DNA from: a virus
Length of the DNA stretch: 64,000 bases
Virus record (IMG/VR): IMGVR_UViG_3300023115_001620
Coordinates: 27,023 to 91,022 of that record
Strand: one strand, 5' to 3'
Shown: positions 1 through 64,000 of the stretch, piece after piece
Position numbering within the stretch: the stretch's first letter is position 1
How the letters are laid out: the number at the start of each line of letters is the position of its first letter
Position numbers and translations under genes: made by a program
Notes under the pieces: model-generated
Told to the model about the DNA's origin: nothing
Seen by the model: only the letters and a program-made list of their open reading frames with translations
The model's database searches: none

Positions 1-697
1 CTGTACTGTCAGCAACAACAAATTTGAGATAGACTGAAGAATTCCGAAGACTAAAATAATCACTAACAACAGCAGGTCGGATAGCGTCCTCCCAAGATTC
101 TCCACTAACGGAGAGCTTAGGCGAACATGAGAAAGTCCATTTAATTCTGCTCGTAGCATTGATATAGTTTCTAAGATCGTCGTGTAAAAATTGTGTGCTA
201 TTTGTTTCAAACGTGACATTTTTTAAGTCCTTCATTTTAGGATGTTCAAACAACTCTACATAAAGTCGTTGCCAAGCAAGTAATGGCTCACCGCCTGTAA
301 GAATTAGATGTATATCTTGCCCGTTGTCTTGTGTCCATTTGCCTTCTGGCAGCAAACTAATCAAATGATCTACAACTTCGTCTACTTCTGCTAGTTTGTT
401 GAAGTCTTTAAATTCTGGATAGATACTTGCATATGTGTCACAGCCTGTATGAATAATGGGCAAGTCTTCAAACTTTTCTGTTGTATTATGCACATCCTTT
501 GCAATTAGTTCTGCAACTTCAGGATTGTGTCTGATTTTATTTTGTGTTTTTACTGCACGACTAGGTTCATCTCTTCCTAGTCCAAAGTTCATACAGCGGA
601 AGTTACAACCAAATGTGCGCAAGAATACACTAGGTACTCCTACAAATTTGCCTTCGCCTTGCACACTATAGAATGCTTCTGAATATCTTAGTTTCAT
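1..697 (-). CDS. queE: 7-carboxy-7-deazaguanine synthase QueE (radical SAM), 3' end outside window
   Basis: Not in ORF track; manual translation from ATG at 697 gives [35 protein letters not shown]...GCDT...[10 protein letters not shown]...VTFETN, all QueE hallmarks; next to folE. Confidence 0.9.
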
Positions 698-804
698 AAT
701 GGCAGCCTTCCTGTATACAATTCAATTCCTAAACCTATCATGCCCATTATAAACACTGCTATAATAAACACTTGTGCCATGCGCACTGCAATATAATCAC
801 CCAT
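694..804 (-). CDS. small single-TM membrane protein (36 aa)
   Basis: Manual translation [36 protein letters not shown]; TAATG overlap with folE stop and ATGA overlap with queE start. Confidence 0.6.
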
Positions 805-1487
805 TAGCAACTAAACTCCTGCTGTAGTTTAATATTGTCAAAGAATTCTTTCTTTGTACCTGCATCATCCTTAAATGCACCTTTTAGTACAGTTGTCTGT
901 GTAAGTGAACTATGTGCCATAATGCCACGATTCTCACAGCAACCATGTGTTGCTTGAATGTATACACCTAAATGTTCTGCACCTGTTGCCTTTGCAATCT
1001 CACGTGCAATATCATTTGCAAGTTCTTCTTGTAGCGTACCACGGCGAGCGCACCACTGTGCAATACGTGTGTATTTAGATAAGCCAATCAATTTGTCTGC
1101 GGCAATAATACCAATGTATGCTACACCGCCTACTGGTTGATGATGGTGACTACACATACTTTTTAGTTCTGAACGAACAACTAGCATACCTTCGTAGCGT
1201 TCGTCTGAGTCATTTGGAAATGCTGTTGCACTTGGAATAGGATCATAACGTCCTGACATGATCTCATTAAAGTACATCTTAGCAAGACGTCTTGCTGTAC
1301 CTTGTGAGTTAGGATCATTGTGTCGATCAATTACTAGTGCATCAAGCACACTTTCAAATGCTACTGTAGCATCATCAATAAGTTGTTCTTTATCGCCCTT
1401 TTGTAGGACTTCTGAAATATTGTCGCCTGCCCAATAGCGAATGTTTGCATCTTGCAAACGGGCTTTAATCTGTTCTGCTTTGCTCAT
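804..1487 (-). CDS. folE: GTP cyclohydrolase I
   Basis: SMCSHH, GLSKYTRI, QEEL, ATHGCCENRG motifs. Confidence 0.95.
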   Translation of the reverse strand: MSKAEQIKARLQDANIRYWAGDNISEVLQKGDKEQLIDDATVAFESVLDALVIDRHNDPNSQGTARRLAKMYFNEIMSGRYDPIPSATAFPNDSDERYEGMLVVRSELKSMCSHHHQPVGGVAYIGIIAADKLIGLSKYTRIAQWCARRGTLQEELANDIAREIAKATGAEHLGVYIQATHGCCENRGIMAHSSLTQTTVLKGAFKDDAGTKKEFFDNIKLQQEFSC

Positions 1488-1544
1488 TTAGTTCTCCGAG
1501 TTATCGACGTGGATGTCGTATATCATGGTACAAGACATAATAGT

Positions 1545-1573
1545 ATTGTACCATGTATTTAGGTTTATGTCAA
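1545..1573 (-). promoter_or_regulatory. sigma70-type promoter for folE-queE with embedded late-like TAAATA
   Basis: TTGACA-17 nt-TACAAT on minus strand; spacer contains CCTAAATA. Confidence 0.7.
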
Positions 1574-1578
1574 GTATT

Positions 1579-1785
1579 TTATGCAAAATACTTGTCTAAC
1601 ATATCTAATCTATCATTTGCAGCAGCCATACTATCTAGCTCTTTTTGTATAGTTTCAATAATATCAGAGTGCTCTCCAATACCAACTACTTTCTGCATAT
1701 AAACTTCAATATTAGTTTTATGCAACTCTAACTCTGCTTCAGCATGTTTACGAGCTGCGGTTATCATTTGCTCACGCAATTCCAT
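1579..1785 (-). CDS. phage hypothetical protein (helical)
   Basis: ORF track 1579..1821; more likely start at MELREQ (1785), which reduces overlap with the HIT gene. Confidence 0.7.
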   Translation of the reverse strand: MELREQMITAARKHAEAELELHKTNIEVYMQKVVGIGEHSDIIETIQKELDSMAAANDRLDMLDKYFA

Positions 1786-2167
1786 ATCCTTTCCTATAAT
1801 TTCCTTTGCCCGGAATAACATTTCTAACTCCTCCTACGGGATCCGGACAATCATTATCCCGTCTGAAGATTAAGTGAACGTGTGGATACATGCAAGTCTG
1901 TCCTGCACTATCTCCCATATTTAGGCCAACATTAAATCCAGTAATATCATTATTTGATGAATAAACATTGTCGTCGCCCATTGTAACTGCAAACTTAAAA
2001 CATTTCATTACGTTATCAATGGTATTTGTTTTTGGCACAATTAACATGTGTCCTTCAGTCACTGGAAACTTATCTTTAAATACAACAAAATCTGTAGTCG
2101 TTAATTCAACGTCAGTCCAAGGAGCTCTACCTTCTTTTTGTGCTGCTTCTAAAGTATCAGTTCGCAT
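1772..2167 (-). CDS. HIT-family nucleotide hydrolase
   Basis: FPVTEGHMLIVPK, GFNVGLNMGDSAGQT, YPHVHLI (variant histidine triad). Confidence 0.85.
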   Translation of the reverse strand: MRTDTLEAAQKEGRAPWTDVELTTTDFVVFKDKFPVTEGHMLIVPKTNTIDNVMKCFKFAVTMGDDNVYSSNNDITGFNVGLNMGDSAGQTCMYPHVHLIFRRDNDCPDPVGGVRNVIPGKGNYRKGYGIA

Positions 2168-2188
2168 ATTGTTTTCCTTATTTTTATA

Positions 2189-2217
2189 ATAGTAACATAA
2201 GTTAACCTAAAAGTCAA
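2189..2217 (-). promoter_or_regulatory. sigma70-type promoter
   Basis: TTGACT-17 nt-TACTAT upstream of the HIT gene. Confidence 0.6.
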
Positions 2218-2230
2218 GCATAAATACTTT

Positions 2231-2665
2231 ATGAATGATGCATATCGTGTAGCATTTTATGATGTAGTAAAAGAAACGCAAGCTACTTCAGGTTATAATT
2301 TACCTGAACACTTAGAGGCTTACGTTGTAATGCTTTTGGCACATCACATTGACCGTCCTGACTTTTTACCTGAAGATTCATTTGCACAAGCATATTTAAA
2401 ACTGAACCGTCCTGCCGATTATACTGCTAAGGAACTTGGCGACACTTGTTTGTTTGTTACAGGTGTATTTCCTACTTATGGTAGTAAACACGGTATTAAT
2501 CGTCGATACTATCAAGATATAGGTATAGGATCATATGAAATGGTAGCAGAGGTTATGCACAAAGATTTGTTTTCACAACTTGCTACACATTTTGATTTCC
2601 TAAGTAATTTTATTGAAATAACTACGCATTCTGCCAAACAGAAGCATAGTAACCTTTTCCATTAG
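2231..2665 (+). CDS. hypothetical protein, lone + strand gene with late-like promoter
   Basis: 144 aa ORF filling the gap between minus-strand genes; TAAATA at 2221-2226 lies 4 nt before ATG. Confidence 0.75.
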   Translation: MNDAYRVAFYDVVKETQATSGYNLPEHLEAYVVMLLAHHIDRPDFLPEDSFAQAYLKLNRPADYTAKELGDTCLFVTGVFPTYGSKHGINRRYYQDIGIGSYEMVAEVMHKDLFSQLATHFDFLSNFIEITTHSAKQKHSNLFH

Positions 2666-3353
2666 TATCGCCACCTTCGTTGTCTATTTCTACACCGTCG
2701 TAAACAATCGAAGTAATAGTCTCTTCACCGTTATCATATTCGCTCAGATGAAACTCTAGTTTCTTAGGATCAAACTCTCCAACAGTTTCGATTACACCTT
2801 CAAAGAATGTACCTTTTTCACTAGAATACATTTGTGCAATATAATCCACATCCTCACCGGCATAGCATTCTTGTGAATCGTATAGTTCAACTTCCCAGTC
2901 AGTTTCGTCGCCTATTTCGTCACACAGTTCTTGAACACCCTTACGAGACATAACTTCACGAACAAAAGGAGCATTGTATTCAGCATTCTCAACTTCGTCG
3001 ATGTCCATGTATGCACTACCAAACTCTGCACCATATTGATGTTCGTATTCTGTAGGTGCCTCATACCAGGATGACTTGTAATCATCTTTGCCGTAACTAG
3101 TTAAAAAGTCTGCTTCAGTTGGAACACTATCAATGTTTTCAAACTCGCATTCGTCCGTACTGTCGTCTACCATATAGGTAACAAAATCACTGTCACCGTG
3201 TTCTTCGCAAACTTGTGACCAAAAGTCGTGTGCTTCTTTCGTAATACTCATGTATGCTGCTTCACCACCATAGCCTGAGATATGTATACGATAATATCTT
3301 GGACCTTTAATTGTTTCTACTAACTCCTGATTTTCTTCACTGGTATAAGTCAT
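2622..3353 (-). CDS. highly acidic hypothetical protein
   Basis: 243 aa D/E-rich ORF, coupled to the upstream ORF. Confidence 0.75.
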   Translation of the reverse strand: MTYTSEENQELVETIKGPRYYRIHISGYGGEAAYMSITKEAHDFWSQVCEEHGDSDFVTYMVDDSTDECEFENIDSVPTEADFLTSYGKDDYKSSWYEAPTEYEHQYGAEFGSAYMDIDEVENAEYNAPFVREVMSRKGVQELCDEIGDETDWEVELYDSQECYAGEDVDYIAQMYSSEKGTFFEGVIETVGEFDPKKLEFHLSEYDNGEETITSIVYDGVEIDNEGGDTNGKGYYASVWQNA

Positions 3354-3547
3354 TATTTTATTCCTAGTTCTTTTTTAAGTTTTACTACCTGTCGTCTTCG
3401 TGCATGTATTTCTGCTTGAAGTCCTGAGATTAAATTACCCTTTGCTTTATTTTCGTGTGCTTCTTTGAGATCAGCAATCTTACGATTAATACTGTCTTCT
3501 AAGCCTGCCAAGTATCGTAATCTATCTTCTCGTTTTGCGTTATCCAT
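3353..3547 (-). CDS. small coiled-coil hypothetical protein
   Basis: 64 aa ORF overlapping both neighbours. Confidence 0.65.
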   Translation of the reverse strand: MDNAKREDRLRYLAGLEDSINRKIADLKEAHENKAKGNLISGLQAEIHARRRQVVKLKKELGIK

Positions 3548-4103
3548 TTACGTTCTCCCAAGGGTAAACTAACCAAACATCTTCTTCTGCTTTGTTAACT
3601 TCATGTACACTATAATCTACCTTGCCATCGAAGTCACTAGACAAGTTGTCTGTAATAGTAGCAAAGCGAACATTACTGTGCCATACAGTATTCCAACTTT
3701 CTGAATTTGGTAAACAACTAGATTTCCAATCTTCTTTTATCCAGTTGAACGTAGCACCAGTGTCGTTAATATCATCAACAATCAAAATGTTTTTACGTCT
3801 ACTAATATCCCAACGGCTTTTATACGTTTCTTGATCATCTAGAGGAACATAGCCAAAAGCATCTTCTGCCATCCAACAGTTGCTTTCACTTGCTTCACCG
3901 TCGTAGTTATCACGTAAACTTACCTTTAATGCTTCGCCACGTACACCTAACATATTACTAAGGATAGTAGCAGGAATGTTGCCGCCTCGTGTAATACCTA
4001 CAATGTAGTCAGGCCGCCAGTTGTCTTTATACATCTGTAATACAATATTTGTGCAAGCACGTTCAATGTCTGCCCAATCATAATAATGCTTTTTAATTTT
4101 CAT
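3540..4103 (-). CDS. type I purine phosphoribosyltransferase (Gpt-like)
   Basis: IVGITRGG, PRPP-binding ILIVDDINDTGAT, C-terminal WLVYPWE. Confidence 0.85.
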   Translation of the reverse strand: MKIKKHYYDWADIERACTNIVLQMYKDNWRPDYIVGITRGGNIPATILSNMLGVRGEALKVSLRDNYDGEASESNCWMAEDAFGYVPLDDQETYKSRWDISRRKNILIVDDINDTGATFNWIKEDWKSSCLPNSESWNTVWHSNVRFATITDNLSSDFDGKVDYSVHEVNKAEEDVWLVYPWENVNG

Positions 4104-4542
4104 ATTTTTCTTTTAGGTACTGTTCGTGTTGCACCCATTCTCCTTTGCGTAAAAAACCCCAGTCTCTTAATTTAGGACCTGGGATGAATATAGTCCATAC
4201 ATCAACGCCAGGTTCAAGCTCAACACGATGAAGGCTATGACAGCCGGCAAACCGTATCGTGCCTGCGCTACGCCAAAATCTACCATTCGGCGTGTGTTCC
4301 CAATAACCACCTTTAATGATAAAAGTGATAAAAGGCCAAGGATGGTCATGTAAATCATCTAAATCTCCTTTATGAAAATTATGTAAAAATATGTTGAAAG
4401 GAAACCATTTCCTATCTTTTAAGAACAAATAGTAACGTGTTAGATACGGCTCGTTTTCGTGCCTGTCCATAATTACTCTTTTGCGGCCTATTTTTTCTAA
4501 AAGTTGTAAAAATTTAAAACGGAATGTCTTCGTCATCTTCAT
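4093..4542 (-). CDS. cupin-fold protein
   Basis: LHDHPW...GGYWE...LHRVEL metal-binding cupin pattern. Confidence 0.65.
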   Translation of the reverse strand: MKMTKTFRFKFLQLLEKIGRKRVIMDRHENEPYLTRYYLFLKDRKWFPFNIFLHNFHKGDLDDLHDHPWPFITFIIKGGYWEHTPNGRFWRSAGTIRFAGCHSLHRVELEPGVDVWTIFIPGPKLRDWGFLRKGEWVQHEQYLKEKYEN

Positions 4543-4939
4543 GATTACCTTTGAAATCTTGATCTACCATTTTATAGATAGTTTTAAAATTTTCATATGC
4601 TTTTTCAAGTGCAGGATAATGCATACACATTTTTTTGAGCTTTTCCGGAGAGGGCATATGGTCTTCAAATTCAACTTTATTGAAAGTTATATTTGTCAAA
4701 CCGTCAATAGTGCTATCTAATGATATTGTATCGTTAAGTGTGAATGTGCCATCGTTAATATCTACAACAAATGTATTATCTGCACTAGAAGTATACATTG
4801 AATCTTTGTAAACTAAATTATCAAGGTCTATAGTTTCTACCATCAAGTCAGATAGTGTGATAGAATCTGAACCAGTAAGAGTTACAATGTCAACATCTGT
4901 ATCATTATCTTTTGATTGTGTCATATAGTACTGCTCCAC
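4514..4939 (-). CDS. acidic hypothetical protein ending in an SSB-like tail (EDDEDIPF)
   Basis: ORF track; C-terminus resembles bacterial SSB DDDIPF. Confidence 0.7.
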   Translation of the reverse strand: MEQYYMTQSKDNDTDVDIVTLTGSDSITLSDLMVETIDLDNLVYKDSMYTSSADNTFVVDINDGTFTLNDTISLDSTIDGLTNITFNKVEFEDHMPSPEKLKKMCMHYPALEKAYENFKTIYKMVDQDFKGNHEDDEDIPF

Positions 4940-5948
4940 TGAAGAATTCTTTGTTTAGTTTAGTGCGTTGCTTGTCTAATGCTACAAGAAAATCTTCATA
5001 GTTTTCCATATATTCTCTAATTTGTGAAACTACCTCTCCACGGTGTTTGCGATAGCTTGCAAAGTCTTCAGTCCATACACTAGGATATTTAAATTCAGAC
5101 AGTGCCATTTCACTGTAGCTCAGTCTATCAGGTACCATAGGAATAGCATCTACTAATGCACCTTCATACCAGCTAATACCAAGTGTTTCTTGTAAGTTAG
5201 AAGAGAACACCATCTTAGCTTCGCCTAGCAAGTTGTGATACTCATTCTTAGTAAGCTCACGTTCTTGACAAACTACAAACTCGTATTCAGGAAGTTGTTC
5301 TGCTAGATCACGGAAAATATCAACTTGCTTCTCAGGAGCAATACGATGTGGAAAGAGAATAAGATTACGCTTTTCCATACCTTTGTAACTATCTAAACTG
5401 TTCTTTAGATACTCCATAGGCCAGCCTACACGATGAGTTTTATCATCATCTATATCTAAACTTTCAGCAAATAGATCTATATGAAAGTCAGTTGCATAAA
5501 AATTATCATCATAACATTCATACATAGATTGTTCTGCATGACGTACCCAAGGCTTATCGCCAATTAGCCTACCAAGGAAATCATGAGGATCATAAGAACC
5601 AGCATGCCAAAGACCACCGACTCTAATGTCGACCCCAAGGAGCTCAGCCATGTAGCGCAACTGGATAACAGTTGGGTTCCACGCATCCGTATATAGGAAA
5701 TAATCTCCATCATTCACTTCACCTTTACAAAACATTTCACCAATCTGTTCAAGTTGTTTTGACTTGTACACGTTAGTTCCGCCAAAATTAAGAAATGCCC
5801 CAGGCGTAGTTGCTTGAGGCGTTTCTCCACCGCTAATAACCTTTACATTTTGATTTGTAGCTCGTTGAAGCTGTAATGGAAGATGATCCTTCCATTGCTT
5901 AGTGTAACGTGTATCTACAGCCTCAATGTCTACAATGTAAATAGTCAT
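4905..5948 (-). CDS. GT-B (GT4-like) glycosyltransferase
   Basis: FPHRIAPEKQ and EX7E motif ETLGISWYE followed by IPMVP. Confidence 0.8.
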   Translation of the reverse strand: MTIYIVDIEAVDTRYTKQWKDHLPLQLQRATNQNVKVISGGETPQATTPGAFLNFGGTNVYKSKQLEQIGEMFCKGEVNDGDYFLYTDAWNPTVIQLRYMAELLGVDIRVGGLWHAGSYDPHDFLGRLIGDKPWVRHAEQSMYECYDDNFYATDFHIDLFAESLDIDDDKTHRVGWPMEYLKNSLDSYKGMEKRNLILFPHRIAPEKQVDIFRDLAEQLPEYEFVVCQERELTKNEYHNLLGEAKMVFSSNLQETLGISWYEGALVDAIPMVPDRLSYSEMALSEFKYPSVWTEDFASYRKHRGEVVSQIREYMENYEDFLVALDKQRTKLNKEFFSGAVLYDTIKR

Positions 5949-6160
5949 TATCTTTTACCGCTATAATTTTTTCTTGTTTGATTGCGGTTTTTCATACGCA
6001 AGTAATTTTGATATTTTTGATAAGCCTGCCAGTTTTGGTCATGCTTGTTATACAAAGCCTTTTCATTAAAGACTTTGCCTTCGAAACGACAATAATCACG
6101 ATAAGCATCTAAGTCGTTAAAAACTTTAGTATACGCTGCACGATTGAATTCGATTGCCAT
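5948..6160 (-). CDS. hypothetical protein
   Basis: 70 aa ORF with SD (AAGGA), coupled to the GT start. Confidence 0.7.
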   Translation of the reverse strand: MAIEFNRAAYTKVFNDLDAYRDYCRFEGKVFNEKALYNKHDQNWQAYQKYQNYLRMKNRNQTRKNYSGKR

Positions 6161-6178
6161 AATGTATTTTTCCTTTAA

Positions 6179-6646
6179 TTATTGTTTAGGATAAAAGATT
6201 GAACAGCCATTTTCATTATCTTCAGCTACGCTGATCTCTACAAAGCGGCCGGGATACTTTGCAGCGATTTCTTGATACAAGTCATCTGCAATCATCTCAC
6301 ATGACTTGTGATTTAACTCTAGTACGCCTTCAACGTCATAGAGTCGTTGCATCCAGCGTTTAAACTGAATGAATTCAATATCGCGATCGTTATGAAATAC
6401 TTCAATACGAACACGAAAGTGAAAGATATGACGATGTGGAATACCAAGGAATGATACGTCATCCCAATCGCCAGTTGCTAATTTAGGGTCAGTGTCTGCA
6501 CCTGGGTACATATGTACACCTTCTTTTGTAAAGGTTACCCAAATGCTTCGTTGAGCTTCGGTTATTGCGTTGTTAATATTATCGTTCATTTGTTCTTCTT
6601 TCAATCTACGACCCATATAGTCCCAATATGATTCACGTTGTTGCAT
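6179..6646 (-). CDS. QueD/PTPS-like T-fold protein
   Basis: GVH...HRHIFHFRVRIEV, LNHKSCEMIA, VAEDNEN resemble QueD Zn-binding His and catalytic Glu; same cluster as folE/queE. Confidence 0.55.
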   Translation of the reverse strand: MQQRESYWDYMGRRLKEEQMNDNINNAITEAQRSIWVTFTKEGVHMYPGADTDPKLATGDWDDVSFLGIPHRHIFHFRVRIEVFHNDRDIEFIQFKRWMQRLYDVEGVLELNHKSCEMIADDLYQEIAAKYPGRFVEISVAEDNENGCSIFYPKQ

Positions 6647-6652
6647 AGTACT

Positions 6653-6681
6653 AATATACTTTCTTTATAAAGGTTTGTCAA
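6653..6681 (-). promoter_or_regulatory. sigma70-type promoter
   Basis: TTGACA-17 nt-TATATT ending 6 nt before the ATG at 6646. Confidence 0.6.
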
Positions 6682-7195
6682 GAGCATATTCACTCCAATC
6701 TGTAAACTTTTGATCGTCCATTAGATTGTGCAGTCTGTGACACCATACACCTGGATTGGTTGCACGAAAGTCCTTGTCATCAATCTTTAACATAGTATTG
6801 TAACCAAATTGTTTAATGTAGGGAATAGGAATACGCAGTTGCGGAATAAACAGATCTGTTTCAACCAGTCCAGTTTCTAATAGTGCTTCTGCATGATCGA
6901 GCGGCACATCAAGTGTACAAGGAATACCTTTGTCAAGAAAATACATTATCATATCTTCCCATTCGTCCCATGTGTCTGCATCTTCTGGAAAGTTTGTACC
7001 TGGACTAAATGAATGATTAGCACCAAAGAAAATATGTTCACATTCTTGTGTTGCAAAATGTTCAAACACTGTTTCAATATTTTGAACACCAGTTACAAAT
7101 AGTGTTTTCTTTCCATAAACAGGTGTACGTTCTACTTCAATTCCAGTAAAGAACATAACATCGTCATGTTCGCCTGTGTCATAGTCTCTTTTCAT
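6665..7195 (-). CDS. hypothetical protein in the deazaguanine cluster
   Basis: 176 aa ORF, ATGA-coupled. Confidence 0.75.
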   Translation of the reverse strand: MKRDYDTGEHDDVMFFTGIEVERTPVYGKKTLFVTGVQNIETVFEHFATQECEHIFFGANHSFSPGTNFPEDADTWDEWEDMIMYFLDKGIPCTLDVPLDHAEALLETGLVETDLFIPQLRIPIPYIKQFGYNTMLKIDDKDFRATNPGVWCHRLHNLMDDQKFTDWSEYALDKPL

Positions 7196-7401
7196 TCTAA
7201 TCCTAATTGTACAAGTTTAGAGTTAAGTTTATGAATTTCGTCTTTTAGATAAAGTTTCATAGTTTTCATTCTACGAACTTCTTCTGATATAGTAATATTA
7301 TTATATAATATTTCTATGTCACTGTCAAGTTTTCTGTGTCTTTTTTCTAGTTCAACTATACGGTTACGAATTTTGTCTTCTTCTGAATCATAATTGCTCA
7401 T
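7192..7401 (-). CDS. small helical-hairpin protein (DUF465/YdcH-like)
   Basis: LEKRHRKLDSDI...MKTMKLYLKDEI pattern. Confidence 0.6.
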   Translation of the reverse strand: MSNYDSEEDKIRNRIVELEKRHRKLDSDIEILYNNITISEEVRRMKTMKLYLKDEIHKLNSKLVQLGLE

Positions 7402-9067
7402 CCACTAGTTCCTCCAACTTAGTTTCATCTAAGATGTCTTCTTCTTGTTCAACAACTTCTTCTACTTCAAATAATGCATTAAAAAATGTATTAGCATTTA
7501 CAGTCTTTTTGCCAATTGCACCTCTAGTACCAGGTATAGCCATCCAAAATTTAGAGTATTCATCTATTTTTTGTAAGGCTTCGTCTTTATCTGTAATTGC
7601 AAAAATTTCATTTACAACATCTCTAAACAGAATTCTATCAAACTTTTCGTCTACTAACATTTTAGGAATCACACCGTTGTCGTATTGTCTGTTTGCTTCT
7701 TGTACAGCGTTTACATGACTCCATACGTTATGACCCATTTGTATAGCATAACTAAATGAGTCCCAGCTAGTCTTTCCTTCTTTACCTATCTTATTTAGGT
7801 CTCCAGGAGCATAAGTGCAAACGTCTGATACTTTGAGTTCGGCAGTAATCGGTGAGTCTTCAAAGTTTTTAAATATCCCATCTGATATAACAGTGTCTCT
7901 AAACAAGCGTTGATCTGTAGCATATTTTTTATCGTCAACTGACGGCACCATACGATACGTCCATTTGCTTCTGTCCTCAGTTTCGTTCTGAATGTAGATC
8001 TGTCCATTCGCGGTTGCCAAGAAAGGACTAGCACAGTCAAAAGTAATAGTAAAGTTTTCATTATAGTTTTTCCGCACAGCACGTTGAATGTCAGTAAGCA
8101 AACAAGCCCACTCTAGTTTAGATGTACCTAGAAAGTGCATTATATCATGCACACCTTTTTCAAGCAAACCGTCAAAGTGCAGTGTTACAAGTCTTTTTAG
8201 TACCAAGTGTACATCGCACATGTTCTGACCACCCATTGCCCAACCATTAAAATGGTTGTCTGGATACTTTGCAGGATCACAAAAATCTTTCATCTGTGAA
8301 TACCAGTCATCTGCTTCGTCGTGTGTTTCGCCTTGTAGAACGTTTAAGAACTTACAGTTGCCGTTACGATGCTTCATCCAATATTCGTTATTATACTTAG
8401 AAGCATTAACAGCATCTTGATATGTACTAATACCGGTCTTTTCTCTACCTGCTGGCGAGCGACAAACCCATGCTGGAATATCAAGGATCATACCGTAGTC
8501 CATATATGCATCCATCCAACGGAGAACACCGTCACGCTTTTGCTGTGCCGCATCAAGTCTTGCTTGATATTGTTTAGCATGATTAATTTTAGTTGTCTTA
8601 GGATTACCGTTTTTATCAAGTTTAGGATTGCCATGTTCGTCTAGTTGTTCAACTATTTCAATACCTTTTGCAACAGCTTCTGCCATACGAGCAGCAACTT
8701 CAGGACCATTAGGGTCACGCCATTCGCCTTCCCAAACACCTTTACCAATTTGGAAACCACCTGAGTCGCCAAGTATCCAACTATTTTCTCTATCTCTATT
8801 ACGTACCATATCTTCTTTAGGAACATCTTTAGTTGTATCTAAATCAGCGTGTCCTGCTGAATATAGAGTCCACTGGTACTGGAATTGACCTTCTTGTTTG
8901 TTAAGATAGTTTAAACTCTCTACACCGTGTGTAAAGTTAGATGGAATACGTGACTTATCTACATATTCGTCATAACGCTGTTTGCCTACGTAAGTGGCAT
9001 AGAAGCCACTTAGTGCCGGGAGAAACCTTGCGTAATCATTCTGTGTTGCAGTTAAGTCTTTTTGCAT
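7388..9067 (-). CDS. TGT-fold transglycosylase (DpdA-like guanine-exchange enzyme)
   Basis: TGT motifs in order: DSGGFQ, MILDIP, NVLQG, GWAMGG, HFLG, FDCASP; lacks the CxCxxC Zn site of tRNA TGT; clustered with preQ0 genes. Confidence 0.75.
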   Translation of the reverse strand: MQKDLTATQNDYARFLPALSGFYATYVGKQRYDEYVDKSRIPSNFTHGVESLNYLNKQEGQFQYQWTLYSAGHADLDTTKDVPKEDMVRNRDRENSWILGDSGGFQIGKGVWEGEWRDPNGPEVAARMAEAVAKGIEIVEQLDEHGNPKLDKNGNPKTTKINHAKQYQARLDAAQQKRDGVLRWMDAYMDYGMILDIPAWVCRSPAGREKTGISTYQDAVNASKYNNEYWMKHRNGNCKFLNVLQGETHDEADDWYSQMKDFCDPAKYPDNHFNGWAMGGQNMCDVHLVLKRLVTLHFDGLLEKGVHDIMHFLGTSKLEWACLLTDIQRAVRKNYNENFTITFDCASPFLATANGQIYIQNETEDRSKWTYRMVPSVDDKKYATDQRLFRDTVISDGIFKNFEDSPITAELKVSDVCTYAPGDLNKIGKEGKTSWDSFSYAIQMGHNVWSHVNAVQEANRQYDNGVIPKMLVDEKFDRILFRDVVNEIFAITDKDEALQKIDEYSKFWMAIPGTRGAIGKKTVNANTFFNALFEVEEVVEQEEDILDETKLEELVDEQL

Positions 9068-9789
9068 TACTTACTCTGTGCTGGAAGTATATAATCGTAT
9101 TTTGCCATTCCTGAATCAACTGTAATCATCATAGCGCCTTGGTCCGAAATGCTCATAGTCAAATCGCCATCTAAATTTAAGATGCTTTGTACTTGTGCAA
9201 CAGGCCAACTCCAAGTGTGCTGTAAAGAACCCTCTACATCGTGTTGGAAAACAAACTCGCCTGCGTGTGTGCTTGCATCACCAAAGCTAAAAACAAGATT
9301 ACCATCAACAGTTTTAACATTAAATGTTGGTTCTTCTGAATGTGCAGCACTCATAAGCTTCATACGTGCAATTGCAGCTACACTAGGCTGTAGAGTAACA
9401 TTCCAACTTGCACCTTTAAACTTAACGGTCTTAAGTTTTTCTTCAATAATTGCTTTGTTCATAAAGCGGTAATCGTTCTGGAAGTCACCAGTTGCATTTT
9501 CAAAGTGAATGTGTGTTGGAACTGTTTCGCCATTGCGTTCTGCTTGTACAACTTCAATTTTAGCATTGTCTTTGTACTCAGGGTTTTTCAAATGTAGCGC
9601 AAGTTTGTCTAAGTTTGGCATACCAAAAGTGCCTTCTGCCACTTTATGACCTGAAGTTGCGCTTAGAATTACGCTACGATCATCTGCCATTGAGTCGATT
9701 GTTGTTTCGTCCTCGCCTGTAACTTTAACTAGACTTAGAAAACCAAGTGCATGTGTATGTGCAACAACGTCTTGTAAGATATCTTTCAT
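9067..9789 (-). CDS. probable DNA sliding clamp (gp45/PCNA-like)
   Basis: 240 aa (two-domain clamp size), beta-rich pattern, terminal YDYILPA strand; PolB and clamp loader in the window. Inference from size and context. Confidence 0.55.
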   Translation of the reverse strand: MKDILQDVVAHTHALGFLSLVKVTGEDETTIDSMADDRSVILSATSGHKVAEGTFGMPNLDKLALHLKNPEYKDNAKIEVVQAERNGETVPTHIHFENATGDFQNDYRFMNKAIIEEKLKTVKFKGASWNVTLQPSVAAIARMKLMSAAHSEEPTFNVKTVDGNLVFSFGDASTHAGEFVFQHDVEGSLQHTWSWPVAQVQSILNLDGDLTMSISDQGAMMITVDSGMAKYDYILPAQSK

Positions 9790-10577
9790 TATACTGTTTC
9801 TCCATTGAATAAATCTATTATATTATCATTACCTTCTTTTGTCAAGAAGTTTTGTATTTCGTATTTAGGTTTAAACCCAAGTGCTTTCATTTTCTCCATG
9901 TTTGCACAAGTCCATTCTCTTTCTCCTGGAGTATTTAGGCGAACAGGAAGTTTAGGCGCCAAGTCTTGAACACGCACTGGACGCCCTGTACCAATGTCAA
10001 CAACACCATTGACATGTGGTGCATTTATGAGTATTTCAATTGCATCTAGCATATCTTCTAAATGAATGAAATCTCTATAGTGCTTTGTTGTATATTCTAA
10101 TGTACCGTTACGTAGTTTATTAAAGAACATATTCTTTCTAGGACAATTATCTGAGTACACAGTGTGGAAACGCATTCCTAACATTGTTCCTGCGTTATAT
10201 CTTTCTGCAAGTTCTTCTAAAATATATTTAGAAGCTGCATAAGGATTTAAATCTGGTTCATAAGCACTTGAACTACTTGCATAAAGTATCCTTGTACCTT
10301 CATAATGTTCAAATAGTCTACGGCTTGCTTCAACATTATTCAACCAATATCCTGCAGGATCTTTAATACTTTCACGAACACCGCTTTTGCCAGCAAGGTG
10401 AATAATTAAATCAAATTTTTCATTAAACTCACATGTTAATAAATCTTGAGTATTGTTAAGTTTGTCCCTATCCCAACCATCTTTTAAGTCTATACCTACA
10501 ACACTATAGTTTTTTGTAAGACGTGTAAGCAGATTGCTTCCTATGTATCCTCTATGACCTGTCAGCAAAATTTTCAT
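9789..10577 (-). CDS. NAD-dependent epimerase/dehydratase
   Basis: TGHRGYIG, IHLA, ASSS, YAASK. Confidence 0.9.
   Translation of the reverse strand: MKILLTGHRGYIGSNLLTRLTKNYSVVGIDLKDGWDRDKLNNTQDLLTCEFNEKFDLIIHLAGKSGVRESIKDPAGYWLNNVEASRRLFEHYEGTRILYASSSSAYEPDLNPYAASKYILEELAERYNAGTMLGMRFHTVYSDNCPRKNMFFNKLRNGTLEYTTKHYRDFIHLEDMLDAIEILINAPHVNGVVDIGTGRPVRVQDLAPKLPVRLNTPGEREWTCANMEKMKALGFKPKYEIQNFLTKEGNDNIIDLFNGETV
9817..9845 (-). promoter_or_regulatory. consensus sigma70 promoter for the clamp/TGT-like operon
   Basis: TTGACA-17 nt-TATAAT inside the 3' end of the epimerase; GGAG SD follows. Confidence 0.75.
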
Positions 10578-11259
10578 TAAGTATCCTCCATGTGTCCTTC
10601 CAGTGTTTCACATGATAATTGCAACCTTTTTTATTTGCGTTAGCTAAAGGTTGATCATTACCACCTAACTGCATTGCGTCACCAAAAAATATTAATGTAT
10701 CATTACTGTCAAAATCATTTACTATTTGACTTTTATCAAAGCCCTTTGGCGAAATGTCAATACCTGTTTCTCCACCTACCTTTGCTTCTAAGTATGGAAA
10801 CATAATATTGAAACTGTGAGCAATTTTATATCGTTCAGCCTTTTTTGTATCATAACGTACATACTGTGCACGTTGTTCTTTGTCTGCACCTCTGCCAACA
10901 ACACTAAAATTTACCATTCCTGGGCGATGTTCAAAATGTTGTCCTGTACGCAACGGAAATTCACTTTCAGTTAAACATTGGGCAAGGAATGTGTGAGGTG
11001 TTTCTTCTAATATCCATTCATTTTGATGTACATTTGTGTCTTGCTCCCAAACATCGTTTCCGTTGCAATTATAAACTCTCACAGCAAGATTGTAAATAGA
11101 CAAACCTACTTGTTCAACAGTTTTCATTTTATCAGAACCTGTAACCAAATAACATGAATTATGGCTGGCAAAGTTCTCAAACCATGCAGCAAAGTCTTTA
11201 TCTATTTTTCCTCTGCTAGGAGTCAGTGTTCCGTCTACATCAAAAACAAATTTATTCAT
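10552..11259 (-). CDS. phosphomannomutase-like HAD-IIB phosphotransferase
   Basis: FDVDGTLT, VTGSD, EHRPGMVNFSVVGR, FFGD...GGND. Confidence 0.8.
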   Translation of the reverse strand: MNKFVFDVDGTLTPSRGKIDKDFAAWFENFASHNSCYLVTGSDKMKTVEQVGLSIYNLAVRVYNCNGNDVWEQDTNVHQNEWILEETPHTFLAQCLTESEFPLRTGQHFEHRPGMVNFSVVGRGADKEQRAQYVRYDTKKAERYKIAHSFNIMFPYLEAKVGGETGIDISPKGFDKSQIVNDFDSNDTLIFFGDAMQLGGNDQPLANANKKGCNYHVKHWKDTWRILNENFADRS

Positions 11260-11410
11260 TTACACAAATTGCCTTTTCATCTTGATCAAATGTTGCTTCT
11301 AACACAGCTTGGTTTATTAGACACTGTTTTTGTGAATCATACCTGTTGAATTCTGTGACTTTGTATTCATTATACTCAGGTATAAAACTTAGTACAAATA
11401 GAATCCACAT
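11252..11410 (-). CDS. small hypothetical protein (52 aa)
   Basis: Manual translation MWILFVLSFIPEYNEYKV...KAICVNE; TAATG coupling. Confidence 0.55.
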   Translation of the reverse strand: MWILFVLSFIPEYNEYKVTEFNRYDSQKQCLINQAVLEATFDQDEKAICVNE

Positions 11411-11589
11411 TAGGTGTCTTTCTCTTCTTTTTGTTTTTTGCGTTTAGTATAAAAGCCACCTTTGAATTCAATATCTTCTGTTCTTTTACCACTTACACCT
11501 ACTGTAATTTTTCCACCATTTTTTATATATTCATCTACTAACTTTTGTTCTTCGTCAGTTAATGATCGACTCACAGGATTCATACTCAT
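11410..11589 (-). CDS. small basic hypothetical protein (59 aa)
   Basis: Manual translation MSMNPVSRS...EYIKNGGKITV...KEEKDT; ATGA coupling. Confidence 0.6.
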   Translation of the reverse strand: MSMNPVSRSLTDEEQKLVDEYIKNGGKITVGVSGKRTEDIEFKGGFYTKRKKQKEEKDT

Positions 11590-12002
11590 TTACTTTCTCT
11601 TTCTGCTACTCGCTTACGCAAGTCGCTACTGCTGAAGCGGTGATCTCGTTTGTTAAAGTGTAGCTGGATACCCCGCTTCTTGCAAATATCCTTGCCAGTA
11701 AAATCCTTTTCTCTATACTCTTCACCTAATATTCTAACATCAATATGATACATTGTCAAGATATCTTCTAGGTCTTTTTCAGATGTATATGGAATTATTT
11801 CATCTACGTATGCAACTGCTTTGAGTTGTGTGTAACGTTCTACTACAGTTTGTATAGGAGAATTCTTTTCAGGCCTGTCTACGTTAGGATCTACTTGTAA
11901 TCCGCATATTAAGTAATCACATTGTTCTTTTGCTTCACGCAACATTTGTACGTGTCCTGCGTGAAGTAAGTCAAATGTTGAACAAGTAAATCCTACCTTC
12001 AT
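11586..12002 (-). CDS. glycerol-3-phosphate cytidylyltransferase-like (TagD family)
   Basis: FDLLHAGH (HxGH), VDEIIPY, terminal SSS. Confidence 0.85.
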   Translation of the reverse strand: MKVGFTCSTFDLLHAGHVQMLREAKEQCDYLICGLQVDPNVDRPEKNSPIQTVVERYTQLKAVAYVDEIIPYTSEKDLEDILTMYHIDVRILGEEYREKDFTGKDICKKRGIQLHFNKRDHRFSSSDLRKRVAERESK

Positions 12003-12106
12003 CCTAGCTGCTCCCTTAGTTCTTCAAGAAGTTCTAATAGCTTTTGCATTAGTTCTTCGTCTTGTGTTTTTTCTGTATCAAATTCTACTTCTACTTTTAT
12101 TTTCAT
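11999..12106 (-). CDS. small hypothetical protein (35 aa)
   Basis: Manual translation MKIKVEVEFDTEKTQDEELMQKLLELLEELREQLG; ATGA overlaps on both sides. Confidence 0.55.
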   Translation of the reverse strand: MKIKVEVEFDTEKTQDEELMQKLLELLEELREQLG

Positions 12107-12510
12107 TGTGTTAGTCCTTGAACCAAATTCATAGCAACTGCTGTGCCGCTAATACTTGATCCTATCATAATTGCTCTATCGCTCCAGCTCATTCCTACAA
12201 AGATCCATCCTATTGAACTGAGAATGTATGCTATTTGTCCATACATTGTGAATCCTGCACTAATTGAAAATACACCTATCACAGCAAGTACCATACTTGC
12301 CCATTTTACATACCAGTCTACTGTGCCAGTAGGTGTTGTAGGTGTTAGATCTTCAACTTCGTGTTGTAGTTCTGCAAGCTCTTGTTTAAGACGTTTACGT
12401 TCTTTTGACAGTTCTGCTGCAAGTTGAGACGCACGATTTTCTCTAGATGCTTCTTTGTACTCGTCTTTTACCATTTGTTCGTGTTCTGTCACGTTAGTCT
12501 CCAAAATCAA
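12103..12510 (-). CDS. coiled-coil plus 3-TM membrane protein
   Basis: Hydrophobic C-terminal half; real start may be GTG at 12492. Confidence 0.7.
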   Translation of the reverse strand: MILETNVTEHEQMVKDEYKEASRENRASQLAAELSKERKRLKQELAELQHEVEDLTPTTPTGTVDWYVKWASMVLAVIGVFSISAGFTMYGQIAYILSSIGWIFVGMSWSDRAIMIGSSISGTAVAMNLVQGLTQ

Positions 12511-15166
12511 ACAAACTTGAGAAAGTGTTGTGTTGTTTAGTATCTTCTAGTGGATAGTTAAGCACACCAATCAAGTTATCTAGTTTATTATCAATAATAG
12601 TTTCCGCCATAGCCGCATCGTCAAACGGCAGTTCCTTAAACCATTCAGGCAAACGTAGCTCATCTGTTGGATAAGCAACACTAGTATAGCCTAGTGGATT
12701 TGGTTTGAGTTTGCATACAATAACTTTCATACCATCTACAATCTCTTGCGAGTATTTGTCACCGTTCATACGTTTTAGTGTATTCCAGTTGATACTTGCT
12801 CTTACGTGACCAGGCATGTTTGCTTTGCCTTGTTTTTCTTCAAGACGTTGATAGTGTCCAATTTTGTTTGCACGTTTAGGCGAACCTTTTTCAAATCCTG
12901 GACGCTGTTCAAACTCTTTGCGGAACTCTGTAATACGCTGTAGCACATCTTCTTGTGATGCATCTGTAAGCACCATTAGTAGCAGTTCTTTTAGGAACTC
13001 CTGCATAAACACTGGAGTATCTGATCTACGCAAGTCCAAGCCCATTGCTTTTACTTTACCTGGCTTACCATCTGTGTCTGTTCTAAAGCCTTCGTTATCA
13101 ACAACTAATGCTGCATATCGCTTCTTAGTAATGTACAGGCCTGATTGTGCAACAATTTCTCTACCTGCTGCAATAACATCGCTCCTTGTCTTTGGACAGT
13201 GAAATGCTCTCAGCATAAAGTCTGGGAATGTTGTGTTTGCTTGTTCGCACACTTGATCATACAGTGTAATACACTTGTCTATGTTAAAGTCAAGTGCTCC
13301 ACTTTCTACATCGTCTTTGAGAGCAGGCCAAGCACTAAAGTACACAGAGTCTGTATCACCATATATAACACTTTTGCCTGTGTGATCATATTCGCCTGTG
13401 ATAACTTTGTTAACTTCAGCACTCATATGCTTAACAATTTGTCTACCAGTTAGTGTAGTTGACTGTCCTATCCTTTTGTCAAAAAATCTACAACCAGGAT
13501 TAAGAATAGCTCCATAAAGTGAGTTAAGATTAATTTTCTTAACAAGTTGCCGCTTGTCCCAGTACTCAATCTCTGCATCGTTCTTTGCATCTTTAGCTTT
13601 CTTCAGCATCTTCTGCATGTCTTTACGTTCTGCATACCAACGCTTTAGGATACCTGGAATGACACCTTCAAACTCTGTTGTAAAGATTGTACCATTTGCA
13701 CTTAGCATCCAAGGCATTTGACTGTCAAAGATAAGTTGATAAATCTCTGCACCGCTTAGTACATCTGAACGTCCATCTTCCCAGTCAACTGTAAGTGCAA
13801 CATCTTTGCGTTGCTCCATAACTGCATCATATTCTTCAACATTAAAGCGTCCTTCCCAGCTGCCTGCGAATGACTTTTTCTTTAGTGTAGTATCTTCGTG
13901 TACACGAGCATCTGTAATCTCAGGACGTATCTGTCCTACAATAGTTTCTGGAGCCATATTCAATGCACGAATCACTGAAGGATACAGTGAGTTCAAGTCC
14001 ATTGAGCCAATGTATTTGTGCAAGCCCTTTTTAGGAAACGCAACATACGCACCTGCGGCTTGTGTGCTTTCAGTGTCGTCACGCTTTGGACGATTAGGTA
14101 CTCGCAAATCTCTGTTGTGCGCTTCGTTGATAATACCTTGTTCTGTAACAGCAACAGCACCCATAGTTGTTTGCAGTAGAACAGTGTTTTCGTGTGCAAT
14201 TGAATTACTTAGATCAATAAAGCGTAATTTTTTGTCAAGTTTGTCAAGTAGTGCAGTATCTTGAATGTTATATTCAATGAACTTGCGGAAGTCATTATTA
14301 TACAACTGGTCCAATGTGCCTTCATATGGCACCTTGTTTTCACCTACTTCAATCTCACCAATTGCATCCAAGCGATATGAATGACGTTCTTCATATGTGT
14401 ATTTGCGATACAGTTCTAAACTGTCCAAATGCACACGACCTACTAAGTCAAATGTTACTGCTTGTTTCCCATACTTTTCATATTCACGTTTCTTAGGCAA
14501 CTGTCCCCACAAACAAAAACGTCTTGTGTCGTCTTTGCTTAGTACACGACTTGTTCTGTTTACAGTATACGGAATATCATAACCTTCACTGTTCCAACCT
14601 GACAAAATATCTGCATCTTCAATAAGTGTTAAGAACGTGTCAATCATATCACCTTCACGTTCAAACAACATTACGTTATCAATGCCTTCTAGTTCTTGTT
14701 TTGCTTGGTCCATTGTAAGTGTTTTAGGCGGAACAGCAAGACATACCATTGTTTCTAGCCACTGCAAATACACAGATATAGATGTAATTGGCATAAAAGG
14801 ATCTGCTGGATCAGCAAACCCGCGCTCTGGATCAAAGTCTGTCTCAATATCAAAGAACGCAATGTTTAGTTTAGGGGCGTCTTGATTTAGATAGTGTTCA
14901 CTCAAACACTGAAAGATTGGATTGATGTCACTTTCAAATAAGTTTTTGCTTTTGTTAATAGCAACTTCTTTGCGAAAGTCTTTTGTATTTTTACAAACAA
15001 TTCGTGTAAGGGGATCTCCGTACACACTTTTGTACTTGCCCTTAGGATCTTCATAGTAAAAAGTATATTTTGCTTGATATTCTTGATAGTGTCTTTTGCC
15101 GTCACGACGCTCCACGACACGGATAATATCTTGATCACGATCAAACATCGCATCAACGTATGGCAT
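12494..15166 (-). CDS. polB: family B DNA polymerase with 3'-5' exonuclease
   Basis: DIET, GWNSEGYD, YNIQD exo motifs; DLNSLYPS, KINLNSLYG, YGDTDS, KKRY polymerase motifs. Confidence 0.97.
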   Translation of the reverse strand: MPYVDAMFDRDQDIIRVVERRDGKRHYQEYQAKYTFYYEDPKGKYKSVYGDPLTRIVCKNTKDFRKEVAINKSKNLFESDINPIFQCLSEHYLNQDAPKLNIAFFDIETDFDPERGFADPADPFMPITSISVYLQWLETMVCLAVPPKTLTMDQAKQELEGIDNVMLFEREGDMIDTFLTLIEDADILSGWNSEGYDIPYTVNRTSRVLSKDDTRRFCLWGQLPKKREYEKYGKQAVTFDLVGRVHLDSLELYRKYTYEERHSYRLDAIGEIEVGENKVPYEGTLDQLYNNDFRKFIEYNIQDTALLDKLDKKLRFIDLSNSIAHENTVLLQTTMGAVAVTEQGIINEAHNRDLRVPNRPKRDDTESTQAAGAYVAFPKKGLHKYIGSMDLNSLYPSVIRALNMAPETIVGQIRPEITDARVHEDTTLKKKSFAGSWEGRFNVEEYDAVMEQRKDVALTVDWEDGRSDVLSGAEIYQLIFDSQMPWMLSANGTIFTTEFEGVIPGILKRWYAERKDMQKMLKKAKDAKNDAEIEYWDKRQLVKKINLNSLYGAILNPGCRFFDKRIGQSTTLTGRQIVKHMSAEVNKVITGEYDHTGKSVIYGDTDSVYFSAWPALKDDVESGALDFNIDKCITLYDQVCEQANTTFPDFMLRAFHCPKTRSDVIAAGREIVAQSGLYITKKRYAALVVDNEGFRTDTDGKPGKVKAMGLDLRRSDTPVFMQEFLKELLLMVLTDASQEDVLQRITEFRKEFEQRPGFEKGSPKRANKIGHYQRLEEKQGKANMPGHVRASINWNTLKRMNGDKYSQEIVDGMKVIVCKLKPNPLGYTSVAYPTDELRLPEWFKELPFDDAAMAETIIDNKLDNLIGVLNYPLEDTKQHNTFSSLFDFGD

Positions 15167-15214
15167 TCAATTTTTCTCCTTCGTTGCTTATGGCCAACTT
15201 AACCATCTACATGC

Positions 15215-15451
15215 CTATGCGGCGAAATCATATAGCAATCCTGCTACATATATTATAGTTAGTCCAAAGTTCATTACGACTAAACTTTTCTCCCTCCATA
15301 GGATACCAATAATCATCCATAGTGTGTTACTAATAATGAATCCCCAAACATAAAGAGGATAAACATTAAAAGCAGCAAGCGTAGCAGACAGTAATAAAGA
15401 TACTGTGCTAAACCATGCTAACCACTGATAAGGTTTTGTTTTATTTGTCAT
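15215..15451 (-). CDS. small 3-TM membrane protein
   Basis: Hydrophobic 78 aa ORF; topology resembles the TM part of 12103..12510. Confidence 0.7.
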   Translation of the reverse strand: MTNKTKPYQWLAWFSTVSLLLSATLAAFNVYPLYVWGFIISNTLWMIIGILWREKSLVVMNFGLTIIYVAGLLYDFAA

Positions 15452-15701
15452 ATCCTAAAGTAGTAATGAGTGTTTCTAAATCGTCATACGCATCTGCATG
15501 CGAATCCCAGTCACGTTTCTGTGCAATCTTAATTGCTTTGTTAATAAGGCTAGGCTTGATATCTAGTTCTTCTGCAACAGCCTTTACAGTTTCTTTTAAT
15601 CCAGCATTTAAATCTTCTACTTCTTGTAATACTGTAACGCCTTCACGCACTAGACGTTCTAGTTTGGCTTTTTCTTCAGCACCATAGGTACGAGATCCCA
15701 T
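15441..15701 (-). CDS. dsDNA-binding protein (T4 DsbA/GapR-like)
   Basis: Helical pattern LKETVKAVAEELDIKPSLINKAIKIA; strong SD AAGGAG. Confidence 0.6.
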   Translation of the reverse strand: MGSRTYGAEEKAKLERLVREGVTVLQEVEDLNAGLKETVKAVAEELDIKPSLINKAIKIAQKRDWDSHADAYDDLETLITTLGYDK

Positions 15702-15736
15702 ATATAGTCTCCTTTTGAGTGTCTAACTTAGTATTA

Positions 15737-15765
15737 AGTATATGGTATATTTAGGAATTTGTCAA
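15737..15765 (-). promoter_or_regulatory. sigma70-type promoter with embedded late-like TAAATA, heading the polymerase operon
   Basis: TTGACA-17 nt-TATACT; spacer contains CCTAAATA. Confidence 0.7.
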
Positions 15766-15773
15766 GTAATATT

Positions 15774-16685
15774 TTACTTTTTTTCGGCTAGTTTTGCATA
15801 CAGCATATCTTTAATTGATTCGTACTGTTTGCCTTTATGCTTTGCATAACCTTGTTTTGCAAGTTTCTTTTTATCTTTGTGCGCACCCATCGCACCACTC
15901 TTGCGTAGGTCGTTTAGTTTTTGTGCATTTGGATCTCGTGGTTTGATTAGTCTAGGGTCTTTTGATTCAGTAGGTTCCATTTCCATTCTTTTAAGTTGCA
16001 TCATAACCTTTTGTGTTTGTGCTGGATCCATTTGCATAAGTCTTTGGAATGCTTCTGCCATTGAGTTCATTTCATTTCTGGTAAGTTGCTTACCAGATTT
16101 TGTTTTCTGTATTGCCATAGCTAACAATTTAGGATCACGCACACCTAAATCGCCAACTAATTTTTGGGGATTTACTGTTCCTTTAACTTTGCCTTGAGTT
16201 TGTTGTGATTGTTGATTAGTTGGAGCTGTTTTTAAACTTTGTTGAAAATTTCCTGCATTATCCATTCCGTGCTTGATTTGATTTTTGGCATATGACGCCA
16301 TTCCTTTTACAGCATCTAATGGCCCTTCATCGATGTCTGCTTCGCCGACAAGTTTATCCTTTAATGGATGTGGTTGTTCTCCTGTTGTGCTAGGAGTGCT
16401 TGTCTTTGGCATAGGATCTTTACCCTTGGCTTGACCTGCGGATCCTGTTTTTTGTTTTTCGTCTACGCGAACACCTGCAAGTGCAGCAAAATCTGCAATG
16501 CTGTCAATACCTAGCGGCATTGAACCTTTTTCAACTACAGCACTTTCTTCTAGGTAATTCTTCGTTGGCGGTACGTTTGTAAGATCACCTCCGCCTTGAG
16601 CAGCTTGTTGAAGTTTTGCTAGATCTTCTCTTGGATCACTTGGGTCCATTTCGAAAAGTTTGTGCTGTAGTTTGTGCCAATCCAT
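15774..16685 (-). CDS. modular K/Q-rich probable head-internal protein
   Basis: Low-complexity segments separated by YLEE, VDE, IDEG, LAE motifs. Confidence 0.7.
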   Translation of the reverse strand: MDWHKLQHKLFEMDPSDPREDLAKLQQAAQGGGDLTNVPPTKNYLEESAVVEKGSMPLGIDSIADFAALAGVRVDEKQKTGSAGQAKGKDPMPKTSTPSTTGEQPHPLKDKLVGEADIDEGPLDAVKGMASYAKNQIKHGMDNAGNFQQSLKTAPTNQQSQQTQGKVKGTVNPQKLVGDLGVRDPKLLAMAIQKTKSGKQLTRNEMNSMAEAFQRLMQMDPAQTQKVMMQLKRMEMEPTESKDPRLIKPRDPNAQKLNDLRKSGAMGAHKDKKKLAKQGYAKHKGKQYESIKDMLYAKLAEKK

Positions 16686-16686
16686 A

Positions 16687-17435
16687 TTACTTCTTTGCCA
16701 TCTTAGTTGCTGTTGCGTACATTACTGCTTCTGCATCTTTGCCATAACGATCTTTAAAATCGCCTTTGGCTTTCTTCATGCCCTTTACGTACTTTTCTTT
16801 TTTTTTGACTCGTCTTTAGTTAATGATCTTTCTGCAAGTTTGGCATGTAGTCTTTGTTTGTAAGTATCGTTAGCACTTTCAGCATGCATTGCTGCCATAT
16901 GCTTCTTGTACTTTTTAGTACCTTTTTTGTGAGGTGATTTACCTTCTGCTGCAACTGCTTTAATTTCTTTACCACAGCACTCACATTTTTTACCAACTTC
17001 ATTCATTGAATGCTTACCACCGCAATGTGAGCAGCTTGGTCCGCATCCACAAGATGCCTTTTCTGTTGCTTCTGTTACTGCGTTGCAACTACAACCTTTA
17101 CAGTCTGGAGGACATTTACAGTCTTCTGCTTTTACATCTTCTCCACAGCACTTAGATGAACAATGCTTACCTGCGCCTTCACCAAGTTCGCCTGTTGCTT
17201 GTTCATAATCTAAATGATGATATACTGAGCCTAAGTAGTCTGCTGCTTTTGTAATCTTAGATTGTACCCAACCTTCTAATCCTTCTGCTTCAGAAACATT
17301 CTTTAGCATTTCGTGGAGTTTGATTGAATACTTTGCTATTTTGTATAGGTCTGCTCTGGCCATCTGCACTTCATGGTCTTTTTCAGCCATGTGAGCCATA
17401 TCACCTAAGCCTTCACTAATTTCTTTATCTCTCAT
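16687..17435 (-). CDS. modular probable head-internal protein with Cys-rich modules; frame broken at an A9 run (16798-16806)
   Basis: Track ORF stops at 16785; the -1 frame continues KKKEKYVKGMKKAKGDFKDRYGKDAEAVMYATATKMAKK to TAA at 16687, abutting the next ATG. Confidence 0.7.
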
Positions 17436-17456
17436 TGAGCTGCTCCATAATACGTA

Positions 17457-18362
17457 TTATAGTGTATTTATTTCTTTTAGTATTAATTCTGCTATTAGTT
17501 GATGTCCGTATTTTGTTGGATGATAGCTATATGGGTTAACAATTTTATTTTCTGCTAAAAATTTTATTCTATTTGTATCTTCTTTGTAGGTTGAAGTATG
17601 ATACTCTTTATCTAATTTTTTCATCCCAGCATTTTTACAAAGTATACTGCATATATCTCTAGGACTGCGATTATAAAATAGCATATTATCTATTGTTTTG
17701 TTTTTATCTACACTTACTTCTTTGATAGTGGTTGTAACAGGGTGATCATGATCTTTTTGTCTACGATCTTTTTCAACTGTATATTCGTCTGTGCTGAAAT
17801 TGGCTACAGCAGGGTGCGATTTTTCATAATCATGATGATTAAATGTGTCAAACCAGTAGTTTTTAATACCTAATGCTGCAAAGTAACTGTTAAAAAAATG
17901 CATTTCTTTTGCAAGAGCATGTACTTCATGATCATGATTATAAAAAAATCTCATCCATTGTTTTATAATGTAGTTTTCATTGTTGACTACTTTTTGCCAA
18001 CTGAATTTAGGATTAGGTAGAATTATATTTTTAAGATCCTGTGTTCTGTAGTCATATATTTCTGTTCTAGCAGTAGATGTTATACCCCAAAGTACTATAA
18101 TTTCGTCATACTTTTCTTTTATATTGTTAAATTCGTCACTTGGAAAAAAGTGTTTTGCAAATCTAAATTGTTTTTGATTACTTGTTCCGCCTATACTAAA
18201 ATTTAAAGTGTCTGCACTTAACTCTTTAGCGATAATTTCACGAAAAGTGCCTTCCGGCCTGTCCCATGTATTATAGTATTCTTTTTCTGACATACCTTCA
18301 TAATAGTATGTTCCTACACCCATGGTCCAGCTACAACCAAAGGTAATGAATAGTTTTTTCAT
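17457..18362 (-). CDS. SGNH-like hydrolase/acyltransferase family protein
   Basis: FGCSWTMG, NFSIGGTSN, YHPTKYGHQLIA blocks; AT-rich. Confidence 0.6.
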   Translation of the reverse strand: MKKLFITFGCSWTMGVGTYYYEGMSEKEYYNTWDRPEGTFREIIAKELSADTLNFSIGGTSNQKQFRFAKHFFPSDEFNNIKEKYDEIIVLWGITSTARTEIYDYRTQDLKNIILPNPKFSWQKVVNNENYIIKQWMRFFYNHDHEVHALAKEMHFFNSYFAALGIKNYWFDTFNHHDYEKSHPAVANFSTDEYTVEKDRRQKDHDHPVTTTIKEVSVDKNKTIDNMLFYNRSPRDICSILCKNAGMKKLDKEYHTSTYKEDTNRIKFLAENKIVNPYSYHPTKYGHQLIAELILKEINTL

Positions 18363-18547
18363 TTTTTATTTTTGCTTTTTGATTTTTTCTTTTTGTGACC
18401 TAATACATTAATATCAACGTCTAATGCATTTTTTACAGTACCGTCTGGATTTTTCATTTGACGACTTACTAATCCACCCACAGGTGTAGCAACGCTTGCA
18501 ACAGATCCCGCTGTTGTAGTTTCCTTTACTATTTCGTTCATCTTCAT
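18359..18547 (-). CDS. small basic probable head-internal protein
   Basis: MKMNEIVKE/TTTAGSVA leader, Lys-rich tail. Confidence 0.65.
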   Translation of the reverse strand: MKMNEIVKETTTAGSVASVATPVGGLVSRQMKNPDGTVKNALDVDINVLGHKKKKSKSKNKK

Positions 18548-18714
18548 TTTAAGTATTCCCTGTATGTTTTCCAGTAGTTTTGTCGTTCGTTAGTGCTGGC
18601 TCGCCGGAGTTCGTGTTCTTTTAACTTGGCAACATAATGACTTGTTTCTATGTCGCTAGTGTCTGGGAATAGTTCTATGACTTTTTCTTTCTTCCACTCT
18701 TCATGTTTGCGCAC
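18544..18714 (-). CDS. small hypothetical protein (about 56 aa, GTG/TTG start)
   Basis: Manual translation (V)RKHEEWKKEKVIELFPD...YWKTYREYLK; GAGGA upstream; ATGA coupling downstream. Confidence 0.4.
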   Translation of the reverse strand: MRKHEEWKKEKVIELFPDTSDIETSHYVAKLKEHELRRASTNERQNYWKTYREYLK

Positions 18715-20243
18715 CAATGATACATCCTCGCTTTCTCACCTGAGCTATTCTTGGCTCTCTTTCTTAAACTTGTAACACTACCATTGCAACTAGCACCTGC
18801 ACGTTTTACACGCCCTGGTCTGCTTTTGCCTTTACGCTTACCGTCAGCAAAGTTTTCATTTATTCCAAGTTCATCAACCATTATTTCTAACGCTGAATCT
18901 ACATCATTTAAACCATTTTCTTCTTTTGTTTTCTCATACCAACTTCTTACAAAGTTTGATGCTGAGTGTCCATAAGTATCTGGAGCCATCATCATTTGAT
19001 AAAGAACTTGGTCAGGTGCTTCTCGTTGAGACCTTACAAACTTTCTAAGACTATCTAAGTCTGTACTTTCATTATATGCTACATCTGTTGCTGCTTTTGC
19101 TTTGGTAGCATCAGCAAAGTTTTCTATAATATGTGCTTCTAAATCAATGCCTGTATTTTTCTTAATATCTTTAACAGTATAAGGCCAATCATCTTTTGAA
19201 ACTTTTCTTCCTACTTTTAAAAGTGTGCTTAGAAGTTTAGGATATTTTTTATACAAGTTCATATTAAAAGTAATTTTCACTGCATCATAAAAGTACGGTT
19301 CTAACTCGTTAGTTTCATGAGCCTTTTTTGCAAGACCTATAATTTTTTTATAAGAAGCTATGTCTTCTTTTGTTGCTTTTATTAACCCTTTTTTCTTACC
19401 GTCAGCAAAGTTTTCATCTATGTCTTCGTTTTTCTTACGTCCTGCACAATGAGCTTTTTGACTAAATCCTTTTGGATTAGAACAATTAATACTATCCTTG
19501 TACTTTTTGCTCCAACCTTCGTCTAGCATATCTTCCAATACATCGTCTGCCATATGTACACGAGCATACTCGGCACCTGCAAGACGCAAAGCATCGTACC
19601 TATGATGACCGTTAACTATGCGTCCCTTACGATCAATCTGTATGGGTGCATAATCATCCTTCAATACTCTTTCTAGCTGCTTTATTAATTTTTTGTAAGA
19701 GCGTTCTTTTTGAACTGTTCTTAACTGCACCAGTTTAACTCTGCCTAAAGGACCATAATTTTTTACCTGCGGAGGTGCTTCGCCACCTGTTGGTTCGTCG
19801 TCAAAATGTGCATCTTGATAGCCAGCAGCGCCTTGAACATCATATCCAATACGCTTCAATTGCTTCATTAGATATTTCATTTCTTTCTTGCCTGCATACG
19901 GAGCAATTACAACGTCAGGTTCGTCGTAGTTTGCACCTTTGGGAACTGCTTTGAGATTTGCTAGATTAGTTCCTATTTTGTAGTGATCGTATGCAGTATC
20001 AGATTTTGTTAGAAATGTGTTTGGAGGATTAGGAATCAGTTGTCCTTCTGCTAAACCTAGATTATACAAAACATTTGTACTTTTACCTTTAACTTTTTTA
20101 CTCAAAGTTGGCGGCTTTCCGTCTTTGTCCACTTTGTTTCCAAATTTTGCTGCTTCACGAGATATAGAATTAGTGTCAACATCTGCTGTTGTGTTGACAC
20201 CCTTTACAATTCTACCATCTTCTAATAAATCTCTTATACGCAT
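18675..20243 (-). CDS. modular probable head-internal protein with ParB/Srx-like domain
   Basis: MRIRDLLE leader; PIQIDRKGRIVNGHHRYDAL ParB-like motif; three ENFAD junctions; basic Cys-containing mini-modules. Confidence 0.75.
   Translation of the reverse strand: MRIRDLLEDGRIVKGVNTTADVDTNSISREAAKFGNKVDKDGKPPTLSKKVKGKSTNVLYNLGLAEGQLIPNPPNTFLTKSDTAYDHYKIGTNLANLKAVPKGANYDEPDVVIAPYAGKKEMKYLMKQLKRIGYDVQGAAGYQDAHFDDEPTGGEAPPQVKNYGPLGRVKLVQLRTVQKERSYKKLIKQLERVLKDDYAPIQIDRKGRIVNGHHRYDALRLAGAEYARVHMADDVLEDMLDEGWSKKYKDSINCSNPKGFSQKAHCAGRKKNEDIDENFADGKKKGLIKATKEDIASYKKIIGLAKKAHETNELEPYFYDAVKITFNMNLYKKYPKLLSTLLKVGRKVSKDDWPYTVKDIKKNTGIDLEAHIIENFADATKAKAATDVAYNESTDLDSLRKFVRSQREAPDQVLYQMMMAPDTYGHSASNFVRSWYEKTKEENGLNDVDSALEIMVDELGINENFADGKRKGKSRPGRVKRAGASCNGSVTSLRKRAKNSSGEKARMYHWCANMKSGRKKKS
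18837..19417. repeat. dispersed direct repeat encoding ENFAD(GK)
   Basis: cttaccgtcagcaaagttttcat (23 bp) identical at 18837-18859 and 19395-19417; 14 bp core again at 19111-19124. Confidence 0.85.
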
Positions 20244-20244
20244 T

Positions 20245-20490
20245 TTACCAAATCTTTACTACGTGAAAATCTGCAGGTCTTTGCAACTTTATTTCATTGC
20301 GTTTACCATCCATATCTACAAACACAAAATGTTTAGGCATTGTTTTTATTATTTTTTTGGCTGTATATGTTTGTGTTTTGAATTTTTCTGTTCTTGCACC
20401 ATCCTGATGTACAGTTACTTCATCGGGAATTGTTATGATTAGCTCATATTCTTCTCGTGTTACTCTTTGCCACCAAGTCTTCAAGCTCAT
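20245..20490 (-). CDS. hypothetical protein
   Basis: 81 aa ORF, ATGA-coupled. Confidence 0.7.
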   Translation of the reverse strand: MSLKTWWQRVTREEYELIITIPDEVTVHQDGARTEKFKTQTYTAKKIIKTMPKHFVFVDMDGKRNEIKLQRPADFHVVKIW

Positions 20491-20702
20491 TTTTTCTTAC
20501 GTCCTCTAAAAGTATGTCCTGTCATATAAGGTTTTGAAAACCATAATTCAAACCATTCTTTGTCACCTGGTTTAATATTTTGTTCTTTTTCTTTTTTCTT
20601 TAATTCAGTTGCAGTATGGCTCATATCTTCAAGAGTATACTCTGTGTAACCTTTGTATTCGTTTACACCTGCTAGTTTTTTAATATACTCTAGTTCATCC
20701 AC
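20487..20702 (-). CDS. small probable virion protein
   Basis: MDELEYIKKLAGVNE leader. Confidence 0.65.
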   Translation of the reverse strand: MDELEYIKKLAGVNEYKGYTEYTLEDMSHTATELKKKEKEQNIKPGDKEWFELWFSKPYMTGHTFRGRKKK

Positions 20703-22060
20703 GATAGATCACCTTGTTCTAAAGATTCTGCATACTTAGCAGCAAACTTCTCGCCGTGCTTTTCTATCCATTTTTTAAGTACAACTGCACCTAAGATAAG
20801 TGTTACAGCCATTGCAATAGTAAACTTGTTGTCGATAAGCATTTGTGTTGCTTCTTCGCCAATTTTATCTGTAACCCATTCCCATCCTTCACTTATGGCA
20901 ATTGCTGCTGCGCTACCACCTATGATATATTTTGCAAATTTCTTTAACAACCATTTTAATACAGGCCACGCACCTCTTACAGCAATCCAACGAAGTATCC
21001 ACATAACTGCTGCACCCACTGCTGGTGCAATTTCATCTAGTTGTTGTTCTTCTTTGACGTATTTTTCTTTTTTCTTTTCTTCGCCTTTGGTAAGTTCACG
21101 TTCTATTGTAGATAATGCCTCTTGTATATCCTCTTTGGAAACAACAAATCGTTTTCCTTTAGATGTTATTTGTTTACCAGCAATATATTTTAATAAAGCA
21201 GAAAGGTTTTCAACACTATCCTCTCTGTTTACGTAATCTTGGATCTGATCTTTGATATATTTTACCAAAGCCTGTTTGTCTAAAACTAAATCTGCTTCTG
21301 CTGTTACTAATTCTTTTTTAGACTTCCATGCATCCTTGTCGCCTTTTGCAGCAGCTTTTCTTCTCGCTGCTATTCTATCTCTGATGCTACTTGGTTCGTC
21401 GAATTTTTCTTTTTTCTTTTTAATTGTAGCTCTTTTAGCTCTACTTGGAATACCAAAAGCCATTATTTCTTCTACAGGCTCAGTAATACCCATGCCTTTG
21501 CGTACAGCATCAAACATAGTTTTGGCTAGTTTAGGATTTGGTACGCCTTTTGCAAATGCTTCTATGTCCCCTGAAGCTGCTGCTACACGCATTTTGCTTG
21601 CACTCATACCGCTTACATCATCTGCATCTGGATCACGTTCTCCTGCACTTGCTACTTTGATTGAATTAAATTTAAACGGAACTTTTCCTGATTTGTCTGG
21701 TTGACCGTTGTATGTATTGAACAGTTTTTGGAAACCATCTACACGATCTGAACCTGCAATAAAAATTACATCAGTGTAACCTAAACTTTGTAGCATTTCT
21801 AATGCTTGAACTGGTGTACGTACACTTTGATGTCCTATGTTTATTCCAGGAAAAAATTGTTTTGCGAACTTTAGTTTTGTTGGAAAGTCTAAAGGATCTG
21901 TTTTAGGTTTTTGGCTTTGAGATAAGAAAAGATAGTGGTCTCCTTCAAAAGACTCTATTGTACTAACTAACTTTGCATGACCTACAGTGGGAGGATTCAG
22001 CCTACCAAAAGCTAGAACTGCTGTTTTTTTCGTTTCTTCAAACAGTTCCCGTAGTAGCAT
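20690..22060 (-). CDS. HIGH-superfamily nucleotidyltransferase fused to basic and membrane-helix modules
   Basis: AFGRLNPPTVGH, AGSDR, MSASKMR; MLLRELFE leader; hydrophobic C-terminal module. Confidence 0.8.
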   Translation of the reverse strand: MLLRELFEETKKTAVLAFGRLNPPTVGHAKLVSTIESFEGDHYLFLSQSQKPKTDPLDFPTKLKFAKQFFPGINIGHQSVRTPVQALEMLQSLGYTDVIFIAGSDRVDGFQKLFNTYNGQPDKSGKVPFKFNSIKVASAGERDPDADDVSGMSASKMRVAAASGDIEAFAKGVPNPKLAKTMFDAVRKGMGITEPVEEIMAFGIPSRAKRATIKKKKEKFDEPSSIRDRIAARRKAAAKGDKDAWKSKKELVTAEADLVLDKQALVKYIKDQIQDYVNREDSVENLSALLKYIAGKQITSKGKRFVVSKEDIQEALSTIERELTKGEEKKKEKYVKEEQQLDEIAPAVGAAVMWILRWIAVRGAWPVLKWLLKKFAKYIIGGSAAAIAISEGWEWVTDKIGEEATQMLIDNKFTIAMAVTLILGAVVLKKWIEKHGEKFAAKYAESLEQGDLSWMN

Positions 22061-22392
22061 TAGTATGCTCCGTCTTTGATTTGTTTCATCTCTTCAGAAA
22101 ACAATTTTTTGACTAAAGCTTCTTTATCTTCATCCTTAAATATATTTTCAGATCTGCCAAGCTTGTATTCTTTGCAATACGATTCAATACCCCTATTGAC
22201 ACAGTCACCCATGCATTTTGATGCATTTACCTTTTGGTTTTTCTTATACATTTCCTGCATTTTTATTACAGCAGGAAAGAAATGTTTTCTATAAAACATA
22301 GGATCATTGCGCATATAGATAGCACAGTCGTCTACAGGACTGAAAGGCATTTTCTTATCAACTGCTTTTGCAAATTCTACAAGTTTTACCAT
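22060..22392 (-). CDS. phage hypothetical protein
   Basis: ORF track 22060..22407; ATG at 22392 is the likelier start. Confidence 0.7.
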   Translation of the reverse strand: MVKLVEFAKAVDKKMPFSPVDDCAIYMRNDPMFYRKHFFPAVIKMQEMYKKNQKVNASKCMGDCVNRGIESYCKEYKLGRSENIFKDEDKEALVKKLFSEEMKQIKDGAY

Positions 22393-22949
22393 TTGCGGCA
22401 ACTCCAATATCTTGCCTTTGTTCTTGGACCTGGGTTATCGCAGTTGTGTCTTGCACGGAATGAACGTCTACGTGCCGGGTTTGATTTTTTAATCTTCATG
22501 TTAGGATCACCAAAGTTAACTTTTTTAACATTCTTAGTCTTTGGGTCTTTAACATATACTTTAAACTTTTTAACATCGCCACGCATAGGCTTGCCTAGTG
22601 GAACTTTACGGCCTTGGTATTCTGCTTCATCGATTTCATCTTCGTTAAACCACATTACACCGTACTCTAAGAAAAAGTCATCACCGTCGTAAGTTTCCTC
22701 TACAATGTCTTCCCCTAAATCTGTTGAAATTTCAATATCAAAGTCATCATAACCTTGTTCAAACATATAATTTGCTAAACGATTTGCGTATTCGTCTGCT
22801 TCTTCTTCATCTAATTGGCGGGGGAGTGCTATTTCGTATACTGTAGCACCTTGCTCAGTTTCGTAAATTTCTTGTTCTGCAAAGATGCTTTCGTCTAATA
22901 GTTGCGCACCTTCTTGTTTTTCCATTACTACTCTTACAAAATGTTCCAT
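22386..22949 (-). CDS. bipartite protein: acidic N-half, basic C-module after IDE/AEYQGRKV
   Basis: Sharp charge switch at EIDE; C-module ends SFRARHNC...ARYWSCRKW. Confidence 0.75.
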   Translation of the reverse strand: MEHFVRVVMEKQEGAQLLDESIFAEQEIYETEQGATVYEIALPRQLDEEEADEYANRLANYMFEQGYDDFDIEISTDLGEDIVEETYDGDDFFLEYGVMWFNEDEIDEAEYQGRKVPLGKPMRGDVKKFKVYVKDPKTKNVKKVNFGDPNMKIKKSNPARRRSFRARHNCDNPGPRTKARYWSCRKW

Positions 22950-22958
22950 GATTTTACC

Positions 22959-23303
22959 TTAATGATTCAAAACAACACTATCTAAGGTGCCGTCTGTCCA
23001 ATTCATAATCTTTGCTCTAAGCCAAACATAATTGCCTGTTACACTTTTAATTTGACTATCTGTCTCTTGTTCAGCAACAAGTGATAATACAGAAAACCAA
23101 TCAGCGCCAGTTGGGTCAATCGCCAACGTTGCTTCTATAACTAATGTTCCGGTAAAGCCTGTATAACTATATTGAAGAGTATGTAGACCATCAGAGCGTC
23201 CATAATAGCCGTCTCCTTTGTATTTCTCTCCTGTGACACTTTCAATTGTGCTATCACCTGGATGAGTGTTGGTTGTTAAAATTGTTTCACTAGTTGCTGC
23301 CAT
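22959..23303 (-). CDS. small beta-rich probable virion protein
   Basis: Late-like GATAAATA 5 nt before ATG. Confidence 0.65.
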   Translation of the reverse strand: MAATSETILTTNTHPGDSTIESVTGEKYKGDGYYGRSDGLHTLQYSYTGFTGTLVIEATLAIDPTGADWFSVLSLVAEQETDSQIKSVTGNYVWLRAKIMNWTDGTLDSVVLNH

Positions 23304-23304
23304 A

Positions 23305-23961
23305 CTAATATTTATCTAATTCTTGTTTCCAAACCAGTTTTTCAATTTTACGTATATTGTCACCGCATATCAATGTAACTAATTGTAAAACTTTTTCATC
23401 TCTTACATAGAAATAGAGTCCATTTGCATAGCCAGAATTCAATAATGTTTCTAATGCAATTTTACCAACTTTGCTTTTATCTTTATTGTTTTCTAACCAC
23501 ATGCCTAGTTCTTTAGATGCTTTTTTTCTGCCCAAAATACATCGAATAGAATATTTTGGCTTGTTACTAACAATAACAGTATGATCATTGCTTAACAAAA
23601 ATTCTTTATCTTGCACACGAGGCTCAAAAAATTCTACATCTTTAGTTCTAAGCTTTCCGCCTAAACTAGTTAATAGGTTTTTGTTGTTAGAATATAGTAT
23701 TAAACTATGACATGCACCTACTCTTACTAATACTTGGTCAGTGTTGGCTTTTAAATGATTGTAAATATCATTTGCATCAAAGAAATCGTTATTTGTAACC
23801 GGCAAATCAGTACGAAACAGAGTACGTTTTAAGGGTATACCGTTTTCATAGTCTGCATAAAGTCGATCTAAATGAGAACGTGCATGACTTAAATCCCCTT
23901 TTTTCTGTAATTCTGTGCGAAAAATAGAGTTAAGGGAATTATGCAGTACAAGTTTGTACAA
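23305..23961 (-). CDS. hypothetical protein
   Basis: 218 aa ORF; start uncertain because the frame is open further upstream. Confidence 0.7.
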   Translation of the reverse strand: MYKLVLHNSLNSIFRTELQKKGDLSHARSHLDRLYADYENGIPLKRTLFRTDLPVTNNDFFDANDIYNHLKANTDQVLVRVGACHSLILYSNNKNLLTSLGGKLRTKDVEFFEPRVQDKEFLLSNDHTVIVSNKPKYSIRCILGRKKASKELGMWLENNKDKSKVGKIALETLLNSGYANGLYFYVRDEKVLQLVTLICGDNIRKIEKLVWKQELDKY

Positions 23962-23989
23962 ATACTTTCCATAGTGAAGCTTATTTGAT

Positions 23990-26242
23990 TCACGCTGTTT
24001 CAGCTTCTTTCTCCTCTACAGAACTTGTACGGAGTGTAATTTTATCATCGTAATCAATTGTTAATTTACCACCATTTTGTAAGTCACCAAAAAGTATTTG
24101 TCTACTTAAAGGACGTTTAATTTCTTTATCAATTACACGCTGTAAAGGACGGGCGCCATTTTTTGGATCAAAGCCTTTGTCTACTAAGTAATCAAGTGCT
24201 TCGTCAGTTATTTTAATTTCAATATTTTTGTCTGACACCATGTTCTTTAGTTCTACTAGGAACTTGCCAACAATTTTCATCATAACTTCTTTGCCCAACT
24301 TAGCAAATGTTATAATACCGTCTAGTCGATTTCTAAATTCAGGAGCAAAAAACCTCTTAATTTCAGTATCTTCATAATCATAATCACTTTGGCTTTCAAA
24401 ACCTATAGAATTTTTCTCTGCTTGAGCAGCACCTAGGTTAGTTGTAAGGATAAGTGTACAGTTGCGAGCATCTGCTTCTTTACCGTTTGATCCTGTGACT
24501 TTTCCGTTATCCATTACTTGTAACAAAATTTGAGATACATCTGGGTGTGCTTTTTCTATCTCGTCTAATAATAAAACACAGTTAGGATATTCTTGTAATT
24601 TTGTAATTAATTGGCCTGCATTGTCTTCGTGACCAACGTAACCCGGAGGTGAACCAATTAGTTTAGCAACTGAATGTTTCTCCATGTATTCACTCATGTC
24701 AAAGCGCACAAGTTGTACACCAAGATTTTTAGCAAGTTGTTTTGCTGTTTCTGTTTTACCTGTACCTGTTGGACCCATAAACACAAATGCGCCAATTGGC
24801 TTATCGTCTGGTTTTAAACCTGCTTGGCTTACAAGAATTTTATCAACAATACCTTCAATTGCTTCATCTTGACCATAGACAACTTTCTTAAGATTGTCTT
24901 CTAGATTTTTTAAATTTTCTGTTTCACGTTGTGCAACCTGTTCTTCAGGAAGATTCAACATTTTAGATAGCTCATATTGAATGTTTTCTTCTGTAACAAC
25001 TTTGTTTTCAGTTTGATCATTTACTTTAAAACGTGAACAAGCTACATCTATTAAATCAATTGCCTTATCAGGTAATTTTTTATCAGTTTGATATTTTACA
25101 CTTAACTTTACTGCTGCTTCTATAGCAGAATCTGTAATAGTTGTTGCATGATAATCTTCATAATACTTTTTGATACCTTGTAAGATATCTTTTGTGGTTT
25201 CTGAACTTGGCTCACTGATAACAACACGTTGGAATCTGCGCATTAATGCACGATCCTTTTCAAAATACTTGCGATATTCTTCCCAAGTAGTGGATGCAAC
25301 AACTTTTAAGTCACCTTTTGTTAATGCAGGCTTCAACATGTTAGCAAGGTCGTTGGAACTGCCACTACCGGCAGCGCCAGCACCGTTCATCATATGTGCT
25401 TCATCAACAAACATGATTGTTTTACCTTGTTTTGTAAGTGCCTGTAGTACAAGTTTAAACCGTTCTTCAAAATCACCGCGATACTTTGAACCTGCAAGCA
25501 TACTGCCAATATCAAGATTATAAACTTTGTACTCTTTTAAGAACTCCGGTACATTGTCATTGACAATGTTAAATGCAAGTCCTTCTGCAATAGCAGTTTT
25601 ACCTACACCAGGGTCGCCTACCATTAGTACATTGTTTTTGCTTCTACGTCCAAGTGCAAGAGCAAGGCTTTCTAATTCTTCTGAGCGTCCAATAATAGGA
25701 TCAACTTTGCCTTTTTTCACTTCAGCGTTCAAATCTGTTGTAAAGTTTTTAAGGGCTCTACGTGCTTCGCTCGGCAATTCTTCGTCTTCTAATTCATCCA
25801 TAGTTTCGTCGACAAATGCGCTTAAACTTGCTTTATCAATGCCGCCTTTGTTCAGATAGAACACACTTACACATTTTTTCTCGTGTAAAACACTTAACAC
25901 GACATCTGTAAGTTCAATAGTAGTCCTACCTGCAAACAAAACTTGGGTAAAGCCTCTGTTTAACACTCTTTCAACTGTAGAAGTTTTCTTAGGTTTATAC
26001 TTTACCATATCTGTTTTAATATCGTCTAGTTCATTCTTGAGATAATGCTCAAGATTAGACTTGATATACTGAATATCAGCTCCAAAAGTTTCTAATAATT
26101 TACAGAAATTTTCGCTACAAAAAATTGCATACACAAGATGTTCTACAGTCACGTATTCATGCTGTAATTTTTTTGCATCTTTAACTGCTTTATCAAATAT
26201 TGCTTGTAGCTCTTTACTTGGTTCTACCATAGATATATACAC
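23990..26242 (-). CDS. clpA: ATP-dependent Clp protease ATPase subunit (ClpA-type)
   Basis: Clp-N domain, two AAA+ modules (GDPGVGKT, GPTGTGKT), no long M-domain, IGF ClpP-docking loop, GARPL. Confidence 0.92.
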   Translation of the reverse strand: MYISMVEPSKELQAIFDKAVKDAKKLQHEYVTVEHLVYAIFCSENFCKLLETFGADIQYIKSNLEHYLKNELDDIKTDMVKYKPKKTSTVERVLNRGFTQVLFAGRTTIELTDVVLSVLHEKKCVSVFYLNKGGIDKASLSAFVDETMDELEDEELPSEARRALKNFTTDLNAEVKKGKVDPIIGRSEELESLALALGRRSKNNVLMVGDPGVGKTAIAEGLAFNIVNDNVPEFLKEYKVYNLDIGSMLAGSKYRGDFEERFKLVLQALTKQGKTIMFVDEAHMMNGAGAAGSGSSNDLANMLKPALTKGDLKVVASTTWEEYRKYFEKDRALMRRFQRVVISEPSSETTKDILQGIKKYYEDYHATTITDSAIEAAVKLSVKYQTDKKLPDKAIDLIDVACSRFKVNDQTENKVVTEENIQYELSKMLNLPEEQVAQRETENLKNLEDNLKKVVYGQDEAIEGIVDKILVSQAGLKPDDKPIGAFVFMGPTGTGKTETAKQLAKNLGVQLVRFDMSEYMEKHSVAKLIGSPPGYVGHEDNAGQLITKLQEYPNCVLLLDEIEKAHPDVSQILLQVMDNGKVTGSNGKEADARNCTLILTTNLGAAQAEKNSIGFESQSDYDYEDTEIKRFFAPEFRNRLDGIITFAKLGKEVMMKIVGKFLVELKNMVSDKNIEIKITDEALDYLVDKGFDPKNGARPLQRVIDKEIKRPLSRQILFGDLQNGGKLTIDYDDKITLRTSSVEEKEAETA

Positions 26243-26248
26243 CTTTTA

Positions 26249-27073
26249 TTATTTGTAAATCTTCTTTTTAAGATCTTCTATTTCTCTTAAAATACTTTCG
26301 TCTTCTATATTTGGTATACTTGCATCAATTTCCACATACAAATTACCTCTTTTGCCTGTATTAATGTTTGGAATACCGTATCCTGGTATGTTGAAAACTT
26401 GTCCTGATTTTGTGCCTTTTGGAATTTTTAATCTAACTTGCTTACCGTCTAATGTATTCATTATTATAACACAACCTAGCAATAAGTCAAATACATTTGT
26501 TACCTTTTTGGTAATTAAATTGTCATTATCTCTTTCCCAGTTATGTTGTTTTTTAACTCTAATTTTTACATGCAAATCGCCTCTTGGATATTGATGATAT
26601 CCGTCGTCTCCTAATCCCTGATATCTAACTGTATCTCCGTTTTTTGCCCCAGGAGGTATACTTACTGTTACTGTTTCTAGTTTACCTGTTCTAGTTTGGT
26701 ATTGAATGATTGCATCTTTTCCTTTTAAAACATCTTGCAAACTTATTTCTGCTTTTACATGTATATCACTATTTCTAGGAGTCTTAACATTTGCAAACCC
26801 CTGGCCAAATATATGATCAAAGGGTGTTCCTGCAAAAGGGTTACCTCCATTTCTAAATTGATTTGCGTTAAATTGGAAGTCTGGACCAGGATTGTCGTAG
26901 GCAGAACGTTTATCCGAGTTACTTAGTATTTCGTATGCTTCTGTAACACGTTTAAATTCTTCTTGGTTGCCTCCTCTGTCAGGATGATGTTGCATTGCCT
27001 TACGTTTGAAGGCTTTTTTTATTTCATCCTGCGAAGCAGTCCTTTGAACACCTAAAATAGAATAATAGTCCAT
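26249..27073 (-). CDS. dnaJ: class B J-domain chaperone (DnaJ/CbpA-like, no Zn finger)
   Basis: MDYYSILG, HPD, G/F linker, GDLHV and GNLYV C-terminal domains. Confidence 0.9.
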   Translation of the reverse strand: MDYYSILGVQRTASQDEIKKAFKRKAMQHHPDRGGNQEEFKRVTEAYEILSNSDKRSAYDNPGPDFQFNANQFRNGGNPFAGTPFDHIFGQGFANVKTPRNSDIHVKAEISLQDVLKGKDAIIQYQTRTGKLETVTVSIPPGAKNGDTVRYQGLGDDGYHQYPRGDLHVKIRVKKQHNWERDNDNLITKKVTNVFDLLLGCVIIMNTLDGKQVRLKIPKGTKSGQVFNIPGYGIPNINTGKRGNLYVEIDASIPNIEDESILREIEDLKKKIYK

Positions 27074-27100
27074 ACAATTACTTATCGCACGGACTATTAT
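27062..27100 (-). promoter_or_regulatory. start-codon-occluding hairpin with late-like promoter in the loop
   Basis: mRNA AUAAUAGUCCGUGC-GAUAAGUAAUU-GUAUGGACUAUUAU: 14 bp stem (2 G.U) covering the dnaJ AUG. Confidence 0.65.
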
Positions 27101-27116
27101 GTACTATAAGTAGTGA

Positions 27117-27545
27117 TTACTTACCTTTAGCAGAATATGCATTAGCACCAAAGAATGCCATTACAATCGCTGCAACAGAAACAAAGTATGTCGCTGCCAT
27201 TGATCCTAGCACAGTTGCAGAATTATCAAGATTGAAATAACTTGCTGCAACAACTGCAAATGGATATAATAACATACCAAACAGAGCAAACCATGCCATA
27301 GAACGCTGTGCATCACGCATAGCATCTTGGTCCTCTAGTTCTTTACGTTTGAATTCTAAATGCATCTCCATTTCTTGTTTTGAAATATGACCGTCACCGT
27401 TCATATCTGCACTTGCTGGCAATGCACCGTTATCAATAGTCATTTTTCTTTCATATGATATTTCGGGAGCCGGAGCAGGGGCAGGTGCCGCTGCTGGTTC
27501 AGCTGCTGGGGTGCTTTCTAGTTCTTCTGGTTTTTTACGTGGCAT
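27117..27545 (-). CDS. EF-hand plus 2-TM membrane protein (holin candidate)
   Basis: Canonical loop DMNGDGHISKQE; two C-terminal hydrophobic helices; PA-rich linker. Confidence 0.65.
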   Translation of the reverse strand: MPRKKPEELESTPAAEPAAAPAPAPAPEISYERKMTIDNGALPASADMNGDGHISKQEMEMHLEFKRKELEDQDAMRDAQRSMAWFALFGMLLYPFAVVAASYFNLDNSATVLGSMAATYFVSVAAIVMAFFGANAYSAKGK

Positions 27546-27961
27546 TATTTTCCCTCCTTAATAAGTGTGTCGATCTTATGCCCATTTTGTTCAATTTTTC
27601 TTTCATTTACTTCTGGTGTTGCATCAAAGATAATCTTTTCAATCTTTAATCCTGGTATTCTTTCGTTAGGTACATAGCGCCATATATAGTCGCCATCAAA
27701 TTCACCACCTTTTTTGTGTATACCAAATACAGTTTCTGTATTACCTATTTTAACTATTAGTGCTCTTTCACCGTCTAGTATAACTTTGTCGCCTTCTTTG
27801 AATGCTGGATTCATTTTGAAAGCCATGCCCTTTGCTATTTTAGTTGCATAATCTTTAAACATTAGTGTTACAACTAATGCAACTAATGCTGCAATAAAAG
27901 GTGTTGCTAATTCTGCTAATTCAAGTCCTACGCCTCCTGCACTCATTATTTCATTTTCCAC
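27545..27961 (-). CDS. truncated MscS-like membrane protein
   Basis: TM helix then FKDYATKIAKGM...FKEGDKVILDG...YVPN, matching MscS TM3 and middle beta domain. Confidence 0.6.
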   Translation of the reverse strand: MENEIMSAGGVGLELAELATPFIAALVALVVTLMFKDYATKIAKGMAFKMNPAFKEGDKVILDGERALIVKIGNTETVFGIHKKGGEFDGDYIWRYVPNERIPGLKIEKIIFDATPEVNERKIEQNGHKIDTLIKEGK

Positions 27962-28313
27962 GTTTCTTCTCCAATGCTTTTAGTCTAGCATCTAGCTCAG
28001 GCCAAACTTCAAATTCATATAATTCTTTTGGAGGGTGACTATTAGTCTCTAGTTCACGTATACGTGCTTCTAGATCATCAATTTTTTTAGTTACTTTTGG
28101 ATATCTTTTGCGCCATGCCTCTGGATCGTCTTGAAGGAAGTCCCAACCAAAACGATCTACTAGACTATCTAGTAGTGCATCAAATTTAGACATTAAGTAT
28201 AATGCTGCGTGTGTGTTTCTAAACCACGCTAAAAATGCTGCGCCCAACAGCGATCCAGCTATTGCTGTGTAAATCCACAGCGTATCGCCGAACATACGAC
28301 TAATCATTTCCAT
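27951..28313 (-). CDS. single-TM membrane protein with coiled coil
   Basis: N-terminal hydrophobic helix; SD GGAGG and late-like ATAAATA upstream. Confidence 0.7.
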   Translation of the reverse strand: MEMISRMFGDTLWIYTAIAGSLLGAAFLAWFRNTHAALYLMSKFDALLDSLVDRFGWDFLQDDPEAWRKRYPKVTKKIDDLEARIRELETNSHPPKELYEFEVWPELDARLKALEKKRGK

Positions 28314-28341
28314 TAGCTACCCTCCGCTAATGTATTTATTC

Positions 28342-29862
28342 CTATTTTTGTAAAACTTCGTTACCTATTACAACTCTGTCTATAGCAGTTTTGTGGAATA
28401 TTTCCCATGCGTTACTTTTATATCCTGCAATGGGTTTTGTATTGACATTTAAACTTGTGTTTAACAGCATAGGTATTCCTGTTAGCTTTCTAAATTCTTC
28501 TATAAGTTCAGCATACAGTAAATTTTCATTACCTACAGTTTGTATACGACAAGTACCGTCTATGTGTGTAATTGGTTTAAATTTTTGTTTATCTCTAACT
28601 TTTTGAACATAAAGCATGTAAGGACTAGGTTCATCCCATTCAAAATATTCATTTGTATAATCAAGCAATATTGATGCACCGAAAGGTCTATATGGTTCTC
28701 TAAATTTAACTTTGTTATTAATTATATCTTTTCCGTCTTTAACACTAGGGTTCATTAAAACTGATCTATTTCCTAGTGCCCTTGGACCTATTTCACCTTT
28801 GCCTTGATACCAGCCTACAATTTCTCCTCTAGCAAGTCTTTCTGCTGTTTCTTTAATAGTTTTAGAACTTGCAACCGTGTTAGGTTCTTGATCATCTTGC
28901 CAAAATGGGAATCCGTCAGTATCAAAAGGTTCAGCATCGTATATTTGTCTTAATACTTCTATACATCCTAAACTTAATCCATCGTCTGGAGAATGCGGAG
29001 GTATATGAATATTAGGAATAACTTCTTTAATTTTAGTATTAATAACTGTATTTTGTGCGATTCCGCCTGAATATGTAATTATTTCGTCCGGATTACAAAA
29101 TTTTAAAAAATAGTTAGGATAAATTTTTTCTAAATGATCATGTATTGTACGCAACCAGTCTACCCATTTGCTTTCTTCTAAATTATTAGTACCTTTGTAA
29201 GCATACCATTTTTGTATGTTTAGAAGTTCTGCAACATCGTACATACCACAATGAGAAATTTGTTTATAAAACTCAACATCAAAATTTCCGTAGGATTTTA
29301 GCCCCATTAATTTGCCTGCATGATCTAGCAAATAACCCTTCATACCTACATGCGAACCTATAGTACCAAAGTAGCGACCAATACTTTCTGCTTCAGACAA
29401 CTTGGCATAATGAAATACTTTTTTGTTTTTATAAATTGTATGCGAACGTTCATCATCACCAAAACCGTCAAAAACAAAGTCTGTTGTAGACTCAATACCC
29501 ATAGGCCAGCAACTCATTACATGTGCATAATGATGATCTATTCTATAAATTGGACATTTAACATGATCCCAGTGAGGGTAAGAATGGTTAAGTAATTCAT
29601 ACGGAGCATCGTAATCATTTACTGATATACAATCATAGTTTTTATCGTCAACGACAATTCCTATTGCATCTATATCAGCAACATCAATATTCCATTCTTC
29701 TAAAACAAACAACCAATCATAAAGATTAGCAAAAGAATGATGTTTAATTTGTGTGTTTCGTTCTGTCTTTCTATATTTGACAGTAGTGCCTATAGACAAA
29801 GATATGTTTGTGTCATGTTCACACAATCTAAGCCCTAGGAAAACGGACTTATTATTAATCAT
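28342..29862 (-). CDS. carbamoyltransferase (NodU/CmcH/TobZ family)
   Basis: HD, HHYAH, DGFGD, AGKLMGL, GPRALGNRS, RPFG, HIDGTCRIQTV, LLNTSLN. Confidence 0.92.
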   Translation of the reverse strand: MINNKSVFLGLRLCEHDTNISLSIGTTVKYRKTERNTQIKHHSFANLYDWLFVLEEWNIDVADIDAIGIVVDDKNYDCISVNDYDAPYELLNHSYPHWDHVKCPIYRIDHHYAHVMSCWPMGIESTTDFVFDGFGDDERSHTIYKNKKVFHYAKLSEAESIGRYFGTIGSHVGMKGYLLDHAGKLMGLKSYGNFDVEFYKQISHCGMYDVAELLNIQKWYAYKGTNNLEESKWVDWLRTIHDHLEKIYPNYFLKFCNPDEIITYSGGIAQNTVINTKIKEVIPNIHIPPHSPDDGLSLGCIEVLRQIYDAEPFDTDGFPFWQDDQEPNTVASSKTIKETAERLARGEIVGWYQGKGEIGPRALGNRSVLMNPSVKDGKDIINNKVKFREPYRPFGASILLDYTNEYFEWDEPSPYMLYVQKVRDKQKFKPITHIDGTCRIQTVGNENLLYAELIEEFRKLTGIPMLLNTSLNVNTKPIAGYKSNAWEIFHKTAIDRVVIGNEVLQK

Positions 29863-30337
29863 TGAATGGGTTTAAGTCTATACCTTTATTAAGTTGAGCT
29901 TCTCTTGCAGCATCTTCTTCTTCTTCAGCTTGACGCTGTGCTTCTGCTTCATCAAGAGCTTTGTTTGCTGCTTTGTAATAGTTTTCATATGCAACAATAA
30001 TCTGTTGTTGTTGCTGTACTAACGCACGAATGTCTGAAAAGTTTAATCCTAAAGCTCCATAACCGTCACCGGTTAGTGCATAGAAGGCAAATGCCTTGCC
30101 TTCGCTTTCAATACGAGCTTTTACTTCTTCGATATTATTTTCGTTAATAACAATCCACTCAATACGGCGCATGTTGACTTCGTCAACTGGCGGTAGCACC
30201 AATTCCGGTTTATCAATCGGTTTGCTGGTTATTTGTATTACTTGTGGGGTCGTTGAGCATGCCGCGAGACTTATAAGTATCATAAAGCCAAGGGCACTCT
30301 TTGTTAAAAGACCTTGCATTTTCTGCATTTTTCTCAT
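29855..30337 (-). CDS. o-spanin-like lipoprotein (Rz1-like)
   Basis: Lipobox LAAC after a hydrophobic stretch, Pro-rich segment, overlaps the i-spanin 3' end. Confidence 0.7.
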   Translation of the reverse strand: MRKMQKMQGLLTKSALGFMILISLAACSTTPQVIQITSKPIDKPELVLPPVDEVNMRRIEWIVINENNIEEVKARIESEGKAFAFYALTGDGYGALGLNFSDIRALVQQQQQIIVAYENYYKAANKALDEAEAQRQAEEEEDAAREAQLNKGIDLNPFND

Positions 30338-30716
30338 CCTCTGTTAGTTCAGCACCACTTAATAATTCAAAGCATCTGCCTGCATTTATACTACCTCTAT
30401 TTACCGCTCTTTCAATTGCTGCTGGGTTAGCTATGGCTGCTGCGGTCATATCAATATCTGCTAGTTTATTTGCTAGTTCTTGATTTTGTCTACGAATATT
30501 AGCAAACTCAGTGTTTACTTTTTTTAATTCTTCATTAGCGGCAGCAAAATCCGCCGCCATTGCCTTGATTGTTTCTTCGTTTGTGGCAACTGCCAGTTCA
30601 AGTTTAGCATTGTTTTCAGTTAGTACAGCAATAGTCCGTTGTGTATCAGTGTAATACCAATATCCTATACCACCCATAGTCATTATAACAATTAAAAGCA
30701 TTCCTGACAGTTTCAT
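30213..30716 (-). CDS. i-spanin-like protein (Rz-like)
   Basis: N-terminal TM, long coiled coil, C-terminal Cys pair; directly after the endolysin. Confidence 0.7.
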   Translation of the reverse strand: MKLSGMLLIVIMTMGGIGYWYYTDTQRTIAVLTENNAKLELAVATNEETIKAMAADFAAANEELKKVNTEFANIRRQNQELANKLADIDMTAAAIANPAAIERAVNRGSINAGRCFELLSGAELTEDEKNAENARSFNKECPWLYDTYKSRGMLNDPTSNTNNQQTD

Positions 30717-30719
30717 AAT

Positions 30720-31568
30720 TTAACCCTCAAACATTAATTTAAGACTTGCAGGACCCATAATACCGTCTGCTGTTAGACCGTTTTCTTCCTGCCAAGCTTT
30801 TACGTGTGCTTCTGTGCCTCTACCAAAGACTCCATCTGCACCAATTTCTAATTCTTCTTGCACTGCACGTACTGTTGGTCCTTTTGATCCTAAACGCACT
30901 GTTTCGTACACAATAGCAGCTGGTTCCCAGTCGCCGCCTAGCACTTCCATAGCGTGTTTGTAATGCTTTTCACGATCTTCTAAACCAATGTAACCACCGT
31001 TGATACGTTTTGTAGCACCTTTGATGTCCATTGCATCTGCATACTTATTTAGACCATTTGTATCCCAGAACCAGCAAGCACTATCTAGTGCGCCTTTTTT
31101 GGTGCGCACATATTCTACTGCTTCTTCGGGTGACATGTCAACTTCTTCGCCAAACTTCGTATAGTTGTAACGACCTGTAAGTTGTAGAATGCCGCCGCCT
31201 CTAAATGTCCAGCCGTCGCCTGAATCAATATCGCCATTGTCCATTCTGTTTGCATAAATTACATTTGCAATCTTGCGTGGTTGTCTGTGATATTCTTGAG
31301 CATCTCTACCTGCCCTTTCAAAATATTTTGGAAATATTGCGTTAAGTGCTTTTGCACTATAATTTAAATTTTCACTTAGTACTTTAAAATTGTTTGATTC
31401 ATGTCCACACTGTGCAATAAACATCGCTACACGCTCTGCAGAGTCAACCTCCCAAAGAGGAAGTATTTCACACATTGCATCGTACCAATCTTCTGCTTCT
31501 TCGTTTCCGCGAAGCAATTCTATCACCATTTCTTCGGTGAATTCAAAGCCAAAATCTTCTGCTGCCAT
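30720..31568 (-). CDS. endolysin: GH19 domain plus C-terminal peptidoglycan-binding domain
   Basis: FIAQCGHES, ENLNYS, RGGGILQLTGRYNY, TKRINGG; ADGVFGRGT...WQ...LTADGIMGP. Confidence 0.92.
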   Translation of the reverse strand: MAAEDFGFEFTEEMVIELLRGNEEAEDWYDAMCEILPLWEVDSAERVAMFIAQCGHESNNFKVLSENLNYSAKALNAIFPKYFERAGRDAQEYHRQPRKIANVIYANRMDNGDIDSGDGWTFRGGGILQLTGRYNYTKFGEEVDMSPEEAVEYVRTKKGALDSACWFWDTNGLNKYADAMDIKGATKRINGGYIGLEDREKHYKHAMEVLGGDWEPAAIVYETVRLGSKGPTVRAVQEELEIGADGVFGRGTEAHVKAWQEENGLTADGIMGPASLKLMFEG

Positions 31569-31579
31569 TTTTTTATCCT

Positions 31580-32299
31580 TTATACTACAATCCTTTCAAG
31601 AACAAGAGTGTGCCCCTCATTTTCGAAAGTTAACTTACGCCCATATTTAGTAATATTGTAGTCGCCTATATACTTTGTAAGAAAAATAATTTCTGCAAAG
31701 TCGTCAGCGTTAAAAGATTCTGTAATAGAATCCAGTGTTTCTTGTGTCGGCCCTATATCTTTAAATTCAAATGCTATTGGATCTGCATATGCTTTTTTAA
31801 TAACAAGCATATTGTCTTCCATATACACTTCTTCTACAAAACTTTTATCAAAAAAGTTTTTGTAATTTTGTAATCTTGTTTCTTGTATTGCAACGTCATA
31901 ATCGTCTGCGGTTGTTGGCAGAAATTCTTGTAAATTTTCTTGTGAAAAACTTTGGCTCTTAAAGTTTTTGTAATATCTGAATCTCATATCATTAGTGTCA
32001 GCAAGTTTTGATACACCATCTATCAATTCCATTATATTGTCTGACGCATCATCAGTTCTTTCAATTTCTACAAAAACTTTGTAAGTACCGTCGCTAGTTT
32101 CTCCCGAAGTAGCGTCAGCATCTAAAACAAATGAATAACCTCTTTCAAAAAAGTTACTCATGTCAGTTGCCGATTCGCCTGTTTTTGTACTAAATGCTAT
32201 TGTGATAATATCAGAGTCGGAGCCCATCTTACTTTTATATGAATCTATTTCTACAACCTTATCGACAAGGTGTTGTAAATCTCCTGTACGCAAAGTCAT
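31580..32299 (-). CDS. phage hypothetical protein
   Basis: 239 aa ORF in a late operon. Confidence 0.75.
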   Translation of the reverse strand: MTLRTGDLQHLVDKVVEIDSYKSKMGSDSDIITIAFSTKTGESATDMSNFFERGYSFVLDADATSGETSDGTYKVFVEIERTDDASDNIMELIDGVSKLADTNDMRFRYYKNFKSQSFSQENLQEFLPTTADDYDVAIQETRLQNYKNFFDKSFVEEVYMEDNMLVIKKAYADPIAFEFKDIGPTQETLDSITESFNADDFAEIIFLTKYIGDYNITKYGRKLTFENEGHTLVLERIVV

Positions 32300-32823
32300 T
32301 ATTCAGCTCCCTCTGGTGCTTCTGCAGCCAGTTCGTCTGCTTGCTGCGCTTCTGGTGCAGGTGCCATTGTATCAGCAGTTGCAGACATGTCGTCTAAATA
32401 ACCTGTATATATGTCAGCAATTAGTTTCTTTGGCATCATTATTTCAACTACCCATATAGGATGTCTGTCTAGTTTACCTTTTTTAGTACCTGGGCGAATA
32501 TCATCTGGCGATTCAATTTTACGTGGTAATATTAAAGACGTCTTTTTGTATTTTACTTTACAGTCATAATCTATAAGACGCTTTCCGCCCATTGGATCTG
32601 GCATTTTATCTTCAGGCCAATAAAAGCTGCATGTTACCCAATGCCGTCCAATGTTTGGTCCTTCTGCTAGTTCTCCATCTTCCCAATTTTTATACACATA
32701 AAGGTCTAAATGGTCAAGCACTCTCTCAAAATCTTTTAACACTTTGAAAGCTGTATTAGAATCATAGATTGATTCTATGTTTTTGATTATGTCTAATGAA
32801 TCATGCATATTGAAACCTATCAC
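32299..32823 (-). CDS. phage hypothetical protein
   Basis: 174 aa ORF; late-like GATAAATA upstream (TAAATA at 32831-32836). Confidence 0.75.
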   Translation of the reverse strand: MIGFNMHDSLDIIKNIESIYDSNTAFKVLKDFERVLDHLDLYVYKNWEDGELAEGPNIGRHWVTCSFYWPEDKMPDPMGGKRLIDYDCKVKYKKTSLILPRKIESPDDIRPGTKKGKLDRHPIWVVEIMMPKKLIADIYTGYLDDMSATADTMAPAPEAQQADELAAEAPEGAE

Positions 32824-32902
32824 TTTATATTATTTATCTGAAAAGACTACTTATGATTTTTTTGTAAAGAGAAAACAAAGTGTTTTTTATAGTATTCAAA
32901 CT

Positions 32903-32910
32903 TATAAATA
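32903..32910 (+). promoter_or_regulatory. T4-type late promoter TATAAATA for phoH
   Basis: Exact T4 late consensus in the divergent intergenic region. Confidence 0.6.
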
Positions 32911-32973
32911 CATTTGTAGAGCAAGTGTGTTCTACACACTGCGTTCTACTCCACATCCAAAGGAGGACACTTA

Positions 32974-33696
32974 ATGGGTGCAAAGAGAAAGGCTGCCCGG
33001 CAGTCAAAAAATAACTATAGTAATGTAGTTAACGTCAACTTTACAACACAAAAACAACAACAAGTAAAAATACTTCCAAGAAATAGAAATCAAGAACAAT
33101 ATGTACTTCAATTGTTAGACGAAACCAAAGACATAGTATTTGGAATCGGTCCTGCAGGTACGGGTAAAACACTACTTGCAGTACAGGTCGCAGTTAAACT
33201 ATTCAAGGAAGGGCAAATTGATAAGATCATTGTTACAAGACCTGCTGTTAGCGTAGATGAAGACTTAGGCTTCTTACCAGGAACACTAGAACAAAAAATG
33301 GCTCCATGGACTAGACCTATATTTGACGTACTAAGAGAATATTTCAATGCAAGAGAAATAGAAGGCATGATCGAAGAGGGTATAATTGAAATAGCGCCAC
33401 TAGCATATATGAGAGGTAGAACTTTTAAAAACAGTTTTATACTTGCTGATGAAATGCAGAACGCTACTCAAAATCAAATGAAAATGCTACTTACACGTCT
33501 AGGCGAAGGCTCTATGATGGCTGTAACAGGCGATCTAGCTCAAGCAGATAGACTAAAGGATAATGGTCTAATAGACTTTACAGACCGTCTTGCAGAAGCA
33601 AATTTATCTCATATAGATATTGTAAACTTTGGACAAGGAGATATAGAAAGACACGAAGCTGTAAAAGAAGTTCTCAAGATTTATGGTGATGAATAA
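32974..33696 (+). CDS. phoH: PhoH-family ATPase
   Basis: GPAGTGKT, LGFLPG, YMRGRT, DEMQN, TRLGE, GDLAQ; SD AGGAGG. Confidence 0.95.
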   Translation: MGAKRKAARQSKNNYSNVVNVNFTTQKQQQVKILPRNRNQEQYVLQLLDETKDIVFGIGPAGTGKTLLAVQVAVKLFKEGQIDKIIVTRPAVSVDEDLGFLPGTLEQKMAPWTRPIFDVLREYFNAREIEGMIEEGIIEIAPLAYMRGRTFKNSFILADEMQNATQNQMKMLLTRLGEGSMMAVTGDLAQADRLKDNGLIDFTDRLAEANLSHIDIVNFGQGDIERHEAVKEVLKIYGDE

Positions 33697-34114
33697 CTGT
33701 AATATTTGACTTCTCTAAAAATTTAATTCCCTGTGTACTACGATATTCATTTTTGTAGTACACAGTTGATATACCACTTTGATAAATGAGCTTGGAACAC
33801 TCTATGCAAGGTGAGTGTGTGATAAAAATAGTTGCCCCTTCACCGCTTTCAGAAGATCTGGCAAGTTTAGCAATCGCATTTGATTCTGCGTGAAGCACTT
33901 CCTTTTTGCTTTTGGTAATAGTATTACCCCATTCGTCTTCACCGTACCATTCCTCACAGCAGTTATCCCAGCCACTGGGCATACCATTGTAGCCAATGGA
34001 GATAATACGATCATCTTTTACAACAATCGCTCCTACTTGTAGACGTTTGGCACTACTTAGTTGTGCAAAACGTTCAGCAACGTCCATATATGCATTTATA
34101 AACTTACTTTTCAT
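33674..34114 (-). CDS. dCMP deaminase
   Basis: GYNG, HAE, PCIEC. Confidence 0.92.
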   Translation of the reverse strand: MKSKFINAYMDVAERFAQLSSAKRLQVGAIVVKDDRIISIGYNGMPSGWDNCCEEWYGEDEWGNTITKSKKEVLHAESNAIAKLARSSESGEGATIFITHSPCIECSKLIYQSGISTVYYKNEYRSTQGIKFLEKSNITVIHHHKS

Positions 34115-34340
34115 TATTTTCTTTCTTTAGCAAGTACAACAAATATTCGTTTTGCGTATAATTTAAAGTCCAACTACGTCCTTGTATTGGAGGTCTGCCA
34201 GTTTCGTCAAAATATATGTGTAATTCTATATATTTTTTTAACCATATACGTTTTTTACTAAAACTACTTTTGACAGGCAACCAAGCAAATTTTTCTTTAG
34301 GCTCCTCTACTCTATCAAAGAATGCACTTATATGCTTCAT
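34104..34340 (-). CDS. hypothetical protein
   Basis: 78 aa ORF, FAWLPV motif, coupled. Confidence 0.65.
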   Translation of the reverse strand: MKHISAFFDRVEEPKEKFAWLPVKSSFSKKRIWLKKYIELHIYFDETGRPPIQGRSWTLNYTQNEYLLYLLKKENNEK

Positions 34341-34558
34341 CCTATTCCTAATAATCTAAGTATAATAGGCAAACCAAATATAAAAAATAATAAAAGATAA
34401 AAATTAAATTTTAAGCGTGTAAGTTCTCGCTCTAGTTTTAAAATTTTAAATGCTGCACCTTCAACATAGCGTTCCCAGTCATCCATTTGCATTGTTTTAC
34501 GAGCAACTTCTTTTGCTTCTCGTTGTAATTCGTAGTTTTCTTCGTCGTTATTAAACAT
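34337..34558 (-). CDS. small C-terminally anchored membrane protein
   Basis: 73 aa ORF with hydrophobic C-terminus. Confidence 0.6.
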   Translation of the reverse strand: MFNNDEENYELQREAKEVARKTMQMDDWERYVEGAAFKILKLERELTRLKFNFYLLLFFIFGLPIILRLLGIG

Positions 34559-34559
34559 G

Positions 34560-35444
34560 TTATACCGCCATTGGTGCTTTAATACTATCCATTGGAGTAT
34601 AATTTATAAGTTTATACTGATCTGGAGTAGTTTTTACAAGTTCATCTAAATCTGTAAATGCAGGCATTATCAAACTAGGTCCGCTTTGAGGAGTTCTTGT
34701 AATTTGTTCCTTAACTTGTTCCATATGATTTTGATAGATGTGACAATCGCCACCAGTCCATACAAAATCACCTACTTTTAAATTAAGCAACTGTGCAAAC
34801 ATATGCGTCAATAAACTGTAACTTGCAATGTTAAATGGAACACCTAAGAACATATCTGCTGAACGTTGATATAATTGACAACTTAGTTCACCGTCTTGTA
34901 TATGAAACTGGAATAGTGTGTGACAAGGCGGAAGTGCCATGACATTTACTCTATCAGCATTCCACGCACTTACAATGTGACGTCTACTATCTGGGTCATA
35001 ATACATATTTTCAAGCACTTCTGCAATTTGGTCGACAAACCCTAGTTGTGCATCCCACTTACGCCATTGGTGTCCATATACAGGGCCTAGGTCTTTAGTT
35101 GTATCGTCGTTGATATACCCCAAATCTTTACCTTGTGCATCTGCATTAGCAGTCCAAATGGTTGTTTTGCCTACAAGTTCTTCTCTCGGCTTGCCATAGT
35201 GTATTTCAGCAAGTCTACGCTCGTCACTAGATCCTTCTAGCATCCAAAGTAGCTCGCTTACTACACTCTTCCATGCAAGCTTCTTTGTTGTTACAGCAGG
35301 GAATTCATTCCGCAAATCAAAACGCATTTGATAGCCAAAAACACCTCGTGTGCCTACACCTGTTCTATCACTGCGATCATTACCGTTTTCTATTATATAT
35401 TTTAGTGCATCAAGATACTGTTTCACGTTTACTCCAAATTTCAA
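34560..35444 (-). CDS. thyA: thymidylate synthase
   Basis: DRTGVGT, ALPPCH, YQRSADMFLGVPFN, HIY; start probably GTG at 35426. Confidence 0.97.
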   Translation of the reverse strand: MKFGVNVKQYLDALKYIIENGNDRSDRTGVGTRGVFGYQMRFDLRNEFPAVTTKKLAWKSVVSELLWMLEGSSDERRLAEIHYGKPREELVGKTTIWTANADAQGKDLGYINDDTTKDLGPVYGHQWRKWDAQLGFVDQIAEVLENMYYDPDSRRHIVSAWNADRVNVMALPPCHTLFQFHIQDGELSCQLYQRSADMFLGVPFNIASYSLLTHMFAQLLNLKVGDFVWTGGDCHIYQNHMEQVKEQITRTPQSGPSLIMPAFTDLDELVKTTPDQYKLINYTPMDSIKAPMAV

Positions 35445-35907
35445 ATGTCACGCCATCCTTTTCTTCACACCAAGATCTTTCAAATAATGTTTCGATCTTT
35501 TTTAATGGTAGATGCGTGTCGCATTCATATTCTCCTGGAATACGACTTAAATAAAATTCGTCAATTACTCCTAGTGTTTGTTCAATAATGTTTGGACCAC
35601 CAATGATCCAGGTAATTAAACCAGGTGATTCTATTTCTAAACTGCGTACACCTGCACATAGATCGCCATTAATATAACCATGTGCTCCAGGATAATCAGT
35701 TTCTTTGCTAGTTGCTAGTACATTTACACGTTTAGGCAAAGGTCGAGGCATGTGAGGATCTTTCCAAGTGGTAGATCCCATTACAACAATATGTCCTGCT
35801 GTGTTGTCTTTAAACCATTTTAAGTCTGTGCTATTGTGTGGCCATGGTAGTGTACCATCTTTACTTACTCCACCTTTATCATCACACGCTAAAATTGCAC
35901 GTATCAT
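35410..35907 (-). CDS. folA: dihydrofolate reductase
   Basis: LPWP...DLKWFK, VVMGSTTW, RPLPKRVN, IIGG, CDT. Confidence 0.93.
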   Translation of the reverse strand: MIRAILACDDKGGVSKDGTLPWPHNSTDLKWFKDNTAGHIVVMGSTTWKDPHMPRPLPKRVNVLATSKETDYPGAHGYINGDLCAGVRSLEIESPGLITWIIGGPNIIEQTLGVIDEFYLSRIPGEYECDTHLPLKKIETLFERSWCEEKDGVTFEIWSKRETVS

Positions 35908-36254
35908 TAAACATCTCCTTCCCCTGCTGCTGGACTTAGAAGTTCTAATTTGTTAGGCACATCTTCCCAATCAACTGCATCGGGTAATGAGCCTTTTGAT
36001 TGTGTAATTACAGGCCAAATATTTGCATAGCGGTCGTTTATTTCAATCCATTTTATTCGTTCTGGTTCTGACAAGTCACTGTCTGCAACAATAGCATCAA
36101 TAGGACATTCTGGAACACAAACTCCGCAATCTATACATTCGTTAGGATTGATTACTAAAAAGTTTTCACCTTCATAAAAACAGTCTACAGGACATACTTC
36201 TACGCAATCAGTATGTTTACACTTAATACAATTTTCTGTAACTAGATATGTCAT
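35907..36254 (-). CDS. fdxA: 7Fe/8Fe dicluster ferredoxin
   Basis: [18 protein letters not shown] and [12 protein letters not shown]. Confidence 0.93.
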
Positions 36255-37168
36255 TATATCCTCGCAAGGCGAATTAATGTCGCCGCTAAATTAATTTCAG
36301 GATCCACAACAAGCGTGTGATCAACCATTCCTTGTTTAATTGTTAGAACTGCTGTATCTTGTTTTTCTTCGTCACCGAACAATTCAATGTTATCATACAG
36401 CCAACGATACACTTCTTCCATCTCTTCTGGACGGATGGCTCCGCACAAGAGTTTACGTGCTTCTTGAATCTTGCCTGCTTTAAACAGTTCAACCATTTCA
36501 AGTTTCCAGTCGCTTTCGCCAGTGTCACCTTCATTAGGTTTGTTCAATACACCGTCAACGCTATTCATTTGTACAGTGTTGATACACTTACGCAAGTCTG
36601 GGTAAGTTGCTTTTACGTATGTATCAAGTGTATCCAAATCAGGAGTAACACCTTCAGTGATAAGAATTTCAGCAACTCTAGCTGTGAACTCAGTTTGGTC
36701 AATTTTAGCAATGTGGAAACCTTGACACCTACTGTGCAAAGCGGGTATAACACGATTTGGATAGTTACAAGTAAGAATAAAACGAGCAGTAGTATGATAC
36801 TCCTCCATAACACCACGCAGTGCCGCTTGAGCGTTTGGAGATAAGTAGTCAGCTTCATCTAATAGTACCACCTTAAACTCGCCAAATGGAATCATTTGAA
36901 CAAAGTTTACAATTTTATCACGTACATCGTCTACTGAGTTTGTACGACTTGCGTTTATTTCTAGTATGTCTAGGTCATTAACATCTAGTTCGTTAAACAA
37001 CAGTTTAGCAAGTGTTGTTTTACCAATACCTGCATTTCCGCTAAACAACAAATGCGGAATAGTTTTGTCCTTTATCCATGTATTTACTTGATTTCGCTGA
37101 GCTTCATCTCTAAATACATAACCATCTACCGTCTTAGGACGATACTTTTCTACCCATAGCTCTTTCAA
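36254..37168 (-). CDS. clamp loader ATPase (RFC small subunit/gp44-like)
   Basis: [28 protein letters not shown]. Confidence 0.92.
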
Positions 37169-37190
37169 TTTTTGTTCCTCGTATCATATA

Positions 37191-38069
37191 TTATTTGTAT
37201 TGTACACTCTCAATGAAATTAAGTAAACCTTTTATTCCAAATAAACCTTTATTTTTTGCAGTTTCTATATCAAATCCGTTTCCTAACAAATAAGAACTGT
37301 TAGGGCTTTCTACACTGTTCCTAGCATTTTTCCATAATTTATTTTTTACGTCTTTTACATCAGTCCAATGCATTTTACTATTTTTTATATCAATTAAAAT
37401 TTGTAATTCGTCTGTGTCAATCAAATGTTCGTTCCACAATATATGCTTTATTAAAATTATGTCTGTTAGCATCCAAGACACATATTTTACATCAAATCCA
37501 ACCTTACTATCAACCTGCGGGAAGTAACCAAGATTGTGTACAAACCATTCTTCTTTTTTAATTACATGATCTCTATTATTTTCATCAAATTTTTGACTCC
37601 AATTACACTCTATTGTTGGCATACAGTTCCAAAAATTATTATAGTGTATTAGAGCTTGTTGCCAAAATGTGTTTCCGTAACCAGGTGTTTGCAATAAATC
37701 AACATACAAATTATACTTTTCTTCATCAAATACTTCTACTTTATTGAACTTAATTGCAGCTAGATGCTTTATAAGTTGTGACATAGTGTTTGCATTTAGT
37801 GTCTTTGGCTGAATTAGCATTGATGCAAAATTAATAAGTAAAGCTGCACAAGATTCTTGCATAGTATCTTTATTTTCAATAGATACTATTTCTTCGCCTA
37901 TTGGATATTCAAAAAAAGGATTTGCATGTACAGAGTGAGAATACAAGTCAATTTTATCTATATCACTATTTTCTTTGTTTGAACCCACCAAACGACTTCC
38001 AACAACAGCAGAAAAAACTAATTTTTCATGTTCTAAATGGAAGTTAAATTGGTGTGGTTGTTTATGCAT
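37191..38069 (-). CDS. Pol-beta-superfamily nucleotidyltransferase-like protein
   Basis: VGSRLVGSNKENSDID (GS-x-DxD); AT-rich. Confidence 0.55.
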   Translation of the reverse strand: MHKQPHQFNFHLEHEKLVFSAVVGSRLVGSNKENSDIDKIDLYSHSVHANPFFEYPIGEEIVSIENKDTMQESCAALLINFASMLIQPKTLNANTMSQLIKHLAAIKFNKVEVFDEEKYNLYVDLLQTPGYGNTFWQQALIHYNNFWNCMPTIECNWSQKFDENNRDHVIKKEEWFVHNLGYFPQVDSKVGFDVKYVSWMLTDIILIKHILWNEHLIDTDELQILIDIKNSKMHWTDVKDVKNKLWKNARNSVESPNSSYLLGNGFDIETAKNKGLFGIKGLLNFIESVQYK

Positions 38070-38592
38070 ATACTAAGCCTAATTCTTTATATGCCATTTG
38101 TACACCTTTTGCTTGGTAGTAAGCATCTGCTAGTGCATTGTGCAAATTAGACTGCATACCTTTGCGAGGATCAGATTTTAAAAATCCGAACATAGTTCTG
38201 CTATCACGCACTTGCCAAAAGTTCCAAGGAATAGACTTACTATATTGTCTGCACATATCCTCTAGTATGGTTATATCAAAACCGTAACCGTGTCCCCACA
38301 GAATATCAACACCATTCATCCATTTTGGTAATGTACTTAGAAACATTTCTGGATCGACTCTACCTTCTTCTCCAAACGCTTCTTCCTGAGCAGCTGCATC
38401 TTGTCTGCCCCACCATGCAACTGTATCATCACTTACTGCTCTGTCTTGCATGTCTAGATCAAGTTTGTAATAAAACTCGCTATGTGGTTCTTCGTCTGTA
38501 AAAGGATTAAATTTTACACCACCTACTGTGAGCACAGTAGCCTGAGGTGTAGTGTGCAGTGTTTCTAAATCGATCATTGCGTGAGTTGTCAT
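38062..38592 (-). CDS. DEDDh 3'-5' exonuclease (DexA/RNase AS-like)
   Basis: MIDLET, FD, RDSRT, HNALADA. Confidence 0.85.
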   Translation of the reverse strand: MTTHAMIDLETLHTTPQATVLTVGGVKFNPFTDEEPHSEFYYKLDLDMQDRAVSDDTVAWWGRQDAAAQEEAFGEEGRVDPEMFLSTLPKWMNGVDILWGHGYGFDITILEDMCRQYSKSIPWNFWQVRDSRTMFGFLKSDPRKGMQSNLHNALADAYYQAKGVQMAYKELGLVYA

Positions 38593-38594
38593 AT

Positions 38595-38762
38595 TTATTT
38601 GCCTTTTCTATTTTCCTGTCCAATGCCTGAAAGAATTAATAATACGTACAAGATAGGCCAAGCCCAACCTGTTAAATATCCAGTAATATGAAGTACCATT
38701 AGCACAATACCTGTTGCGCCTGTAGTACCAATGCCTGCTGTTTGTGGTGCTGGTATTAACAT
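38595..38762 (-). CDS. small 2-TM membrane protein (55 aa)
   Basis: Manual translation MLIPAPQTAGIGTTGATGIVLMVLHITGYLTGWAWPILYVLLILSGIGQENRKGK; SD AAGGAG. Confidence 0.7.
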   Translation of the reverse strand: MLIPAPQTAGIGTTGATGIVLMVLHITGYLTGWAWPILYVLLILSGIGQENRKGK

Positions 38763-38770
38763 CAAGAGAT

Positions 38771-38818
38771 CTCCTTACATTTTATACATATTATAACGTA
38801 TAAACTGTAAGGAGTCAA
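38771..38818 (-). promoter_or_regulatory. sigma70 promoter inside a 17 bp inverted repeat that occludes the SD
   Basis: TTGACT-17 nt-TATAAT (38813-38818, 38790-38795); arms 38771-38787 and 38798-38814 match 16/17. Confidence 0.75.
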
Positions 38819-38832
38819 GTATTTTATTTTAT

Positions 38833-39219
38833 TTAGACTGGAACGCCTAGTATTTCAACTTCTTGTGGTAAGAACTTGTCTAATTGTGGAGGCTGCCAGC
38901 CTTCTGGCTTCAGCACTTTACCATCTTCTCTTTTGCGTACTTTACCTGTGTCGGGATCAATCTTTGCAAAGTTTGTATCCATAACTTCTTTCCAAGCACC
39001 TTCTCCGTCAAATCCGCCTGCACGAATAGCACCCATAGTAACAACTAAAATATCAATTAGTGCATCAAGTTGTTCTACAGTATCGTTTGCTTCAACTGCT
39101 TCTTGTAGTTCTTCAAATTCTTCTTTGATCAAACTAAGATACATTTTATAGTTTGCTTCACTTGGTTCTTGATCACATGCTGAACCAAACGTATCAATGT
39201 CTTTAAATGGATTTGTCAT
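38833..39219 (-). CDS. all-alpha NTP pyrophosphohydrolase (MazG/PRA-PH-like)
   Basis: LIKEEFEEL, DALIDILVV, EVMDTNFAK, DGKVLKP. Confidence 0.85.
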   Translation of the reverse strand: MTNPFKDIDTFGSACDQEPSEANYKMYLSLIKEEFEELQEAVEANDTVEQLDALIDILVVTMGAIRAGGFDGEGAWKEVMDTNFAKIDPDTGKVRKREDGKVLKPEGWQPPQLDKFLPQEVEILGVPV

Positions 39220-39221
39220 TT

Positions 39222-39626
39222 TTACCTCATAAAAGCACTTGGATCAATTGTTGCATGTTCACCGTCGCTATATTCTGATCCAATACGAACATCGCTAGGT
39301 TTTTCGTCACTGTATGCTAAGACGCTTTCTGCTTCTACCATACGTATTTCAATCTCACCATCTGCTTCAGTATCAAGTTTTATACCTCGTGTCCAACGGC
39401 CGTGCTCAACTAAGATCCATTGTCCTACTTTGTAGTCGTCTTTGTTATCAGGACCTTTAGAATAAACTTTACCCCAACGAGGATATACTCCCCGTGTTGT
39501 TCCGTCATCAGATCTAATAATCAGTCCACTAGCAGTAGTTTGGTCACCGAAATACATATCAGTTACTAATACTCTATTTCCAATTGCTCTAGGTGTTCCT
39601 TTAATAGTATTGATGTTTATAGACAT
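39222..39626 (-). CDS. groES: co-chaperonin GroES-like
   Basis: RAIGNRVLV, TTASGLII mobile loop, KVGQWILV, ESVLA; start taken at ATG 39626. Confidence 0.75.
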   Translation of the reverse strand: MSININTIKGTPRAIGNRVLVTDMYFGDQTTASGLIIRSDDGTTRGVYPRWGKVYSKGPDNKDDYKVGQWILVEHGRWTRGIKLDTEADGEIEIRMVEAESVLAYSDEKPSDVRIGSEYSDGEHATIDPSAFMR

Positions 39627-40033
39627 TAAGCACCTTTTCTTACAAAATTTCCATCTTCGTCTTCTACCCATTCCTCTTGATCATCAAGAGCCGCTTCTTC
39701 AGCTGCAACTTCTGCAGGCGCTGCTGATTTTTTTGTTGTACGTGCTGCTTTGGGTTTTTCAACTACAGTTTCTTCTACAGCTTCTTCGACAACTTCTTCA
39801 GTTTCCGCATCTACTGTAGGCTTTGGTCTTTTAGACGAGCCTACCTGTGAGTAGTATTCTTTTACAATATCTTCTCTCTTTCGTAAAATAACTCCACCTG
39901 GACCTAATTCATCACCACGTGCATTAACTTTAGCGTTTCCTACTGCCGGAACTAATTCATTCTTTTTAGTTAAAAGATCCATATCTACAGCTTTTCCACG
40001 CATACTTCTATACATTTTTTTGCCTTTTGCCAT
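39626..40033 (-). CDS. hypothetical late protein with acidic low-complexity tail
   Basis: SD AGGAG before ATG 40033; late-like GATAAGTA (TAAGTA at 40057-40062). Confidence 0.7.
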   Translation of the reverse strand: MAKGKKMYRSMRGKAVDMDLLTKKNELVPAVGNAKVNARGDELGPGGVILRKREDIVKEYYSQVGSSKRPKPTVDAETEEVVEEAVEETVVEKPKAARTTKKSAAPAEVAAEEAALDDQEEWVEDEDGNFVRKGA

Positions 40034-40059
40034 GTTTATTCTCCTATGAGTAAATGTAC

Positions 40060-40581
40060 TTATCTTAAGAACTCTCTCCAATCCAGGCCATATTGGATTG
40101 AGTTTATTCTATGTACTCCTATAATATAAAGTACATAACTCGCTACACTAGATCCACGTCCTACACCCCATACAATGTTGTTCTCACGCATAAAATCTAC
40201 AAGATACACCATATAGCGAAGTAAATCTAGTAAACCCTTTTCTTCATACGCAATAAATTCTTCGTCAATTCTAGCAACTTCATCGTGTGTATTGCATCTT
40301 TGTTCAACCCACGAATATATATCCATATTTTTATATTCATCAGGCATAAACCATTCACCTTGGCATACACCGTCAAAAGTCTTTTGATCTACATCTAGTG
40401 GAATATACTTTTGCAATGGATTCATACCTTGAGCTTCCATTGCACTATTGAACTTGTCAATGTCGTCGCTAGGATCGCATAAAACTACGTGCACTTTGTC
40501 AATATTTCCACTATAGATCATATCAACAAGGTCGCGATTAGAGAAGCGAGGTATACCTAGATCGTCAGTTTTCATAATCAT
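40060..40581 (-). CDS. stand-alone fragment of DNA polymerase III alpha (DnaE palm/GRGS region)
   Basis: YLVDFMRENNIVWGVGRGSSVASYVLYIIGVHRINSIQYGLDWREFL parallels DnaE GPGRGS...FERFL. Confidence 0.75.
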   Translation of the reverse strand: MIMKTDDLGIPRFSNRDLVDMIYSGNIDKVHVVLCDPSDDIDKFNSAMEAQGMNPLQKYIPLDVDQKTFDGVCQGEWFMPDEYKNMDIYSWVEQRCNTHDEVARIDEEFIAYEEKGLLDLLRYMVYLVDFMRENNIVWGVGRGSSVASYVLYIIGVHRINSIQYGLDWREFLR

Positions 40582-40587
40582 GCATGT

Positions 40588-40616
40588 AGTTTAACTGATA
40601 TTAATGAGATTGTCAA
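40588..40616 (-). promoter_or_regulatory. sigma70-type promoter for the DnaE fragment
   Basis: TTGACA-17 nt-TAAACT just before ATG 40581. Confidence 0.55.
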
Positions 40617-40824
40617 GTCCATTTTCGTCTGGACCTTGTTGATTTTTCTTTTGATTCTCAATTCTTTTTTCTTGTAGAGCTATTTTGTATGTGTCAAGTG
40701 CGAGTATTAATTGGTGACGTGTTTCTTCATTAGAAGTAATGAAGTAAATTCTATTAAGTTTATGTATTTTTTCTTCTAGTTCTGCTTCAGTGAGAGTATG
40801 TGCGTCATTGATAAATGGATGCAT
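40591..40824 (-). CDS. hypothetical protein
   Basis: 77 aa ORF, TAATG-coupled. Confidence 0.7.
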   Translation of the reverse strand: MHPFINDAHTLTEAELEEKIHKLNRIYFITSNEETRHQLILALDTYKIALQEKRIENQKKNQQGPDENGLDNLINIS

Positions 40825-41411
40825 TATGCACTAAACCTACCCAAATAGTCTGCATAGATAACACTGTTGCCACCGTCGTATGACCAAAATTCTAATATTA
40901 CAGGATCATCTGCACTATCTACTTCCAATGCCATAGGAAATCTAGGACTTTTCTTAATAGATCCGCCACCCAAAGCATTAAAAGTTACATTTACTACATC
41001 TTCTACACCTGGTCCAAACATTTGCACTCTAAAACGTGCTACTCTATCACCGTCTGCTGGGAAGCCTGCTAATGTTAGTTGAATAGTTTGACCTGCTGCT
41101 TCTTGTGCAAATCGTATGCTTTGATACATGCCTTGAGAAAAGTTAATTTCCTGGTTTGATGCTATTCCACTTTTTGCTAGGAAAGACTCTGTACTAGCAT
41201 GCAATGTTCCGTCTGTTAATCTAGTTCCGTTAAAATCGTTTTCAGAAGTAAGTTTTGCAGTACCATTTTGAAGATTTGTAATCTCAGTAGCTGCTACACT
41301 CATCCCAGTTTTGATAATATTAAAATTATCACGAAATCCTTGAGTGTCGTTATCTTGACCTGCTACTGGATAGCTTTCGTCAATTGTTGAACTTATAATG
41401 TTACTTGCCAT
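40824..41411 (-). CDS. probable baseplate/tail structural protein
   Basis: YPVAGQDNDTQGFRDNF N-terminus; late-like promoter 41433-41438. Confidence 0.65.
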   Translation of the reverse strand: MASNIISSTIDESYPVAGQDNDTQGFRDNFNIIKTGMSVAATEITNLQNGTAKLTSENDFNGTRLTDGTLHASTESFLAKSGIASNQEINFSQGMYQSIRFAQEAAGQTIQLTLAGFPADGDRVARFRVQMFGPGVEDVVNVTFNALGGGSIKKSPRFPMALEVDSADDPVILEFWSYDGGNSVIYADYLGRFSA

Positions 41412-41444
41412 AGGTGTCTTTCCTCTTTGTATTATTTATCGTTA

Positions 41445-44400
41445 TTATACATTGAATTGATAGTTTGCGAATACGATGAAAGTTTCATCTGCCTTATCAT
41501 CTGCTCTCACTACAATATATCTATCTATATCATAATTTATCTGTCTTGGATCAAAATTAGCAGCATTAAGATTTCTTATTATATCATCAGAATATCCTGG
41601 TTTACAATAACACAAAGGTATCGCAGGCACATAATCTAACTCTTGTAAACCTTCCTGCGGTGTGCGCATCCATAATGGCAAATAGCTCCTGTTTGTTTCG
41701 CCAATTTGTGCAATATTGTTACGCATATTTGTAAAGTTACTAATATATCTTATGTTATCTTTTGATTGGCTTACTTTCACTGCATCACTGTCTACTTTTA
41801 ATGTGTTTATAGGATCTGGTAAAATCTTGTAGGGTTCTGCATCTGATTTTTGTAATGTGACTGTGACATTGTCTTGATTTTTAATTACGATTTCAAAATC
41901 TTGATCGTCTACATTTAGTTCTGCATCTGGCGAGTCTCTAAGATCAATTGTAAGTATGTCTGCCTCGATGTTTACAAATTTTACTGTTGCTCGCCCATAT
42001 ACTGGTATAACATCATCTCCTGCACCAGTACGAGTTACATCGTCTGCGGAATTGTACTGAATACTATCTACAGTCAGCTGGTTTTGTGTTGCTATTGTAA
42101 ATTTTTCTCTGGTGTTACCATCTGATGTATCTGCAGGATCATACACAGGTATATACACTACTTCATATACTACCTCATTAGTACCAGGTAATTTAGCTAC
42201 AGCTGATTTAATTTGTCCTAAATTATATTTTTTACGCTTTGTATTTTTTGCAGCAGCCGCAGCAAATTCTTTAATTTCTTTTGCTTCTACTCCTGAAAAT
42301 ACAAGTAATTCTAGATTCTTTTGCACACCAAAATCAGGATCTTGCGGCCTATATAATTTATCTTCTTCAAAAATGCTAAAATCACTAGTAAAGCCTTGCA
42401 AATAATATCTTTCTTCTATACTAAGCATAGGCTTCATATAAATTTTTGTGTATTGAGTATTATCATTATCTTCAATAGTAACAGTAAACTCTCTAGAAAC
42501 TGCTGCGTAATTAAATCTATCTCGTGCTTCTACAGTAAATTTAAATTCTCTATCAAAAGATGTGTCGCCTGGAAAGTTGCCATCCCATGTCATACCTGAG
42601 TCGAAATATGTTAAACCTGCGCCATCTGTGTTAGTATACTGTCTAGGCGCACCTATAATTTGACCATCGTAGGTAAGCTTCATGCCGTTGGGTAATTTTC
42701 CAGAAGTAATTATATATACCATTTTTGTATCAGGTACAGTACTTTCAGCTTTTATAGATAACGTGCTTTGGATATTAGCTGTGATATTTCCTAGATTGCT
42801 CGGAGTAAGCCATTTAATTGCACTTTCCACTTCACCTATAGTTTTTACTTCAAATGTTCTTGTACTGCTTGGTATATCTACTTCGTCCCTTGCAGAAATT
42901 ACTATGTTTTTACTGAAAAAGTCATTTTGAAATAACGCTATGCCAATGTTACGACCTTGGTTTAGGGTAGATCTTAAATTAGAACCTAACCCTACTCTAT
43001 CTTCGTTATCTCTTATTAAATCTATTCTAAACGAAGCACTGTCGGTGCCTTTAAAAAATTGACTAATGTTTTGTTTAATTCTAGTTAAACTTGTGCTGGG
43101 TAATTTTAGATTCCATACGTTATTACTTTTAATTTTTATATACGCAGGCCTTCCGTATTTTGATTCTATAGCTTGTTTTACAGCAGTCAATTGTTGCTCT
43201 TGAGTCATACTTTCTAAGTTTTCTGCTACTTGTGTCCAATAATCTGTGTTAAAAACAACAAGTTGATTCCCATCAGGTCCTAGTACAAATTCGTCATTCT
43301 CGTCAATTTGTGCTGTAGTAGAATGTGCTTCTGTACAAATGTATATGAAATTATTACCGCCTACTTCATCTGTGTATGTTACATAGTCGCCAACAAAATA
43401 GTTTGCACCTATTTGAATGTTTTCAGGCGCACCATATGGAAAAATAGGATCATTAGCAGGTGTAGTTTGTACAACATCGTACTCAATATATGGAGTTATA
43501 CTATCAATCCTATACTTGTCGTTATCACTAAATGCAAGTGTTCTGTTTTTATATTTTACTTTTTCTTTTTCATTTAACCTATTAACAAAAATAAAATTAT
43601 TTCCTACATTACCTGTTTGCGATAATACTAAACTAATTTCAGGTGCAAGAGTATCGTCTAAGAAAATTACATCATAATCTGGATTTGAATCATCGACATT
43701 TATAATATTGTAGTTCCTGTTACCAAGAAGAATATTACGCCCTCTCAATGCAAGTAGATCGTTTATGCCATCGTCTAATCCTGTTAGGTCAGTTTTATAA
43801 ATTTTGAAACTGTTTTTGCCTAAAAGCACATCTTCATAGTATGTGCCAAACACTTCAACTGTTTCTAAATCAAAAGTAAGTCTTGTTGCTCTGATTGTAA
43901 ATTTATTATCTTTAACAACAGCAGGTTGATAAGGTAAGTAACCATACACAGTACCATTATAATAATCTAAGCTAAGTCCCTGTGGCAAGACACTTCTGGT
44001 ACCATCGTCGTTTTGTTGCTCCAGTGTGTATCTCACAGTGCCTTCAAGTTGGTCATTTTCAATTGTTTGTATTGGTATAAGAACATAATTATCTGCTCTC
44101 AAAAATCCTAAGTCTTTGGGTGTTAACCATTCCGGAGTTCTAACATTTGTTGCGTCTGCTGTAAACACGCCTGTACCTGTTTGCATCAATGTATTATCTG
44201 CTTTAAGGTAATCATCTCCTACAAGGTAAATTTTAAATTCACGTTTTACAAAAGAGTCTCCGTCAGTCACTGTTACTGCGAATGGATAATATCTATTTAA
44301 TTTTTTAACTTGGTTAGTAGGTTCGCTGTATCCGTATGGTTCTGAATCATAGAAAAAACTACCAAAACCATTATTAGGAAGTTGTGCAAAGTCTAAGGGC

Positions 44401-45935
44401 AAATCGCCATATGGTGATTGATCATATCCGCCTCTTTCTACAAATTGATCTAATGCAAGTAGTGGTTCAACAATACCCTGTAATCTTCCATCGCCTGACA
44501 AAGTCAAACCTGGAGGAAGTGTCCCGTCACCTTCTGCAATAAAATATTCTAATTCGTCACCTGCCGATAAATCTGTATCACTTGCTAGTAAAGCATAGTC
44601 AATTAACTGGTTATCCAATATATACAATTGGTTATTTGATCCAACAGGAAGTAATCCTTCATTAGTAATCCATTCTGGTTCGTCTGGTCCTGTAACAACG
44701 ATCTCGTATGTTCTATCTTCAAAATCATTTCCTACATACGCCCGTAGAGTAAACTTTGATGAAGTATCTCTTTGTACTTCGTATGTTGTGCCTTTAATAT
44801 AAATACCTTCTATTCTACAGCCAGCTGGTAAGTTTCCTGAAATTAATTCAACCCTAGCATTTGTTACATAATTAGCAATCGGTAATCTAATACTTACATT
44901 GCGTCTTTCTACTAAATTGCTTATTTTTGTTCCTGAAGGCAATGACCATAAACTAGGTTTTGTAAATACATCACCTATATCAACTGGTTCTTGAATGTCC
45001 ATTGATTGCTTTGTTGTATTTCCTATTATGTATGGATATTCAGGGGTGGTCAATTCACTATCTGCAAAAGTTAAAAAGTAAGCATAAGTCCCTTGTGGGA
45101 ACTCAGGTGTTACACAAAATCTTCCATTGTGTTCATCCAAGTCACCTTTGCTTTTTCTATATGTGTAATCTTGAATAAAACTACCTGGGGACAACTCTAC
45201 TTCTATGCCATCTATCTTAATTGTATCTTTGTATTTAAACTTATCGGGTCTGTGTTTGTCCGTAGGTAATAAGGCATAGCCAGATCTAAGATTTTTTATT
45301 AAAGATTCATTGTCTAGTGGAGCATCATAACCGTATGGACCATAAATTGGATATCCGTCAAAACAAAATCCTAAAATTTTGCTGTGTCCATCTGGATGTC
45401 TAAGATGATCTTCTTGGTAATTTGTGTTTCTAAAATAATCATTTGACAACCAAAATCTTTCAAGATCCATACCTTTGATCAAATTACTGCTGTGATAATG
45501 ATATGAGCCTTTTTCTTGTGGATGTCCTCCTCCTAGATCTACACCAAAATATTCACCAAAATAAACTGCGTCATAACTGAATCCTCTAGGTGGACGAGAA
45601 TTACTTCCTGGTATACCTGCATCGGCACTTGGAGCAGTGCCAACAACGCCATTTACAAAAATACTGTGTATACCAAATGTACTTACTTGTGGATTTTGTG
45701 TGTTTTGCCCTGCCCTGTAAACAAAATTAAAATCATACTCTTGTTTTTGGATCGTATTAGGGTTAGGACCAAACGTTCTGCCTAAATTAAAATCCCACTC
45801 TAATCCTGCTCGTGCAGGCCACGGATCACCGTCACTTTGGAACCTAATTATATTCTGTCCAAGTGATATATGTGTTGTACTTTTAAAAATCGTTTGATTA
45901 TTGCTAACCGAAATGTTTTTTGGATCAAATGCCAT
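41445..45935 (-). CDS. large baseplate-wedge-like protein with N-terminal YHYH domain and Ig-like repeats
   Basis: GHP...YHYH, GFCFDGYPIYGPYG, DLDEHNG, GTYAYF; repeated LPxGxxL Ig-like motifs; structural context. Confidence 0.7.
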   Translation of the reverse strand: MAFDPKNISVSNNQTIFKSTTHISLGQNIIRFQSDGDPWPARAGLEWDFNLGRTFGPNPNTIQKQEYDFNFVYRAGQNTQNPQVSTFGIHSIFVNGVVGTAPSADAGIPGSNSRPPRGFSYDAVYFGEYFGVDLGGGHPQEKGSYHYHSSNLIKGMDLERFWLSNDYFRNTNYQEDHLRHPDGHSKILGFCFDGYPIYGPYGYDAPLDNESLIKNLRSGYALLPTDKHRPDKFKYKDTIKIDGIEVELSPGSFIQDYTYRKSKGDLDEHNGRFCVTPEFPQGTYAYFLTFADSELTTPEYPYIIGNTTKQSMDIQEPVDIGDVFTKPSLWSLPSGTKISNLVERRNVSIRLPIANYVTNARVELISGNLPAGCRIEGIYIKGTTYEVQRDTSSKFTLRAYVGNDFEDRTYEIVVTGPDEPEWITNEGLLPVGSNNQLYILDNQLIDYALLASDTDLSAGDELEYFIAEGDGTLPPGLTLSGDGRLQGIVEPLLALDQFVERGGYDQSPYGDLPLDFAQLPNNGFGSFFYDSEPYGYSEPTNQVKKLNRYYPFAVTVTDGDSFVKREFKIYLVGDDYLKADNTLMQTGTGVFTADATNVRTPEWLTPKDLGFLRADNYVLIPIQTIENDQLEGTVRYTLEQQNDDGTRSVLPQGLSLDYYNGTVYGYLPYQPAVVKDNKFTIRATRLTFDLETVEVFGTYYEDVLLGKNSFKIYKTDLTGLDDGINDLLALRGRNILLGNRNYNIINVDDSNPDYDVIFLDDTLAPEISLVLSQTGNVGNNFIFVNRLNEKEKVKYKNRTLAFSDNDKYRIDSITPYIEYDVVQTTPANDPIFPYGAPENIQIGANYFVGDYVTYTDEVGGNNFIYICTEAHSTTAQIDENDEFVLGPDGNQLVVFNTDYWTQVAENLESMTQEQQLTAVKQAIESKYGRPAYIKIKSNNVWNLKLPSTSLTRIKQNISQFFKGTDSASFRIDLIRDNEDRVGLGSNLRSTLNQGRNIGIALFQNDFFSKNIVISARDEVDIPSSTRTFEVKTIGEVESAIKWLTPSNLGNITANIQSTLSIKAESTVPDTKMVYIITSGKLPNGMKLTYDGQIIGAPRQYTNTDGAGLTYFDSGMTWDGNFPGDTSFDREFKFTVEARDRFNYAAVSREFTVTIEDNDNTQYTKIYMKPMLSIEERYYLQGFTSDFSIFEEDKLYRPQDPDFGVQKNLELLVFSGVEAKEIKEFAAAAAKNTKRKKYNLGQIKSAVAKLPGTNEVVYEVVYIPVYDPADTSDGNTREKFTIATQNQLTVDSIQYNSADDVTRTGAGDDVIPVYGRATVKFVNIEADILTIDLRDSPDAELNVDDQDFEIVIKNQDNVTVTLQKSDAEPYKILPDPINTLKVDSDAVKVSQSKDNIRYISNFTNMRNNIAQIGETNRSYLPLWMRTPQEGLQELDYVPAIPLCYCKPGYSDDIIRNLNAANFDPRQINYDIDRYIVVRADDKADETFIVFANYQFNV

Positions 45936-45970
45936 ACTAAGTTCCTTATACAGTATTTATCGGACTTAGT
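45936..45970 (-). promoter_or_regulatory. SD-occluding hairpin with late-like promoter in the loop
   Basis: mRNA ACUAAGUCC-GAUAAAUACUGUAUAA-GGAACUUAGU-AUG. Confidence 0.55.
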
Positions 45971-46689
45971 TATGCAATAGATCCTAAGTCAATTGTCCTT
46001 GGGTCTGGTAAAGCAAAAGTTCCAAAATCTACATTTGCGTCTTCTAACATCCAATCAATTATACTGTTTACAGTGCGCCCTATATCTCCAAAATCAAAGT
46101 ATTGATCAAAGTATGGACCAATAGTAGATGGATCGTATCCATTTATTAAACCTGTAACATTGCCTGTAACATTACCCAAAAATGTTCTTGCTTGTATTGT
46201 GTTAACAGCTAGTATATCATTGTCGTCTGCGTCTAAGTTAGCCGAAAGTTTAGGATCTGATTCATTTTCTAGTTTATCGTTATACTTATTATTAACGTAA
46301 ATAAATCCATTATCTGCAACTTCTACGTCTATACCTATGCCGCCGTGGATTTTAATATTCTGCCCTTGAAGGTATGTTTTTTCACCGTTTTCTACTTCTA
46401 GAGTAATTTCTGTAAATGCATTTGTATCAGAAGCAATTAAAATGTCACCATTTGGAGTTGCGTCTATAAACATATTATCACCAGCAACTAGGGATTTTAA
46501 TCTAATGTCATAATTTACTATATTATCAAAAATACCTATACCTGTGCCTGTATTCGTTACAGTGGTTTTCTCATTGTCACGCAGGTCTAGATCTTCGAAA
46601 TTTCTGTTAACTTTTACAAACGCTTCACGGAGGTCATCTCCTGTACCGTCGTTTGCAATTTGCCCTATGTTTATTAATTCAATTGCCAT
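45970..46689 (-). CDS. baseplate/fibre protein with gp9/gp10-like N-terminus
   Basis: INIGQIANDGTGDDLREAFVKVNRNF. Confidence 0.75.
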   Translation of the reverse strand: MAIELINIGQIANDGTGDDLREAFVKVNRNFEDLDLRDNEKTTVTNTGTGIGIFDNIVNYDIRLKSLVAGDNMFIDATPNGDILIASDTNAFTEITLEVENGEKTYLQGQNIKIHGGIGIDVEVADNGFIYVNNKYNDKLENESDPKLSANLDADDNDILAVNTIQARTFLGNVTGNVTGLINGYDPSTIGPYFDQYFDFGDIGRTVNSIIDWMLEDANVDFGTFALPDPRTIDLGSIA

Positions 46690-46702
46690 CTATTTTTCCT
46701 AA

Positions 46703-49700
46703 TTAACTTACTGTAATGCTGTTATTCATGCCGTTGTGGATACTACACTGGTAGTAATAAGTTCCTGTTCCGTCGATTGTCCATTGCAAAGTTCCTGTAC
46801 CCTGGCCGTCTACGCCTGATGCCTGACTACCGGTACCTGCAACCTGTTGTGTTTTAATATAAAATGGGTGTGCAGAAGCTGTGCTTGCATCAACATTAAA
46901 CTGTACTTTATCACCGTCGTTGTATGCTAGTGTTGGTTGGAACTGGTTATTAAATGTTCCATTTCTGTCCTCACCACTCATGTAGTAATTGTTACCTGCA
47001 TTAGTAACAGTAATCTGATAATCTGGTACAAATGCAGGTGTTAAAGAAGTATCATTAATTGTTACATTTACAGATGCAGTCGGTCCACCTTCAAGTGAAA
47101 GTTGGAAAAATTCATCTCCTTCAGTCACACTATCTTCAACAAATGTAAAGGAAGTAGAAGCACTACCATTTGAGTCTAACACAAAAGCACCAGTTAAACT
47201 ACCTGCTGATATATCCCCCTCTGATATTCCTGTAACTGAATAAGCAATACTGTCACCTTCGTTTCTTCCTGTGGTTGTTAATGTAATAGTTAACGATTCA
47301 CCTTCGTCAACTGACACTGCACTAGGTGTCAGATTGTAAGTTGGAGCAAGGGATGTATCATTGATTGTAATATCAATACTTGTTCCCGGCCCATCTAGTG
47401 TGAGCGTCATAGTTTCTGTACCTTCAGTTGCTACATCCTCAGCAAAAGTAAATGTAAGTTCGTCAGTGTTATTAACAATTGTAAAGTTACCTGTCAAATC
47501 ACCAGCACTTAAATCATTCGCATCAATACCAGTGATTGTATAAGCAACAGGATCACCGGTTGTAATATTAGTTGTCGTTAGAGTAATAGTAACACTATCT
47601 CCTTCATTAACTGTTGTGCTGTCAGCTGTTAGTGTAAATTGCGCTTCAGGAGTCAAACTTGTATCCTTTATCACAACTGATATTTCATCTGCACCGTTAT
47701 TCAGCGTTAGAGTAAAATTATCGTCTCCTTCTGTGGTTGCATCCTCTGTTGTTTGGATCACTACTGATGCAGTGTTATTCAAGATAGTAAAACTTCCACT
47801 TGTAGGCGCTCCGTTGATGTCTGCAGAAGTGACACCTGTGATAGTGTAAGGCACAATTGTTGTATCAGGAATATTTAAAGTATCTAACGTAATAGTAAAG
47901 TTTTGTCCTTCGTTAACTTCGTTTGCAGTTGTAGATAAATTATATGCTTGTGAACCAGCTGTGCTTGTATCTGAAATTGTTATTGAAATACTGTCTTCGC
48001 CGTTTACAAGCGAAAATATTAGTGTTTCTAAACCTTCTGTAGTTGCATCCTCTGAAATTCTTAATATAATAGAAGCAGTATTATTTTGGATGTTTAGATT
48101 ACCACTCAAACTTTCTCCAGCAATATCTTCGCTAGATACGCCAGAGATCAAATATGCAACATTAGTATTATCATCAACATATTCTGTTGTAAGTGTAATT
48201 GTAACATCATCACCTTCAGATACATTTGGAACACTTGCTGATAATGTATATGTAGGAGTGACTGCTACACTTGTATCATTAATTGTAACATCTACAAATT
48301 GTGGTTCATTGTCTAAACTTAATCTAAATGTTTCTGGACCTTCAGTTGTCAAATCAGCACTAACATTGATATTTAATGTTGCAGTTCCTAGTAAAACATT
48401 AAAATTACCTGTCAAACTTTCGTCGTCTATATCTGAAGAAGAAACGCCTGAAATTGTGTATGGAATCTGTACTCCGTCTGCTACATTTGTTGTTGTAAGT
48501 GTAATTGTAAACGAGCCGCCTTCGTTTACAGATACTGTAGATACTTGCAGGTTATAAGTCGGATTAAGTGTGCCTTCTTTGTCAACATCGCCTATCAGCA
48601 TTTGTGTTGCAGAGTTAAATTTATTATAGGCAAAAAGATTAGGACCACCTTTTATACTGCGCTCGTCGCCATAATCGTTATCTAAACCTGTTGTGTAAAT
48701 TTTACTACTACCAGCATTATTTGTTAAGAAATTCAACATTTCAGAAGTAGTAATGTCTGGTTGTATCTGTGCATACAATGCTGCTATACCAGCAACTTGA
48801 GGTGCAGCCATTGATGTACCGCTAATATTCATTATTTTAAAACTTGAATTACTAGGATAATCTCCATCTACAAATTTGTTCACTGTACTAGATGCACTCA
48901 TTATATTCGTGCCAGGAGCATAAATGTTTACACCAGGACCTGATTCCGAACTTACTGCTTTTTGTTCTTTGCCACTCGAATGTATTGAACTATCGATATT
49001 TCCTACCATGAAGGCATTTTGGCTGTGCGGCGAACCTCCTCTATTATAATATCTTGCTCCAAAGAAAGAATCATTAAAAAAGTTATCGTAATCTGCTCCT
49101 CCGGGAACGTCTATCTTCTGGAAACTATTGCCTGCTGCGATACATACATGGACTCCTGCCTCTATAAGTTCTTCAAGGTCAACATCTACCGAAGCTACTC
49201 TAACTCCAAAACGATATCCTGCGCCATCGAACGTGCCTATCATTCCGTAATCTGTGCGTCTAGTGGAGCCTGACCAAGGTGTTCCTCTATATGTTCCGCC
49301 ACTTATACGTGTAAAGTATGTACCATATCCCCAACTCATGTTTACTATTGTAGGACGTTTTGCACCTGTAGCAGCATCTGCTGGTTTATTATTGTGCCAC
49401 TCTTTTATCACATCAAAACAGTCACTAACATCTATACCGGTGCCCGAATCACCGGAACCTTCTAAGCCTGCAACCTTTACACTATAGATTCTAGCATTTT
49501 TCGCCCAACCATAAGTAAGTCCTGCGGCTATACCTGCGCAATGTGTTCCGTGACCATCATAATCTCTGTAATGATTACTACTTTGTGTACCTGGTAAACC
49601 ACTTGCAGAATACCAATCAATTTGCTGCACACGTGAGGTTCCAGAATAATTTTCAAATTCTGGATGATCTACTTGAATACCACTGTCTTGTATAACAATA

Positions 49701-50110
49701 TCAACTCCTGTGCCATCCAATGTATGATTATATTCTGATGGACCAGCATTACCAATATAAGGATTATCTATAAAATTACAACGAGCAAGACCCCAGTTTA
49801 TAAAGTCGCCTGAATCAGAACTAGTTTTAGTAAAATCGCCTGGTTGTGAAGTCAATCTTACCATTTCTATGTCGTCTCTTAGATCAGGACGTAATTCGCA
49901 TGCTAACACTCTTGGATCATTATTTAATGCAGCAGCTTCTGCATCAGTTAAACTATAATGAGTATTACGCTGGGATCCTGGGCGAGCATTTGCAACTTCT
50001 ACTGCACGACCTGGAATTGCTCCTGCACCTGTTGTTGCAATCATCTCTTGATTAAATGCTTCGTAGTCTACGCCTTTGTTTAAACTTACTATGTATTCTC
50101 TTTCGCTCAT
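46703..50110 (-). CDS. subtilisin-like (S8) protease with five Calx-beta/Ig-like repeats and C-terminal cupredoxin
   Basis: Triad IQDSG, HGTHCAG, GTSMAAP, oxyanion AAGN; five ~100 aa repeats; HPF...YYYQCSIHNGM. Confidence 0.88.
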   Translation of the reverse strand: MSEREYIVSLNKGVDYEAFNQEMIATTGAGAIPGRAVEVANARPGSQRNTHYSLTDAEAAALNNDPRVLACELRPDLRDDIEMVRLTSQPGDFTKTSSDSGDFINWGLARCNFIDNPYIGNAGPSEYNHTLDGTGVDIVIQDSGIQVDHPEFENYSGTSRVQQIDWYSASGLPGTQSSNHYRDYDGHGTHCAGIAAGLTYGWAKNARIYSVKVAGLEGSGDSGTGIDVSDCFDVIKEWHNNKPADAATGAKRPTIVNMSWGYGTYFTRISGGTYRGTPWSGSTRRTDYGMIGTFDGAGYRFGVRVASVDVDLEELIEAGVHVCIAAGNSFQKIDVPGGADYDNFFNDSFFGARYYNRGGSPHSQNAFMVGNIDSSIHSSGKEQKAVSSESGPGVNIYAPGTNIMSASSTVNKFVDGDYPSNSSFKIMNISGTSMAAPQVAGIAALYAQIQPDITTSEMLNFLTNNAGSSKIYTTGLDNDYGDERSIKGGPNLFAYNKFNSATQMLIGDVDKEGTLNPTYNLQVSTVSVNEGGSFTITLTTTNVADGVQIPYTISGVSSSDIDDESLTGNFNVLLGTATLNINVSADLTTEGPETFRLSLDNEPQFVDVTINDTSVAVTPTYTLSASVPNVSEGDDVTITLTTEYVDDNTNVAYLISGVSSEDIAGESLSGNLNIQNNTASIILRISEDATTEGLETLIFSLVNGEDSISITISDTSTAGSQAYNLSTTANEVNEGQNFTITLDTLNIPDTTIVPYTITGVTSADINGAPTSGSFTILNNTASVVIQTTEDATTEGDDNFTLTLNNGADEISVVIKDTSLTPEAQFTLTADSTTVNEGDSVTITLTTTNITTGDPVAYTITGIDANDLSAGDLTGNFTIVNNTDELTFTFAEDVATEGTETMTLTLDGPGTSIDITINDTSLAPTYNLTPSAVSVDEGESLTITLTTTGRNEGDSIAYSVTGISEGDISAGSLTGAFVLDSNGSASTSFTFVEDSVTEGDEFFQLSLEGGPTASVNVTINDTSLTPAFVPDYQITVTNAGNNYYMSGEDRNGTFNNQFQPTLAYNDGDKVQFNVDASTASAHPFYIKTQQVAGTGSQASGVDGQGTGTLQWTIDGTGTYYYQCSIHNGMNNSITVS

Positions 50111-50122
50111 TTTAAATTCCTA

Positions 50123-52711
50123 TTAATATAAAGGCTGCCATACAGCACCGTCGTAATAAACTGGATAACTTCTTCCTGATCCTTTTGCCGCAGGATCCCA
50201 AGTTACTCTGTCCGCAGCAACGACCATTCCATCTATTGGATTTTCTGGTTCAATTGCTAACGGTGTTAAATTCATAAAGTCAGTAAACATCGCATAATTC
50301 ACCGCGTCAACCATTGGACTACTGTCATCTGCAAACACACTACCTTGTACATCTCCTGTAAACGATGCACCAGCTGTTAAGTAACCTGCAAGTGAATGAT
50401 CGCCCCAGCTATACGCTGTATCCCAATTTGTTGCATTAGCTGTAGCTGTGTTAACATCTGCTGTAGTTGCATAACCTGCACCTGCATGGTCTCCCCAGCT
50501 ATAAGCAGTATCCCAATTTGTGCTGTCCTCAACATTTGCTTTTGGTATTACATTGTTTACAGCATCTACTAATATTGTACTGTCGTCGCCAACTACACTA
50601 CCTTTGATATCACCTACTATTCCGCCATTTGCATTTAATGTATCGCTAAACGGCGTGCCAAATAATCTAACAGCGTCTGCAAGCAAATTAATAGTAGTAT
50701 TTGTACCTTGCGGGCTTAAAGTAATACCGTTGTTGTTGCCTGCTGCTGTTGTAATTTGTATACTATCGTCTGCTGTAATATTGTTTACAAATAGAGCCGT
50801 ATTAAAACTTACATCGCCTGCAATATTTGTTGTGCTACCTGCATGTCCAATGTTGATTGTTGTTGCTGTTGCACCCATATTAAGTGTAGAATTATCAATA
50901 TCACCAGTTAAATCGCCTACAAAATAAGCACCGTCAAGGGCTGTAAATGCACCTGCTGTTTTAAATTCTAAAGAAGGATTTGGACCTGCATCTAAATAAG
51001 GTCCTGTAAGCCATGTGTGAGTTTCTGCTTGTGTTTGAACAACTGTGTCGCTACCGTACGGATTAATGAAAATAGTGTTGCCAGTATCAGTAGTTGCGCC
51101 TGCCTTTATTTGTAATGGTCCAGGACCGTTAGTATCAACTAATGAAACATTTATTCCTATACCTGCAAAACTTGTAGCATGCATAGTATTGTTGACCGCA
51201 TCTACCATTACAGACGAATCATCTGAAAATACTGATCCTGTAACATCGCCTGTATGATAACCTGTAGTGTTACCTATAACATCACCTGCAAATGTAGCAT
51301 CTATTCCATTTGTGCCACTATTAAGAACTGTCACTCCGTTGAGAGCTTTAACATCTCCTGTAACATCTCCTGACACATTTCCTGTAACATCGCCAAGTAA
51401 GTCGCCTGTTACATTTCCGTAAACTCTTGCAACATTTAATTCTTTATTAAAGTTCCATCTATCATCAACACTTGTATATGTGAGTGCTGCACCTGAACCG
51501 TCAACACTAAGACCTGCACCATTGGCGGCATTTGCGTCTGCTGCTCCACTTGCAACTACAACATTAAGATCGTCTACTGTTAGTGTTGTACTGTTAATTT
51601 CTGTTGTTGTGCCCTGTATTGTAAGATTACCATTTACAACAACATCGTCTTCAAAAAACGCAGGACCAGCTATTGTGGGTGTAATTATTTTTCCTGCAAC
51701 ACCATCTATTATGACTGTGCTGTTATCTGAAACTACAGAACCTGTTAAGTCTCCAACAAAGCCACCACTTGCATTTATAGGCTGTACTACATCTCCGATG
51801 AATCTTATTTTATCAGCAGTAATGTTTACTTCACCTGTTGCTGCTGGTTGAATGTTTATTAGTTCTTGTTGATTATTACCGCTTGTTGTAAGTGTTAATC
51901 CTCCTATACCTGATATAGGTGTAATCATTGTAAGATTACTTGTGCGTGATCCTGTAAGGTCTAAAGAAGTTGTGATAGATGCATTTGTAGCATTCACGTC
52001 ACCTGCTGTGACTGTTGTACTAGTTGTTGTTGCGTTTTCAACATTACCAACAACTAAACTGCTTATTCCATCTATAAGCATAGATGAGTCGTCACCGAAT
52101 ACAGATCCTTGTAGATCACTTACAAATGGTGCACTGCTAAATAAACTACCTAGTTGATCATCTAAATCCTCTATTCTTAAAAAACCAATATCGTCTGTAA
52201 ATTCAGATAAAAATTGAGGAGCGCCGCCTAGTGCAGCATATGAAATCAAACCTGTTGTAGAATTGAAAACAACACTTCCTGACTCGTCAACTAGATTACC
52301 TACTAAATTAACTGCTCTTACTCTGCTCCAAGCTCTTTCATCTGTACCTATATTGCCTGTAAAAGTTGTTTCTGGTTCTATATCGCCTGAGCCGACAATG
52401 TTCTGTACATTAATAGTACCTAGATCACCCAATGGCCTATATTCGATTCCGTCACCGTTGGAATTTACTTTTACAAAAAAGTTTTCTGCGTCTTCGAATG
52501 TTGCAGGTGTATCAATTAAATCTGAAAACCCTACAGGTTTTACTGGAAAGCCTCGCACTAATAATTCTGAAGTGCTGATAGTTCCACTAGAATTAATATC
52601 ATTAACGCTTATTATACTACTATTTGTAAGATCTAGATTATCACCGTCGGGCAATTCCTTAATTTTATTGCCGTCTGTAGTGTCTAATACTAGGGGAAAT
52701 CTATTTGCCAT
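50123..52711 (-). CDS. tail fibre-like structural protein
   Basis: Five GSVxxD[D/N]S repeats, GDVT repeats, two NWDTAYSWGDH repeats; late-like promoter 52735-52740. Confidence 0.75.
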   Translation of the reverse strand: MANRFPLVLDTTDGNKIKELPDGDNLDLTNSSIISVNDINSSGTISTSELLVRGFPVKPVGFSDLIDTPATFEDAENFFVKVNSNGDGIEYRPLGDLGTINVQNIVGSGDIEPETTFTGNIGTDERAWSRVRAVNLVGNLVDESGSVVFNSTTGLISYAALGGAPQFLSEFTDDIGFLRIEDLDDQLGSLFSSAPFVSDLQGSVFGDDSSMLIDGISSLVVGNVENATTTSTTVTAGDVNATNASITTSLDLTGSRTSNLTMITPISGIGGLTLTTSGNNQQELINIQPAATGEVNITADKIRFIGDVVQPINASGGFVGDLTGSVVSDNSTVIIDGVAGKIITPTIAGPAFFEDDVVVNGNLTIQGTTTEINSTTLTVDDLNVVVASGAADANAANGAGLSVDGSGAALTYTSVDDRWNFNKELNVARVYGNVTGDLLGDVTGNVSGDVTGDVKALNGVTVLNSGTNGIDATFAGDVIGNTTGYHTGDVTGSVFSDDSSVMVDAVNNTMHATSFAGIGINVSLVDTNGPGPLQIKAGATTDTGNTIFINPYGSDTVVQTQAETHTWLTGPYLDAGPNPSLEFKTAGAFTALDGAYFVGDLTGDIDNSTLNMGATATTINIGHAGSTTNIAGDVSFNTALFVNNITADDSIQITTAAGNNNGITLSPQGTNTTINLLADAVRLFGTPFSDTLNANGGIVGDIKGSVVGDDSTILVDAVNNVIPKANVEDSTNWDTAYSWGDHAGAGYATTADVNTATANATNWDTAYSWGDHSLAGYLTAGASFTGDVQGSVFADDSSPMVDAVNYAMFTDFMNLTPLAIEPENPIDGMVVAADRVTWDPAAKGSGRSYPVYYDGAVWQPLY

Positions 52712-52751
52712 TCTCTAAATCCTATTGTTATACATATTTATCGTAATCAAC

Positions 52752-54329
52752 TTATACGCCACCTTGTGCAATTTGTCTCCAAGCACCTGCTAGATACACT
52801 ACCATAGTTTGTGCAGCGTTTGACATTGGATCCCAACTTGTACCATCTGCAACTGCAACCATTCCGTTTACTGGACTACTAGGCTCTGCTGTTAATACAG
52901 GTAATGTAAGTGTGTCTGTAAATGTTGTACCGCTAGGTAAACCGTTTGCTTGTATTGCTCCGCCTACAATTGGTGCGTAATCTAAATCGTTTGTAAAATC
53001 TGAAAGTGCTGTTGGAATATCAGCTGTTAGTGCAAGTGTGCCATCTGCGTCTGGTAGTCTTACAGTTCTGTTTGCTGTTGGATCAACAACTTCTAATCTT
53101 GTATCAAATCCATCTGTAGTAGAGCCTTCAAAGTTTATGTAAGCGTTTTTACGAAGCATAATAAAACTATTATCTTCCATTGTAAGATTAGTAGTAAGGC
53201 TTATGCCGTTTCCTGGATACCAGTTACTATCTATGTCGTCCCAAATCAAAGGTTGCATACTTCTGCTTGGTGCTATAGTTGCTGTATCAACATCTGTAAG
53301 GTCATTAATTTCTGTTGCGCCAGCGGCAGGTAATCCTGTAACAGTTGAACCTGTAAAGTCTACTGAACCTCCACTTACAAAATCAACTGCACCATACATT
53401 GTGGTTGCTACGCCGCTTTGGCTGTCTAGTGCAATGTGTGTGCTTTCTGCACCTGTTGTTTTACTTGACAGATACATTGTTTTATCTGCGTGACCTATAA
53501 AGGTTGCTGCTTCAACAATACCAAATGCACCATCACTAACTTTTACTCTACCTGAACCGTGTGGTGTAATATTAATATCATTATTAGTACCAGAAGACAA
53601 GTCTAAATTTGCTGATGCAACAATCTGTATAGGACCTGGACCAGTAGAGCCACCATTTGAAATAGTTAAGTAATTGTCACTTGCTGCCATCCAGTTTGTG
53701 CTAGATATAGTGCCTGTAACCTCGCCAGTAATTTTGCCATTCACACCATCTACTAACAATGTTGAATCATCAGCAAACACACTACCTTGTAAATCACCTA
53801 CTGGTAAGTGCTGTTGTGCTGCTATTGCTGCGTCAACTTCTACTTTGGTATATGTTGTTGCTTGTGGTGCATATCCTGCTGTTGAATGATCACCCCAACC
53901 AAACGCTGTGTCCCAGTTTGCTTCATTAGTACCATCTGCATAACCTGCTGTGCTATGATCACCCCAACCAAACGCTGTGTCCCAGTTAGTTGCTTCTGTG
54001 CCTGATATATTTGCACTTGGGATAACGCCGTTTACACCATCTACAAGTAATGTTGAATCATCACCAAATACGCTACCTTGCAAATCTGTTACTGCTTGAT
54101 CAACTGTAAAAATTATTTGGTCTGCGTCATCGTCTCTTGTAACTGTAACGTTAGTATGATTGTTGTGTACAAGCATTGGAGCAATAACGTCATCTGTATC
54201 AACTTCGTCTGCGCCGAGTAAAGCATATACTTCAGTAAAATTGTCATTAATTTTAGTAAAAGCAGTGCGTAAAGGATCTCCGTCGCCTTTATTTGGGCTT
54301 GTACCTAAATCAATTGTTTTTAGTGCCAT
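52752..54329 (-). CDS. tail fibre-like protein with gp9/gp10-like N-terminus
   Basis: DLGTSPNKGDGDPLRTAFTKINDNF; shares repeats and C-terminal domain with 50123..52711. Confidence 0.75.
   Translation of the reverse strand: MALKTIDLGTSPNKGDGDPLRTAFTKINDNFTEVYALLGADEVDTDDVIAPMLVHNNHTNVTVTRDDDADQIIFTVDQAVTDLQGSVFGDDSTLLVDGVNGVIPSANISGTEATNWDTAFGWGDHSTAGYADGTNEANWDTAFGWGDHSTAGYAPQATTYTKVEVDAAIAAQQHLPVGDLQGSVFADDSTLLVDGVNGKITGEVTGTISSTNWMAASDNYLTISNGGSTGPGPIQIVASANLDLSSGTNNDINITPHGSGRVKVSDGAFGIVEAATFIGHADKTMYLSSKTTGAESTHIALDSQSGVATTMYGAVDFVSGGSVDFTGSTVTGLPAAGATEINDLTDVDTATIAPSRSMQPLIWDDIDSNWYPGNGISLTTNLTMEDNSFIMLRKNAYINFEGSTTDGFDTRLEVVDPTANRTVRLPDADGTLALTADIPTALSDFTNDLDYAPIVGGAIQANGLPSGTTFTDTLTLPVLTAEPSSPVNGMVAVADGTSWDPMSNAAQTMVVYLAGAWRQIAQGGV
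53886..53987. repeat. 33 bp direct repeat (69 bp period) encoding NWDTAFGWGDH
   Basis: atgatcaccccaaccaaacgctgtgtcccagtt at 53886-53918 and 53955-53987. Confidence 0.85.
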
Positions 54330-54462
54330 TTGGATCTCCTTTTGCTACTTGTATTCTTAATTTGCCCGCAGTAGCTACTACTTGTCTAGTCTGTGGATTC
54401 TTAGTGTCTAAGGAAACTTTCGCACCTTTTGACACTAAGTTTTTTATATCTTTTTGATGCAT
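54310..54462 (-). CDS. small basic hypothetical protein (50 aa)
   Basis: Manual translation MHQKDIKNLVSKGAKV...GTKNN; TAATG coupling. Confidence 0.5.
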   Translation of the reverse strand: MHQKDIKNLVSKGAKVSLDTKNPQTRQVVATAGKLRIQVAKGDPNGTKNN

Positions 54463-57400
54463 TATAGTCTCCCTACAACAATTTCAATTACACCTTTATC
54501 TAAATCGTCTTTGTTTTCTAATGCTTTCCCTATTACTGTACCAATTTGTGGTAAAGATGATGCAATAGCATATCCTGGTATAGCACTTGTTACAAGCATG
54601 TCTCCTTTTTCAACTTTGCCTATAACCTTACATGGAACACGACCAGTAAGTGCTACTGCTGTAACATTTTCTGCTTCTAGATGGCTGTTCATTAGGTATG
54701 CAGGATTTGTAGAAACAACACCAGCAACCTTATTGCTTAACTTGTCTGTGCTTTGTGTAACTTCATTTTCTCCGCCAAACACAAGCACTGTACCAGGTTC
54801 ATAATCTGCATCGGCAACATAGTTTTCTGCCAAGTCAGCATAGTAAGCTTCTGTTGCTGTACCTCTAAATAGTGTAGCATAAACATCTTTATACTTGTAT
54901 GTTGCACTACCAATATCATAAGTGTTGTCAGTGTCAGGTACAATTCTTGCGCTATCAACTATAATAGGTAGTACGGAACTGCTAGTTGCAGAGTCTGCAA
55001 CAACAATACCAACTTGACCTCCAACAGTTACACCAGTATTTGCACCAATAGCAAGTCCTGTTGATGCAGGACCTTTTTCACCAGGTGCTTCTATGAATGA
55101 ACTGTAAATCCAATCAACTGCTAATACTTTTTCGCCATTGAAGTTTGAAAGTCCTTGTAGTGTACTTTCAGTAACGCCAGTGCCGCTTATATTCACACTA
55201 CCTGCTATGCTGATATCTGGATATGTAGGTGCTACATATCCTGGATCACTTGGATTTCCGCCAGTACCAGCACTACCACCTGCTGCACGGAGTATTTCAC
55301 CTTGTGATGGAGTTTTGAGTACAACTGTAGTCCCGTCTAGTGATAAAACTTCATAAGTGCTGTCACCGCCTAGTATAAGTGAGTTAGCCTGAACACTACC
55401 GTTAGCGTCTGTTTTAACAATTGAATTAACTTCTCCTGAAATAGTTACATTGGATATACCGTATGTACTTTCACCTGTTTTGATAAGAGCTTCACCAGGA
55501 TCTTCTGAATCGAGAACCTCTACTATAAAGTCTTCATCAGCTAAGCCACCGCCTTCTGAAATTACTGTGCTAAACGGAATTTGATCTATATCATTATCTG
55601 AACTATCACCTGCATAGTTACCTAGCACAGTCCCGTCATTAATTCTTTGAATTTTCTGTAAAGGCATTTGGCCGTTGGCAATAGTTACAAAGCCATTAGT
55701 AGTAGTAAATAATGCGTCATCAAATGCTGCTACTCCAAGATCATTTTGTGTAATGCCAGTAGCATCTGCTCTCGTTGTTGCTGCATTCAAATTAAGTTTA
55801 GTTTGTGATATATTAGCTGCGCCGAATACATCGTCGTTAACAATTGCATTTGGCTTGAGTTGTAAGTTTATAGTAGTAAAGCGATCAGTTACAACTCCGC
55901 CAACTTCAGTAACTTCTTTGTTGGTAAGTATTTCAATATCTGATGATGCACTTAACACACCATTTACCCATTCATCAACTGGTCCGTCAACAACAAGACC
56001 TTCTGCTCCGCCTGCAACAACTAACACATCTGGATCAGCTGATATACCTACAGGTTTGCCATCACTTATTTCACCAGTTAATGGTGTATAGGTTATTTCT
56101 ACAAGATCGCCTTCATATCCAGTTACATCTTGGACGTCTACAATTTGTCCTGTAGCACCAGTAATTGTTCCAGTAAAGTTGTCTCCTCTACTAAAAGGTC
56201 CTGATACAACAGAAGATCCTAATACAAATATTTTTTTGTATTCTGTTGAAACAAGCAATTGATCTTGATCAAAACTTTGATACTGCAAACTACGCAAGTC
56301 TTTAATTTCGTCCTGAACACCTCTGCCTTCGTCAACATAATTTTTAGTTGCAGCATCTGATGAACTATCAGGCTCTTTTATGTTTGTAATAGTATTGCCT
56401 GCTGCGTTTAAATCATCTGTCATAGGAACAGCACCGTTAGGAGCAAGTACACCTGGACCTAATTTGTTAGCAACTGGTGTACCGTTTACATCGTAACCTA
56501 GTCGTCTGTTTACATAACCACGCACAGCAAGTTCAGTTGGAACTGTGTCAGCTGCGTTATCTGTCATTGCAGTATCAGTTGAGAATTCAGTGACAACAAC
56601 ACCACGCTTAAATCCTAGACCGTCAACATCTGAAAGTGCTAGTGATGCACTAAATGTAACTGTACCAGTACCTTGGTCAACGCTAAAGAATCTACCAACT
56701 CTAAAGATACCGTTTTGGTCTGTTGAAACATAGAACACACGCCCCTTACCACGTTCGTCAACTTCTTTAGCCTGATCTTTTTCCGAAGGCTCACCAAAAA
56801 TGACAGTTGGATAGTTTGATTCGTTAAATCCGCCTGAACCAACATCTAAGAAGTCATGTGATGTAGCACGACATGTTGATATGTTTACAGTTACAGTGCC
56901 TGTTGCTCCTGCTTGTAGGCCACATCTTAACGTAACAAGTTCTGATCCTAAAACTACAGGTGTCCCTAAACCATCTGCGAGTGTAGGACCTGGTTGAACA
57001 AAGTCTTCTAAGTTAACACTGTCTATAGCAACAATATCAACTATACCGTATTCGTTATCTTCTGCAACCGGAACTATTGTGTCAGTTTCGTCTACACCTC
57101 TATAGTTGAATACATAAAACTTTTTACCTTCCCATACAACTATAGGTGCTTCAGTTAGTGTATCTGCTGTCCAGCCCACAGGTCTGTTTGATTCTGGAGT
57201 TCTTGCGTTATTATTTAAACGGAATACTTCGTTGCTGTCAACTGTTGACTGCACAGCAATTACTGTGTCGCCTATAGTTCCGCCTTTTGTAGTTCCTGTC
57301 CCTGCTAGAGGTACTTCTTGTGCTTTTGCAGTATTGATAATTAATCTAATGTAATCATAAGTTGAATCAAATCCTGATTGTAGCTCGTCATTTTCTAGTT

Positions 57401-60400
57401 CATTACCTAGACTGTCCGAAGTTAAGAAGCTAATTGATCTATAAACAAAATCTGGATTTTCGTCAAATATAACAGCAGTTGATGGTCTAATAGTAAGCAC
57501 ATCTGGTCTAGCAAAATCTGATATAATATGGGTTTGGTTTCTTCTATAGTTAATTCTTTCACCAAAGCCTACATCTTCAAGTAGTCCACTTGTACTAAAC
57601 TGGCTGTCGCTTGTTGAAAAGTTAAGTTTTAAAACTCTACCATCAAACATAGGAGTGTTAGAATCTACAAATGGTGAACCAGTAATATTTACAGCAGTTA
57701 CTACGCCCCCGTCAACTTCTGTAACAGTAATGTAAGCATCATTGTCTGTAGTTCCGCCTGCTAGTTCTACACCACTAACTGTAAAATTATCTCCTACTTC
57801 ATAATTTGCGCCGCCATTCACTATTTCTAGTTGATAACCATATCTTATAGTTCTATTGATATTAAAAATTATACCTGATGCAAGTGGATTGTTTGTGTTC
57901 TCAGATGCGAATGGAATTTCTGTACCAATATTTTTATGTGATGCAAACGTAACACCTGTAGGAGCAACGTTTGCAACTTCGTACCTTGCAAATGCAGGAA
58001 CAGAAGGTTGCCATATATCAAACTCTGATCTATTTGAAGGATTTACCTTGAAGTCATATGCATACAAGAACAAAGATAATCTATTATTACCATATCCTGT
58101 GTTGTCAACCCTAACTGGTACACTTCCTGCACCTAATGCAGTTACAGTAGAATCTCCTGTTATAGGTCCTGTTATTTGTAATTCATTTGTTGTATCAAAT
58201 GCACCATTAGTATTTTTCAAATAAATGGTCCTATCGCCCGATGGTGAAACAACACTATCATCTAATTGACTTGTGTTCACAGCTACAACACCTGTTGCCC
58301 CTGTGATGTTTTGTGTTATTTCGTCGCCTGCTTGTAATATTACAGGATTTGTAAGTTCTAGAATAACGTCAGCATCAAAAGTTTTGGCAGGCTCTACCAT
58401 GTCTTGCGCAAGTTGAATTGCGTCAGGTATTTCGTTAGGATCAGAGCCTTCTGCAACAAGTCCATATTCACCATAGCACGATGATCCTGTTAGCGATCTA
58501 ATTTCTGAACCATTCTTTGAATAGTAACTACTCCAGCAATAGTATGTAAACATAGATACCATTTCTGATAATGCACCGTTGACACAAACAAGTCCATAAC
58601 CTTTGTCGTTGATTTGTGTAAAGTCGTTGCCTAGCATTGATCTATTACCAGCTGTTTGAAGGGTTATTCCAATTGGACTAGATAAATCATCTAAATCTAC
58701 TCCGCTTGCTAGTTCGCTAGTAAGCCCTGTAAATCCTGCACCATCGTTACTGTCAGGTGATAATATTATTTCAGCAGTACCAAATTCTTTGTCATATCGT
58801 GTAACAGCATTAACTTGGAAACGTCTTCCATCTATGTAAAACACACTAGGTGTTTCGGGTCTACGTACAAATAATCCTTGGGGCTCTGTTTGGCTTCCTA
58901 AACTTTGTACACTTAATCTAAATGCATTACCGTCGACACGCTCTGTGACTTGTATTGCAGAGTTACCTACGAAGGCGTCAACTAATAAACCTCCTCTAAA
59001 CACTTGCTTGTTATCTGATTTTGCAAAACCTGTACCAGTCTGACAATATGGAGATTTAGTTAGAACTTGTCCTTCTGGATCAAGCACCATTTGGAAACCG
59101 CCGTGTCCTTGTCCTGTAATGTTACGTAGTATAGTTGCATCGTTCATTAAGAACACATCCATTTCGTCATTACGCAATGGAGGATTATATTCCGAGTTAA
59201 ATGCAAACACGACTGTTTCTATTAGATTGTTGACAACAGTTGATGGACCGTCTATCTGTCTCCAATATAAATTAATTTCTGATGCATCAAATGTTGTACC
59301 TGACACATGTTCTATTGTTGGTGTATAGTAGCGATCCTCACTTTGTATATTTTCTTTAATAATATTGCCCAAGCGATAAATCTTTCCGCTTTCCCAACCG
59401 GTAGGATCTCCGTCGCCGTTGAAATTGTCAAACTCGTAATCAAGATTGACTCCAGGATCTGGTGCAGCACCGCTTGGTCCATATAATGGTGCAGGCGATA
59501 TACCTCTAATAATGTCAGCAGCAAGTGTGTAAATATGTCTTATGCCCGCGACAGTTTCTGTTTCTGTACCGGATTCTACTGCACCTGCATAGTATTGTCC
59601 TTGTGCTTCTAAAGCAAATTCATTTCCGCCGTTGCGTAAATCATTTACTAGTGCATCGACAATTAATCCTGCATCTCTAAAACACTTGGCTCTCGAATAT
59701 CCAGCAGATCCAATAAGAGCAGAATACGTTGTTTCTACGTAGTTAACAACTTGCTCTTGTATAAATTCTTTATTGTCTATTAAACTAAGTGCAGCAGTAT
59801 TCCAAGTTCCTACATTCTCATATCCAGCACCTATGTTTTTTAATTGATCAGGTTTTAGCAAGTAATGATTTCCGAAGTAGCCGTCCACTTCCCCCGACAA
59901 AGGATTGATATACTGCACACCATTTGGAACTGTGAGTACAGTAAAATTATATTGTGCAGCGCCGCCTTCGCCTAGGGCATTGTCTTGTACACTTATTATT
60001 TCGTTTGCCTGGAAATCCTTACCTGGATTGATTACTGTAATATCTGTTACGCTGCCGCCTGCACCTACTGTGATTTCAAAAACAGCATCACTACCACTTT
60101 TATTTGTGAAATAATCTACATCGGTGATAGTATAAGTACCAGGCACTCGTAAAGCGTCAGTGCTTGCATCAAAATCAATTGTTTCAATTCCGGTTTTACC
60201 TAAAATTAAGCCATCAAATTCAGCATCTCTATAGAAGAATAAATTTGCCCAACGTGATTGAGAAACTCTATTTTTTGGACGTACAATAACTCGTCTAAAC
60301 TCGTCACCTTTAATTGAAACATTTGGCGGCACACGAATAGGCAAATCTTCTTCATATATGCCCGATTCAATGCGTATTGATATTTGTGTTTGGTTTACAA

Positions 60401-62405
60401 TATTACCGTATTCTAATTCTTCACCGTTCTCAAATTCAATTGGTTCTAACAACTGGACTTCTATCTCGTCTGTTTCTATTACTGAAACAGGTCTAGCACC
60501 CGACTCGTGTTTGTAATCTATAATACGTCCTATAGCACCAGAACTTTTACCTCTAACTACCTTACCAGGAATAATATCTGTATTTTCGGGATTGGCTTGA
60601 TCAATGAATCCGAAATTACCGTTACCTACATTAATTTTGTATGTTGTTTGTCCGTCAACAATTGTTGGAGCATCTAGTGGACCATCATCGATAACCTGTA
60701 AAACAATATCAAATTTTGCTTCTATTGCATTATCTGCCTGTGCGTCAGGAGTTTTTGTTAGATCAATAGTTTGTAAAACTCTATCTTGATAAGTTGTAGG
60801 TACAGCAGTATTGGTTAGAATGTAATCTCTTACAAGCACCTTTGCATATTCTATGCCTGCAACTGTGTATGCTTTTTGCGAACCTATTGCCTTTTGTGCA
60901 CTTACATTAGAATAGTATCTTAAACCTGCATAGCGTGATAGATAGTTTGCGTTATTTCCTAACATTGCATCTAGTGATACAGAGTCTAAGATTAAACCTA
61001 CATCTCTTTGGCATGTTTCTTGATTGTACTGATCTGCAAACTGCGGATATGTATAATTGATATATCCTATAACTTCTTTAGCAACAAATTCTTTGTTAGC
61101 AACAATTAAAGATCTAGCATCATTTCGTCCTGCAATTGGACTTGTAATACCCGAAGTAATAACTGTGCCATATCCTTCTCCGTTATTGTAAGTCATAGTT
61201 TGCATATACGGACCAGGTTCTTTTGGCGCAGCAATCATAATTTCTTCTGCTTTGCGAGCAGCAGCATTTATTGACTTATAGGCATAAGCAGGATTTCTAC
61301 CTTCTTTTCCAACTGGTGTATAAGTTTGTCTATCATCACCAGATGCTTCTGACACAAATATGTTTACCTTACTGGTTGCAGCATTACTATCTACATATAA
61401 TTTTGTTGCAGCTTGTAAATCGTCAGGGCCAAATGGCAAACCTGTTCCAGCAAGCTCTCCTGGATGATCAAATAAGTTTAAGGCGCCTGTCATTGTGTCG
61501 CCTTGACGTCTTACAATACTCTTGCGAGGTAAAGCAACGTTGTCGAGCCAATTGCCTTCTAGATCGTCATCATATGCAGCATCAGTAAGAGTGCTTACAC
61601 CTGTGCCGCCACTAGGTAAAATACGTGCGTTTAGATTGACTGCGTCTTGTTCTGAAGCATACAATCCTATATCTGTATTTGATGCAATACCTATGTAATA
61701 GGTTGTGCCCGAAACAAGGTTGATTGGGTCGTCGCCTGTAGTATTATAAACAAATGGAGCTCCATTAAATGCTGTAGTCAGTCCATGTCCTTCCTGGACT
61801 CTAAAGTAACCTGATACAAAAGAGCTTGCTGTAATTGTATATTCGTCTGTATTTAGAGGTTCATCACCTAGTCTTAATCCGCCGCCTGCAACATCTTTTT
61901 GCTGATAGTTTCTGTCAGCATATGATTTATTAATAACAAGTGAACCGATTTCTAAGTCTGTGCCGTGCACATCATTAAAATAGTTTATTGCATCCTGACT
62001 TACTGTAACATTGGCAATAGGTTGAGTTGCAGCATCTAATGGACCACTAAGTGTTGGAGCAGGGTCGTTTGATACTTTAGAAACAAGTTGTTTAAGAATA
62101 ACCTTTCCGTCGACAGTAAAATCAAAACCTATAGTATCTGCATTAGAATCATTAAGAGCACTATCAGATGCAAATTCTAACAAGTTTAATCCGCTGCCAT
62201 CTGAACGAACTACAGGTATTTTGTTTTCGTTACCTTCATAACTATTTGGTGTATCGCTTAGATCAGTAAATGATATTTGTCCACCTATACCAAAAACTGC
62301 ATAAAGTTCTGAAAAGTTTTCGTTAACTTTACGAAACGATTCGCGAATACTATCGCCTGTGCCGTCGTTACCTTCTACACCAATGTCAATTTGTTGCTTT
62401 GCCAT
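54462..62405 (-). CDS. giant tail/baseplate fibre protein with gp9/gp10-like N-terminus and C-terminal intramolecular-chaperone-like domain
   Basis: IDIGVEGNDGTGDSIRESFRKVNENF; AATKxYVD motifs; C-terminal YADLAENY...VALTGRVPCKV...IGKALE. Confidence 0.8.
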   Translation of the reverse strand: MAKQQIDIGVEGNDGTGDSIRESFRKVNENFSELYAVFGIGGQISFTDLSDTPNSYEGNENKIPVVRSDGSGLNLLEFASDSALNDSNADTIGFDFTVDGKVILKQLVSKVSNDPAPTLSGPLDAATQPIANVTVSQDAINYFNDVHGTDLEIGSLVINKSYADRNYQQKDVAGGGLRLGDEPLNTDEYTITASSFVSGYFRVQEGHGLTTAFNGAPFVYNTTGDDPINLVSGTTYYIGIASNTDIGLYASEQDAVNLNARILPSGGTGVSTLTDAAYDDDLEGNWLDNVALPRKSIVRRQGDTMTGALNLFDHPGELAGTGLPFGPDDLQAATKLYVDSNAATSKVNIFVSEASGDDRQTYTPVGKEGRNPAYAYKSINAAARKAEEIMIAAPKEPGPYMQTMTYNNGEGYGTVITSGITSPIAGRNDARSLIVANKEFVAKEVIGYINYTYPQFADQYNQETCQRDVGLILDSVSLDAMLGNNANYLSRYAGLRYYSNVSAQKAIGSQKAYTVAGIEYAKVLVRDYILTNTAVPTTYQDRVLQTIDLTKTPDAQADNAIEAKFDIVLQVIDDGPLDAPTIVDGQTTYKINVGNGNFGFIDQANPENTDIIPGKVVRGKSSGAIGRIIDYKHESGARPVSVIETDEIEVQLLEPIEFENGEELEYGNIVNQTQISIRIESGIYEEDLPIRVPPNVSIKGDEFRRVIVRPKNRVSQSRWANLFFYRDAEFDGLILGKTGIETIDFDASTDALRVPGTYTITDVDYFTNKSGSDAVFEITVGAGGSVTDITVINPGKDFQANEIISVQDNALGEGGAAQYNFTVLTVPNGVQYINPLSGEVDGYFGNHYLLKPDQLKNIGAGYENVGTWNTAALSLIDNKEFIQEQVVNYVETTYSALIGSAGYSRAKCFRDAGLIVDALVNDLRNGGNEFALEAQGQYYAGAVESGTETETVAGIRHIYTLAADIIRGISPAPLYGPSGAAPDPGVNLDYEFDNFNGDGDPTGWESGKIYRLGNIIKENIQSEDRYYTPTIEHVSGTTFDASEINLYWRQIDGPSTVVNNLIETVVFAFNSEYNPPLRNDEMDVFLMNDATILRNITGQGHGGFQMVLDPEGQVLTKSPYCQTGTGFAKSDNKQVFRGGLLVDAFVGNSAIQVTERVDGNAFRLSVQSLGSQTEPQGLFVRRPETPSVFYIDGRRFQVNAVTRYDKEFGTAEIILSPDSNDGAGFTGLTSELASGVDLDDLSSPIGITLQTAGNRSMLGNDFTQINDKGYGLVCVNGALSEMVSMFTYYCWSSYYSKNGSEIRSLTGSSCYGEYGLVAEGSDPNEIPDAIQLAQDMVEPAKTFDADVILELTNPVILQAGDEITQNITGATGVVAVNTSQLDDSVVSPSGDRTIYLKNTNGAFDTTNELQITGPITGDSTVTALGAGSVPVRVDNTGYGNNRLSLFLYAYDFKVNPSNRSEFDIWQPSVPAFARYEVANVAPTGVTFASHKNIGTEIPFASENTNNPLASGIIFNINRTIRYGYQLEIVNGGANYEVGDNFTVSGVELAGGTTDNDAYITVTEVDGGVVTAVNITGSPFVDSNTPMFDGRVLKLNFSTSDSQFSTSGLLEDVGFGERINYRRNQTHIISDFARPDVLTIRPSTAVIFDENPDFVYRSISFLTSDSLGNELENDELQSGFDSTYDYIRLIINTAKAQEVPLAGTGTTKGGTIGDTVIAVQSTVDSNEVFRLNNNARTPESNRPVGWTADTLTEAPIVVWEGKKFYVFNYRGVDETDTIVPVAEDNEYGIVDIVAIDSVNLEDFVQPGPTLADGLGTPVVLGSELVTLRCGLQAGATGTVTVNISTCRATSHDFLDVGSGGFNESNYPTVIFGEPSEKDQAKEVDERGKGRVFYVSTDQNGIFRVGRFFSVDQGTGTVTFSASLALSDVDGLGFKRGVVVTEFSTDTAMTDNAADTVPTELAVRGYVNRRLGYDVNGTPVANKLGPGVLAPNGAVPMTDDLNAAGNTITNIKEPDSSSDAATKNYVDEGRGVQDEIKDLRSLQYQSFDQDQLLVSTEYKKIFVLGSSVVSGPFSRGDNFTGTITGATGQIVDVQDVTGYEGDLVEITYTPLTGEISDGKPVGISADPDVLVVAGGAEGLVVDGPVDEWVNGVLSASSDIEILTNKEVTEVGGVVTDRFTTINLQLKPNAIVNDDVFGAANISQTKLNLNAATTRADATGITQNDLGVAAFDDALFTTTNGFVTIANGQMPLQKIQRINDGTVLGNYAGDSSDNDIDQIPFSTVISEGGGLADEDFIVEVLDSEDPGEALIKTGESTYGISNVTISGEVNSIVKTDANGSVQANSLILGGDSTYEVLSLDGTTVVLKTPSQGEILRAAGGSAGTGGNPSDPGYVAPTYPDISIAGSVNISGTGVTESTLQGLSNFNGEKVLAVDWIYSSFIEAPGEKGPASTGLAIGANTGVTVGGQVGIVVADSATSSSVLPIIVDSARIVPDTDNTYDIGSATYKYKDVYATLFRGTATEAYYADLAENYVADADYEPGTVLVFGGENEVTQSTDKLSNKVAGVVSTNPAYLMNSHLEAENVTAVALTGRVPCKVIGKVEKGDMLVTSAIPGYAIASSLPQIGTVIGKALENKDDLDKGVIEIVVGRL

Positions 62406-62419
62406 TTGCTAATGCTCCG

Positions 62420-62785
62420 TTATATTGCTGGACTTGCAAGATTGTCCATATCAAAATTTACGCTAACACCACAACCACAAGCTGATTGGGCATTAGGATT
62501 TCTTATTTCAAAAGTTGAACCTACTAAACTGCGTGTGTAGTCAACTGTTGTTCCTATCAAAAACATAAGTGAGTGTTTACGTATAACAAAACTACAATTA
62601 TTGTCTGTTTTGATAACTTCGTCGCCTTCTTCAAGTTCTGTAGGAGACTTCATAGTTCCCCATTCATACTCAAACCCTGCACATCCTCCGCCTTTGATAT
62701 CTAATGTAATTGCATAGCACTCATTTTCTTCACATAGTGTGTCAATTTGTGCTTTTGCGGCGTCAGTCAAGGTGCAGATACTCAT
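62420..62785 (-). CDS. A-type Fe-S carrier (IscA/HesB/SufA family)
   Basis: GGGCAGFEY and NPNAQSACGCGVS. Confidence 0.92.
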   Translation of the reverse strand: MSICTLTDAAKAQIDTLCEENECYAITLDIKGGGCAGFEYEWGTMKSPTELEEGDEVIKTDNNCSFVIRKHSLMFLIGTTVDYTRSLVGSTFEIRNPNAQSACGCGVSVNFDMDNLASPAI

Positions 62786-62846
62786 ATTTTTCCTTTCGTT
62801 AATACTATTTATGAAATAATTTTATAATCTTAATGTAAATATAATT

Positions 62847-63134
62847 ATGTATTTGAAAGAATATAAAAAGCAAACACGGCACGTTAGAACTAGCAAAACG
62901 GGCAAGGAACACACCTACAAGCGTGAATTAACTATTTGCGTATTTCGTTGTGACAGTTGTGATATAGAGTTTGAACGTACAAGGGGAAGTATGGATCCTA
63001 AGCGTCTAAACAACAACTATTTTCACGTTTGTAAAAACTGTGATGCTAAAGTGTTTGCCCAAAAGAAAGGCGTGGAACGCAAACAAGTTTGGAATCTCCA
63101 CGCCAGTTCTGATATACCTATTTCTAAGCTGTAA
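62847..63134 (+). CDS. basic Zn-ribbon protein
   Basis: CDSC...CKNC; TAAATA 5 nt before ATG. Confidence 0.7.
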   Translation: MYLKEYKKQTRHVRTSKTGKEHTYKRELTICVFRCDSCDIEFERTRGSMDPKRLNNNYFHVCKNCDAKVFAQKKGVERKQVWNLHASSDIPISKL

Positions 63135-63240
63135 ATGCAGGATGACCTTCAAAGTACATTTGTATCATTACGTGTATAGCCGTATCGCAAACGATAAGGA
63201 TAGTACAGAATGTTAGAAATAAAGGAAGGCCACCGTACAT
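63124..63240 (-). CDS. small TM peptide (38 aa)
   Basis: Manual translation MYGGLPLFLTFCTILIVCDTAIHVMIQMYFEGHPAFTA; TAATG coupling. Confidence 0.45.
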   Translation of the reverse strand: MYGGLPLFLTFCTILIVCDTAIHVMIQMYFEGHPAFTA

Positions 63241-63338
63241 TATTTTTTTCTATTCATTGTCAATGATAGAGTTATAGCAAATCCCATATAACATATAGAA
63301 AATATTGATAATGCACCTACAGCGTATTGTATATCCAT
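63240..63338 (-). CDS. small TM peptide (32 aa)
   Basis: Manual translation MDIQYAVGALSIFSICYMGFAITLSLTMNRKK; TAATG coupling on both sides. Confidence 0.45.
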   Translation of the reverse strand: MDIQYAVGALSIFSICYMGFAITLSLTMNRKK

Positions 63339-64000
63339 TATATGTTCTTCCAAGTAAATGCTCCAAAGAACATTTCATCCTCAGACATTTGTCCCCAAGG
63401 AACACTTCTGCTTGGATCTGGATTCATTGGATTGTCTGCTGAATTATCAAAAGCACCTTCTACGTGTAGTACAGTTCCTTTGGGCATAAACTTAGGTTCA
63501 CGCCAAGTGTATGATAACTGCCAAGCGTAGTCATAACGTGGAATGTCTATAAGTTCTTCCCAAGTACCATCTGGGTAGTATGCTGTTGCTCGCATACTTT
63601 TACCACGAAAGTGCATATGCGGTAAAAATGTATGCAGGTTAATGTCATTTTGCAGTACTATCTCTGCTTCTTGTACAAAGTTAGGATCGTAAGGCGGAAT
63701 GTTTGTCCAGGTATCTGGGAATATACAAGCACAATCGCCTGCCATTCTTTCTTCTGGTACTACACCTTCATCGTGAAAGTATAGTCCAATACGTGCTTTG
63801 TCAGTTCTTGCAGTTCCGTCTGGTGTATAGTGCAACTGTAGATTTACAATTGACCCTGCACGTAAAAGTCCGCCTGTGTTAGCATCGTAATAGTCAGGTG
63901 TTCCTCCTGGAACATACGCACTAATTTGTGCATAGTTCATATCGCCTTGACCTTCACCTGATGTACCAAGCAAGTTCATATTACGCTCGCCAGGTAAACT
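63338..64000 (-). CDS. copper type II (PHM/DBH-like) monooxygenase-domain protein, 5' end outside window
   Basis: LQLHY, PHMHFRGK, YDYAWQ, FDNS, DEMF; frame open to the window edge. Confidence 0.75.
   Translation of the reverse strand, partial: SLPGERNMNLLGTSGEGQGDMNYAQISAYVPGGTPDYYDANTGGLLRAGSIVNLQLHYTPDGTARTDKARIGLYFHDEGVVPEERMAGDCACIFPDTWTNIPPYDPNFVQEAEIVLQNDINLHTFLPHMHFRGKSMRATAYYPDGTWEELIDIPRYDYAWQLSYTWREPKFMPKGTVLHVEGAFDNSADNPMNPDPSRSVPWGQMSEDEMFFGAFTWKNI

Follow-up and report, generated by a model that had tools for sequence, protein, structure and literature searches.

A coupled sliding clamp and DpdA-like transglycosylase gene pair behind a promoter-like site in a jumbo phage: a candidate clamp peptide of the polymerase type and probable replication-coupled base exchange

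Introduction

The sliding clamp gp45 of phages T4 and RB69 is bound by the C-terminal tail of the DNA polymerase gp43, by gp33 and gp55, and by the LDFLF loop of T4 DNA ligase (PMC6212786; PDB 6drt). An LDFLF-type motif is common to the T4 clients and occupies a hydrophobic pocket of gp45 (PMC6212786). T4 alpha-glucosyltransferase, which modifies phage DNA, also binds gp45 according to Sommer et al. 2004, a result that PMC13216743 cites and reproduces. A 2026 study found that expression level, and not clamp binding, mainly sets the share of DNA modified by this enzyme (PMC13216743), and tethering may thus be less important than it looks.

The guanines that DpdA-type enzymes replace have to be flipped out of double-stranded DNA that is already complete, and in some phages most or all G residues are modified. 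Insertion by DpdA enzymes has been described as 'post-replicative', with no link to a clamp (PMC10516641). A literature search turned up no report of a link between DpdA and a clamp. In eukaryotes, DNMT1 binds PCNA through a PIP box, which couples maintenance methylation to replication. The locus described here resembles DNMT1-PCNA in concept, in that a short clamp-binding peptide would bring a DNA-modifying enzyme to newly made DNA; the enzyme, the domain of life and the motif are unrelated, and the comparison is an analogy only.

Results and discussion

Organisation of the locus

The stretch of DNA analysed, referred to below as the window, is one strand of 64,000 nt that corresponds to positions 27,023 to 91,022 of record IMGVR_UViG_3300023115_001620. 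The whole record is 91 kb and is estimated to be 23% complete. The source is a giant marine phage, and the locus is the replication module of this uncultured jumbo phage. All features described below are on the (-) strand.

The module includes a gene for an 890-aa family-B DNA polymerase of the RB69/T4 gp43 type (12494..15166), which was identified by Pfam (DNA_pol_B and DNA_pol_B_exo1) and phrog_262, and the thumb region of which matches RB69 gp43 chains with E 6e-16. This gene is 2.7 kb upstream of an ORF for a 240-aa sliding clamp (9067..9789), and the clamp ORF is followed directly by an ORF for a 559-aa enzyme of the TGT superfamily (7388..9067). The initial annotation described the last two genes as translationally coupled, and the junction agrees with this: the clamp stop codon TAA and the enzyme ATG have base 9067 in common in a TAATG sequence (9065..9069), an overlap of one base.

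A consensus promoter ahead of the pair had likewise been noted. The site, TTGACA-17 nt-TATAAT (9817..9845), matches the sigma-70 consensus at 12/12 positions and is placed 28 nt ahead of the clamp ATG, within the 3′ end of an epimerase gene. Promoter-like sites are no more numerous in the region than in shuffled sequence and the perfect score alone is notable; the site is regarded as a putative promoter from its consensus match.

The sliding clamp

The 240-aa protein has no sequence match in Pfam or the PDB and is assigned to phrog_12062, for which the annotated function is unknown. Its AF2 model (pLDDT 94.1, pTM 0.90) matched PCNA in Foldseek with E 3.5e-11 and TM ~0.7. VIA-align superposed the model on PCNA with Z 18.1 (215–222 residues aligned), on T4 gp45 (6drt) with Z 16.5 and on beta clamps with Z of about 15, and the best 38 matches were all clamps or processivity factors. 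As modelled, the protein is a PCNA/gp45-type sliding clamp made of two topologically repeated beta-alpha-beta domains, as had been proposed in the initial annotation, and the size and two-domain layout of the model are compatible with a trimer. Clamp and polymerase recall T4/RB69, where a two-domain clamp subunit of ~230–240 aa serves a polymerase homologous to that found here, but no similarity of the clamp itself to gp45 is detectable at the sequence level.

The transglycosylase

The AF2 model of the 559-aa protein (pLDDT 92.2, pTM 0.90) consists of a folded catalytic domain, residues 1 to ~512 (7532..9067), and a C-terminal tail of low pLDDT, residues 513–559 (7391..7531). Foldseek matched the model to bacterial TGT with E 8.6e-8 and probability 1.0. 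The top five VIA-align matches were ArcTGT (Z 19.2), QTRT2 (17.7), TGT (16.9), DpdA 7ui4 (15.4) and Cap10 (14.9), while generic TIM barrels gave Z of 11.7 or less.

TGT enzymes have three catalytic aspartates, namely that of the DSGG[F/Y]Q motif, a base-recognising Asp, and the nucleophile in an xFDC motif. In the phage enzyme D101, within an LGDSGGFQ motif, D196 and D344 are invariant across 123 homologues. In a partial profile match to E. coli TGT (hhalign, probability 87%), D196 pairs with D143 and D344 with D264, which are catalytic residues of the E. coli enzyme. The Pfam TGT model (PF01702) gave no match either by hmmscan or when all six frames were searched at E <= 10, and neither the Pfam DpdA models nor PHROG matched the protein. 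Because PF01702 gives no match, the enzyme is placed at the superfamily (fold) level and not in the TGT family as Pfam defines it; at that level, the predicted fold and the partial profile match identify it as a member of the TGT superfamily with the catalytic aspartates intact, and the earlier TGT/DpdA-like label is upheld.

The window also has genes for GTP cyclohydrolase I, FolE (804..1487; PF01227, E 1.1e-37; phrog_2197), and for a QueE-like radical-SAM enzyme of the 7-carboxy-7-deazaguanine synthase type (2..697; phrog_2076, E 1e-35), which extends past the window edge. FolE carries out the first step of 7-deazaguanine synthesis. The QueE-like protein has 33% identity to the QueE annotated in the cultured phage PA5oct, which has the same gene order as the window, plus QueE. 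Genes for the precursor enzymes QueE, QueF, QueC and FolE adjoin the homologues of the transglycosylase gene in PA5oct, where the homologue is EST35_0316, and in Vibrio phage 2.275.O. The restriction resistance of PA5oct DNA has a pattern suggestive of modified G (PMC12191111), and no other transglycosylase is annotated in the stretch of PA5oct examined.

Because a TGT fold with catalytic Asp residues stands in a FolE/QueE locus, a DpdA-like DNA transglycosylase is the most likely identity of the enzyme; we infer DNA as the substrate and a 7-deazaguanine derivative as the base inserted in place of guanine. The TGT-type TIM barrel (Z 15.4 to bDpdA, 7ui4), the catalytic aspartates, the nearby FolE and QueE genes and the probable modified G in the DNA of a relative are all features of the DpdA family (bDpdA and phage DpdA1–DpdA4; PMC10516641). 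The comparison of subfamilies covered DpdA3 by profile and bDpdA by structure. At 559 aa the enzyme is twice the length of DpdA3 (~260 aa), and its profile similarity is partial and marginal, with probability 83% over 82 columns for DpdA3 of phiST and 29% for that of immuto. It further differs from the family in its predicted clamp-client tail and in its operon with a clamp.

The length of the protein and the marginal DpdA3 scores, together with the lack of a Pfam TGT or DpdA match, would also suit an enzyme that acts on a different substrate, either a tRNA transglycosylase or one resembling a DNA glycosylase, in which case the clamp link, if real, would serve another reaction. Moreover, tRNA enzymes rank above DpdA among the structural neighbours, and searches of this fragment detected neither QueC nor a canonical QueD. 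This assignment is nevertheless considered rather improbable, given the conserved catalytic Asp pair, the FolE, QueE, QueF or QueC genes that always accompany the enzyme gene in relatives, and PA5oct, with its signs of modified G and no second annotated transglycosylase in the stretch examined. The presence in the enzyme of a peptide that it has in common with a DNA polymerase (see below) also argues for action on DNA.

A C-terminal peptide common to the enzyme and the polymerase

In the enzyme model pLDDT falls below 70 after residue 512 and is 41–66 over residues 513–559, with short helices at residues 529–532 and 548–558. The first of these lies on a candidate clamp-binding peptide, NTFFNALFE (residues 526–534; 7466..7492), which is separated from the folded domain by a disordered stretch of ~15 residues. 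The polymerase has NTFSSLFDF (residues 880–888; 12503..12529), three residues from its C-terminus. Both peptides are where the initial annotation had located them, and the resemblance it drew between them holds for a common F-x-x-L-F-[D/E] core. Its alignment on 'NTF' was one residue off, as the spacing between NTF and the core differs by one residue; in the correct register F529-N-A-L532-F533-E534 of the enzyme pairs with F882-S-S-L-F886-D of the polymerase. The core derived from homologues is [S/T]-x-F-x-x-L-F-[D/E]. Within the 91-kb record, these two proteins are the only ones with the motif in a C-terminal tail.

By position, NTFSSLFDF would be the equivalent of the gp45-binding tail of RB69/T4 gp43. 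The two peptides are like those of T4/RB69 clients in being short, hydrophobic and L/F-rich, with acidic flanks and in a flexible segment, and in that one type of peptide is common to the polymerase and another enzyme of the same phage. The differences are that a TGT-superfamily base-exchange enzyme is not among the described gp45 clients, that an acidic helix follows the motif in the clade of the window, and that the clamp contact is a prediction here.

Conservation and turnover of the motif

The gene order polymerase-clamp-enzyme was found in essentially all loci with the three genes on one contig (~160 loci). Related phage loci with complete copies of both the polymerase and the enzyme gene number 143, and in 140 of these the motif is present in the two proteins. 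It is retained from 97% down to ~29% identity within an enzyme tail that is otherwise unalignable, and also occurs in the distant cultured relatives PA5oct and Vibrio phage 2.275.O, so that the FxxLF motif, for which conservation in homologues had been named as a check, is indeed conserved at both the enzyme tail and the polymerase end across ~160 loci.

The form of the motif varies between lineages in parallel in the two proteins. The polymerase and enzyme peptides (asterisks mark the stop) are NNTDLFDW* and NNNDLFGW* in Vibrio phage 2.275.O, HFDSLFGW* and SFNSLFDV in PA5oct, and GFVDDLFG* and SVNDLFD, SFDMLFG* and SHGMLFED, TFESLFA* and HNMLFAA, and NSFFEF* and SKFFEE in four further lineages. 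Among 93 distinct motif pairs, own pairs have 1.59 identities, a value attained in 1 of 5000 permutations, as compared with 1.32 ± 0.067 for permuted pairs; the statistic is modest and ignores phylogeny, and a few of the automatic motif picks are wrong (e.g. RFDRLFFR, which lies within the fold).

Among 83 full-length cluster representatives of the enzyme, 21 have F..[LMF]F in the last 60 residues, a 10-fold enrichment over the 2.1 ± 1.4 in tail shuffles (maximum 7 in 500 shuffles). The motif is within 8 residues of the C-terminus in 31/83 representatives, and the tails of 22/83 distant representatives have no [LMIF]F. Several distant members have two copies, and in L019, L028, L060 and L077 the first motif has degenerated and a new copy is present at the extreme C-terminus. 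When 4263 crude ORFs were inspected for a motif ending, 169 had one, 130 of them polymerases and 24 the enzyme; the ending is nearly exclusive to these two families.

A motif this short could in principle be a compositional coincidence with no function, and [LM]F dipeptides do appear in about one third of shuffled tails. The persistence of the motif in an unalignable tail, its turnover and duplication, its co-variation with the polymerase motif, the excess over shuffles and the near confinement to two families had already told against chance, which is hardly credible as an explanation.

The x-x-L-F core with polar or acidic flanks also resembles the bacterial beta-clamp-binding motif, Q-L-x-L-F or Q-L-[S/D]-L-F. 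The partner could then be the host beta clamp (DnaN), to which both the polymerase and the transglycosylase would be recruited, and the superposition of the phage clamp model on beta-clamp domains (Z ~15) suggests pockets of a related type. The beta-clamp pocket is highly conserved among bacteria, whereas the motif varies by phage lineage alongside the phage's own proteins. The phage clamp gene is moreover directly upstream of the enzyme gene and translationally coupled to it, in an order with the polymerase that is kept in ~160 loci, and the polymerase is of the RB69/T4 type, the tail of which binds the phage clamp (PMC6212786). Recruitment to host clamps is thus very improbable.

The acidic tail helix

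The second helix of the enzyme tail (residues 548–558; 7394..7426) is acidic and amphipathic, of the type ..KLEELVDEQL. It is kept in the clade of the window, in PA5oct and in the P0246 clade, is weakly enriched among distant representatives (9/83 as compared with 3.4 ± 1.8), and is absent where the enzyme ends directly after the motif.

Acidic/hydrophobic tails serve various contacts in replisomes, e.g. the tips of SSB. Given the second conserved helix, the tail might dock another partner, such as the clamp loader, SSB, the helicase or the polymerase, or might be regulatory or autoinhibitory, and not be a clamp ligand at all. This is unlikely. The F..LF motif is retained in members that lack the acidic helix, its core is like that at the very end of an RB69-type polymerase, where the clamp contact of that family is established, and the clamp gene is the only replisome gene to which the enzyme gene is directly joined.

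Proposed role of the enzyme at the clamp

The preferred reading is that the promoter-like site precedes a coupled clamp and DpdA-like transglycosylase pair, that the transglycosylase has a clamp peptide of the polymerase type, and that base exchange is coupled to replication; this is held with reasonable, though not high, confidence. As the enzyme tail has the same short peptide as the polymerase end, the enzyme probably rides the replication clamp in the manner of T4/RB69 clamp clients. The clamp ring would be expected to have three pockets, so that one clamp, or successive clamps, could carry both the polymerase and the transglycosylase. This would raise the concentration of the enzyme on newly replicated phage DNA, along which it would slide, and base exchange would become replication-coupled and efficient. 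A gain in completeness or selectivity of modification may follow from tethering, and the sparing of host DNA through tethering is a speculation.

T4 alpha-glucosyltransferase offers a parallel for a phage DNA-modifying enzyme associated with the phage clamp, which is also what we infer here, with modification proposed to go alongside replication. It glucosylates hmC that is already in the DNA, in contrast to the exchange of a whole base, and has no gene arrangement in common with the clamp-enzyme pair.

A stronger version, in which the transglycosylase is a true subunit of the replisome, is doubtful. One or two polymerase-type peptides would hold the clamp, the second, acidic helix would contact another fork protein, and guanine would be exchanged processively for 7-deazaguanine right behind the polymerase, with clamp tethering a general design rule of DpdA. 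If true, it would explain how a 'post-replicative' base-exchange enzyme achieves near-complete modification of a genome, and the design rule would extend to phage, archaeal and bacterial DpdA enzymes.

A clamp-docking peptide provides a concrete and testable mechanism, by recruitment to new DNA and sliding on it, both for coverage and for finding phage DNA, and would, if confirmed, make base-exchange enzymes a further class among the few sliding-clamp clients. PA5oct, which is cultured and has the same arrangement, makes the idea open to laboratory tests now.

The enzyme family itself is large. In tblastn, the enzyme found 13 cultured-phage records only, all of jumbo phages, and metagenomes have >7700 members at E <= 0.001. 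It is a DpdA-like family missed by curated models, useful for the annotation of jumbo phages and relevant to restriction resistance and to sensitivity towards modification-dependent nucleases.

Organisation of the polymerase, clamp and transglycosylase genes

ORF reading of the window placed three genes of interest on its minus strand, for an 890-aa polymerase (12494..15166), a putative sliding clamp of 240 aa (9067..9789) and a TGT/DpdA-like enzyme of 559 aa (7388..9067). Base 9067 is common to the last two, as the TAA stop of the upstream gene and the ATG of the downstream gene overlap in TAATG, and a junction of the same type at 9789 connects an epimerase gene to the 240-aa gene. A sigma-70 consensus (TTGACA, 17 nt, TATAAT; 12/12) is located at 9845..9817 (-), 28 nt before the start of the 240-aa gene. 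The overall number of promoter-like sites is not above that in shuffled sequences; hence, what stands out is the 12/12 score alone. Another full match to TTGACA, 17 nt, TATAAT is found at 7300..7328 (-), within the small DUF465 gene (7192..7401) shortly downstream of the enzyme.

Identification of the polymerase and the sliding clamp

Matches to Pfam (DNA_pol_B and exonuclease domain) and to phrog_262 identify the 890-aa product as a family-B DNA polymerase, the thumb region of which matches RB69 gp43 chains with an E value of 6e-16 and T4 gp43 more weakly. The 240-aa and 559-aa proteins had no sequence match in Pfam, NCBIfam or the PDB (searched by phmmer), and the only PHROG match of the 240-aa protein was to an unnamed family, the 559-aa protein matching none. 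Identification of both therefore required structure models.

The AlphaFold2 model of the 240-aa protein, built on an alignment of 86 homologues (27–90% identity) from related viral contigs, had a pLDDT of 94.1 and a pTM of 0.90. It matched PCNA in Foldseek with E 3.5e-11 and a TM score of about 0.7. An all-against-representatives structural search gave Z scores of 18.1 for PCNA, 16.5 for T4 gp45 and about 15 for bacterial beta clamps, and each of the top 38 matches was a sliding clamp or a viral processivity factor. The clamp assignment, which the initial annotation had proposed by inference, is borne out by these matches. Judged by its model, the 240-aa protein is almost certainly a sliding clamp, and as modelled it is a two-domain subunit of the PCNA/gp45 size class. 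Its C-terminus has a conserved Y-x-Y-I-L-P segment.

Identification of the 559-aa protein

The AlphaFold2 model of the 559-aa protein, based on 123 homologues (pLDDT 92.2, pTM 0.90), matched bacterial tRNA-guanine transglycosylase in Foldseek with E 8.6e-8 and a probability of 1.0. A wide structural search ranked archaeosine TGT (Z 19.2), QTRT2 (17.7) and bacterial TGT (16.9) highest, followed by the DNA preQ0 insertase DpdA (7ui4; 15.4) and Cap10 (14.9), with unrelated TIM barrels beginning at Z 11.7. Eight columns are invariant among the 123 homologues, namely D101, S102 and G104 (in LGDSGGFQ), D196, P198, H311, G314 and D344. When its profile was compared with that of E. coli TGT (probability 87%, E 3.9e-6), LDIP fell on FDEC, pairing D196 with D143, and TFDCASP on MFDCVMP, pairing D344 with D264. 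We take D143 and D264 to be the base-recognising and nucleophilic aspartates of E. coli TGT. As these pair with invariant aspartates, the enzyme looks catalytically competent, and the model makes it very likely that the 559-aa protein has a TGT-superfamily fold with intact catalytic residues.

The family is very divergent. Pfam TGT did not match the enzyme even at E <= 10, the 123-homologue profile retrieved only noise from the PDB sequences, and direct profile comparison with DpdA3 was marginal. A tblastn search of phages with the enzyme, even at E <= 10, gave matches only in 13 jumbo-phage records; hence, the family is not among the DpdA groups of ordinary cultured phages. The enzyme is placed here in the TGT superfamily as DpdA-like and is not assigned to any of the described DpdA subfamilies. 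Its family is undescribed and very abundant, more than 7700 metagenomic proteins matching at E <= 0.001.

Genomic context and the deazaguanine pathway

Genes for FolE and for a radical-SAM enzyme of QueE-like type are present in the window as well, and models of the canonical QueC and QueD found nothing in the 91-kb record, which is estimated to be 23% complete. The nearest cultured relatives for both the clamp and the enzyme are all jumbo phages, namely the Pseudomonas PA5oct group, Sinorhizobium phage Phosso and Vibrio phage 2.275.O; the jumbo phages Agrobacterium Atu_ph07 and Salicola SCTP-2 are relatives for the clamp only. PA5oct and Vibrio 2.275.O retain the order polymerase, clamp, (small ORFs), enzyme, followed by QueE or by QueF, QueC and FolE. 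In PA5oct, EST35_0314 is the clamp and EST35_0316 the enzyme. PA5oct DNA is reported to resist several restriction enzymes in a pattern suggestive of a modified G, and the QueE and PTPS genes of this phage were remarked on in the same 2025 preprint (PMC12191111). The FolE/QueE context, the conserved gene order and the probable modified G of PA5oct point to DNA 7-deazaguanine insertase as the most likely function of the enzyme. A substrate other than DNA, which the great divergence of the family would allow, is the rival to this reading; modification of DNA with a 7-deazaguanine by the 559-aa protein is considered quite probable.

Genes for a cytidylyltransferase, a phosphomannomutase and the NAD-epimerase (within 9789..12002, -) lie between those of the polymerase and the clamp. 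A gene downstream of the enzyme encodes a 347-aa protein (4905..5948, -) with 45% identity to the product of the gene that follows the enzyme in PA5oct. Together, these four genes suggest a sugar-nucleotide or glycosylation branch on the deazaguanine pathway. Two genes downstream of the enzyme, a 155-aa protein (6179..6646, -; phrog_17812) contains the sequence PHRHIFHFRV. As a Pfam PTPS/QueD match is absent from the record, a divergent T-fold enzyme may stand in place of QueD or act on CDG.

A polymerase-type peptide in the tail of the enzyme

The enzyme model is confident to about residue 512, beyond which a pLDDT of 41–66 indicates a disordered tail with short helices at residues 529–532 (the motif) and 548–558. 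The two peptides that the initial annotation had likened to each other were found where it had placed them: NTFFNALFE is residues 526–534 of the 559-aa protein (7466..7492), and NTFSSLFDF is residues 880–888 of the 890-aa protein (12503..12529). Their alignment on NTF, however, is out of register by one residue, because close homologues of the enzyme (70–97% identical) retain GKKTVNA-[S/T]-x-F-x-x-L-F-[D/E], with varying length and content after the motif. The common core is F-x-x-L-F-[D/E].

Conservation was assessed at 161 viral loci gathered with two family members as queries (a query with P0292, a distant member, returned one locus), and the three genes were read in each. The order polymerase, clamp, enzyme holds at all loci with a long enough contig, and both the polymerase and the enzyme carry the motif at 140 of the 143 loci where both genes are complete, in agreement with the shared motif first proposed. 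In four loci (L019, L028, L060 and L077), the usual site in the enzyme has decayed and a fresh motif is present at the extreme C-terminus.

In a distant set of 83 full-length representatives (clusters at 50% identity), F..[LMF]F was present in the last 60 residues of 21. Shuffling of the tails gave 2.1 +/- 1.4, and a segment of the same length from the protein body gave none. The shorter [LM]F was found in 55 tails (26.7 +/- 4.1 when shuffled), and in 31 representatives the motif is within the last 8 residues. Many members of the family terminate right after it, and 22 of the 83, mostly the shortest and most distant, have no motif in the tail. A chance likeness of the two peptides, against which these conservation data speak, can be excluded for practical purposes.

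Several distant members have two copies of the motif. In P0262, P0274, P0313, P0344, P0370 and P0385, one x-x-L-F copy is internal and the other at the extreme C-terminus of the same tail, which could in principle contact two subunits of one clamp.

The second conserved element of the tail, at 7394..7426 (residues 548–558), is an acidic amphipathic helix of the [D/E]-x-K-L-E-x-L-E type. It is common to PA5oct (DEKLTELEQGL) and the clade of the distant member P0246 and is missing where members end right after F..LF. It may be viewed only tentatively as a general family feature. Clamp docking does not explain this helix, as a tail serving another replisome partner or a regulatory role might; such a role is disfavoured, however, as the core of the tail is the terminal peptide of the polymerase and the motif is kept in members without the acidic helix.

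Co-variation of the enzyme tail with the polymerase ending

In the clade of the window, the polymerase ending contains N-T-F-x-S-L-F-[D/E]-F. Other lineages have their own polymerase variants, which are matched by the enzyme. The polymerase and enzyme pairs include GFVDDLFG-stop and SVNDLFD, SFDMLFG-stop and SHGMLFED, TFESLFA-stop and HNMLFAA, NSFFEF-stop and SKFFEE, and VNSMFSF-stop and RHNLFDF-stop, as well as HFDSLFGW-stop and SFNSLFDV in PA5oct and NNTDLFDW-stop and NNNDLFGW-stop in Vibrio 2.275.O.

A permutation test on 93 distinct motif pairs, scored solely on the six positions outside the motif definition, gave 1.59 identities for own pairs and 1.32 +/- 0.067 for permuted pairs; the observed value was reached in 1 of 5000 permutations, phylogeny being ignored. 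Because relatedness was uncorrected and a few of the automatic motif picks were wrong, this result is supportive only.

As the motif resembles Q-L-x-L-F, its partner might instead be the host beta clamp. This alternative is disfavoured by the lineage-specific variation of the motif and by the phage clamp gene being adjacent to and coupled with that of the enzyme.

Proposed docking on the phage clamp

The C-terminal peptide of T4/RB69 gp43 binds a hydrophobic pocket on gp45, and gp33 and, via an internal loop, T4 ligase engage that pocket with a motif of LDFLF type (PMC6212786). PDB entry 6drt is among the structural matches of the clamp model. The polymerase of the window is a gp43 homologue with a terminal peptide of similar kind, so that the tail very probably makes the clamp contact. 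In the enzyme, the same peptide follows a flexible linker of about 15 residues. Given this, and the translational coupling of its gene to that of the clamp, the enzyme is most simply read as another client of the phage clamp, next to the polymerase; binding of its tail motif to the clamp is considered probable.

From clamp binding onward, we infer the following scheme. A trimeric ring could carry the polymerase and the enzyme simultaneously, or the enzyme could be recruited by clamps left on the lagging strand. By either route, base exchange would be concentrated on new phage DNA, aided by sliding. Speculatively, host DNA would thereby be spared.

The association of DNMT1 with PCNA in eukaryotes is a conceptual analogue. 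A full-text literature search for DpdA together with 'sliding clamp' returned incidental co-mentions only. The 2023 survey of DpdA went only as far as concluding that insertion is post-replicative, with DpdA3 phages reaching complete replacement (PMC10516641). Clamp association of a DNA-modifying phage enzyme has a precedent in T4 alpha-glucosyltransferase, which co-purifies with gp45 (Sommer 2004, reproduced in PMC13216743), though its share of glucosylation in vivo was attributed mainly to expression and not to clamp binding (PMC13216743). In view of this precedent and of the literature search, the proposed clamp peptide would be a recruitment device already known, borne by a client of a new class, the DpdA-like enzyme.

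Other proteins with the motif

The motif terminates 169 of the 4263 crude ORFs from the 161 loci, comprising 130 polymerases, 24 copies of the enzyme and 15 others that are mostly spurious and hydrophobic. In the 91-kb record of the window, the polymerase and the enzyme alone qualify, with no third motif-bearing protein found.

Two related viral loci carry homologous ORFs of 193 and 203 aa near the enzyme gene (L014:9371-9952 and L049:11302-11913; 33% identical), of a type absent from the record of the window. They have a D...E-V-K pattern reminiscent of PD-(D/E)XK nucleases and end in a clamp-type peptide (STFQDLFAYGN-stop and NNFGDLFK-stop), and are possibly a further clamp client.

In Vibrio 2.275.O, the gene after the enzyme begins MFNELFDF and is unrelated to the glycosyltransferase-like gene of the window. 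When this phage was searched for LF[G/D/E]W-stop, a 74-aa protein emerged beside the polymerase and the enzyme; one further match, within a helicase gene but on the wrong strand, was discarded. The 74-aa protein is the cysteine-containing hypothetical protein NVP2275O_204 (MG592671.1, 118713-118937; L170:2214-2438 in our set), which ends in SSLFEW-stop, the lineage type of the polymerase and DpdA-like enzyme of the same phage. Its gene adjoins RNR and glutaredoxin genes. In size the protein is similar to T4 gp33, and it might be a small factor that binds the clamp.
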